From Zootoca vivipara (lineage: Eukaryota): DNA of 64,000 nucleotides. Position numbers and translations under genes: made by a program. The notes under the pieces were generated by a model. It ran no database searches. It saw only the letters and a program-made list of their open reading frames with translations, and was not told where the DNA came from. Where the stretch lies: contig NC_083288.1 in NCBI RefSeq assembly GCF_963506605.1, forward strand, positions 38,502,001 through 38,566,000, read 5' to 3'. Positions 1 to 64,000 of this stretch are shown one piece after another (positions within the stretch are counted from its first letter, which is position 1; every line of letters starts with the position of its first letter).

Positions 1-193
1 CGAAAGGGCGGGTGGCGATGAAACCAATTTCATGAAGAACAAAAAATTTAGCGCAAAGGGGAAGAGCAAAGGAAGGTTGGATGAAGGAGTAACAACAAAG
101 GAGCAGGGGGAAGAAATGCAGGAATCGAGGGAATGAGGAAGCCAGCGAGATGGGAGGCTATGTGTCTCCCAGCCCCCCAGGGGGATGACTCAC

Positions 194-304
194 CAAGTCC
201 TGGTAGAACATGACTTGTTGCTGACACTGGGGCACGGGGAATATCGTGGTAGGTGTGACGGACCGCAGGTGCCACAGAGTGAGCGCTGGCCCTCCACCAC
301 ACAC
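194..304 (-). CDS. THOC6: THOC6 exon, 111 nt
   Basis: [37 protein letters not shown]. Confidence 0.95.
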
Positions 305-3300
305 CTGTGGAAGGAGAAACAGGAAAAGGGTTTGGACACCTGAAGGGAGGGGTCTTAAACCGGCAAGTCAGGGCCCTCCATACTAGGGCCAGGGCCTGGT
401 CTAAGGTGAGTCACAACAGCAGGATGCAGCCACCATGCAAACCTAAGGGAAACATTAAGAAATGGGTCCCTCAAATTCATGTTAAAGGGGGGGGGTCCCA
501 GATCTGAAAAAGCGAAAGACAGCTGCCTTAGGGAACCCACAACCTGCTGGTGACAAAAGCTCTCTCTGCAAGAGCCATAGCTGCCAAGTTATCCCTTTTT
601 AAAAGGGATTTTCCCTTACGCTGAATAGGCTTCCTCGTGAGAAAAGGGAAAACTTGGCAGCTATGGCAAGAGCCCTTTTGCCCACCCAGTGCACCAAACA
701 CTTGTCCATTGCAAATGTCAGCAGCCCCCCTTGCTTCCAATGCCAGTTTCAGAAAATATGGGCAGAACAGGGAGCTCCAAAGAAAGAGGAAGCCAATGTC
801 TCTGGACATCCCATGCGGCATCCGAGAACTGCAAGGCTCAGTGAACAACCTCTTCCCTCCCTCCCTCCTAGACTGCTGCACCCCAGCTCAATACATCTTG
901 GGATATTTAAGCTGTTCTCTTTCTGCAGCCAAGAGTCAATGAACTCACCATCCAGTCAGACTCGGTTGCCAGGCAACGGATCCACTTCCCGTTCTGCGGC
1001 CTATTGCATTCCTAAGGGAGTTGAGGGGAGCATTAGGGGAAGGTGGTCGAAGGAAGCAATGGTTAAGTGGTGAAGCTGGTTATCGGAAATGAGTAAGCGC
1101 TCCATTTCCTCAAAGGTTTCTCTTCGATAAACACTGAGGTCGCAAGTGTGAGGTTGTCTACTGTTAATATAGGTTTCTATTTTTATTAGGGATTGTTGTT
1201 TTGAGGAGTTGGAAATACTTTGATAATAACAGCTGCTGAGTTTACATGTTTTTCTCTACTTTGTAAATTTTAAAAATATGTTCTGGATCAGGCAACCCCA
1301 AACTGCGGCCCTCCAGATGTTTTGGCCTACAACTCCCATGATCCCTAGCTAACAGGACCAGTGGTCAGGGATGATGGGAATTGTAGTCCAAAACACATGG
1401 AGGGCCGAAGTTTGGGGATGCCTGTTCTGGATAGATGGAGAACGGAAGAACGGGGAGGGATAGGAAGGCACTGTGTTCCCTGGGGCAGAGGGAAATGGGA
1501 TAAAACTGCAATACCTCATAAGGTTATCTAAAAGGGTTTAATCCTGGATGGTGATTTGGAAATGGGCTATTAATCTTTCTCATTGCTGCTAAGATCAGTA
1601 TAGTGGTCCATTAGACCACTATTTAGCTGAGTGGTTTCATAAAACATGGAATATAATAGCTCCATTATCTAAACTGACATATTATAGGAGAATGCATATA
1701 TAACAACAGTCAACCTAAATCTATGGAACAACAGAGTTTAATCATGATGTTTTGGAACGACAAACCTCAGGAAAATTTCCAGTCGTATACTTAATTTTGC
1801 TTTATTATAACTGACTAATCTTTTATTGTTTTTTTTCCTTTATGATTATTGTTTGATGCCTTCTTACATTAAAAATAAAGATGTTGATGATGATGATTAC
1901 ATTACCTCATATTTATGTACTTCAATTGATTGAACCTGACCTCCAGTACGTAAATCTGCAAAGAGAGAGAGAGAGAAATAAAGTCCATAGTTTGTCTAGT
2001 CAACTGTAGCTCAGTGGCAGGTCATCTGTTTGCATTCAGAAAGTCCCAGGTTCAATCCTCAGCATCTCCAGTCAGGGATGGGAGGGACCCCACCTGAAAC
2101 CCCAGAGAGCCACTGCCATTAACTATAGACAAATGTTGCTAGATGGACCACAGGCCTCAGTATAAGGCAGCTTCCTATGTTGCATAAACACCAGGCATCC
2201 CCAAACTTTGGACTACAATTCCCTCCAGATGTTTTGGACTACAATTCCCATCATCCCTGACCACTGGTCCTGTTAGCTATGGATCATGGGTGTTGTAGGC
2301 CAAAACATCTGGAGGGCTGCAGTCAGAGAAACAAATACAGGTATCCGGAGTCTGAGGGAGGTACAGAAGGAAGGGAAACAGCAGGCAGCAAGGGGGCTGC
2401 GGATCCTCACCCCAAAGGCGCACAGTGCCGTCCTCACTCCCTGACAGGCACTCCCTGAGCTGGTCTCGAAGGGCCAGGCAGTGGATATAATCAGTGTGGC
2501 CTTGATATTCTTGCTGTGACAGAGAGAGATGAAACAGAGTATGACTTGCAATGGATGGAGGTAGGACACTTTCTGGAGGTTGCAGAGATATGCTGCAGAA
2601 TAACTGAGAAATTATATTATGACACTCTATTGCTGTTGCAGAACAACACAGAATCCTGAAAAGCTATTTTTATTAAGTTTTCAGCAACCATAGGCAAGGG
2701 GAAAAGCCTTGGGAGTCTGGAAATTGATTGATGAAATTGAAAACTTGACAGATTAAGAGGATTTATTTCCAGTTTATAATAACCATTTGGGGATACTCTA
2801 ATGAGGAGAAGCCCCTGTAGGAGATGATAAAGAGCTGCCTTAAATAAACCTCCTCTCTCCCCTCATTTCATCAGCCCCGTGATGCTGGAAGCAGGACTCA
2901 CCGTAAAGGTGCCAGATTCCAGATCCATCATGTGAATGGAACAGTCTCCCCCAGCCATTAGAAGACTATTATCCTGAAGGAGGAAGGGGGAGAAATGGCA
3001 AGAATGAGGCCGAGGCAGATGAGTGAACCATGCCGAACCCTCCCCATATTGCGCTGCGCCTGTACCTTGAGGTTCAGCTGAAGGCTGTTGATTTCTGGCA
3101 CCTCCAAGCTGCTCCTGAGCAGAAAAGCAAAGAGAGAGTTTTTGCCATCTGTACATGCACAGAGAGGAAGAAAAGTTGGCAAGGGGAAAAGGGGGAAATC
3201 AAAGTTATACCCATAAGGCGGCCTCCTGCTCCAGGCTTCTTTACAACCCTGCGGCAGAAGGCAGAAGAAGGTTAAGAGAAACACAGTCAAAGTCAAAAGG

Positions 3301-4413
3301 AAGTCAGGAGAAACGTGGGTGGGGAACCGATGAGCCAACCACCCGTACCTTCTTCACAATCTCACTCCAGTTCCAGGCCTTGACTTCCCCATTGCCAGCA
3401 CTGAGCAGCTGCCGGTCTGTGGAAACCAGGGCATAGACAGGACCTTCGTGAGCTGTGGGAAGAAGAAGCACCTGAAATGGATGGATTTGGGCATGGCAGT
3501 GGTGAAGTGCATTCTGGGTAATCCCCGGCTTGCCAGCCTGAAGTTTCGGAGTTTAACTTTGCCAGGAACACATTTTTCCCCCATCACATTTGCAGAGGGC
3601 TTGCAAGCCCGTGGCCAGATTCAAGGGGGCCTTGGGGGTAAGGACAGTCCTGGGAGAGCCCCCTACCTTGGTTAGCTTACCAATCAGCAGGGGCAGGACT
3701 GTGACAGGGAGAGGCCACGGTGACCACTCGGCCCACTGCTCCACTCAGTGAAGGGCCCTTAAAATTAAAGGAGTCATGCTAGGTATGTCAACACGGCAAA
3801 TCATCACACAGGCACCCAGCCACCCATGCCAAGGTGGGGAGAGGGTCACCAGACTGGCACTTTAGAGAGAGATGGCAGGGGCAGGCGGTGGCATTGAATA
3901 ATGGCACTGATGCACAGGCCCCTCCAGACTGAGGTGTTGGGTTTTTCCCCAGCTGCAGGCTGCAACACATCATTGGCGCAATAATAGTATGTTGGTGGTG
4001 GATTTATACTGGATCATTCACACATCATTCTGCTTTATTGGTTCTTCTGTGATGCCTCCCCAACGATACTGTATAAAAGGCCTCAGCCCAGCATACCTGA
4101 AGGAGCATCTCCACCCACATCGTTCAGCCCGGACACTGAGGTCCAGCACCAATGGCCTTCTGGCGGTTCCCTCCCTGTGAGAAGTGAGGTTACAGCGAAC
4201 CAGGGAGAGAGCCTTCTCGGTAGCGGTGCCTGCCCTGTGGAACGCCCTCCCATCAGATGTCAAGGAAATAAACAACTACTGTATCTGACTTTTAGAAGAC
4301 ATCTGAAGGCAGCCCTGTTTAGGAAAGTCTTTAATGTTTGATGGTTTATTGTGTTTTATATTCTGTTGGAAGCTGCCCAGGGTGGCTGGGGAAACCCAGC
4401 CAGATGGGTGGGG

Positions 4414-4460
<47 letters not shown>

Positions 4461-5198
4461 GAAAGCAGGACTGCGAATAACCATTCTGATACCATCATGA
4501 ATAATCATGAATGCACAATAAATATGATACATGTAGAGGCCCTATGAGCCCAAAGGCTGGGGGCTTTTTTGGGGTGGAGGGTGGAGCCACCCAGCCCAGT
4601 GCTTCTCATCTCAAGGCCAGGGCCTTAATTTATTAATTAATTAAATGATGCCAGCATTAGCCACAGCAGGCTCTCCTGGAGCCCAGCCAATGCTGCATGC
4701 TGATGCTGGGCCTGGGGATCTGCTTTATGGGAACTCCTGGCATTGCCACAAATGGCCAACCATAATAAACAAGCAGGTTGGCATGGGAATGAATGCTCAA
4801 TGCATCTCGGGAGTTCCTGGACTCCTTGCAGTTGTTGTGGTTATTTGCTTATATCCCGTTGGCCTTCCCGAAGGAGCCGCATCTTAATAACAATTCCAGT
4901 AGAGGCTGTGTTTCCCACCTACCTGCAAAGGACACCACCGGCTTCTTGCTCTCCTCCTTAGCCTCTGAACTCAGTGCTGCAGAAAGGCTGGAGAGGAAGA
5001 AACACAGAGGTGTGAGAAAATGCAGAGATCCTTCCTCCCTCCCCCAATAGAGCATAGTCTGTGTTAAAAGGCGCTCGATTACCTGAAGATGGCAATCTCT
5101 CCATAGTTGTTCCCAGCTGCCAAGTACTTGCCACATGGCGAGACGCTCTGGGAGTAGACAGTCATGTGCAAGAGTTCCAGGGATCGCTGAATATCCAT
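194..5198 (-). CDS. THOC6: THO complex subunit 6 (WD40), partial. Coding exons 5198-5083, 4987-4923, 3452-3349, 3248-3211, 3114-3066, 2973-2902, 2513-2411, 1955-1906, 1011-949, 304-194; remaining exons lie before position 1
   Basis: Spliced translation [257 protein letters not shown] matches recalled human THOC6. All introns are GT-AG with compatible phases. Confidence 0.97.
576..665. mobile_element. 90-bp hAT-type MITE (TIR CATAGCTGCCAAGTT)
   Basis: TIRs plus 8-bp TSD GCAAGAGC; other copies at 5296-5386 and 60768-60857. Confidence 0.9.
949..1011 (-). CDS. THOC6: THOC6 exon, 63 nt
   Basis: [21 protein letters not shown]. Confidence 0.95.
1289..1424. mobile_element. 136-bp palindromic hAT MITE (CAGGC...GCCTG)
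   Basis: TIRs plus 8-bp TSD TTCTGGAT. Confidence 0.9.
1906..1955 (-). CDS. THOC6: THOC6 exon, 50 nt
   Basis: [17 protein letters not shown]. Confidence 0.93.
2411..2513 (-). CDS. THOC6: THOC6 exon, 103 nt
   Basis: [34 protein letters not shown] (GH...WD repeat). Confidence 0.95.
2902..2973 (-). CDS. THOC6: THOC6 exon, 72 nt
   Basis: [24 protein letters not shown]. Confidence 0.95.
3066..3114 (-). CDS. THOC6: THOC6 exon, 49 nt
   Basis: [16 protein letters not shown]. Confidence 0.93.
3211..3248 (-). CDS. THOC6: THOC6 exon, 38 nt
   Basis: [12 protein letters not shown]. Confidence 0.93.
3349..3452 (-). CDS. THOC6: THOC6 exon, 104 nt
   Basis: [35 protein letters not shown]. Confidence 0.95.
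4073..4460 (+). mobile_element. L2-type LINE 3' fragment with (ATT)n tail
   Basis: [12 protein letters not shown]...RTLRSS...LLAVP, followed by a RAFSVA...LWNALP-type terminus. Confidence 0.8.
4923..4987 (-). CDS. THOC6: THOC6 exon, 65 nt
   Basis: [22 protein letters not shown]; AG/GT flanks. Confidence 0.95.
5083..5198 (-). CDS. THOC6: THOC6 first coding exon (equivalent to human exon 2), 116 nt
   Basis: ccag|ATG GAT ATT...ATC TTC AG|gtaatc; [38 protein letters not shown]. Confidence 0.95.
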
Positions 5199-5295
5199 CT
5201 GGCAAGAGGAACAAGCAGGAGAAGTCAAGGCACAATACATGCTGCAAATCATCTGGCTCGCTCCACAAACGGAGATTTAAATACTGCATCTAATG

Positions 5296-5386
5296 CATAG
5301 CTGCCAAGTTATCCCTTTTTTTAAAGGGATTTTCCCTTATGCTGAATAGGCTTCCTCGCGAGAAAAGGGAAAACTTGGCAGCTATG
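5296..5386. mobile_element. 90-bp hAT-type MITE copy
   Basis: TIRs plus 8-bp TSD ATCTAATG. Confidence 0.9.
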
Positions 5387-5739
5387 ATCTAATGTGAGTT
5401 TTTAAAATGCCCCGTGGGTCAACATAACGCTTTTGTTTTGCTACTGCTTGTTTAATATGGTCACGATTTATATTTTGATGGTAAGCTGCCTTGGTTTTGA
5501 GTTTTAATTTTGCTGCGGTACTTATATATTTTTTCTATCACTCTACCTTGAGTTTGATTTTATAAGAAAACCAACTTAACAGAAATTACTGTAAAATAAA
5601 ATTTTAAACCACTTGATAATGCTGAGCGCTGAGAGTGGAGCAAAAAGAGGAGCCGCATTGCAGCAAACGTTAGTCCAGGCAAAGCGCACACTCTATGCAC
5701 ACTGTCCGGGGAGTAAGCCCATTGAACACCGTGGGACTT

Positions 5740-6540
5740 ACTTCTGAGTAAGCACGCAAACGACCGCGATGTTAAACTGCTCATCCAAACCCGCCCCGGT
5801 CAATGGGAGCCAGCGGCGGTGCAGGAGCGACGCGCTTTCCTTTATCCTTCGCTTAACGCCGCCAATGCCAAAGTCGGACACTAGGGGGGCGCGCACGCAC
5901 CCTTGAGACCTTGTCTCGTCTCTATGATTACAAAGAGCCGGAACGACGAGAAACCGCAAGGCACGACGGGATTCGGAGGCTCCGCGGTCAAAGCAACATA
6001 GACCGAGAGTGTAAAAAGGAACTACGTTTCCCAGCACACATCGCGCTAGTATCGGAAGGTTCCCCCCTCCTCGCTCGTCACGTGAAAACGAAATTTGGTC
6101 GCTGGTTTACACTCTGCTGGTTCCCCAGGCTGCTGTAGAGGCGCCTCCGTTGTGAAGACCAGCGTGAGGAACACACTTCCGAACGGTAAGAGGTATATAT
6201 TTTAAAATCCCCTGCCGCTATGTTAACGGCGCGTGCGCACACGCTTATCGCCAGACCCGGATTTTAACCCGCCTCCCGCCCGCCCCGCGTGTTGTCTGCA
6301 CCGACCGTTATTGGCGTCACCTTCCTTCCACCGCACAGCGGCAGCCGCACGTACCTCAGAGAATCAAGGGGCGCCCAGCCCCACCTTGAATATAACCACG
6401 CCCTTTCCTGTGGAGTGGACACGCCCACCAAGTTGTGGCAAGGCTCCGCGAGCGCAAAGCATCTTGGGATTCCGGTATTTCTGTTAGCCCTGTAGCAAGG
6501 CGTCATGGGAGCGCCTTTAAATGGCTGCCTGTGAGCGCAA
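5740..6540. promoter_or_regulatory. CpG-island bidirectional promoter shared by THOC6 (-) and HCFC1R1 (+)
   Basis: CpG-rich stretch between head-to-head genes. ZNF143-type motif ACTACGTTTCCCAGCA at 6021-6036, GTCACGTG at 6077-6084, ETS-like CACTTCCG at 6174-6181, GC boxes near 6270-6290. Candidate donors: plus gaacg|gtaag after 6185, minus gagt|gtaaac after 6111. Confidence 0.8.
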
Positions 6541-7877
6541 AGGCTGCTGGGATTCCCAAACCTTGGCAGGGAGAGCTAAGCGCTAGTCGGGTGGGTCAAG
6601 GCAAACTTCCTTTATCCTGAAGTGGCCTTAAGGATCACTGGAGAGCGACCTGCTGTCCTTTTTATATCATGAGCTTTTAGGACAAAAAGGGGCAGTTGCA
6701 GAGTTATCGTAAACACATTTGCAACCTCAAAATCAAAAACACAACACTTTTAAGGATGGTAGAGGTGAATCATACACAACCATCAGGTTAAGGTTACCAG
6801 ATTTTTTTCAATGAATCTGGGGACACTTTTCAACTTACTACTAAATAGATGGAATTCGTCAGGGGACTGATTTGTAAATCTGTCCCTGGGAAACGGGGAC
6901 GTCTGGTAACCTTACATCAGGTATTACTTTGAACAGACACACTGCGTTCTAGATTTATGCACATCTTCCAAGAGTTATATAATGGAATAGAATAATTTAT
7001 TATTGGCCAAGTACATTTTCCAACATACTTGGAATTTGTTTCGGCTACATTGCAATGTAAAAATACGCACACTGTTCCACTTAACAATACAAATAAGCAT
7101 AGAAACCCACCCATAATTGACCTCCCCTTCAACTACACATCTACAAATTTAACAATGGCACAAGGGAAAAATATAAATTATATATTTATCCAATATAAAG
7201 ACCGCTATCTGATGAAAACGCTTTGCTTGATTAAGGTGTTGGAAACCTAAAGAGCATCTGCAGAGACCCCTGTGATAAGAGAGGAAGGAGCTTTGTATGT
7301 GGGACTCAGCCTTACATCTCAAAATGAGCAGCTTGAAAAGCACCTGAAGACAACAGGTGCAACGTCTAATGCAGTGGCTTTTCAAAGGAATTCATTCATT
7401 CATTCACCACCCATTTTCCCCGGCGGAGACTCAATGTGGCTTACAGACAAAATAGGAACAAATAGGATTTAAAAGTACGCAAAGGACCCACTTAATAAAA
7501 AGATCATGTGAGACCAGCTTCCTTGCTCATATCAATTGCCCCCTAAAGTGCACAGCTTCAGAGGGTCATTGGCTATGCTCAGTCATATACAGGGTAATGG
7601 GAAGGCTCTTCAGGCCTGGTCAGTGTTCTGCATGAACCAAGTACAAACCCTAGGATGCTCTCTCAAATCCTTTCTAACACACAGCAATGCACTTCCATCA
7701 ATATACTAGCTCCACTTTGCATTGGGCTGAAGGCTCCAGAAAAATCTTTTAAAAATAGACAGCTTTTTCACAGGTTGGTGTGATTCAACAGCTCCCTTGC
7801 ACTAGCAGTGTTTCAGGGCAGGATTAGCGCTACAGAAGAGAGTCTCAGTTTAACACCCTTCATGTTTTACCTCACAG

Positions 7878-8071
7878 ATGGATCAGACAACTGGCCAGCA
7901 ATCGCCAACAATTATTCCAACCAGCCCGTCCACGTGCTGCTCCTTCTTGGCTGGGAGCAGGGGTTGGAGCCACACCATGCCCTCAGGCAGGCAATGGCAC
8001 ACAGCACGCAGAATGCCATGGATAAGGCAAAGCCAGGGCTTGGTGAACTTGAATAAAAGACAGCAGTCCCG
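7878..8071 (+). CDS. HCFC1R1: HCFC1R1 coding exon 1
   Basis: ttttacctcacag|ATG GAT CAG ACA...TCC CG|gtaagc; phase compatible with next exon; weakly conserved N-terminus. Confidence 0.75.
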
Positions 8072-10231
8072 GTAAGCATGTGCACAATGAGGCTTTTTGT
8101 TTGGGTGAAGAGGAAAGGATACGGTACATTTTGAGGATGGGTTGAGGGAGAGTAAAGTGGATTTTGACAGCGCCCACCTCTCTGGCATTTATTCACAGGC
8201 AAAAAAGTGACCGACCTGTTGGAAGCTTTTAAAAACATGCCAGGGAAGGAACATGCAGCCATTTCGTTGGGCTTCTTATTTTGCAGCTTTGTTTTGAAGG
8301 AAAGAGGCAAAAGGGCAGACAGTGGGCTACAGTCATAAACTCGCAGGGAACTTACTGTAATTGATTACAGGAATTTATATATTCTGAAGGCACTTTACAA
8401 TGCTGTTCACACACAATTTAGGTAAAATAACTGTAACAAGACAGTGAAACTCAGCAATGTAAAACATTTAAAATGTATTTACTTGCCAGCTATATAACAA
8501 CGTAGGCACTAGGCAAGCCTCTCTGGGGGAGGTATTTCACTCCTGCTGTCTTATACCTTGTCTCAGATGGCAAGTACACTTGTAGAAGATTCTTGGCTAA
8601 AGATCTTAAGGTATATATAGAGGTACGCAGCCCTTCAAGCATTCTGGTTCTGTAAAGAGCTTTAAAGATCACGGGGTGGGTGCAGAGCCGTAGCTAGGTG
8701 ATCTTGCACCCCTGGCAGGACCGTCCAGATTGCGCCCCCTAGCCATGGACAAATTAGCTCTTCTTTCCGCCTCGCCTCCAACCCTGCCCCAATTCAATTC
8801 ACACTCTTATTTAAAACCTTTTATTACAGTATAAGGCAATAATCGATATTTTTATTTATAGACATATTTATGTACATATTTTAGCCAATTTTGCGCCCCC
8901 TCCTTGCCTGCGCCCCTGGTGGGGCCCCACCTCACCACCCCCCTAGCTACGTCCCTGGGTAGGTGTGGGCGGGGAGAAGAGAAAAAACATAATTCAGTGC
9001 TGTGGGGAAGGAAGGAGGGGCCCTGCAAACCCATGGACAGCTTTTGGGAGATCTTTGGGTCTCGAGTACAACTGTAGCTTTTTGTTTTAGGTGCCGGTCA
9101 ACATCCTTTGCTTTCAAACGCCATCTGGAGCATAGAGATCAGTAAGTGTGACATAAGATGAGGAGTTATTGCTGATGCATGAAGTAATTAGGGCTAGAAA
9201 CTTCCATCTTCATATTCCACTTTCTTCTTCCATATACAGGTTGCAATTGCATCATGTTTTCTTAAGAGGTTTTTTTGTTTTGTTTTTTGCTGATTAAATA
9301 TATTCCGTTGTAGTTTTCTGAGAACAATGAATAAACTATTGAACATGCAATTTTCATTTAAGTAAGCGTGTGCTTTTTGTATCCAACACTAAAAATGCCA
9401 AATGGAGTTTGAAAGCTCTCCTGTTTGCCTTAATGTGCTGCAGTGCATGATGGGCCATGCTGAAGGGCAGAGTGGGGAGAGCGAGCTTGGCATGAATTGG
9501 TACAGGACAGGATTGGTGTCACTGGACCCTGGACTCCTTGCCATTGCTCTCTGTGCATCAACAGGGAACCCAGTTCCAAACACTTCCTCTCGGAGGACAA
9601 GATGGCTGCCCGCTTCAACTCTCTTAGCCTGGACAATGACCATGTCTACAGCTCCAATGGTTTCCCTCTCTACGATGAAGATCCCAAGTGGCAGGACGCA
9701 TATGCACGCCTGAAAGAACTTCAGCAGAGGTACTGGGGACCACAGCTTTGTGGGGGGGGCAGTCAGGGAAGCAGAATAGCAAGGCTTCATTGTGTGAGAT
9801 TTTCTCTCTCTTAGGCTGTCCCAAGATGGAGCAAGTGAAGAAGCTAGTTCGGACGAGGACGAGCACAACAGTGTACTTGTGGATGGGGAATTCATTATGG
9901 CAGATTGCCCCATACTGGCACATCCTTCCTTCCTACAAGAGCCTGTTGGAGGAGTCGGCCTTGTGCCTGAAGAGGTATTTCTTTCTCTGTAAGTATAGCA
10001 CAAGACTGGGGAAGAAAAGAGGAACCCTGGAAAGCATATTCATTTGCATCAGTAACTAGCATCCTCCCTCATTCTTACAGGAATCCTTGTACAGAAGTGG
10101 TCCTTTGGAGCCCTCCTAGTAACTCAGGCTTTCACAGTATCCGGACATTGATGGCTATCCCATCTTCCCTCAGCTCTCCTGCACAGCCTCAGCAAGAAGC
10201 AGGGGCAATACAAGAGGAAATGGAAATATAA
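7878..10231 (+). CDS. HCFC1R1: Host cell factor C1 regulator 1 (HPIP), 244 aa. Coding exons 7878-8071, 9091-9141, 9565-9729, 9815-9988, 10081-10231
   Basis: 735-nt spliced ORF with all introns phase 2 and GT-AG. FKRHLEHRDQEPSSKHFLSEDKMAARFNSLSLDNDHVY resembles recalled human TKRRLEEEQEPLRKQFLSEENMATHFSQLSLHNDHPY (HCF-binding motif DHxY). NPCTEVVLW resembles SPCSELLLW; C-terminus EEMEI resembles DIMEL. Head-to-head with THOC6 as in human. Confidence 0.9.
9091..9141 (+). CDS. HCFC1R1: HCFC1R1 coding exon 2 (51 nt, symmetric, skippable in frame)
   Basis: ttttag|G TGC CGG...GAT CA|gtaagt; CRSTSFAFKRHLEHRD. Confidence 0.85.
9565..9729 (+). CDS. HCFC1R1: HCFC1R1 coding exon 3 (contains DHVY HCF-binding motif)
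   Basis: EPSSKHFLSEDKMAARFNSLSLDNDHVYSSNGFPLYDEDPKWQDAYARLKELQQ. Confidence 0.93.
9815..9988 (+). CDS. HCFC1R1: HCFC1R1 coding exon 4 (acidic)
   Basis: ctcttag|G CTG TCC...TCT CT|gtaagt; open frame LSQDGASEEASSDEDEHNSVLVDGEFIMADCPILAHPSFLQEPVGGVGLVPEEVFLS. Confidence 0.85.
10081..10231 (+). CDS. HCFC1R1: HCFC1R1 last coding exon
   Basis: NPCTEVVLWSPP...AIQEEMEI*; TAA at 10229-10231. Confidence 0.9.
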
Positions 10232-10815
10232 GCTTTCACCCATCTTAGTCTAAAGCCAAAACTCATTTTTTTCCGGTTGGCCTGTCAGACTTTCAACAAA
10301 TGACATCATTATCCAGCATCAACACATTCGATTGCAAATGTTTTTACAGCAGCATAGGAACACCCATCATTTTTCAACCGACTGCAATAATCTGATCCTC
10401 TCCCCTCTACTAGATGTAAAAGCGTGTGTGTGGTCGTTTCTGGTGTGTGTGCATATTGCTGTTTTCTTTTCCAATAGGAAAGTTGCCAGTACTTAGGAAA
10501 AAGTACAACTGTGGTGTCTCAAGGTGCTATGACTTAAAATGTTAATATTGCTTTTTAGAAGTAATTTCAAAATGGACTTTCTGAACTTCTCCTTTTTATC
10601 AGAGAGCTGATATTTTAACTTCCATCCCACCCACCCCCAAAAAGTGTTTGTGTGAAGATCAACTAACATTTTCTCTTTCCTTGTGGGAAAGGCATCTTGA
10701 CCTTTTACTTCCAGAGAGCTGAAAACAAGATGTTATTCCAGAGGGTATCAACAAATGACAATATGACAAAAAAAAACCCTCTTGGCACCAAAGGATGGGT
10801 AGCCATGTTTGGAGA

Positions 10816-10858
10816 AATAAAAGAGTAAGAGGTGGTTTCATATCTAAATTTCTTTATT
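10816..10858. terminator. Convergent polyadenylation signals: AATAAA (+) 10816-10821 for HCFC1R1 and AATAAA (-) 10858-10853 for the RAB35 paralogue
   Basis: Both hexamers are in the sequence, downstream of the respective stop codons in AU-rich UTR-like DNA. Confidence 0.6.
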
Positions 10859-12082
10859 GAACAGTGGTGTCTCCTTAACAGGTTTAATGCCATTAGCAGT
10901 GGGTTAACACAAGATGTTTTAATTATGTACATAATTCATTTTTGTGTATATAAAATAATTCATGAAGCAGACGTATTGCACAGTCAGAAGGTCCCCATAT
11001 TTAAAGACAGAGGTGGGAGGGCAGATACAATTTCAACCCTGTTGCACCCACCATTTTGGAGTTGCGGGTGGAGACCCACCTCCCAGATTCAGACAGTGTT
11101 TCATATTCCAGGTTCGGCATGTACACACCTTCTGATTAGTTCCTCAGTTTCAGGAGGGAGGCTGGGCTGACAGGATGGTACCCCAATTGCTAATGCAAGG
11201 CAGGGATCTTTCCAACCCTAACCTTGTTTTGTATATGAATATACATGACAATTTGCTCCGCGACTGGAGGGGGGTTATGAAGAAGAGATGAACTATTCCA
11301 GACCCAAGTGGGAGAGGTTTGTAGCCTGGTTTTTAACCCAGGCCTCAAGACAGTATTCTGACCACATTTCTTAGCAAATGCAAACCAAGAAGAAAATTGG
11401 GGTAATCCCCCTATTGCTAGGTGAATTATTGTGAATTGCGGCACTGGATCCCCCCCCCATTTCATCCTACCCCCTCATTAGTCACAGGTACAGCTGTATT
11501 GTCCTCCCCCCCTTAAAAAGAAATACGCATCTTTCTCCCGCAACACACACACACACACGTATCACAGTGACCCAACAATGGATACTTGAGCTGCACTGCG
11601 CCATGGCAACACAGGGTGGGAATGGAGGGCAGAGGAAGACGAGAAGTAAAACACATGAGAAGAGAGTTTATAGGCAACACTGCAGAGGTTGTTTTTGTTT
11701 TCTGGAAGGGGAGAATGCCCCTCATCCTCCTATTCATCACCTTGATGCAATTTGTTTCAGCATTATTTGTTTTTAATGCTCTTCAATGTTCCCTGCCTCT
11801 CTATCCCCAATGCAATAAGGGATTTCAGTGCCAGTATATAGATTTTTCCATTCCAGCAACTCAACCTCTCCAAGGGCTGGGAGGGGAGTGCCATTCCAGT
11901 GCTGTGGGCGTTCATACAGACTCCCATGCCCTCCCGCCAGGATTCCAGCCCCCCCTCTCCCCCACCACACACGTGCACATAACGGCAGCTATTTTTACCC
12001 ACCCACCCAGCCCTTCCACAGTCCAGTCAGTCATTCTCAGGATTTTGGGGCGGAGAGGAAGAGGAGAACACGTGCTGTCCCT

Positions 12083-24925
<12,843 letters not shown>

Positions 24926-26099
24926 TCATGTGCTGGGTCAGCTCCTCCTCCTGTGTCTTTCACGTTCCCTGCAGGGATTCTCCACTTACTCCCACACTTT
25001 CCAGTGGGAAATTTATTCTGCCTCAATGACCCATTGCAGTTAATCAGGACACAGTGTTGAGCATGCCAGTCTCTTCCCCCCACTGCCTCCCGTGTCCAGA
25101 AGATCCTGAAAAACTTCCAAATGCAAGATCAGGTCGATTTGACAACGCAGTTGTTTCCTCGGAAATGGGAAAGTTTAAGGCTGTCTTTCTGCCAAAAGTC
25201 CCTCCAGGTTTGTTTTTTTGGAGCGCAGATGTTACAAGCTTCTCTTTCCAGATCTTTGCTTCCTTAAAGTCAAATGACAAAAAGGAACCCGCTTGAGCCT
25301 GCCAAGAGAGTTTCTTCCTATGTCAACAATCTGTAGAATGCAGTGTCGAAAGCGTATCCGCCGTTTTTTTGGATTTTTAAAAGAGAGGGCAGTCCACAGA
25401 TGTAGCACAGGCCCACAGTTTAGTAAGACCTCAGGCTTCCTCTGATGGGATGGGGCAGAGCAAAAAGATTAGGAAGGTGAAAAAAGCATCAGGAAATGAC
25501 AGAATATATATATTTTTCCAAAGGAGCTGTTTTTCCCACATTCAGCAGCGGGGTGCCAAAGGGTGTTGCAGTTTACGAAAAGCTTGACATTGGGGTCTCC
25601 AAAGGAAATAAGTAATTCAGAGCTTTAAAAAAAAATACAGGACAGAAGATTTATTCAAAAAGGTGGCTTTTAAAATAATAATAAAAAAGGAAACCCAGAA
25701 GGGAAAACACAAATCCTCAGACCAAAATTTGTGGTTCTGCCAAAAAAAGAAAAAAGGAATGAACTGATTAAGGACCACAGAAATTATTTAAAAATATATA
25801 TAACCAGAAAAGAAGGGGAATTTAGGTCCTTCCAAAAGCCTTCCTGTTTCCCAGAATAAATGGTAAAGCACAGGGGTGACAACCAGACACTTTCAATTGG
25901 GGTGGGGAAGAAGAGAGAGGAGATTAGAGAAATAAGAGGGGGGAGGAGAGAACGAGGGTCAAATAAAGCAGGGAGTTTCGCCCCCACCCAAGGGATCGAA
26001 GCCAATAGGAAGGACCTTAAAGTTTCTCTCCAAATGACCTGGCAGCCTTTTCTTTTCCTAACATTCGCTGGGGCGGGGTAGAGAGAGAGAGAAGGAGAG

Positions 26100-27070
26100 C
26101 CACGAAAACAGGCAAGAAAGGGAAGCAGGGAAGCAGAGAGAGGGAGAGATGCGCCGGGTCTGGAAGCACGAGGAAACCCCGGATCTCGGGAATCAATGAA
26201 GGATCGGGGGAAGGGGAGGCTCAGGCTGGGGAAGGGGCGCAGGGCGCATCTGCAAGGGGAGGGAGGCTCTCGCGGGGCCCCCCCAGGCCAGACGGGTCTC
26301 GTTGCTGTGCGGCTGCCGCCCTCCGTCCCTCTCCCGGCCGGACGCTGGGCTGGGATCAGATGACCGCGGAGCTCGCAGGCTGCCGCTTCCTTCCTGCCTC
26401 TCCCCTCCTGCTGCTGCTGCTGCCGCCGCTTCCTCCGCCTCCTTCCCAAGCGCAGCAGGCGCCGCCTCTCGCGCCCGCTCGGGCCGATGGAACGCCAGGG
26501 CGCGATTGGAATCAGCCGGGAGGGGGCGGGTCCGGGGGCGGGGTCCGGCTTATAATGGGCGGTGCCTGGCGGGCGGGGCTTCCAAGTGGGGAGAGGCGGC
26601 AATAAAGAATGGGCGGGGCTTAAGGGCGACAGGGCGGGCTGGGGATCGGAGCTCCATCGAAGCCAATTTAAGCAACCTATATTATTATCATCATTATCAT
26701 TATTATATTAGAATTTAACTCAGTCCTCGGGGTTATGGAAATTTATAGACGTAAAGCAAAAATATAAATATTCGTGGGTGGGTCAGTGCAGCAGCCCGAG
26801 AGCCTTCAGCAGGTTTACTCGGGAGTAAGCCGGGCATACTTTAATTAGGGGCCCGTTTCTGCGGAGGCGAGTGCCCCAACAGGATTACAGCCCGAAAATA
26901 GTCCGTGAAGGCTGCAGCCCGGTGCACTCGGGGAAGCAAATCCCGCGGAATGCATATTTATTTCTGAGCAATCGCCAATCGGGCATAGGATCGGCTTGCC
27001 AGGGAATGAGCACGTTCAACTCCGCACGCCGCCCCCCCCCCCCCCGCGGCCGGGAAATATACAGTAGACC
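26100..27070 (-). promoter_or_regulatory. CpG island / promoter of the RAB35-like gene
   Basis: Dense CpG; several GGGCGG boxes at 26520-26640; CCAAT (-) near 26506; (GCA/GCG)n tract typical of a 5'UTR at 26408-26430; candidate 5'UTR acceptor ttttttggcag near 25737. Confidence 0.8.
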
Positions 27071-28194
27071 TAACGAGGCAGGGGGGCTAAATTCCGAGCA
27101 GAAAAGTGTCAAGAGCTTTGCTGCATTTAGCACTACGGATCAAAGGAGACGGGGGAAGGCGATTACTAAATTAATGATATTTAATTCAATGATTTAAATT
27201 AATTTCAATTCATGATTAAATTCATAATTACGACGACGACTTGGTAATATGCAGCTCGGAGAACCTCCGTGTAACAGGCAACGAACAAGTCTAATAAATT
27301 TCACACCAGCAACACCCCTGTGCATATAAACAAAGCCAGTCCAATACAGATAATATATGGCTTAAAATAATGCCGGCGCTGATGAGAAACAAAGCACAGT
27401 GAGGAGGATAAAGGGGTGTGTGTGTGGAGGGTTTGAAGTCCAGTAGGAGGGGCTTCAGGTAGGGAATGGAAAAGTAGGATTGGAATTGGGGTGGTGCTTC
27501 TGTTTGCTTGTTGTGGTTTCTCTTTTTCTTACAAGGCCCCAGCTGCACAGCAGGCAGAAATTCAACAGGTGCAGCTTTTCCTTGCATGGTGATACAGCGA
27601 TGCAACTCTCCCTACTTCCTTGGGAGAAGTGACTGGGAGATAGGTGCTCTGCTCTTTTGGAGTAATGGTCTTCGGAGGACTCTTAAGCTTCCAGCCACTT
27701 CTTCTTGCCCTCTAGTTAACCACACCGTCTCTCAGAGGGCCCAGGACTCCATCGCGAACTGCTGTTCCACCACTGGGGGACGGGGGGGGGGGAGGCTGGA
27801 AGATTGGCAGCTGCGTCCTCTGTTTACTTTGTCCATCTGCCTCATCTGTCTGTTCTGCATTCCTCTCTGCAGGGTTGAGATGCCAACTGCAGCCGCCCCC
27901 TCAGCGCTGCAAGAAATGCTCGTATTGTTCTCTTGTTAGGCCCACTTGCGGGTAGAAAAATGCCACCCAGATGGGCACAGCTGGTGTGCAGTGGGGAAGG
28001 GCATGAAAGGAAAAGCCAAGGGATCCTTTTTGCTAGAACAAGGGGCACCATCTCTCCCTGGCAGATTAAAAAAATAAATTTGCTCATGTTAGTTTAAGTG
28101 AATGCAAATTAAAATAGTCCATGACCCAGGCTTGGAGTCCTATTAAAAGTGAAAGTATACTCTGACCAAACAACCCCTCTGCAGTCCCACAAAA

Positions 28195-28995
28195 CCAACT
28201 CAATGCTGTAACGTTGGAAAGTGTCGATGACTTCTCCTACCTGGGCAGTTATCCTTCCACAAGGGCCGACATTGATGCGGAAATCCAGCATTGTTTGAGC
28301 TCTCTGATTGCAGTTTTATCCCGACTGAAGGGCAGAGTATTTGAAGACCGGGACATTTGCAGGGAAACCAAAATGCTTGTTTACAAAGCTATTGTACTAC
28401 CAACCTTACTGTATGCTTGTGGAACATGGATCACTTATAAACGCCATCTCCAACTCCTTGAAACATTCCACCAACAGTGTCTCCGAAAAATGTTACACAT
28501 CAACTGGGAAGTTAGGTGAATTAATATCAATGTACTGGAAGAAGCATAGACCACCATTGTCAAAGCAATGATTCTTCAACATCAACTTTGTTGGACTAGT
28601 CATGTTGTTTGGATGCCTGATGATCGTCTTCCAAAGCAACTACTCTATTCCAAACTTTAAAATGGAAAGCGTAATGCTGGTGGTCAACAAAAGAGGTTTA
28701 AAGACTCTCTCAAGGCAAATGTAGTCTAAACATAGACAACTGGGAAACACTGGCCCGCGAGCGCTCCAATTGGAGAACAGTATTTGGACACTCAAACTCA
28801 GGATGAAACTCAGGATGAAAGGGAGAAACGTGCTAAGAGGGAGGCACGTTTGGCAAACCCTCACCATGATCAACTCCCGTCCGGAAACCTATGTCCCCAC
28901 TGTGGAAGGATGTGTGGATCCGCTTACGGACTCACTGTTAAGACCGTGTTCATGAAAGACAATCTTTCTTGGCTATGAGTAACCGCCAAAGAATA
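28195..28995 (+). mobile_element. Degenerate RTE-clade LINE 3' fragment
   Basis: ESVDDFSYLGS...KMLVYKAIVLPTLLYACGTW...CPHCGRMCGS with stops and frameshifts. Confidence 0.88.
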
Positions 28996-29450
28996 ATACT
29001 CTGATCAGATTGGTTTAAAATTCAATCTGATGGTAACAGGAAATATACCGTAGTTATTCCCCACCCCGACTGTTGAGGGGTGATGGAAAAAGCAGTCTGC
29101 CTATTAAAACAGAAACAGCATTTTTGTTAATCTCTCCAGGTTGGCTTTCAGAAGGTACAAGTGAGCCCCCCCCCCAATAACAAAATGTTGCAGCGTGTCA
29201 CCAGCTCACAACTTTGAGCATGTGCAGCTTCCAGGCGACATCCAAGGCCCTGACTACAAGTTGGCTGAGATAAAGTTTTGCAAACTTAAGCACTGTTTCC
29301 TTAGAATTTCCTAGAATTATTGGTTCCCAACCTTCTCTAGGCTTCCCAGCATTCCCTGCTCTGTGTGAGTAGGCCGCAACCTCCCTCCCAAAGAACCTGC
29401 TTCCCAAGAGCAGACAGCGAGGTAGGCGTGAGGTTTAAGAACCATACTTC

Positions 29451-29456
29451 TTTATT
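29451..29456 (-). terminator. Candidate BICDL2 poly(A) signal (3'UTR about 2.9 kb); an alternative AATAAA lies at 31677-31672
   Basis: AATAAA on minus at the end of an AU-rich tract containing TGTATATT. Confidence 0.45.
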
Positions 29457-32382
29457 TAATAAACAGAATAGTATTAAATTTGTATTAACAAAATATACAG
29501 CCAAAAATATTCTATAACAATATACATCTTCTGCTTCGTAGATAAATATTTTCTCTTGTCTTGGCTCTTCCCAGCGGCTTTGCTTTGCAAATTGTTGCCT
29601 GTCCTAAGCAGCTGAAAAGTGAAACTGGCAAAATAGTATCGGTTTGGGGGTTCCCCCCTTTTTTGCAACAGCAAGGGGAAAGGGTGGAAGGAGATGAAAG
29701 TACGGCAGTACCCTCTGCTGGGGGTGCCCACGTGACAAAGTAATAATTGTTCATTTGCATAAATGTATGCACAAGTCACCGACTACCGGGCACAGATTAT
29801 TCATCACCCCCCCCCAAATGAACAGCAAGGAAAATCTAGATAAAGCGAGGCCCCTAATGTGCCGTGGGTAATACTGCCGCCTACTGAAGGGGCGTCATTG
29901 TGCCCCCCTGCTGGTGTGCAGAGTTTGTAAGAGATATTTGCAAGGTTCCACCTTATGCCTCCTCCTCATAGTAACTGGCTCCACTACTGAATACAGAGGG
30001 TGTCCCACATTTAGGAAAGCCCAATCTCCGAGAAAGGCACGCCTTCAGAACCTCTCATTTTCAGTCATGTTCAGAATATACATTTAAAGCACATTTAAAT
30101 TTCTAGAAACAGAGAATTGTAGAGTTAGAAGACACCCCAAGGGTCATTTAGTCCAACCCTCTGCAGTGCAGGAATCTTTTGCCTAATGTGGGGCTCGAAC
30201 CCACAACCCCAAGAGTATCATGCTCTACTCACTGAGCAATCTTCCCAAAGAATTCTGGGCATTGTAGTTTGCCCACCCACAGGCAGAACTATACTTCCCA
30301 GCCCCTTTAACAAACTGAAATCCCAGGATTCTTTGGGGGATGCTGTTGTGCTTCAAACGTACTGTATAGGGTTGATGTGGCGTCAGTGCACGAGAAAGCA
30401 TGGGAAGCTGCCCCAAAAACAGCAAACCAGGGTTTCGCAGGGAAGTAAAGTGCTAGTACAGTTAGAACGTTCGGAGGGATCATCAAGTACCGCTAATCTC
30501 CCGTGGCTAACGGTTTGTCAGCCGTTTATCCCCAGACTTCTAAGAAGTCAGCATTAATTCCCCCCCACTCACTACGGAGGGAAATATTATTCTAGCCAGC
30601 CCCAGAGCTTTTAAGTCTGAAAGGGAGTAAAAGGCTAGTGAATTTATTTTTATTTTTATTTACAAAAAGGAAATTTGGACGATGTCGACAATGCAGGTTT
30701 GCATCTGCAAGGTCCTCTAGAAAAATCCACTTAGCTGAATCATGGCTCTCGCTGGGCAAACTTGGAACATCTGCTGGAACACAGACAGGCCAGCTGGCAT
30801 TGGGAAGTTAAAGGTATTTCTTTAAAAAAGAAGAAGAAGAGAGGTGCAAAATAAGCTAGTTTATTTATATGGCGAGCAATTCCACTGGCATTGGAAACGG
30901 CACCCAATCATGTGATTGGTTTTAGTTGCCCCACTGTAGCTTTTTGGCCTGCTGATGCCATCCAATCGGTGGTGGTGGCCTGTGGTAACTCTTATCGCCA
31001 GTTGGATACAAGTGCCCCGATTTCAGATGAATCGTTTTGTTAGGTACTTAGGGCCCTGACTGACAGGACCGGCTGATCTGAGGGCGTAACTTGGAACCCA
31101 CAGTTGTTCCAAGCAGACTATTAAAATGCAAGGAAATATCTTGTCACCACATTAGTCACATTAGTGCTGGAATTGGTCTATCATTAAAACTCAGATGGAC
31201 AGCTCAGCGTGTCAGTCTCGCTGACGGAGAAATGCCATGAAAGCTCCCTCCATTGCTAGAGACAGGATGCCTCTAAATACCACATCCTCAGGTAGGGAGA
31301 GTAGTAGTACTTGCACGCTTCCTACAGGCATCTGGCCGGCTGCTGGGAAAACGCTGGGCGACAGGGGCCTTTGGACTGATCCAGCAGAGCAAGCTCTTCC
31401 GATGTTCTTAGGAGCCCAGCTCACGTGTTGCAATAGGAACAGAGTTGCACTGCTGGGCCAGCTCCCAGCATCCTATCCTGCACCTCCTGCCTGCGCACTG
31501 AGCATAGATAAACATGTAAAATGTAAAACGGGGCAGCTGGCCTTTTTCTGGCTGAGGGCCGCATTGCCCAAAGGCCAGCACTCCGGGGGCCACATGTCAA
31601 AGTGGGCATGCCCAAAGGGCAAAAGTGGGGGGGTAGCAGAACCCCACACTTCTTGTCATTATTAATTACCTTTTATTCCTACCCACCCCTTCTTTCTCAT
31701 CAACTTACTCTTATCAACTTACTTACTTTCTTACTCCCTTCCACTGCCAGCACCCCATATTCCTTATTAACTTCTCTCTTTCTCTCCCCTTCCTTCCTAA
31801 TACATAGGGCTTTCTGCCTTACTGCAATGGACATTCCAATCTCCCTGTCTTTCTCTCTCCCTTTCTCTCACCTGTAAAGCACATCTCCAGTACAAAAGGA
31901 CCCCCTGACCCTACCCCTGACATCGTGGCCCCAGGCTAGCCATACACATGTGATATCCGCACATTGAGTGTGGATGCCTGTAAACAAAACTCCTGGGCCC
32001 GCCCTGACATCATGTTCTGGGCTAGCCCCCCACCTACCCACAAGATCTGTGCAAGGAGTATGTCTTGCATGCTGGTTCTTTTACACTCACAGATCTCTGC
32101 ACTCAACTCTCCGCTATTGGGACCGGCAGTGTGGCTCTGCTCCTATTACAACACATGTGAGTATCCTCTGTGTGTATAGAGTGTGAACAGGGGATCAATT
32201 ATGAGCAACGTAATGGAACCGGAGAACAAATTCCTTTGGCCTGGAGTTAGTTGACAAGCTGCTAAGAGGCCCAGAAGCCATTTCAGCCCTGGCCACCTCA
32301 AGTCTTGGTCTCATCGACAGCTGCCACTTCCGCCACCAATGAGTTCTGGCGTTTATATTCCCTCCACCACCTGTCCAGCTCC

Positions 32383-32556
32383 TCAGCTTTTCCGGAAGAG
32401 TGAGAAGAAGCCAGTGCCATTGGGGATGCTGGTGCCACGGCGATAGAAAGGAGGGTTCTTGCCTTCTGCCGGGCTTCTGGGCGACGAAGTGATGGGGTGG
32501 GTCTCTTCCTGGTGCTTCTGCAGTAGTTGCTGGTGAATGATATACTGAATATCATC
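32383..32556 (-). CDS. BICDL2: BICDL2 last coding exon
   Basis: [18 protein letters not shown]...[11 protein letters not shown]. Confidence 0.92.
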   Translation of the reverse strand, partial: DDIQYIIHQQLLQKHQEETHPITSSPRSPAEGKNPPFYRRGTSIPNGTGFFSLFRKS

Positions 32557-35500
32557 CTGTGTGGCAGGAAAGAAAAGCAGATGTAACCACAACAGCTCTC
32601 CTAAATTGTGAGTTTGTCTAGTCCTCTTTTAAAGCCATCCAAATCGGTGGCCTTCCTTACATCATTCCACAGTTTCGCTAGGCGCTGTGTGAAGAAATAC
32701 TTCCTTTTTTCCTGTCCTCAATCTCCTACTGTGCATCCTCATTGGATGGCCTCAAGTTCTAACATTAGGAGAGAGGAAGAAAAACGCCTCTCCTTTCTTC
32801 TAAGCTTAAAGAGCCCCATACATTCTAACTTTTCCTCATGGGGCAGTGGCTTCAGGCCCTTGGTTGCCCTTTTCCGGCTCTACAATATCCTTTTCGAGGC
32901 GAGGCGACCAAGTTTGTGAGCCTGGTGGCAGTAGAGGCTCTTCCCCTCTTTTAATTGATGTGAGCTGCTTTGGAAGACAATCGTTGTCTGAAAAAATGGG
33001 ACAAAGATCCCATAAACAAATAAACAAATAAAAAAAATAAATTTTTGTGTTTGCTACCCTGTTCTTCTTATTTGTCCTCTCCCAGCTGCTCCTGCTACTT
33101 CTCCTCCTCTTCTTACCCTGTCACGGTCTCTTTCCCTTCCTTTCTTTTCGGCCCCTGTTCAGAACTGGAATGAATCCATAAAGCAAACTTGGAACAAATT
33201 GTGAATGCAGGGAGAGAATCAGAAATTCTCACGCTCATCCCATTTGTGTCACTGTGAGATCTGGAATTTATTAAGCATGGCAGGAGCCAAAAAGCTGCTG
33301 TCTGACTTGCAGTTTGAGATTTAAAAAATGTTGCGTCTGCTACTATGACGTTCCCTGGGCCCTTTTGGCTGCTTCCTTCGGCTTCCAGCATATAAACTGG
33401 AAGGACAATTGGTGCAGTTTAAAATNNNNNNNNNNNNNNNNNNNNNNNNNNNNNNNNNNNNNNNNNNNNNNNNNNNNNNNNNNNNNNNNNNNNNNNNNNN
33501 NNNNNNNNNNNNNNNNNNNNNNNNNNNNNNNNNNNNNNNNNNNNNNNNNNNNNNNACTCACTTGCCAAGCTTCCAGCTCCTGGGAAAGGGCCATCTTCTG
33601 GCGAATGACACGCAATAGCTGCTGGCTCATGGAATCCCGTTCCAGGGAGACTTTTGCCAGTTCCAACTCCATTTCGCCTTTCCTGATAAGACAGCGGATA
33701 GAGACACACACAAAAAGATAAACAAAGCTGGAAGCTTAACCACGTCTACTCAGTGAATTCACTGGGTGCTTTCAGATGGCTTGTTTACTGATCATTCATT
33801 CTGATTTGGTTTGGGGGAGGTAAGATGATGTTGCATCACAGCAAGTGTTATCCCACAATTTCCAGCTCATTTTCCCTTTGCTTACCCTATTGCAAAAGCC
33901 CTGGCATTTCTGGGAAGTGAGTTTGTTGTGCAAGCCCTTCCAATCACCTTGGAATTTCCCAGTAAGTGATTGAATCCCACTCCAAAATAGTGACAGTCTG
34001 GAAATGCCCTTACTCCCAGGTAAGTGGGGTTAGGATCAAAGTCTCGTACATTACAAGGTCCTCCAGGTTGTCACTGTTCCATGGGAGGGATTCAAGCACA
34101 TACCATACATTACATATCATACATTTAGGTTTGCCTAGCTGAAGTAGGTTAAAGGACCTCGCCGCCCCCAGCACAAGCAATCCCGTTTAAAATAAGAATT
34201 ACAGTAATCTTTTTGCTGTTTGGAAAGTGACAGAGAAATGCACTGAGAAGTGTGGGACGAACGAATGATCAACTAACAGAAAGACGTGTAAACATCCCAC
34301 AAGCAAATCAGAAAGCACGTTCATTCATTGTCAAATAACCACCCCACAAACAAATCAGGATAAATGCTCAATAAGGACTGGATATATTATCTAACCTCTG
34401 CGTAAGCTATGTGGAAGCAAATCAGGATGAAGGCTCAGTAATTAAGGAACAAAAAATTTAAAAAAATCCTTCCAGCAGCACCTTAGAGACGAACTCAAGT
34501 TTGTCATTGGTATGAGCTTTCGTGTGCATGCACACTTCTTCAGATAGAAGAAAGCTCATACCAATGACAAACTTAGTTGGTCTCTAAGGTGCTGCTGGAA
34601 GGATTTTTTTTAAATTTTGTTTCAACTACATCAGACCAACACGGCTACCTACCTGTAACTAATTAAGGAACAATTTTACATGCAGTTCCCAGTTCAGCCT
34701 GAAGATGTCACACTTCTATGGTTTAAAAACTTTCCCCTTTCTCTACAGCCTGCAGTGGGGGTGGGGGTAATACATGGAGCCCTTCATCAATGGCTGCCGG
34801 ACCGGACTTTCCTGAATGTCTGCCGCCATTTAGGATCACCCCTTAAACTGGACAACTCTAGGAGGTTCCCAGAATCCTCTCTGGCTCACAGGGGTTACAA
34901 TAACAGACATACAGGGTTTTCCTCTGAAGACAGCTCAGTGCAGAAAGGGTTTCCTGGAGCTAGAACATTTGCTTTAAAACGCTGCAGAAGGGAAATGCAT
35001 ACAGCTGTGAACCGATTAAGATCATTTGAGTTAATTCCCTGCCTTTAAGGTTACTCATTAACCTGCGGGAGTAAACACTGCAGCCTCTCAAACAACAGTA
35101 GGTATTTTGAGGATATTTAATGAATGCAGCAGGTTTACTCCGGGACCAAAGCTGCTGATTTTTGAGCATTCGCTCTGATTTGTTTGCAAGGAGGTTACGT
35201 GATGTTGTGTTACTATCTTACACTTTCCAGTGCAATTTCCCATCACATCCTTTATCACAAAAAAAATCCAAATTTATAGAGAAGCAGGTTTGCTGTGCAA
35301 GAGCACCAAATCAATAGCACCAGTCTGGAAGCGCCATGAATTACACTGACCAAAAAAATAGGTGGCGGTGCTTGAAAGACTGAGCATCTGCCTTGTGTGC
35401 AGAAGGCAATCTCCAACTCCTCTAGGTAGAGGGCTTCTGACAGTCATAGTAGACCAAGGTTTCCCAAACTTGGGTCTCCAGCTGTTTTAGGTCTACAATT

Positions 35501-38500
35501 CCTATAATCCCTGACCACTGGTCCTGCTAACTAGGGATGATGGGAGTTGTAGTCCAAAAACAGCTGGAGACCCTGAAGTAGATGATTCTGAACTAGAAGA
35601 GCCTGTGGTCTGACTCAATAGAAAACAGCTTCCTACGCTCCTTTGAATTACAGGGTAACTTGTCCGGTTTTCTTATTTTTTGTGACCACCCTTTTAACGG
35701 TTTTTAGAAGAGAACTGAGTGTTTGGGAGAGGCAATTTGACAGAAACTGGAGAGCGTCAGGTACTTTCTGCCTTCCCCTCACTTCACCACCCCAATAATT
35801 TGATCACTGATGAAGGAAGAAGCCATTATGAATAAGATGTTCTGTGGCTGGTACTGTGGTTCAGAATAGCAGCAGAGATAAATATTCCGGCGTATAAGAC
35901 GACCCCCAACTTTTCCAGTTAAAATATAGAGTTTGGGATATACTCGCCGTATAAGAAATACGACCCGGCATATAAGACGACCCCCTACTTTTGAGAAGAT
36001 TTTCCTGGGTTAAAAAATAGTCTTATACGCAGGAATATACAGTATATATCTTAGATAGAATAAAAAGGTAAGGCTGTCGTCACGTGGCAGTTCATGTGTC
36101 TGCCAACAGGTAGCACTGTGATCTGATGACAGATTTCTGAGAGTTGCTGGGCCCATGATGGAGGGAGATAGAAGCAAGCAGGCATAAACGGAGGAGGTGG
36201 TTTTGGCAAGATTTAAGAGATGGGGGGGATTGGCAAGCGGGGCAGGATGAGGGGCAAAGTGAGCAGGGGCACAGCGCCTAGTAGGCATGTATATGTGTGT
36301 CCATATATACTTTTATACACACACACAGAGAGAGAGAATAAATATGCAATCAACTTACTTTATTATGGCCTCATCTCGATCTACTATGGCTAATTTCAGT
36401 GCTTCGTCCCGGTTGCTTTCTTGATACAGTCGCCTCTGGCTCTTGATCTCAGTCTTTAAATTGCAGAGTTCTACATACTGTAGTGTAATCTGAAAACGGG
36501 AAAAGAAATTTTAAAAATACTTTCTAGAAGGAAAATCATGCCGCTCCACAATATAGCATCCTCTGGTGGGGAAAGCACAGCACACACTACCTGATCCTGA
36601 AGTTTCATGATCTCTGCTTCTTTCTGCCTCAGCAAATCCTGCTCCTGGTGACTCAAGGCTGACACCCGTTTGGCATAGTCAATTCCTTCCTCTTCCACTC
36701 TCTTTGAGGAGTTTTTTGCCGCTGTGGGGGTATGCCAGGAACCATTGCAGGTGCCATTGGCCATCAGCTAAAGCAGACAAAGAAATCCAAACACATTCCC
36801 ATAAACCAAAGAGATCTCAATGACACTAAGACGCAGCTGACTCTAAGGTGAGTCACAGCAGTTGCTTATACAGGACAGTAAGTCTTCAAATGCCCTGAAC
36901 ATATTTTCATGGGAATTCTTCATACAGCACAAACCTCCCATCTGTGTGACTCTGGACATGTGACTTAAGGTTGCAAATCTATGCAGGTTTCCCTGAGAGT
37001 AAGTCCCATGTTCACTGGATTGCAGTGTAACTGAGCTTAATTGCAGCACTGCAAACAGAAGCCATGTACATATTTAGAATCGAGAATGTATTGATGTGGG
37101 TTATCTGTAGGAGGTTTAGTAGCACGGTCATACCCCATTTATGTATCCCTCTGGTGCCTTCAGTTTTATATTTTTATGTATCCCTCTGATGCCTTCAGTT
37201 TTATATGTTTATCTTTGTATTGAGAAATGTTTTTTGTTTCTGACTATCGGTCGAATAAAGTATATTGATTGATTGAAATGTTTTCGAAATGCATTGTACA
37301 ACATAGTTCTATACATGTCTATTCATTGAATTCAATCTCACTGAATTCAACAGGACCTACTCCCAGGTAAGTGTGCATAGGTTTGTACCCTTAAATCACT
37401 GGTCCAAGGTGACACGGATGTAGGCAAAAGATTGCAGCTGGGTAAGTGCATTGGTCAGTTTTAAGGAACTTTCATTTGGTGATCTAGTTCATGAACACAA
37501 AGCTTTTACACATTTGCGTGGGGTTTAAAAAAATCCTTCCTTTTTAAAGGTTTTTTTAAAAAAATTCCAGCCATGAGATAAACTTTACATATTGGTTGTA
37601 TTCTTGTGTCATAGTGAGGAATGTCAGAGAATTCTGGCAGAAATTGCCAATGTTTGCTCATTCATCCCATGTCCGCAACAGAAATGATTTCAGTGAAGAC
37701 CATTTGCTGTTGTTTTCAATCCACAAACTATTTACAATTGAAAACTCTTCCCCCACCCCGACGTGCGCTGCATTTCCTTTGCCCTGAAAGGAATGGTGTG
37801 GAATAACGTAACAATAATGTAATCAATTATGTAAAATTCTGCCATAGCCAACAAGATGAATAACCTGGGTTTTGTTGGAAGTTGAACTGTAGTGAAAAAG
37901 AAACAGTGCTTACATCCCTACTTGTGGTAAGACATAAAGGGGTACTATAAATGTACTCCTCTCCAGCAGTGAGTGGGAGCAGCAAGCCATAATTATTGGC
38001 TTACCTCTATGTCCAAACCAGGGCGGGGTGGGGGTGGGGGTCCCTTGGCTTGTTTTGCTTGAAACAAACCACAGTCTGAAGCCAAAGTTTGTTCTTGGCT
38101 CAACAAACCACAACCCCTACAGGTTGGACATAAAGCTAAGCCACAGGTCACTGGCTAGAAGGGAGCAGTGAAGTAGGAGATTTGTTAAGATCACAAGAAC
38201 AGCTCCGCTAGATCAGGTCAAAGGCTCATTTAGTCCAAAATCCGGAGTTCACAGTAGCCATAAGCAGGACTTGCGCACAAGAGCACTCTCTCCCCCCTCC
38301 TGCAGTTTCCAGAAACTGGTATTAAGAGGGATAGGGCTGGATCCAATTCTAGTCCTACTGGAACACGAGTTAATGAACAAGGCTAACTTAAGAGTCATCG
38401 GTTTAATGGGTCTACTTTGAGGAGAACCAGCATTAGCTACAACTCTAGTTGTTGTTGTTTTTTAAGATATCGTGCAATGTAATTCTGTGCATGTTCCATT

Positions 38501-41500
38501 GAGCCCATAAACCCTGTATTATCATGCTACGAAAACACAGCCTTCCCCCCCACATAAATCTAACAGCATCCTTAACTAAGCATTTTGGAGTGGAGGGGGA
38601 GGATATAATTTGCACTTAAATGTGAATTCCTCCTCCCACCCACTTAAAAAACAACAACAACTCAGCTTCGTTCTGGATTGCAAGCATTATTCCCCCCCCC
38701 CCCAAAAAAAACTTAGTAAAAGAAAGAAAGAAGAAAAGATTGTATGCTTCAGCCTTTCCAAACAGACATGTTTTTGAATTTGCGCTGTGTGGGAAAGACT
38801 GGTGAAGATCAGTATGTCCAGCAGTGTACATTTCCCAAATTGGCACATGGACAGCAATCTTCTTTTGGCATTGGAAACTTTGCCCGTGACACAAACAGGT
38901 GAACTCAGATGCCCCTCCACCACCGCTTCCTTTCTCCCGTACCTTAGGGGCCTTCCCCGGTGCGCCAGGAGCATCCTCCAAGCTACTTTCGATCTCAGAC
39001 TGGATGGAGGTGAATGAAGTGTCTAAATCGTGCAGGCGGATCTCCTCCTTCATCTCCTTGACCTGATGCTGGAGGCGACGGTTGGAGGCCCGGAGCTCCT
39101 CAGCTTCCACTTCAACCTGCTGCATCTTGGGAGGAGAAACAGGAAGTGGGTACGGAGGGGCACAAAAACAGCGTGCCTCTGTGAGGGGAGCCTACCAATG
39201 AGTCCTTCCCTTCCTCATTCTCTGCATTAACCACGAAAACGCCTTCCTCATTCTCTTACACACAAGCCACGTGTCCCTAGTCTTTATTTTTGGTTGACTG
39301 TCCCCCAGCATCAAGGGTGAGGAAATTTCCCCAGCCAGAAAGCTGCGTTTCCTTTTTAGGCAATCTCCTGACCGGAGCAAAAGTCATTGCGGGGCAATGA
39401 ATGTCTACGTCAACCTTTGTGCACTAGGATTTTTTCGGCTCACACTCACACGTCTCTCTAGCCTCCATCCAGACAAGCAAGAGGCATTACCAGGGCAAGC
39501 ATAGGGTGGAAACCGTCAGGGTGTGGCTTGAGAAGAGTTCCAGGGGCCAGCCCTGCCCCACACCTCCCATTTTCACCCTTGAGCCTCAATGAGCCCCTCA
39601 GCTTAGTAGTTACCCGCAGCTCCTTCTCTCGGCTCTCGTTACGGAGGAGGAGGAGGTTGTTGTGCAGTGTGTCTACCAGCGCCTGGATCGATTCGTTCTC
39701 CTCCCGCAGCTGATGGGTCTGCTTCTCCAGATCTCGCTTCCGCTCTTGTAACATAAGGTTCTAGGGGAAAGGACATGGAATGTGCATGAAAGCAAATAAA
39801 TGGTCAGAGATCTTCATTCCCAGATCCACCAAGTGGTTGTGGTTCAGAGCTAGCACCTCCTCCTAGGGGGTTCCTGTGTCCTATTCTGTTGGGCCAGGTA
39901 AGCAGAGTATTTTTCCTGCCAAAGAAGGGATATAAAAATAAAAGATTTGTGGAGCTGGAAGGGAACACAAGGGTCATCTAGTCTAGCCCCCTGCAACGCA
40001 GGAATCTTTCACCCAACGTGGGACTCGAACCCACGACTCTGGGATTAAGAGCTTCATGCTTTACTGACTGAGCTATCTATGATCCACCCCACTCCCTAGC
40101 CTTAGGAAAAAAACATAATAATAACAGCAAATCCTATAAATGCCACCCTTTAATGGCACACAAAATGGCCCACATCTCAAGGCAGCCATTTTGCTAACCT
40201 AATGACAGGGTGAGGCTGGGTGGCAGCATGTAACTCCACAGCAAGGGGCTGCCTCCAACATTAATGGTACGCCGAGCAGATCCATTGAAACAAATGGAGG
40301 CAACTGCCCATTAGTTTCAATGGGTCAATTTAGTTGGATGCCACCCGCTTTCTGTGAGTGTATGCAGAACGTCCTTTTGCTCAGGTGACCCAAGTAGCCA
40401 CAAGCAGCCACAGCTAGCCCCCTGCACAACTAGGACTCAGGTGTGGGAAATCGAGGAGGGCTTCTGTGAACAACAAGGCCCAGCATCACTTCAAAAACTA
40501 AGGACTGGGATTTTGGCCACCATTGTCTTATTCCACAGTAAACCCGCTGGTCTCAGCTTTGGAGACAGCTTCTTGAAGAGGGCTAGAGGGGGAAACGTAG
40601 TATTTCCCTGTCCCCAGTGCCTTCCTTCCCCCATCTGCCAATTTGAAGATCTCCTGTCTTACCTCAGCCTGCAGGCTTTGTGTCCTGGCCGCGTGTTCAG
40701 CGCTGCTAAGGGACAAGGTCCGATGCTCCCCACGCAACAAGGCCAGTTCTTCCTGCAGCCGCTGCTCCAGGTGTGTGACCTTTGGAAAGGTTGACAGGTG
40801 TTATGTTTTGGCAAAAAAATGACACTTCAACCTGTTTTTCGGCACTAGACCTCAGTCCTCGGCTGTAATGAAGTACAATCTGCATCTGAGCATATGTATG
40901 GTGCACCTTCACCTTCACCACCAAATATTCAGTCTGAGTGGTATGTATACAGTGACATTAGAGAAGAGGATGCCACCAAACATATGCAGAGTGCCTTCCC
41001 TTCAGGCTAAGAGCTCTTTTCCCTCTGGTATGAAGTTTTCAGCAAACCCCCACACCTCTGTGATCTGTGTACTATATTCTCCCCTGCCCAGGCTCCCCTA
41101 AGCATGTTGGGGACGAGAGACCTGAAGTTTAAAGGAAAACACATCCTTGAAGTTGTAAACAACGTATTTTATTACAACGAAGTTTTCTGATATTTTGCAA
41201 GGTGCATGAGATGCCAGCAATGGCAGAAAGCATACCCCACAAGTGTCCCGGGAAAAAACTGGGGCATCCCTCTTTTTTTATTGTGCAGTGCCTGAAAATG
41301 CACAGTTTTGGGTGCCACGCCCCCCAAAAGCACTTTTTAAAAGGGGAAACTGGGGCGCAAAATCACACAAGATCACAGCAACCAAAATGGCTGCTGTGCT
41401 GTCATGATAAAAAATGGAAGATGGTGTCCAGGAAGATGGAATCAGGGATGTTGGCTTCAAAGTGTTGGAGGGTATGAGAAACATAGCATATACCTTTAAA

Positions 41501-43727
41501 AACAAAGAAGAGCTACCAGAGTTGGTGATGATGTTTCCTAGGAGCCAGTTTTCAGAACAACGTAGGCTGCTATCCTAACCCTACACACCTGGGAATAAGC
41601 CTCGGTTGCATTCAATTGGACTAACCTCTGATCAGACATAGTTAGTATTGTGCTGTTAATTGTCTGTTTCACACAGCAGGAAATAGAACGCCAGAAACTG
41701 CCTCACGCAGAGTCAGACCAATGGTTCATCCAGATTAGTCCTGTCTGCATCAGGCATTAGGCTGGTGTGAAAGAGTTCAGTTGGTCCCTGAGGTACCCTG
41801 GGCCCAAGTTGTTCAGGGTTTTGTAAATGAATAAAACTATAAAACTTGGCTCAAATTAACTGGGGGTTGGAGGTGTGGTGCTCTGATGTCAATTAAGTCA
41901 TGTGGACCATGGGGGGGGGGGGAAAGCCCTGCATACTTGAAGAACAGGCACCCCACCACAAACATCTCTCTGTTGGTGCCCTAACTGGTTCTACAAGTTC
42001 CAGGAATCATCAAAGTGACCATTCCAGAGCCCCGTAAGGGCAGAAGGGAACATCCCTTTAGGGGACTGTCCCAGTGACTTTTAAAAAAGTCTAATCTGGA
42101 TTCATTATTATGCACGTACCCGACTTTTGCAGCAAACAGAACACTTCGTAAGTGTTTGTAATTTATTTGACCTCATTAGCAGCTCCTCCCCGCGGTTAGT
42201 TTCCTACATTCCTGGAAACCTGCCAGTCTGGGTGATGCTGCTATGGCAGTGTGATCTCACCCCACATGGCTTGTTTGACTCAATGAATTCCTTGTTCTAT
42301 CTTGGGACTTCAAGCATGGCGTGCACCTCTGTCCCTCCTTCTGTGGCGCTGGTGAGCTAATATTTGCATGGAAGCAGGAAGCTGCCTTGTATTCTCACCT
42401 CCTCCGAAACAATAACAAAAGAACCCCTCTCTGCACATAGAACATCAGCAATAGCAGGAAGCGTACAATGCTAAGACAGACCACCTCACAGACTAGCTCT
42501 GTGCAGGAAGGGAGTCATCATTTTGCAGAAGTGTCTAATCTGCACCATACAACACACACACACACACCTGCCTGCATGCATGCTGAGATTGTGCAGCTCC
42601 CGGTAAGGCTGTGACACATGCTTTTTTCTGAATGTACACAAGATGGCAATCCAGCCTCCCGTCTGCCCCAGCTTTTCACAGGACCACCACCCCACACACT
42701 CAAACATATTCCAGGCCCCCACAAATATTTGGCTTACATCCCCACTAGTGATTTGCATACAAGACCACACCCACACAAACTGCACCCATAAATCTGGATT
42801 GGTGGCCTTGTTCCCAAGCCTTTATCAGTGGCATGTTGGGTGAAGCATTCAACGTAACTGCCAAATCAGCGTCTGCTAACCCAGTGCCCTGCAGGTGTCT
42901 TGAACGATGACTCCCATGAAGTCCTGTTCCAAACATCCAGAAAGCACCAGGTTGGCTAAGGTATGCTGTGCGATGTCAGACCCTCCAGGAGCCCCTATTT
43001 TCCAGGGGCAGCCCTGGATTTACAGAAGCCACCCCAGTTTCTGATTGGATCCCGGAATGTCCTGCTTTTCCTTAAAGGTAAAGGGACCCCTGACCATTAG
43101 GTCCAATCGCAGACGACTATGGGTTGTGGTGCTCATCTCGCTTTACTGGCCGAGAGAGCTGGCATATAGCTTCCGGGTCATGTGGCCAGCATGACTAAGC
43201 CGCTTCTGGCGAACCAGAGCAGCGCACGGAAACGCCGTTTACCTTCCCGCCGGAGTGGTACCTATTTATCTACTTGCACTGCATGCTTTCGAACTGCTAG
43301 GTTGGCAGGAGCAGGGACCGAGCAACGGGAGCTCACATCGCGGGGAGGATGTCCCTATTTTCTCTGGATTAATGTTGGAGGGTATGCAGTTATGTGACCC
43401 CCCAGGCCAAGGAGATAAGTAACTAGAAAACCTTTAGAAGACACCTGAAAGAAGAAGAAGAAGAAGAAGAAGAAGAAGAAGAAGAAGAAGAAGAAGAAGA
43501 AGAAGAAGAAGAAGAAGAAGAAGAAGAGGCGGAGTTTGGATTTGATATCCCACTTTATCACTACCCTAAGGAGTCTCAAAGCGGCTAACATTCTCCTTTC
43601 CCTTCCTCCCCCAAAACAAACACTCTGTGAGGTGAGTGAGGCTGAGAAACTTCAGAGAAGTGTGACTAGCCCAAGGTCACCCAGCAGCTGCATGTGGAGG
43701 TCAGATGGGCGGGGATTAAAGAATAAA

Positions 43728-43759
<32 letters not shown>

Positions 43760-46700
43760 ATAGGACATCCCTATTTTCATCAGAGAAATGTTGGAGGGTA
43801 TGCTATGTGAATTCAACAGACACAGCACTTCCCAGCATGGGGAAGCAGTTGACGAGAGCTCCACATAAGGAATTCCTGCCCGTCGCACAAATGTTAAAAA
43901 GCACAGGTTTCCCTTAAGTAAGGAAAAGGAGAAGTACCGGCCAACTTCCCAGCCAATCCCTCTTGCCTCTCTTCCCCTCACAGACGAAGAATCTCTGTGA
44001 GCTGCATCTCCTCTCTCCTTACCTGACTAAGCTGCTCTACCAGGCGCTGGTTCTGCTCTGAGAGGTCCAGGACGGCCTGCGAGCTCTCCCGGCTAGTGTC
44101 CTGCTGCTCCATGCGCTTCTGCCCCAGCTGGGCCCGGACTGTAGTCAGGTCAGTCTCCAGCTCCGCCACGCGAGTCTCAAATTCAGCCCTTCCGGATTCA
44201 AGGTGCAGGCGGAGTTCATGCTTCTCTTGCTCCAGTCGCTGGGAGAGGCCGGAGAGAAGAGTTAGGGCCAAATATAACAGGGAGCTGTACACTGATTATT
44301 GAGTGCAAACATTTCTAAAATGCCTTTCATGCAAGCGCCCCAGGGCAGCGTCCAAAAAGCAGGGATAAAATTATTCATATGCAATAAAAACACAGTGGCC
44401 ACAGCGAAATTGTACATTTAAAGCAGTATCACACCACTTTAAATAGTCACGGCTTCCTCCAAAGGATCCTGAGAACAGTAGTTTATTAAGGATGCTGAGA
44501 GTTTTTTGGGGGGAACCCCTATTCTCCTCACAGAGCTACAATTCCCAGAGTGGTTTCCCCATCAATCCTTCTTCAGGTCACATGTAAAATTCAGATGAAT
44601 TTTCATTTGGATTTCTTACTTTTTTTAATGTAGAGATGGGAAGAACTGAATTTAAGATCGTGGCAAGGGTGAGAAATGGAAAGAACTTGAAACAGACAGG
44701 TTCCTCCACCCTACTTGGCTCAATCCCAACTGATGCTATCTTTGGTGAGAAAGCCAAGTTTGGCAAGATACCAGAGAAGCCTCACTTCTGCTCTTGTGGT
44801 AACCATCAACTGAAAATCTTCTTTTTTTTTTTAAACATACTTTTTATTAATTTTACAGAATACAAAAAAACAAAAAAAAACGGTACATACATAAACACCT
44901 TTTCCACCTCCTTCCTACCCACCCACATGGGTCCTCCCCTGCCACAGAAGTATCCCATGTATGTGAACAGTCAGAGATGGTCCATTTTATGCTTGGATTT
45001 CTGTCCTCCCCCTCCCCTGACCCCAAAGCCCCCCCCTGCCACCAGGGAGCTCCAGCAAACCAGGGCAGTACGCAGGAGGCCATCCATCCAACCATCTATT
45101 GTCATACCAAAAAAAGAGAAAAATAGAAATAGGAAAAAAGAAAAAAAAGAAAGGGCAAAAAAAGAGAAAAAAACAATACAAAACAGAAAAATTTTTCTTA
45201 CATTCATAAAAAAATTCCTTCAGTAGCACCTTAAAGACCAACTAAGTTTTTATTTTGGTATGAGCTTTCGTGTGCATGCACACTTATTCTCAATTTAATC
45301 TTACATCCCCAATTACCGGCTCCACCCCCCCAATCCAGCAAATTCCATAATCAGCAGACCAGTTATAAACCTGTTAATCCATCCATGTAATCACAACATC
45401 ACTTTCCCTTCACCCCACCCCCTGTTTACAGTCTTTTGCCATCCAGGCCACCATACAGGACCCCTGAATTTCTTCTCTTCTCTGCATATTTTTTCCTTCT
45501 TCCCTGTGGGCGTTCTGGAGTTCCAATAATACCAATCGTGCCCCCCTCAAAAGCAGGGCACTCCATCCAACTTTTTGTAGAGTAAAGTCATCATTTTTTT
45601 CGTGGTGTGCTTCATTTTGTGTTGAATCATCACAGTCCTCATCTTCATCTTTTCCTTCCAAATCACAGTCATCATCATTGTCATTCTCACATTCATCTTT
45701 TTCAGTGTCAAAAGCTTCATCTCCTAAAAAATCATATTCTGCCATCACCATCTGAAATTTTTGCTGTAACTCTTGCCGTCGTGTCTCCTCTTGACATAGC
45801 ACTATTCTTGTTTCCCACATTAAGGTCAAAACAGACCGCTGGAACTCAGGGGAACACTTTTTTGTTGACATAATTCAATCCTGCCAAGGTCAAAACTTGT
45901 CACGTGGGGTGGAATATGATCACAGTTTATTTTCTCGACTCCATTTTAACAAGCTGGCTGCATTCTTCAAGTCTTATTAACAATAAAGTTCGAACTCACA
46001 TTTCACAAACATTTAAACCAAAAAAGAAATTCCAGAAAGTCCAGAAATACAAAGTGGAATAAAAATTGACTCATAAATCCTGATCAACTCACTGGGTTGT
46101 CTGGGCTGCCGGCTCCCGAGGAAAAGAAAGATTTTTCTCAGTCTTTACCTCTTGCTGCAGGGCAGCCATCAACTGAAAATCTTCTTTGCTCCACCGCTCA
46201 TACCTGCCAAGTCCTGGACGGAAAGATCCGGGATCGGCAGCGCGCGACACCGGAAGATGTGTGAACGCAACTTCCGGTGGCGCTTTGCCCTTCTATGGGC
46301 ACTAGAAAATGGCGGCGCCGGCGTCGGAAGTCGCTTCCACGCATGACCGGAAACACGTAAAAGCGACTTCCGGCGCCGGCGCCACCATTTTCTGATGCCC
46401 ATAGAAGGGCAAAGCGCCACCGGAAGTCGCTTTTACGCGTTTCCGGTCATGCGCGGAAGCGACTTCCGGCGCCGGTGCTGCCATTTTCTGGTGCCCATAG
46501 AAGGGCAAAGCGGCACCAGAAAAATGGCCGCCGGCAGAAGCCAATTTAAGGGAGAATATCGGGATTAAAAACTAAACGGGAGACCGCCGGGAAACGGTAG
46601 GAAAAAAGGGGTTTTCCCAGCGGAAACGGGATACTTGGCAGCTATGCCACCGCTTCATAGAATGAGAGGGGGGAATCTCTCCCAAGCAAACTGAAGAACT

Positions 46701-49340
46701 AAAATACTGATTTACCTTTACAACATTTTAAATTGCTAGCAGTAACATTGAGGAAACTCATAAACTTGGTTTCATTTCTCCTGCCTTTAGCAATATATTT
46801 AACTGATGCCTTATTTACTCGCCATCACATTATATAAGTGGTGATATAGAAATTTAGCATGTTCCACTTTTAAGGAGGTGATTGGCCAATATAAAGCCAA
46901 TACTTTGGAGTGTCACAAGGTTCTATCTTGTCCCACATGCTTTTTTTTTTTTGCATGAAAAGGCTAAGGAATGTTACCCGGTACTTTGGCTGAAGTCACT
47001 ATCAGCTCTACTTTACTTTACTTGTCCTTCTGCTAATCCCAGGAAAGCTCTTGAACTGGTGTCTGGAGGTAGTTTTGGGGTCCCACAGACCCCTTCACTG
47101 CAGGACTTTTTGGAAAGCTCTGAAGATCCATCTTGGCCTTCTTTTCTTTGGCCTTCTCACAGAGTGTACTTGTTGGATTGACAGTCATATCTTGTTACTG
47201 GGTTCAACATTTTGGGGCCAATTGTTGCTTCATACTATATCGCTGGTTTTATTTATAAAATACGTTGTGCTATACTGCACTCTGTTTTTATCTTGTAAGC
47301 CACCTTGAGAGGACTTGGGCCCTTAAAGGTAGTCTAAAATATCTATATGGGTTTGTGGGTCCAGAACTCCCCTAAATTCCTGGACCCAACAAGTGTTAAA
47401 AGCTGAACCGGGCTACTTTCGCTCTCAGGTAATCGCCTGGGAGAGGAGCCATTAAGAAAACAAATGAAAGGCGATGAGCCATTAAGAAAGCAAAGAGAGG
47501 GTGGGGCCCCTCCTTCAACTCTTAAAATAGTTGGAAGGACAAAAGCAAGAGTTTTTAGGGTTGGGTGTGATGTGACCTAGGGGGAAAAGGTTGTAGGCTG
47601 GAAAAAGCAGAGAGAGAACATGATGTTTGATTTCTGCTTGAATCCAAGGCCATGGCTATGGGAGAAACAAGACCCTTTTGGGGTGTTGATGCTGTGGGCC
47701 CCTCCATCGTAGGGTCAGGATGTATATATGAGGAAATAAATCATATATCATAAAGACACCACAGTCTCTGCTGTGTCTCATTCCCAAATGAAACACGAAC
47801 CCTGGATAAGTGCATGGAACCCCTGGAGTGCCGCTCGGAGATTGGGGTGGCATGCAAACAATATTTGAAATTACATAACAGCAACTATGTGCTGTATTGT
47901 AGCTAATGGCTAAAATATAAATCTGGATTAGAAATTCCAGTTTAATAATGATAATGATAATATATATGTGACCTATGCCCCACAGATATGCATTTTAAAT
48001 AAAAGCACATATTCTACTCATATAAAAACACCAGGCAGGCCCCACAAATAACCCTGAGGTGCATTTTAAATAAAAGGACACATTCTACTCATGTGAAAAC
48101 ATGCTGATTCCCGGACCGTCCATGGGCCACATTGAGAAGGCGATTGGGTCGCATCCAGCCCACAGGCCTGAGGTTGCCTACCCCTGCTGTAAACGAACAG
48201 TCTGGTCTGATCCAGAAAGCCAAGGCAATTCACATGTTCACAATTCACAAGCCCTGTGCATAAACTCCCCTCTTGGAGCAAGCCAGTCCTGCTTGAGAAA
48301 GTTTCTTGAGAAAGTGCCCCCAGCGACAGCAAGGACAGATGCCTACACCCAAAAAAGGGAGAGCTTTCCAAAGGATTCCTTTCCATTTGGACACACCTTG
48401 GATTCTGCTGTGGATTTGGCCAGCAACTCTTATTAATGACAGGGTCTTGGGACAATTTCTGGCTTCACTTTCCAGCCCAATTGCCCACTTTCAACCCTGG
48501 GCCTCCACCTTTGAGGCAAATAAAAAAATATGCAAGTGGCTGGCATCCTCTCACCCAGTTTCTGTAAGCAACACAGAAATATATGGGCCTCAGGAGGGTA
48601 CAGCTGGTGGGTGAGGTTCCTTGTGGGTGATTCATGCTGGGCGCTTTCTATTCCTCCTCCTCCTCCTCAGTTACACTTGGTCACTCTCTGTTCTTCCTTC
48701 CCTCTAGCTGGCTAATTATACCCACTCTGTCAGCACCGACTCCACCTCGCCTCCACGGTGCCCTCCTGCTCTGTGCCAGACTGGTTCGACCAGCTGCCAC
48801 AAGTATCATGCCCAGAGGTTGCCTGTGCCAACTTCACCCTAGGCCACGACCTTGGGGATTACTTGAGAGGGGAAACGGGTTTAGAGCGATGAAACTTAAC
48901 TCTGGAATTTCTCAGCAATCCAGGGAACAGAAGAATCTCTGGCAGAGAAGGTCTTAGGCTCAGACCCTGGCAGGTAGGAATGGGAAGGCCCCCTGCCTGA
49001 AACTTTGGTGAGCTGCTGCCAGTCAGTGTGGGCAATGCTGAGCTACATGGTCCCATGGCCCGACCTGGTACAATCCCGCTTCCTCTGTCCCTGTGGTTCG
49101 CATGTTACGAAAGAGCTTCTATGTAATAAACAGCATGCCGCCGCAGGTTCACACAACAGCAGTTCCCACATGCATGTAGGATTGTCCCCAAGCTCTATAG
49201 GAGATATGTGAGATTTCCTACATGGTCGAGCCATGTGTGATGTGTAAGGCAAAGGAGTCAGGAAACCCCGAGTTTGGGTTTCGAGGGATGTTATAACAGC
49301 AGCAGTGTCGCTTTGGAAAGAGGATGGGGCACCCACAGCA

Positions 49341-49371
<31 letters not shown>

Positions 49372-49967
49372 CCAGAATTCTTTGGGGGGCAGAGAGCTGC
49401 TGGAGTTCAACAGCTGCTGTGTGTCGCCAACTCAGGTGCCACTATTGCCCCACCTTCCTTCTAGAGAACTCACAGTGACATAAATGGCGGCAATCCCAAT
49501 TTGTCCTTACAACAACCCTGCAAGGTAGGCTAAGTTGAGTGAAAGAGAGAGACCCAAGGCCACGCAGGAAGGTTTCTGACCGAGAAGGGAATCCCTGGAC
49601 CAGGCCTGACATTCCCCCCCCCCCCCGCCAAATCACACACTCCGCTGTGCCCCCTTACCTCTTTGGTCTCCATGTGCTCCTTGGCTAGTTCCTCAAAGCG
49701 CCTTTCCAGCTCCTCATTGCGTTCCAGAAGCATCTTCCCCAGCTCAGCTGCCAGCAGCAGGTCCTGCTCCTTCCTCTGCAGCAACAACCCCAAGTCCGCC
49801 TCTTCGGGGTCCCCGTCCCCAGCAGCCACATCGCCCCCAAACGTCTGTTGCCGCTCGCCCCCAAAGGGATAGAACTCGTCCCCCAGGGCAGGTGGGGTCA
49901 GAGGGAAAGGGGTCCGAAGCGCAGCTTCCTCCTCAGGGTACATGGAGGGAGCTGTGGTGGTTGCCAT
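32383..49967 (-). CDS. BICDL2: BICD family-like cargo adaptor 2 (CCDC64B), 524 aa. Coding exons 49967-49659, 44238-44023, 40779-40663, 39760-39614, 39125-38943, 36767-36591, 36489-36359, 33682-33562, 32556-32383
   Basis: 1575-nt spliced ORF with CC1 box [31 protein letters not shown], and C-terminal [39 protein letters not shown]. Synteny with THOC6/HCFC1R1/MMP25 indicates BICDL2 rather than BICDL1. Confidence 0.95.
33426..33555. other. Assembly gap (130 N) in the last BICDL2 intron
   Basis: Run of N. Confidence 1.
33562..33682 (-). CDS. BICDL2: BICDL2 exon, 121 nt
   Basis: [40 protein letters not shown]|gtgagt (abuts the N gap). Confidence 0.95.
34453..34659 (-). mobile_element. Penelope-like inverted (hairpin) element with hammerhead core
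   Basis: About 65-bp inverted arms; 14-bp direct repeat taattaaggaacaa; CTGAAGA...GAAA core on minus. Confidence 0.8.
36359..36489 (-). CDS. BICDL2: BICDL2 exon, 131 nt
   Basis: [43 protein letters not shown]. Confidence 0.92.
36591..36767 (-). CDS. BICDL2: BICDL2 exon, 177 nt
   Basis: [11 protein letters not shown]...[17 protein letters not shown]. Confidence 0.88.
38943..39125 (-). CDS. BICDL2: BICDL2 exon, 183 nt
   Basis: [19 protein letters not shown]...[22 protein letters not shown]. Confidence 0.9.
39614..39760 (-). CDS. BICDL2: BICDL2 exon, 147 nt
   Basis: [23 protein letters not shown]...REKELR. Confidence 0.92.
40663..40779 (-). CDS. BICDL2: BICDL2 exon, 117 nt
   Basis: [39 protein letters not shown]. 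Confidence 0.92.
43073..43347 (-). mobile_element. Sauria SINE (5' truncated), nested in a CAGACCCTCC...GGAGGGTATG MITE
   Basis: High identity to 17410-17738. Confidence 0.85.
43449..43720 (-). repeat. (AAG)n microsatellite forming the tail of a MIR/CORE-like SINE; (ATG)n follows at 43728-43757
   Basis: Perfect trinucleotide run at 43449-43528 next to CCCAAGGTCACCCAGC core-like sequence. Confidence 0.75.
44023..44238 (-). CDS. BICDL2: BICDL2 exon, 216 nt
   Basis: [14 protein letters not shown]...[14 protein letters not shown]. Confidence 0.95.
44825..46165 (-). mobile_element. Short L1-mobilised non-LTR element with poly(A) tail
   Basis: Direct repeat ccatcaactgaaaatcttcttt at both ends (44803-44824 and 46166-46187); AATAAA and poly(A) on minus near 44825-44850; ORF1-like acidic ORF 45871-45410. 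Confidence 0.7.
46199..46646. mobile_element. 448-bp GC-rich non-autonomous hAT element (same TIR family as the 90-bp MITE)
   Basis: CATACCTGCCAAGT...ACTTGGCAGCTATG with 8-bp TSD CCACCGCT; internal palindromic CpG repeats. Confidence 0.85.
47346..47860 (+). mobile_element. Possible solo LTR
   Basis: About 510-bp unit ending in CA, with internal direct repeat gagccattaagaaa and AATAAA; TSD not clear. Confidence 0.4.
49659..49967 (-). CDS. BICDL2: BICDL2 coding exon 1 (exon starts 49976 after a strong acceptor)
   Basis: [14 protein letters not shown]...[34 protein letters not shown]|gtaagg. Confidence 0.93.
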
Positions 49968-50433
49968 GGAGTGGGGCTGGGGAGAAATAGGAGGGGAAGG
50001 GGGGGGATCCAGTGGGTTAGAGTGGGGAGAAGTTGGAAGCCAGGATGCCAACCTTCGCTGGCAGGGCTGTGGCTTTGAGGAGGTTAAAAGGAAGGGGAGA
50101 AAGGCAGTCAGCAACCAGGGCACCAGGGCCCAGTTTCTCCCATGAGAGAAGATGCCTTCTGGGGGAGGGGGAGAAGCAGGTAAGTCGTTTCCTCCAGGTA
50201 TCCAGGTATGAAGAGGCAACAAAGGGAAAGCTCGGGAGGGAAGAAGCAACAAGCTTGCCCTGGGTTCTCTGCTTCTTCTTCTTCTCCTCCTCCTCTACCT
50301 TCCTTCAACTCTCGGTTGGGTTTCGCTGTTTATTTCCCGATTCCTGCCTCCACCCTCCCAGAGGTTGTGACAGGTGAGGTTTTCCACTCCGCTGGCTCCT
50401 CCTCCTCTCATTCACGCCCTCCCCTGTCCTCAC

Positions 50434-50603
50434 CTGTCGCTCCTGTTCCCTCCTCCTTCTTCGCTCTGGGAAATTTCCAACTACCCAGTTCTGCCTCCAA
50501 CTTGTTCTACAAGGCCAGCAGGGACCTGGTCCAGGAATCCTCCTGCCTCTCTTACAAACCCCTGTCAGATACAAATAAGAGAAAGACTCAGTGTCTTTAT
50601 ATA
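50434..50603 (-). promoter_or_regulatory. BICDL2: BICDL2 TATA promoter and non-coding first exon (about 50570-50434)
   Basis: TATATAAA on minus at 50603-50596; donor cag|gtgagg at 50433; matching acceptor ...tatttctccccag| at 49977. Confidence 0.65.
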
Positions 50604-51176
50604 GCCTGTTTCCTAAGTGATCACCCACCATCACAAATGAACGTACGAAGTTAGCTCGCTCTGAATCAGATTATTGGATTGTCTCTCTATTCTGCTCTGT
50701 GACTAGCGGTGGCTGTCAGAGCACCTGCTTGGCATGCAGAAGGTTCCCGCTTCAATCCTTGGCATCTCCAGGTGGGGCAGGGAGAAAACTCTCTCTGAAA
50801 TCTTGGGGAACTGTGATCCTTACAGCAGCCCTGTGAGGGAGAGCAGTATTACTAGTTTCAAGCTCCAGACTGGAGGCTGATGATGAGAGAATTAAGCGAA
50901 TGCTTCAGGGCACCTGTACATTTACAGCATAACTAGGATTTGAACTCTGAGGCTAAAGGGCTTGTGAGGTTGACTGCTTTGGCTCTCAAAACAAGCCAGC
51001 TTTATTGTCTTCTGTATAAACCCAGCAATCCCAGCTTCAAATTTTCACCTTCCCAAAAAACCCTTCCCTATTAAATATATAATTTATATTAATAATAATA
51101 GTAAGCAGGTTGAAAAAAGTAAATTGGAATAGTTTTTTTCCTGAGTGAAAAAAATAAAGTGGGCAAAATGGCATAC

Positions 51177-51219
<43 letters not shown>

Positions 51220-51844
51220 AGCCAGGCTGAAGGGGAAGAGTTCCGTTGTTCATAACTAAATATGTTTTAAAAGAAGAAGAGGGAAATAAAAGACGCCCGT
51301 GACACTTGGGCAGCTACACCTGTCTCCTCACTCCAGCAACCTCAAGGGATATTTTATCTTGTGAACTGCTCTGAGGTCTTTTGATGAAGGGTGGAGGTAT
51401 ATAAATATAATAATAATAAAAATTTCCTGGCTGGGAAAATATGGTTGCATTTTCCCAGGTACAAAAACATGGTCGCTTGAGTGCTAGGACAATGTGATGC
51501 AGCTAGAACAGAAGCTCAACCATCAGGGACAAGGAACAGACCTTGAGCAGCAAACAGCAGACAAATGCCATATATTTAATTCAGCCAAGAACTGCACAGA
51601 AGTCTCCACCGAACCCCGGAGCCTAGGAGCATCTCCCTCAGGTTCAGACCACATGCCATTCTTCCTCCGGAGCAGGTGTGGGGAACCTATGGCCCTCCAG
51701 ATTGTGGCTGAACCACAACTACTATCAACCCCAGCAAGCATGGTCAATAGCCGTGAAGCATGGGGGTTGTAGTCAATGATGTGGTCCAAAGGAAAGCAGA
51801 GCAATATGTTTGGCTGCAGGAGCCGCCAGGAGGAGGCACATAAG

Positions 51845-52270
51845 GAGCCATCCAACCATCTTAGGGACTCCAGTCCGGATTTGTATAGTGGAGTTTACTC
51901 CAAAGCCCTTTCTTCTCCCAAAGATATCCTGCAAGGTAGCAGAGCTGTAGGATCAGAGTTTTCCTTCTCCTAGATGGGCTACTTTCCCAGGATGATGAGC
52001 TGAATCTGCCCTTTATTCTACAGCACATGCAGAACTGCCTTCTTGACTGTTAGACCCACTATCGGTCTCGTCCGCCTAATCCACCAGAGCCTGTCTTTGA
52101 GTGCAGGGGAAGTCCCTAACTTGAGACCCATCGGCTGCCCTCACCTGGTTTAGCCGGCCAGTCGAAGCCGTTTCCAGGGTGTGGTCACTGTCGCAGGCCG
52201 ACAGCTTGGAGGAGCCACAGGTGAGAGAGCTGAGTGCAGGGTGGGGACCAGAGGTGGACAAACCACCAGA
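51845..52270 (-). mobile_element. RTE-clade 5'UTR-derived fragment
   Basis: Minus strand has CCCATCTAGGAGAAGGAAAACTCTGA and CTCACCTG...GGCTAAACCAGGTGAG motifs recalled from RTE 5' regions. Confidence 0.55.
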
Positions 52271-53184
52271 GATATCATACTACCCCTCCCCTAACACCCC
52301 ATGCAGCTTAAATACCACCAGCTCCCTAGCCAATCTGTTCCACTGCCCAACAGTGCTTAGCTGCTAGGAAGTTTCTCAAACCCGCTTCCCTGCCATTTCC
52401 ACCAAAACTGGTTCTGCCTTCTGCAGTAGCAGAGCACCAGCCTGCCTGCTTCTTCTGCACGACAGCCCTTCAGGTGTATTTCAATATGGCTATAATGTAT
52501 AATCTCCAGTCTAAACATACCCAGCTCCTTGAAGCCATTCCTCATAGGAACTGGCTTCCATATCTGTCGCCACCCAAGCCGCTCTCCTCTCTCAGTATCA
52601 ATGTGAAACGGAAACCAGAAGTGGACAACCACAGAACAGAGCGGAGCTATGACTTCTCAGCAAGGCACAAATCCTTTGGATTAAAAGAAATGTGTGCGTG
52701 TGCATGCGTGAAGGGTTGACCTGTGTTGAACACACCACTAGAGCAATTATGAGCTATTCAAAGTCAGCCACAGCAAATCCTTTTTAAGAGGCTATCTAAT
52801 CTTGACCACATCCAACAGCAAACCTTGCTGATTCCCACCCTCTGCCAGTGCTCAGGAAACGGCTCTGAGCTTTTCACTTATTTATTTTATTTGTCCACCA
52901 AAGATTGCAGGGCAGTTCACAACTTTGAAGTACATAATAGGAACAGAAAATACAAAATGAAAACAAACCAATAAGATTCCCACCCCACCCCACCCCGCTC
53001 CCACAAATACGTTGAAAAGGCCATTGAATGTTTTGGGCGTTATAATTGTTCGGATCGTGAATTAATGAGTGAACAAAATTAATGCATAGCTCACTAGTTC
53101 TCACTTCCTTCTCAGAGAACCCAGCAATCACCGTTCTTTTCCTAACCCACAAACAGTGCAATCCTGTGCATGTTTACTTTAGAA

Positions 53185-53437
53185 CAGGGGTCAGCAACCT
53201 TTTTCAGTCGTGGGCCGGTCCACCATCCCTCAGACCATGTGGTGGGCCGGACTATAATTTTTTTGGGGGGGAATGAACAAATTCCTACGCCCCACAAATA
53301 ACCCAGAGATGCATTTTAAATAAAAGGACACATTCTACTCATGTAAAAACACGCTGATTCCCGGACCGTCCGTGGGCCGGATTGAAAAGGCGATTGGGCC
53401 ATATCCGGCCCATGGACTTTGGGTTGCCTAAGCGTGC
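53185..53437. mobile_element. hAT (Charlie-like) MITE; partial copy at about 47970-48187
   Basis: CAGGGGTCAGCAACC start, GGTTGCCTA end; internal sequence shared with 48035-48187. Confidence 0.75.
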
Positions 53438-55757
53438 CTTAGAGCAAGCCCTACTGTGTTAAATCCCTAGGAAGTGTGCATCGGATTGCAGCCTAAGGTT
53501 ACAGACAAAAGTACATTTGCTAGGAAGTGCAAACGGGCTTAGCCTTGCAACAGCAATCACACCCTTGTTCCCCCAATGACAGGAGGTCTGGCTTATAGTG
53601 CATATGGAACAGAAGCATCTGCTCCAGCACACCTGACACAGCGCCCCCTAAAGGCAAAATGCACATTTCCTTCAGGCCTTCCATTTTGCTCAAGGCACCA
53701 GAGCTTTAACAATGAATTTTTTTTAAAAAAAACCTCAGTAAAAACACACACTAGATAGATCGATAGTCATGGCTCCAGGCTTTCCACTTCACCTCCTCCA
53801 GGGAGAAGATGGGAATGAGAGAAATAATTTCCGTGAATACATTGCCAAGATAAGATACGTGCCACAGTGTGAGATGTTTACAAGCCCTTCCAATTTTTTA
53901 TTCAGATCAATTTGACAGCAAGCAGGGATTTTAGTGGGATCTGTCCTTTGCTCTCTGCTAGGGCAACAAATGCTGGTAAACTTGCTTCCCCCTGTGGGTT
54001 TTCCAACCACCTAGGGTGGGGGGAAAGGGGGGGGCACTCTTCTGCAAGTGAGACATTTTTATGGCATGGAGATAAGCATTATCACCCCAGGATGGATACA
54101 ATACCTGTATATCCTAAGCCTCAATGTCTCTAACAAGCACTGACTCACTAAGTTGCCAAATACACAAGTTGTCCTTTGTGCTTCTGCTTTATTAGGGGTG
54201 CCAACAAATTAGAACTATGTTTAAATAATACAGGATGCATTTTAATCATGGCATTAACACATGCTAATGTCTGTAGATCAAGCTGTTATTAAAGGCACAG
54301 GAGCAGGGGCTGGTAAAAAAAAATGGCAACCCTATTGTCTACTTCGGGTTGAAGCGTTGTCCTTCAACGTTAAAAAAAATATATTCTTGTGATTTCATAT
54401 TGCTTAATATTGGGATACCTTAGAGTTGCCAACTTTTTGACCAGGGACTGCAGCTGTGGCAGAGGAAAACATTCAAAGCCAACCAATATATGTAAATAAG
54501 TATGTACATAAGTAAAATGCTGATAATCACCACACTGCCTGATTTCTGCATGTCCAACTGCCGAAAAAGGACATATTCCAGACCCTCCAAGTGTCCCTAT
54601 TTTCCAGGGACGTCCCCTGATTTAGAGAAGCCATTCTGTTTTTTTTATTTGAACCCAGAATGTCCTATTTTTCCTTAGGATGTCCCTATTTTTATTGGAA
54701 AAATGTTGGAGGGTATGGAGTTATCCAAACCCCAAGCCGTCTGAAGGCAATACTGTATAGGGAAGTTTTTTTAAAAAAAAATGTTTAATGCATTATTATG
54801 TTTTTATTGGGGCAGCCCAATAAGATTTGTGGGGTATAAACAGTAAAATTATCATTATGGAATGGGACGTCGCTATTTTCATCAGAGAAATGTTGGAGGG
54901 TGTGCATATTCTTTTCTGATCAACTGGCAATCCTAGAATACGCACTCAGTGAAACACCAACACTTTCCTCCCTCAAATCTGGGGGTGGACGTGTTTTCCT
55001 GCATACCAAATTGTTATATTTCCCCCCCAAAAAAACAAACAAAAATTTCTCCCAGATTCATTTTATCCCATACTGGAAGTCTTTGAGAAGAGGCATAGAG
55101 AACCACCTGTTTGCTCATTATTTATTAATAAAAATATTCATAAACTGCCCACTCATGTGAAATATCAAGGCGGTGAACAACAATACAATCAACGTAAGAG
55201 GCCATAAAATGATACAGTACAGTACTGTATAATTTTTTTTTCCTTTTAAATGATCTGAAGAAAAACGTAAGGAGCTGAATAAGCCTGTAGGGGGAGCTCT
55301 AGCTCCTGAATCTGCTGCATTGACTGACCAGACTGATCGGCTTCAGCAATTAGGTTTCTGCAATGCAGGAAGGAAGAGGGCTGGGTCTAGACCCTATCCC
55401 ACCACTCACCTTGCCTATTGCGAGGTCTCTGGCACAGACATATTTCGAAATGTGCGTGTAGGAGGTACGAACGGAGACCATCTCACTCATTTGCTGCAAT
55501 ACAGACAAGAGCACAACATACTTTACAGATGTTTAAACCAGTGCCTCTCGACATGGTGCCCTCCAGTTTTCAATGGTCCCCCCCCCCTACTCTTGTGTAC
55601 TTCATTGGTCGCCACCCTCTTCTGGGGATTGCTATTTGTTTTAAACTATTTGTTAATGCTTTATTTTAAATTGTTGTGACCTGCTCTGGGACGACAAATA
55701 ATTACAATTACAACAAATAAAGGCTTGGCATATCTTGCTTTGTATGCCATGCATCTA

Positions 55758-56524
55758 CCTGTGTTTCTCACATTTTAAGACACCGTCTTATATTTATTTT
55801 AGTCAAGAAAATAAGCCTATGGCTTATTTGGGGGGGTGTCTTTTTTTTTTTTACTAACTGGTAAGTTGCTGCTGCTGCTCAAGTGCCGACAAAGCGCCCA
55901 GCAGCGCGCGCTGCATGGAGCCCCGAGCCAGCAGGACCCGCTGAAGCACCGACAAAGCGCCCGGCAGCGCTGTGCAGAACACCCCGAGCCGCAGGAGGAG
56001 GAGGATTCAAAGTGCTACAGAGCACTGCTGGGTCCCGCTGGCTCGGGGTGCTCCGCATGGCTCTGCTGGGTGCTTTGTCAGCGCTTCAGCAGGGCCCGCA
56101 GCACACACCGCGTGGAGTCCTGAGCCAGCGGGACCCAACAGCGCACCCCGCTGAAGCACTGACAAAGCGCCCAGCAGCGCCACGCGGAGCACCCCGAGCC
56201 AGTGGGACCCAGCAGTGCTCTGTAGCACTTTGAATCCTCCTCCTGCGGCTCGGGGCACTCTGTGTGGTGCTGCCGGGCGCTTTGTCGGCGCTTCAGCTGG
56301 GTCCCGCTGGCTCGGGGCTCCACACGGCGCACGCTGCGGACGTTGCTGGGTCCCGCTGCCTTGGGGCTCCACGCGGCGCACGCTGCTGGGTGTTTTGGCG
56401 AGGCCCTCCAGAACTGCACTTAGCACTATGGCTTATTTTCGGGGTATGTCTTATATTTTTTCAACGCATGAAAATCGTGCCATGGCTTATTTTATAGGCA
56501 TGTCTTAAAATGTGAGAAACACGG
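55758..56524. mobile_element. Tc1/mariner-type non-autonomous element with a GC-rich internal inverted minisatellite
   Basis: TIR-like ends CCTGTGTTTCTCACATTTTAAGAC / GTCTTAAAATGTGAGAAACACGG flanked by TA. Confidence 0.8.
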
Positions 56525-59347
56525 TATATATTGGTTTCACCTTTTATGATGCATTACTGAAATAAATGCACTTTTCGACGATATTCTAATTTTCCGAGTT
56601 TCACCTGTATATGGTTTGTCTATTGGCAGGAACGGGGAAGACTTATTTTCAATAGTTTTGGGTCTGTCCCCCCCCCCAAGAGTAGTATTTAAATAAGTTT
56701 TACTCAAAGTAGCTCCACTGAAATTAATGAACATGACCGAGGCTGCATACACATTCTTTCCCTCAAAGAATTCTGGGCATTGTAGTCTCCCACAAAGCTG
56801 CAGGTCCCAGCAACCCTTAACAGGCTCAGAGGCCACAATTCTTTGAGATGGAGAAATATGGTTTAAAGGCATAGTGCGTACGCAGCCAAAGTTAGGAACT
56901 TTGATTTCAGTAGGTCGACCTAAGAAAAACTTGGTTGCATACAATCCCCACCCCCCAAAAAGTTTTACTGTCTGAACAGCTATATACAGAAGCAAGCAAA
57001 AATTACAGTACATTTATGAACTGCTGCCCTGGGTGTTGCAGATAGTGAATGAGGCCTGTCCCCCAAAGGACTTGGCTGGGGTAGCCAACACAGTGCCCTC
57101 TAGATGCTGTTGGACTACAGCTCTCACCTGCCCCAGCCAGCACGGCCAATGGTTAGGGATGATGTGAGTTGTAATCCGACAACATCTGAAGGATGCCTCA
57201 TTGGCCAAAATGGTGAGGTCTCCTGCAGCTTACCAGTCATATAGAAGAGGGAGCTGGACTTTCCACGACAAATGTAAATTCCCTCTTCTACAACTAGTAA
57301 AGCTGTAAGAGCCTTGCCCTCTCTTTCACATCAGCAACCGAACATGCGATGAGTGGTTACAAAAACTGGGTGTTGCTGTTTTTCCCTCCCTTGAAGGCCA
57401 CAAAACAGGCACATGCGGGTAAGTCAGGTAGTCAATATTTTTGTGGGCTAATCATACGCATATTTAGGTGTTCTCTATAAGCTCCTTCCTGTTCCTGCTT
57501 CTCCTCTGTATACAACAAGAAGATATTTACTTTATACGTAAGTATCTGAGCTTCTCTATTTTACAGTGCAAGAAATATGCAGTCGTTTGTACAGCAATGG
57601 TTAGAATCCGCAACTACAGGGAAGCAGTCAATAGCCTCACCACGGCTGGCTGCACAACTTGTTGCTTTTTGGATTTTATACTGTGCCAGTTGTAGCTCAA
57701 TGGTACTTCACCTGCCTTGCACACCGAAGGCCCCAGGTTCAATCTTCAGCATTTCCAAGTAGGGGTGGGAATGTCCCTTCTCTGAAACCCTGGAGATTTG
57801 ATTCAGTGTAAATACTGAGCTAGATGGACTCAACATTGGGCAGCTTGCTTGGGGGGAGGGGCTGGTAGGATTCAAATCCTGTGACAGTTATGAACACTGC
57901 ACTATGGCAAATTAGACACGGGCATTATCACTTTGGATTGATTCATTTTGCAATCGCCTCCGATTCCACAGGACGCTGCAGCAACATCTACCACGATAGC
58001 TTTTCAGGTGATGGGGAAAGCAGGCGCTGTTTTCCGGCCCCACATCCGGTTTCAGAAATGAAATGCTTTAACTGGAAGGAAATTATGCAAAAGACCTCAG
58101 AACCCAGAAGCAAAATGCAGTTGTTTCTAAATTAGGTGGCAGTAGGGCACCTGGGTTGGCAGCAGGCAAAGCGAGATCAGTGGCAGATGTTGGGCTCTCA
58201 AATTTCAGCGGTGACCCGTGCAACGCAAAAATCTGGCGCCCCCCCCCCCACGCTCCGTTCTACTACTGTACTGGCTTTTTGTGGCTCCCCCTACAGCACG
58301 TTCAAACCAGTTTCACTCCCCTAAAACCGCCTCTGGCAAGATGAACTGTAAAGAAAGGCTCCTGCATTACGATGACCTTTTCTGTTCCGTCAAAATTCCT
58401 TCTGCCTTTCGCAGGTTCGTGAGGCAAAAGCTCAACAAGTGAAACTTTCTCTTTCTAGAATAAGCAACACCCGTGGAGTTTGTCCTGCAGGGACTCAGCT
58501 CAGCCATTAAGCTCAGCAGACCACTGGCGCTTACGGAGGTGGCAGAGCCTGGGAGCTGCCACATTGATTTCCCACAATGCCCCTGACATAATGTTGTTTC
58601 GGGGCATTGTGGGGAATTTCCCCAGCTGCCCTTGTGCAAATTAGAGAGTAGAGAGGCTGGTCATTGGCTCATCTTTGCCACGAGTCCCTTTGTTTGTAAG
58701 CCAAAAATAGCTGGGCCACCACCACACCTTCAAACCTTGGAAAGAGTTTGAACATGCCTGTCTCTGTAGGAGAGTCCCAAACAGGGGAAAGACCAGCATA
58801 TGCTCTCTCGCCAGAGCAGCATTATCATGAGGAGAGAATCATGCCTGAATAGAGCTAAGGACCCTAAACAACAACCAACCAAGGCCATCTGCTTAATGCA
58901 AGTCCCTCTGTCTTCTGGAAAACACAAGAGCAAGAGGAAGCAGTTAGCTTACTCACTTGCTTTGCTTTGTCAAGATTAGATTTCTTTTTCCTTTTTCTTA
59001 ATGCCATTGTTAATGTTTGACTAAGACGCCATTGCTTGGCTCCTCTTTGCCTCGTAAGGTAAGCGTACTCCTCCTTGCACTTGACCTGTCAGGCTGCAGC
59101 CTATCCAAAGTCAAAACAAAGCAGCTTGAGAGTCCTGAGTGTCGTCAGAGTCCTGCCCCATAATTCTACGCGGGGGTGCCCTAAATGCATTTTGCACATG
59201 CTTCTCATCATCTCTTTCCCAGCTTCAAAAGCTAAGCCCCAATATTTGAAACGGGGGCGGGGGCAAGTCCTATAAGGACAGAACAGACGTTTCAGGCAAA
59301 GGTTGCCTTCTTAGGCCCTTACCAAGACCCACTAAAGGGAAAGTGGC

Positions 59348-59627
59348 CACGTGCACACGTTCAATTACACGTGGGAGGCAACGTGAAATGTAGGGAAGAG
59401 CCAAAGGAGGTGACAGACCGGGCATTTCTATCACTTCCAAGACCGCAGTACTTCTCACTGCGGGCCGTTCTGGTGTTTTCGGCCTCTGAGATAAAACGAT
59501 TTGCATGCACGTGTGAATCCGCGGGGCGTCTGTGTATACGGAGCCCTCTCCCCAAATAGTGCAACGCGGCTGTTTCAGGGGTGTGTAATCAGTTCTTCTA
59601 AATGTTCCTCCTGCAACCTTCCACGTG
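59348..59627. promoter_or_regulatory. E-box cluster (CpG-rich enhancer or promoter)
   Basis: CACGTG at 59348, 59368, 59508 and 59622; CACGTT at 59356; AACGTG at 59380. Confidence 0.7.
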
Positions 59628-60747
59628 AGTATTTTGTAAAGACCTTTTTGCTTTGTGCTAAAATATATTTGTCACTGGAGGGCAGTTGCTGATGCTGGAT
59701 CAAACTCCTGCAACTTTTGCCGTGTGTGTGTAATGACTCACCTGCCTTTCAAATCCGGTGTTTGTACTCGGACCCATTCATCCCTGCAGCTTCCATATTC
59801 TTGCAGACCCGGCCTTCCTCCCCCACCTCTAAGCTTCTCTCCATTAGGATGTCCTAGAGTCCCATCAGGAGGTAGCCAGGTGTGAAGCAGGAAATTAAAC
59901 AGCGAGTTTAGGAAGAAATTGAGCAAAGGGAGGTGAGAATGTGCTGTGTTAGTTTCCTCTGCAAAACGAAGCAAAGCGAAACGGGGGGGGCGGGCGGGGG
60001 CGGCGTGATAACTAAGGGTGGGGGATTTGTGAATTGGTTATCTGACTCAGTTTGGTGAAAGGCAGTGACCTGGTCTAGACTGTTTCCTCCCCTCCTCTAC
60101 AGGCACAAAGAACCCAGGTGTCCTGACTTTTGCTTAACCAAACCAGCATTTAGTATAAGGTTCCCTCCAGACTTATTATTATTATTATTATTATTCTGCA
60201 TTTATGATTATTTGTGCTCATGATGGTGTCAGGTCAGCTGTATGTTTTTAAATGTTTTGTCGTGTCTGTTTTCCATCAGGAGGAAGGGCTTGGGTATAAA
60301 TGTAGCAAATCATGCCCCCGCTTTCAATATTGTTTTGCGCCAGCAAAAGTTTCGAACTGGAGGTACAGCATCATTTTCAAAACTGGGGCATGCCCCATAG
60401 CTTTCTGCTGAAATCATACCACAGATGTTCACATGAGTGTTTTGCACAATATTGTCCCTCTGGACAACAATATGGGAAAGCATCAAAAGTCCTAGATCAT
60501 AGAATCATAGAGTTGGAAGGGACCAACCCCCCCCCCTGCAATGAGGGAATATGCAGTTGTCAGAACAAGTAATAAAGCAGAATGATGTGTAGACAGTCCA
60601 GTATAAACCCAGCACTAATGCACTGTTACCGTGTCAATGACATGTTGCAGAAACCTCTCTTTAAACAACAACAACCAGTCTGGAAAAGCCTTAAGTCTCA
60701 TGTTGACTGAGAAGGAAGACCCACAGAAGACAACCAACCTTACGCCT

Positions 60748-61193
60748 TAAAAGGTAAAGGTAAAGGGCATAGCTACCAAGTTTTCCCTTTTCTCGCGAGG
60801 AAGCCTATTCAGCATAAGGGAAAATCCCTTTAAAAAAGGGATAACTTGGCAGCTATGAAAGGGACCCCTGACCATTAGGTCCAGTTGTGACCGACTCTGG
60901 GGTTGTGCGCTCATCTCACATTATTGGCCGAGGGAGCCAGCGTATAGCTTCCAGGTCATGTGGCCAGCATGACAAAGCCGCTTCTGGCTAACCAGAGCAG
61001 CACATGGAAACGCCGTTTACCTTCCCGCTGTAGTGGTTCCTATTTATCTACTTGCATTTTGACGTGTTTTCAAACTGCTAGGTTGGCAGGAGCTGGGACC
61101 GAGCAACGGGAGCTCACCCCGTCACAGGGATTCGAACCGCTGACCTTCTGATCAGCAAACCCTAGGCTCTGTGGTTTAACCCACAGTGCTACT
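60748..61193 (-). mobile_element. Sauria SINE with nested MITE
   Basis: High identity to the other copies. Confidence 0.88.
60768..60857. mobile_element. 90-bp hAT-type MITE nested in a Sauria SINE tail
   Basis: Same TIRs in reverse orientation; aaaggg repeated on both sides. Confidence 0.85.
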
Positions 61194-61293
61194 CCTATTG
61201 AATTCAGCGGGGCTTGTTCCCAGGTAAGTGGGGTGACAACTATACCCTTGACCCAGAGTATTTAGGACTGCAGACTCCAACCCTGTGACTACT

Positions 61294-61492
61294 AGTTACA
61301 GGTAGGTAGCCGTGTTGGTCTGAGTCGAAGCAAAATAAAAAAATTCCTTCAGTAGCACCTTAAAGACCAACTAAGTTTATATTTTGGTATGAGCTTTCGT
61401 GTGCATGCACAGTGTGCATGCACACGAAAGCTCATACCAAAATATAAACTTAGTTGGTCTTTAAGGTGCTACTGAAGGAATTTTTTTATTTT
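61294..61492. mobile_element. Penelope-like inverted (hairpin) element; a half copy lies at about 45205-45286
   Basis: About 80-bp near-perfect inverted arms; TSD cctgtgactact/cctgtggctact. Confidence 0.8.
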
Positions 61493-61804
61493 CCTGTGGC
61501 TACTGTAACTCTTCCGAGTAGCTTACACTCACCTTGCAAAAACCACAGAGCCCCACTTCCCATCCTGCTGCCCCTTCTAGGAAACCCAAGAGTTCCTGTC
61601 CCCCCCTCCCTCCATATCCCCCTCCCCCTCTGAATCGGCTTCCCCTGGGGGAAAACTGGGATGCACTGTGAATGGGATGGATTTTCTCAGCAGGAGTGGA
61701 GAAAGAGAACCGAGAAGAGGAAGGAGGCGGGGAAATAGGAGCTGCTGTATGTATAGGGCCAGAGCTGCAGCTGGAGGCATCACTGCCTCAACAGGAAAGC
61801 AAAG

Positions 61805-61894
61805 ATGCTGCTCCTCTTGGCATCTCTCTGCCTCTCGAGTTTCCCCCAGATCAGGGCAGCTCCATCCAGCACCCAGGAGATGACCAGAGGGTTG
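61805..61894 (+). CDS. MMP25: Matrix metallopeptidase 25 (MT6-MMP), first coding exon (signal peptide); rest of gene beyond window
   Basis: aagATG CTG CTC...AGA GGG TTG|gtgagt = MLLLLASLCLSSFPQIRAAPSSTQEMTRGL. Phase-0 donor at the position where recalled human MMP25 exon 1 ends (...PSAQDVSLGV|DWL). In-frame TAG upstream. Divergent from BICDL2 as in human. Confidence 0.8.
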
Positions 61895-62902
61895 GTGAGT
61901 CCAAGAAGCCTGGGTTCTCAGGAAAGAGCGGGCTCTGGGGGTTTAGGGTAAGGGTGCTAGGAGTCAGGACTCCTGAGGTTTTTTTGGGGGGGGATCTGGT
62001 GTTTATGGGGAGAGGGGAGCTGGGACAGCAGATTCTCTAGGAGATCATTAGGGTTCAGGGGTTAAAGCTGGGGAGGAGTTATGCTGGCCAGGACCCCCTT
62101 CGGAAGAAGCTGGTGCCTGGAATGAGAGGGGGCTGTGGAAGGACTTGTCGATGCTTGTGAAAAAATTAATATGCCCAGGGGTTCGCAATAAGTGGGAACT
62201 GAACTCTGTCCCAAAGTCTCTGGGAGTGGGGTGAAGGAGGTGCTCCTTTCTCTTCATCTCTTGCCCCTGAAAGAGGGATAAATAAAATCGATCCATTTCC
62301 TTGAGGTTTCGTGTTACAAACTGCCTGCAGTTAGGAAATAATCGATCCCTTTAGTTAGTCCCTGTTTTCTCCCTCCTGTGTCCCCCTGCCTCAGTTATCT
62401 AGGGATAATTTTTCGCCTCTTGGTAATGTGCAATCTGATCTCTGTATCCTGTCCCCCCCACCCCTTATCTATAGCCATAAAGTACAGTTGTTCGATGATG
62501 CACTTATTCTTTGGGGCAGGGGGGGGGTCTCCCTTTAGCTGGTAATGTGCCTTAGGGTGTTGCTTCCAGACATACCGGTAGGACTCCTAGTGCTGCCAAA
62601 TAATTGTTCTTCTGCTATTGAGGCAGGAGTGGGGTTGCCATTCACTCTTCGAACTTCCTTTTTTGAGGGTCACTTAGGAATGCAGGAAGGTGCCTTGTCC
62701 TGAGTCTTCTCATTGGTCCATCTAGCTCAGTACTGTCTACTCTGACTGGCAGAAGCTCTCCAGGGTTTCAGGCAGCTCTACCTGCAGATGCAAGCAGAAG
62801 TTCAATCCCCAGCGAAGCAGATGCTCTGCCACTAAACTATGGCTCTTTCCCAGTAGCTACTCCAAAATACAAGCCAGATTTGCAATTTGGGAGGTGTCTT
62901 CC

Positions 62903-63256
62903 TGCGGGTGGCGCTGTCGTCTAAACCACTGAGCCTCTTGAGCTTGCCAATCGGGAGGTCGGTGGTTCGAATCCCTGCCATGGGGTGAGCTCCCGCTGCT
63001 CTGTCCCAGCTCCTGCCAACCTAGCAGTTCGAAAGCACGTCAAAGTGCAAGTAGATAAATAGGTACCACTCTGGCGGGAAGGTAAACAGCGTTTCCGTGC
63101 GCTGCTCTGGTTTGCCAGAAGCGGCTTTGTCATGCTGGTCACATGACCCGGAAGCTGTACACCGGCTCCCTCAGCCAGTAAAGTGAGATGAGTGCCGCAA
63201 CCCCAGAGTCGGTCACGACTGGACCTAACGGTCAGGTGTCCCTTTACCTTTACCTT
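62903..63256 (+). mobile_element. Sauria SINE
   Basis: GGTGGCGCTG head, GGTTCGAATCCC B box, CCTTTACCTTTACCTTT tail. Confidence 0.9.
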
Positions 63257-64000
63257 TCCTGCTCATTTTACTTACCGGTAGTTTCTGCTCATTGCCTCTG
63301 TGCCCTAAAGTCCTACCCTGAACGCACCACTATGTGCACCTGCACTTCCTGGAATGGAAAACCAGGGCCCAGTTTTCCCCAGTATTGCCAGGGTTTAGCT
63401 CATTGAAAGCGTTTGCTTGCTTGAGCACAGTTGCCACCAAAATTTGGGGGCGGCAGGACTCCTGCATTTTGAATAGATCGGTGCCAGGCAGAACCCTTCA
63501 ACGGAGTAAATTGTTAAAGATACAAGGTCCTTGCCAGGAAAAGTGGGACATAAACTTGAAAGTCTCTGTTGCTTTTAACGAAGTGGAAACATCTCAGCCG
63601 TGGCTCTAGCTGCCAGGATCAGTTCAGAAGTCTAGTGCTGTCTTAATATCTTTCTCCTGCATCAGCCTCTTTTCCAAGAGTAGTACCAGTGTGAGCCAAG
63701 TGCACAGACAAGCTTGTATCTATAGGATTTTGAACCATTAAGATGCTAGTGGCATCTTTTTTTTCCAGGGGAGGGGTGTTATTGGGTTGTTATTTTTATT
63801 TTGATTATAGATCTATATTGTGGTTTTAATGTTGGATCTTTTCTGTGAACCTCCCTGAGACCTCCAGGGTATAGGGTGGTTTATAAATTCAATAAGTAAT
63901 AAAATAATAGTGGCAGGCATGTGTGCATCATATCCTTAAATTTCCTTTTGGCATACTTGGGGCATTTTTCTCTAGACGCCCCCCCAAACAACAACTTTTA

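Follow-up and report, generated by a model that had tools for sequence, protein, structure and literature searches.

The HCFC1R1 locus of the lizard Zootoca vivipara encodes a predicted protein of 244 amino acids, and the question that it raises is what the long form represents, given that the placental protein (P0068) has 138 residues, close to the length of about 138 that a sequence-only reading of the locus had given for human. That reading had proposed that HCFC1R1 and CCDC117 are ancient paralogues and that mammalian HCFC1R1 lost its central region; our literature search found no paper linking the two genes. Collectively, the analyses described here support both proposals. The full explanation that we favor, in which HCFC1R1 and CCDC117 are paralogues sharing introns and the rear half of the protein, likely arose in an early vertebrate whole-genome duplication, and HCFC1R1 would act as a CRM1/HCF-1 shuttle, is given a probability of roughly 0.8.

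A Five-Exon HCFC1R1 Gene

In the window, the 64,000-nt stretch of DNA analyzed here, five exons on the forward strand join into an open frame of 244 codons plus a stop, with AG/GT at all borders and every intron in phase 2. The product is identical to annotated Podarcis muralis HCFC1R1 X1 at 232 of 244 positions, which bears out the length first read from the DNA. The flanking genes, read from ORFs, are THOC6-like and BICDL2-like; we take these to be THOC6 and BICDL2, presumably in the same order as in human. Coding exon 1 (7878..8071, aa 1–65) is fast-evolving, with a mean squamate identity of 0.39, and retains a degenerate remnant of a W..VP..MPW motif known in sharks, coelacanth, and invertebrates. 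Its ATG directly follows an AG acceptor, and a noncoding exon should therefore lie upstream; the sequence offers a candidate donor for it, ACG/GTAAGA (~6185/6186, within 6170..6191, forward strand). The candidate donor falls within a CpG island common to HCFC1R1 and the head-to-head THOC6-like gene. Exon 2 (9091..9141, 51 nt, phase 2-2) encodes a basic KR pair at 9116–9121 and has as its counterpart the 57-nt exon 2 of CCDC117 from the same genome.

Exon 3 (9565..9729, 165 nt) has an identity of 0.85 across squamates and contains KHFLSE, an export-signal pattern, the HCF-1–binding motif, and most of a helix. It matches Pfam HPIP (PF15226) with E=1.1e-6; the cut-off of that family, 22.1 bits, is exceeded both by exon 3 alone (29.6 bits) and by the Podarcis protein (P0002, 39.3 bits). 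The amphipathic helix (aa 122–140) spans the exon 3/4 junction (9683..9824) and is the counterpart of the CCDC117 "coiled coil"; AlphaFold2 predicts it with a pLDDT of about 80, in keeping with the helical segment noted from the sequence. The model is otherwise of low confidence (mean over the chain, 53.5), too low for a fold search with it, and a search of solved structures with the family profile gave no match. Exon 4 (9815..9988, 174 nt, phase 2-2) encodes an acidic stretch followed by a core common to CCDC117; its 58 aa include 13 D/E and no K/R, as expected from its first description as an extra acidic exon. Exon 5 (10081..10231) encodes EVVLWSPP (10094–10117) and an acidic EEMEI C-terminus (10214–10228), both common to CCDC117, and ends with the stop codon at 10229–10231.

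RNA evidence confirms that exon 4 is spliced in. The joint 9729->9815 is crossed by five reads each of runs X21 and X22 (those of X22 with one start) and by contigs of X1 and X2, and the joint 9988->10081 by 10 reads of X21 plus contigs of X1 and X2. No joint skipping exon 4 is listed in the RNA runs, in which depth is low. RNA reads support the exon 4 borders, while the joints of exons 1–2 and 2–3 are based on splice signals and annotated orthologues.

Homology of HCFC1R1 and CCDC117

The HCFC1R1 locus is not beside XBP1, and the true CCDC117 of this genome adjoins an XBP1-like gene on contig C17. Profile searches of the genome for further family members found one locus for PF15810 (CCDC117) and one clear locus for PF15226, the next at E=0.2. 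CCDC117 has five coding exons and four phase-2 introns, and when intron positions and phases are compared, as the sequence-only reading had suggested, all four introns of the two genes are in phase 2 and occupy identical alignment columns. Marsupial CCDC117 (P0180) and the CCDC117 of this genome both have counterparts of the CCDC117 segments that this reading had listed, and these align in the order that it gave.

Direct comparison of the two lizard proteins is not significant (blastp, E=0.058), and for the Podarcis protein (P0002) PF15810 gives no match at E<=10, nor does it match single exons; sub–cut-off matches occur in 4 of 17 lepidosaur proteins. A CCDC117 HMM gives just 7.3 bits on lizard HCFC1R1, equalled by 1 of 1000 shuffles, and a squamate-only HMM comparison with CCDC117 scores 5.6 bits. 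The broader long-form HMM, however, scores 34.4 bits against the CCDC117 of this genome (maximum of 1000 shuffles, 2.6), the coelacanth long form matches lizard CCDC117 with E=1.3e-9, and hhalign aligns the long-form and CCDC117 profiles over 145 columns at 99.2% (E=5.6e-20; 95.6% with a squamate-only profile). Both Pfam cut-offs are passed by 1/18, 11/13, and 12/86 proteins in three sets, among them those of shark, coelacanth, caecilian, frog, gar, hagfish, lamprey, amphioxus, and two hemichordates. In Atlas features, CCDC117 clusters fill the top three matches of the coelacanth protein (0.92–0.93); plant clusters and fungal DUF6649, at 0.85–0.87, are leads only. The lizard protein exceeds the HPIP cut-off and misses CCDC117, and, judged by these comparisons, it is on its own a poor bridge; the bridge is formed by sharks, coelacanth, cyclostomes, and amphioxus.

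The proteins of hagfish, lamprey, Branchiostoma, Saccoglossus, Ptychodera, Nematostella, and Montipora contain both halves in the same motif order, sharing the export pattern, DHxY, an ELVLW-like motif, and an acidic M-D/E-L tail; they differ from lizard HCFC1R1 in their longer disordered ends and are functionally uncharacterized. DHxY is missing in the sponge, echinoderm, and fly members named. In the Pfam view, the proteins of shark and coelacanth consist of HPIP with CCDC117 behind it, an arrangement that would suit an origin of the long form by joining of a short HPIP gene to a module derived from CCDC117. However, the two front introns of the genes also coincide, short mammalian HCFC1R1 itself carries ELLLW and the M-E-L tail, and cnidarian, hemichordate, and amphioxus proteins already have both halves, which makes fusion very improbable. 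Still harder to credit is the idea that short motifs arose convergently in two acidic, disordered proteins. The lizard-to-lizard E-value would fit it, as would the hexapeptide MDQTTG, which the sequence-only reading had seen at the N-terminus and matched to CCDC117. The six-residue match is genuine (a common 6-mer of any kind arises in 102 of 20000 shuffles), but it is a coincidence rather than a sign of homology: among 15 reptile N-termini, MDQTTG occurs just in Podarcis and Rhineura, the others being MDPTT-like, and the CCDC117 of this genome carries another hexapeptide in that position. Chance likeness does not account for four coinciding introns, the coelacanth match, or the profile–profile alignment. 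Because the four introns and the rear half match, HCFC1R1 and CCDC117 are sister copies, and four independent lines (intron positions, profiles, intermediates, and paralogous neighbors) support their status as ancient paralogues. We therefore propose an HCFC1R1–CCDC117 superfamily, defined by the four shared phase-2 introns in this genome and the significant profile–profile match.

Timing of the Duplication

Both genes are present in cartilaginous and bony fishes, and in the family tree HCFC1R1 (100/99) and CCDC117 (98/98) each include shark, ray-finned, and lobe-finned members; the lizard protein falls in the HCFC1R1 clade of gnathostomes. The tree by itself gives no date for the duplication. 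Four neighbors of HCFC1R1 were checked, and for three of them the best paralogue lies on C17, the contig of CCDC117, which comprises 42 of 1440 Mb (2.9% of the genome): RAB35-like (85%), BICDL2-like (49%), and MMP25-like (55%), which form two independent blocks. Such neighbors are what a whole-genome duplication would give, and the duplication that produced HCFC1R1 and CCDC117 was likely the early vertebrate one. An older duplication, before the vertebrates, or one of a single gene, is unlikely. In its favor, the branch that separates vertebrates from invertebrates has a support of just 66/76, an 88-column tree of the rear half is unresolved and breaks both groups, and the paralogous blocks sit 7.5 and 18.5 Mb from CCDC117. 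In addition, a KREMEN1-like gene was not found near CCDC117 with WSC, kringle, and exon queries; with the KREMEN2-like gene placed 5 Mb away from the window, this negative is uninformative. Against it, no CCDC117-type protein, lacking KxxISEE and having the bipartite cluster, occurs among nine named invertebrate and two cyclostome relatives, and the two independent blocks fall on a contig that makes up 2.9% of the genome and also carries CCDC117. Placement of the cyclostomes outside both groups is compatible with the alignment but not established by it (p-AU 0.229), and nothing usable on the chromosome pair was found in the literature.

Apparent Reciprocal Loss of Motifs

In both lizard HCFC1R1 and CCDC117 the order of parts is helix, acidic stretch, core, ELVLW motif, and acidic M-E-L tail. 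In contrast, CCDC117 lacks the KxFxSEE block, the export pattern (0/18), and an aligned DHxY. A bipartite basic cluster is present in 14/18 CCDC117 sequences, a pattern seen in 0/21 squamate and 1/24 other long forms. The export pattern is present in 21/21 squamate and 24/24 other long forms, as is the HCF-1 motif, which occurs in 1/18 CCDC117 sequences, at another place. With mammalian HCFC1R1/HPIP the lizard protein shares the KxFLSEE block, DHxY, the ELxLW motif, the M-E-x tail, and the neighboring genes; unlike the placental protein (138 versus ~244 aa), it still has the helix and a complete exon 4, and its first coding exon is longer. In marsupials exon 4 is reduced to a remnant of 18–23 aa, and in placental-type proteins it is absent, while the ELLLW motif and the M-E-L tail are kept. 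These comparisons support the proposed loss of the central region from mammalian HCFC1R1, which would have been stepwise, with the marsupials keeping a remnant; the long form appears to be the ancestral state. Exon 4, being phase 2-2, can be lost without a frameshift. At the level of sequence the loss is reciprocal, with the front motifs gone from CCDC117. The ancestral animal protein would have carried, in order, a basic stretch, the export signal, the HCF-1 motif, the helix, the acidic stretch, the core, ELVLW, and an acidic M-E/D-L tail. Once the gene had duplicated, the CCDC117 copy would have lost the export signal together with the HCF-1 motif and acquired an NLS-like bipartite cluster of basic residues; the HCFC1R1 copy would have retained the front motifs, with stepwise removal of the helix and exon 4 in mammals.

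ELVLW and the acidic tail, kept by both genes, probably dock a shared partner. CCDC117 has been reported to bind CIA2B and MMS19 (PMC6370788), and the recognition signal of the CIA targeting complex is a C-terminal [LIM]-[DES]-[WF] (PMC10623007). The tail was rejected as such a tripeptide: the window protein ends in M-E-I, and only 3 of 185 family sequences fit, while 100 of the 185 end in M[DE][LIVM]. Nor was support found in the literature for the tail as a mimic of the Hsp90 EEVD. CCDC117 also appears in two heat-stress transcriptomes, as a table row only.

A Predicted Export Signal beside the HCF-1 Motif

The HCF-1–binding motif DHVY (D107–Y110, 9638..9649) occupies a conserved place in the alignment, with D, H, and Y invariant in 20/20 aligned long forms, and agrees with the consensus [DENQ]HxY given in PMC13061025. 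Directly before it lies a predicted CRM1-type nuclear export signal, M95-x3-F99-x2-L102-x-L104 (9602..9631), suggested by pattern and model. Of 89 relatives that have the KxxISEE block ahead of it, 87 show the pattern; these sequences were retrieved with a profile that includes those very positions. Class 1a leucine-rich CRM1/XPO1 signals have x3-x2-x hydrophobic spacing; the lizard pattern resembles them in this spacing, in its upstream acidic residues, and in its modeled fit to the groove at the C528 equivalent, and differs in that it is predicted only and abuts an HCF-1–binding motif. The CRM1 complex model, which pairs a salmon fragment with a short disordered peptide, scores 0.79 (best of three controls, 0.01; partner pLDDT 60–62), a fit that may arise because many exportin-1 complexes that resemble it have been solved. 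At least 79% of its contacts agree between runs, and they surround the cysteine equivalent to C528 of solved exportin-1. The mark used for such models was reached by 51/78 solved versus 2/108 mismatched microbial pairs and by 71/105 solved versus 2/126 unrelated eukaryotic pairs, a benchmark outside of which this class of complex falls.

It is possible, though decidedly less probable than an export role, that the homology is true and that the pattern before the HCF-1 motif is a helix docking another partner, with export through a C-terminal signal. The original HPIP study reportedly mapped the export signal of human HPIP near the C-terminus and not at this site, and the invariant K, F, S, E, and E upstream exceed what CRM1 binding needs. 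Furthermore, a strict C-terminal leucine-rich pattern after ELVLW is present in 6/6 marsupial and 10/24 other long forms. In squamates, by contrast with mammals, that pattern is degenerate, being found in 1 of 21 sequences, which is not the window protein. In the pattern before the HCF-1 motif, the residues at the four hydrophobic positions differ between species, yet the x3-x2-x spacing is kept from sponges to mammals, and the model places all four in the CRM1 groove. On the CRM1/HCF-1 shuttle reading, lizard HCFC1R1 is likely a mostly disordered shuttle that would hold HCF-1 through DHVY and, as modeled, bind CRM1 through the signal just before it. With the predicted signal stopping three residues short of the HCF-1 motif, HCF-1 and CRM1 would probably compete for this stretch.

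Implications for the Family

A far-reaching and rather doubtful extension would make human HCFC1R1 and CCDC117 halves of one pan-animal shuttling adaptor, in which HCF-1 would mask a previously unrecognized CRM1 signal and the rear module, made up of helix, core, ELVLW, and acidic M-E-L tail, would bind CIA2B; in reptiles, sharks, and amphioxus, a single long-form chain would still link HCF-1 chromatin complexes to Fe-S delivery, and the family might reach fungi (DUF6649) and plants. We consider this speculative. More immediately, two human genes treated as unrelated near-orphans would become one family whose ancestor goes back as far as sponges and cnidarians, and names would be available for many fish, shark, and invertebrate proteins now labeled "uncharacterized." The family would also offer a clear example of motifs lost reciprocally once a gene had duplicated. 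The residues that matter would be ELVLW and the acidic M-E-L tail, retained in both genes, and, next to the HCF-1 motif, a candidate export signal that CCDC117 appears to have replaced with a nuclear-import–like cluster. Control of HCF-1 localization by HCFC1R1 has been reported to matter for HSV-1 infection (bioRxiv 10.1101/2020.03.13.991679), and tests of how HCFC1R1 localizes HCF-1, and of binding by the rear half of CCDC117, are now possible.

A long HCFC1R1 gene in the lizard

HCFC1R1 occupies 7878–10231 of the forward strand as five coding exons with AG/GT borders: 7878–8071; 9091–9141, which carries a basic KR pair; 9565–9729, which encodes a Pfam HPIP (PF15226) match above cut-off; the acidic 9815–9988; and 10081–10231. 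Each of the four introns has phase 2. The joined frame specifies 244 aa, and 232 of these are identical in the Podarcis muralis HCFC1R1 X1 annotation (database protein P0002); the window thus comes from a lacertid-like lizard, and the gene itself is already annotated. On the upstream side, the exons of a THOC6-like gene stand head to head with it, and those of a BICDL2-like gene lie downstream, which is the human gene order (THOC6/HCFC1R1/BICDL2). A CpG island at 5000–7000 (CpG ratio ~0.85) is common to the head-to-head THOC6-like gene and HCFC1R1, and a candidate polyadenylation signal is present at 10816.

Exon 4 (9815–9988) encodes 58 aa with 13 D/E and no K/R, and has a mean identity of 62% with 19 other squamates. 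The sequence-only reading had proposed it as an extra exon, and RNA bears this out: in four runs aligned to 9520–10300, five reads of run X21, five of X22 (sharing one start) and contigs from X1 and X2 cross the joint into it, while 10 X21 reads and the contigs from those last two runs cross the joint out of it. Skipping joints were absent from the listing for these runs over that interval, where raw reads number only 36 and 12, so rare skipping could escape. An alternative donor within exon 4 (9969–9979, cutting after 9974) would frameshift exon 5; it was not seen among the aligned RNA reads, and two gecko models (P0013 and P0024) end in such a shifted frame. Upstream of the exon 3 acceptor, 9520–9564 is covered by X2 contigs, minor X1 contigs and a handful of reads from X21, which suggests a 5′ form that is retained or extended; the UniRef model P0001 reads this stretch in frame. 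A gecko isoform and mammalian models (P0024, P0136, P0168) leave out exon 2, and with it the KR pair, possibly a conserved nuclear import switch. AlphaFold2 places the sole confident element, a helix, at residues 122–140 (pLDDT ~80; chain mean 53.5).

Paralogy of HCFC1R1 and CCDC117

CCDC117 (PF15810) is a nuclear, spindle-associated protein that binds CIA2B and is described as having no other recognisable conserved domain (PMC6370788). The tail of the rear half that it shares with HCFC1R1 is unlike the CIA tripeptide (PMC10623007). By itself, lizard HCFC1R1 is a weak bridge to CCDC117. Against CCDC117 of its own genome, blastp gives E=0.058 and a squamate-only HMM 5.6 bits, above all 1000 shuffles, while the reverse search scores 7.3 bits, equalled by 1 of 1000 shuffles. 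The lizard protein has no Pfam CCDC117 match, and sub-cut-off matches occur in 4 of 17 lepidosaur proteins. The gap is closed by slower-evolving relatives. Specifically, a broad long-form profile scores 34.4 bits against the same CCDC117, and hhalign rises from 95.6% for the squamate-only set to 99.2% for the broad set (E=5.6e-20 over 145 columns that begin at the KR pair and end at ELVLW). Moreover, both Pfam cut-offs are passed by 1/18, 11/13 and 12/86 proteins in three scans, the last covering 86 of 135 new matches and including hagfish, lamprey, amphioxus and both hemichordates among its double passers.

The CCDC117 gene of this genome (contig C17, 1414751–1416950) adjoins an XBP1-like gene and has five coding exons, whose four introns are all phase 2 and coincide in the alignment, column for column, with those of HCFC1R1. 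This match is evidence independent of protein similarity, and together with the profiles and the double-passing relatives it upholds the proposal that the two genes are ancient paralogues. The hexapeptide MDQTTG, offered earlier as a further link, is a real identity that arose by chance: it opens exon 1 here and lies in exon 3 of marsupial CCDC117, just 2 of the 15 reptile N-termini compared have it, and lizard CCDC117 lacks it.

Probable ancestral form and complementary losses

Two homologue searches recovered long forms of 240–350 aa from squamates, tuatara, a turtle, coelacanth, and sharks and rays. A profile built from 20 long forms and searched against 1.84 billion representative proteins (E<=0.001) gave 203 protein matches, the best 150 of which yielded 135 new ones. 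The 30 matches identified by name include HCFC1R1-type proteins (caecilian, Xenopus, gar, sturgeons, reedfish, elephant shark), CCDC117 (a marsupial, lungfish, horn shark, reedfish, a teleost) and others from hagfish, lamprey, amphioxus, two hemichordates, two echinoderms, two cnidarians, two sponges and a fly. In the Heptranchias model P0040 the front block appears twice, through tandem duplication of an exon or an error of annotation. A W..VP..MPW motif in exon 1 (7878–8071), ahead of the basic stretch, is conserved in many invertebrate matches as well as in sharks, coelacanth and hagfish; squamates have a degenerate form of it, and mammals and almost all CCDC117 lack it. The pattern P..[MIL][PT]W occurs in 43 of the 135 new matches.

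In hand-picked groups, a KxFxSEE block, and after it the hydrophobic x3-x2-x pattern, are each found in 21/21 squamate proteins (the block in 20/21 by strict expression), 24/24 other long forms and 0/18 CCDC117, and both extend to cyclostomes, amphioxus, hemichordates, cnidarians and sponges. DHxY comes next in every long gnathostome form and in cyclostomes, amphioxus, hemichordates and cnidarians; it is absent from the sponge, echinoderm and fly members and, at that place, from CCDC117. A bipartite basic cluster characterizes 14/18 CCDC117 versus 1/45 long HCFC1R1. Both paralogues retain an ELVLW-like motif and an acidic tail, and M[DE][LIVM] ends 100 of 185 sequences. The suggested loss of the central region from mammalian HCFC1R1 is supported in that the helix is missing; with exon borders taken from alignment rather than mammalian genomes, the span between the exon 3/4 and 4/5 junctions is 18–23 residues in four marsupial species and zero in two other marsupial models and in placental-type proteins. 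One alligator model has instead lost the far half of exon 4. From the motif spread and these losses, we infer that the long form is ancestral and that the paralogues shed complementary parts. In tammar wallaby and opossum models (P0107, P0208) the HCF-1 motif is broken by replacement of H or Y, and HCF-1 binding may have been lost in some marsupials.

Age and route of the duplication

In a tree of 43 rows and 202 columns (rows hand-picked from the matches, short mammalian forms excluded, eight rows without a database name), HCFC1R1 (19 rows, support 100/99) and CCDC117 (9 rows, 98/98) form separate groups. Because each holds cartilaginous, ray-finned and lobe-finned members, the duplication is older than the gnathostome radiation. 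The tree leaves the upper age bound unfixed: vertebrates separate from invertebrates at only 66/76, cyclostomes join HCFC1R1 at 86/73, a constraint uniting HCFC1R1 and CCDC117 is not rejected (p-AU 0.229), and a rear-half tree (88 columns) breaks both groups.

We assign a probability of about 0.8 to whole-genome duplication as the route. Three neighbours, named from their sequences, have their best in-genome paralogue on C17, which makes up 42 of 1440 Mb: a RAB35-like exon (85% identity) and a BICDL2-like exon (49%) in the window and, just beyond its end, an MMP25-like gene (55%). The paralogues form two independent blocks, at distances of 7.5 and 18.5 Mb from CCDC117. A fourth synteny test, a KREMEN partner, found none in this genome: whole-genome searches returned a KREMEN2-like gene at 33.5 Mb of contig C13 and no KREMEN1-like gene, either a loss or a search miss. 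The RAB35-like exon (14551–14835, reverse strand) lies between HCFC1R1 and the BICDL2-like gene, and the second copy, 85% identical over 41 aa, adjoins a BICDL1-like gene on C17, with the RAB35-like gene oriented differently relative to BICDL at the two loci. The window gene is probably a retained RAB35 ohnologue, one not known from mammals.

A predicted export signal beside the HCF-1 motif

According to bioRxiv 10.1101/2020.03.13.991679 and PMC3258183, human HCFC1R1 partners HCF-1 and has a CRM1-dependent export signal; the [DENQ]HxY consensus binds the HCF-1 Kelch domain (PMC13061025). DHVY of the lizard protein fits this consensus. Residues M95-F99-L102-L104 have the spacing of the class 1a export-signal consensus. 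Of the 89 listed matches that have the KxxISEE block, 87 show the x3-x2-x pattern after it, versus 117 occurrences in 22075 positions overall, a count partly selected, since the matches came from a profile containing these positions. Modelled with a salmon exportin-1 fragment, HCFC1R1 residues 80–115 (to which the window protein is identical) score 0.79 versus 0.01 for the best control, with runs sharing at least 79% of contacts, a partner pLDDT of 60–62, and contacts encircling the cysteine corresponding to C528 in solved exportin-1. The score mark is reached by 51/78 solved versus 2/108 mismatched microbial pairs and by 71/105 solved versus 2/126 unrelated eukaryotic pairs, peptides lying outside this calibration. 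Because many exportin-1 complexes have been solved, the pass may reflect likeness to them; we lean towards M95-F99-L102-L104 being a working export signal. The HCF-1 motif begins three residues after the predicted signal ends, and HCF-1 and CRM1 would therefore probably compete for this segment. The signal mapped in human HPIP is reportedly C-terminal. A strict C-terminal leucine-rich pattern occurs in 1/21 squamates, 10/24 other long forms and 6/6 marsupials, a distribution that suggests a second, later export signal.

The literature searched, with subscription papers and family databases such as PANTHER outside its scope, held no paper naming both HCFC1R1 and CCDC117; among the papers listed, none named both HPIP and CCDC117, and none of those for either gene alone was an evolutionary study. 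Because public tables already give shark proteins both Pfam annotations, the link is latent rather than hidden. Thus, a known gene, in what appears to be its ancestral long form, leads to an unreported paralogy and to a testable export-signal hypothesis.
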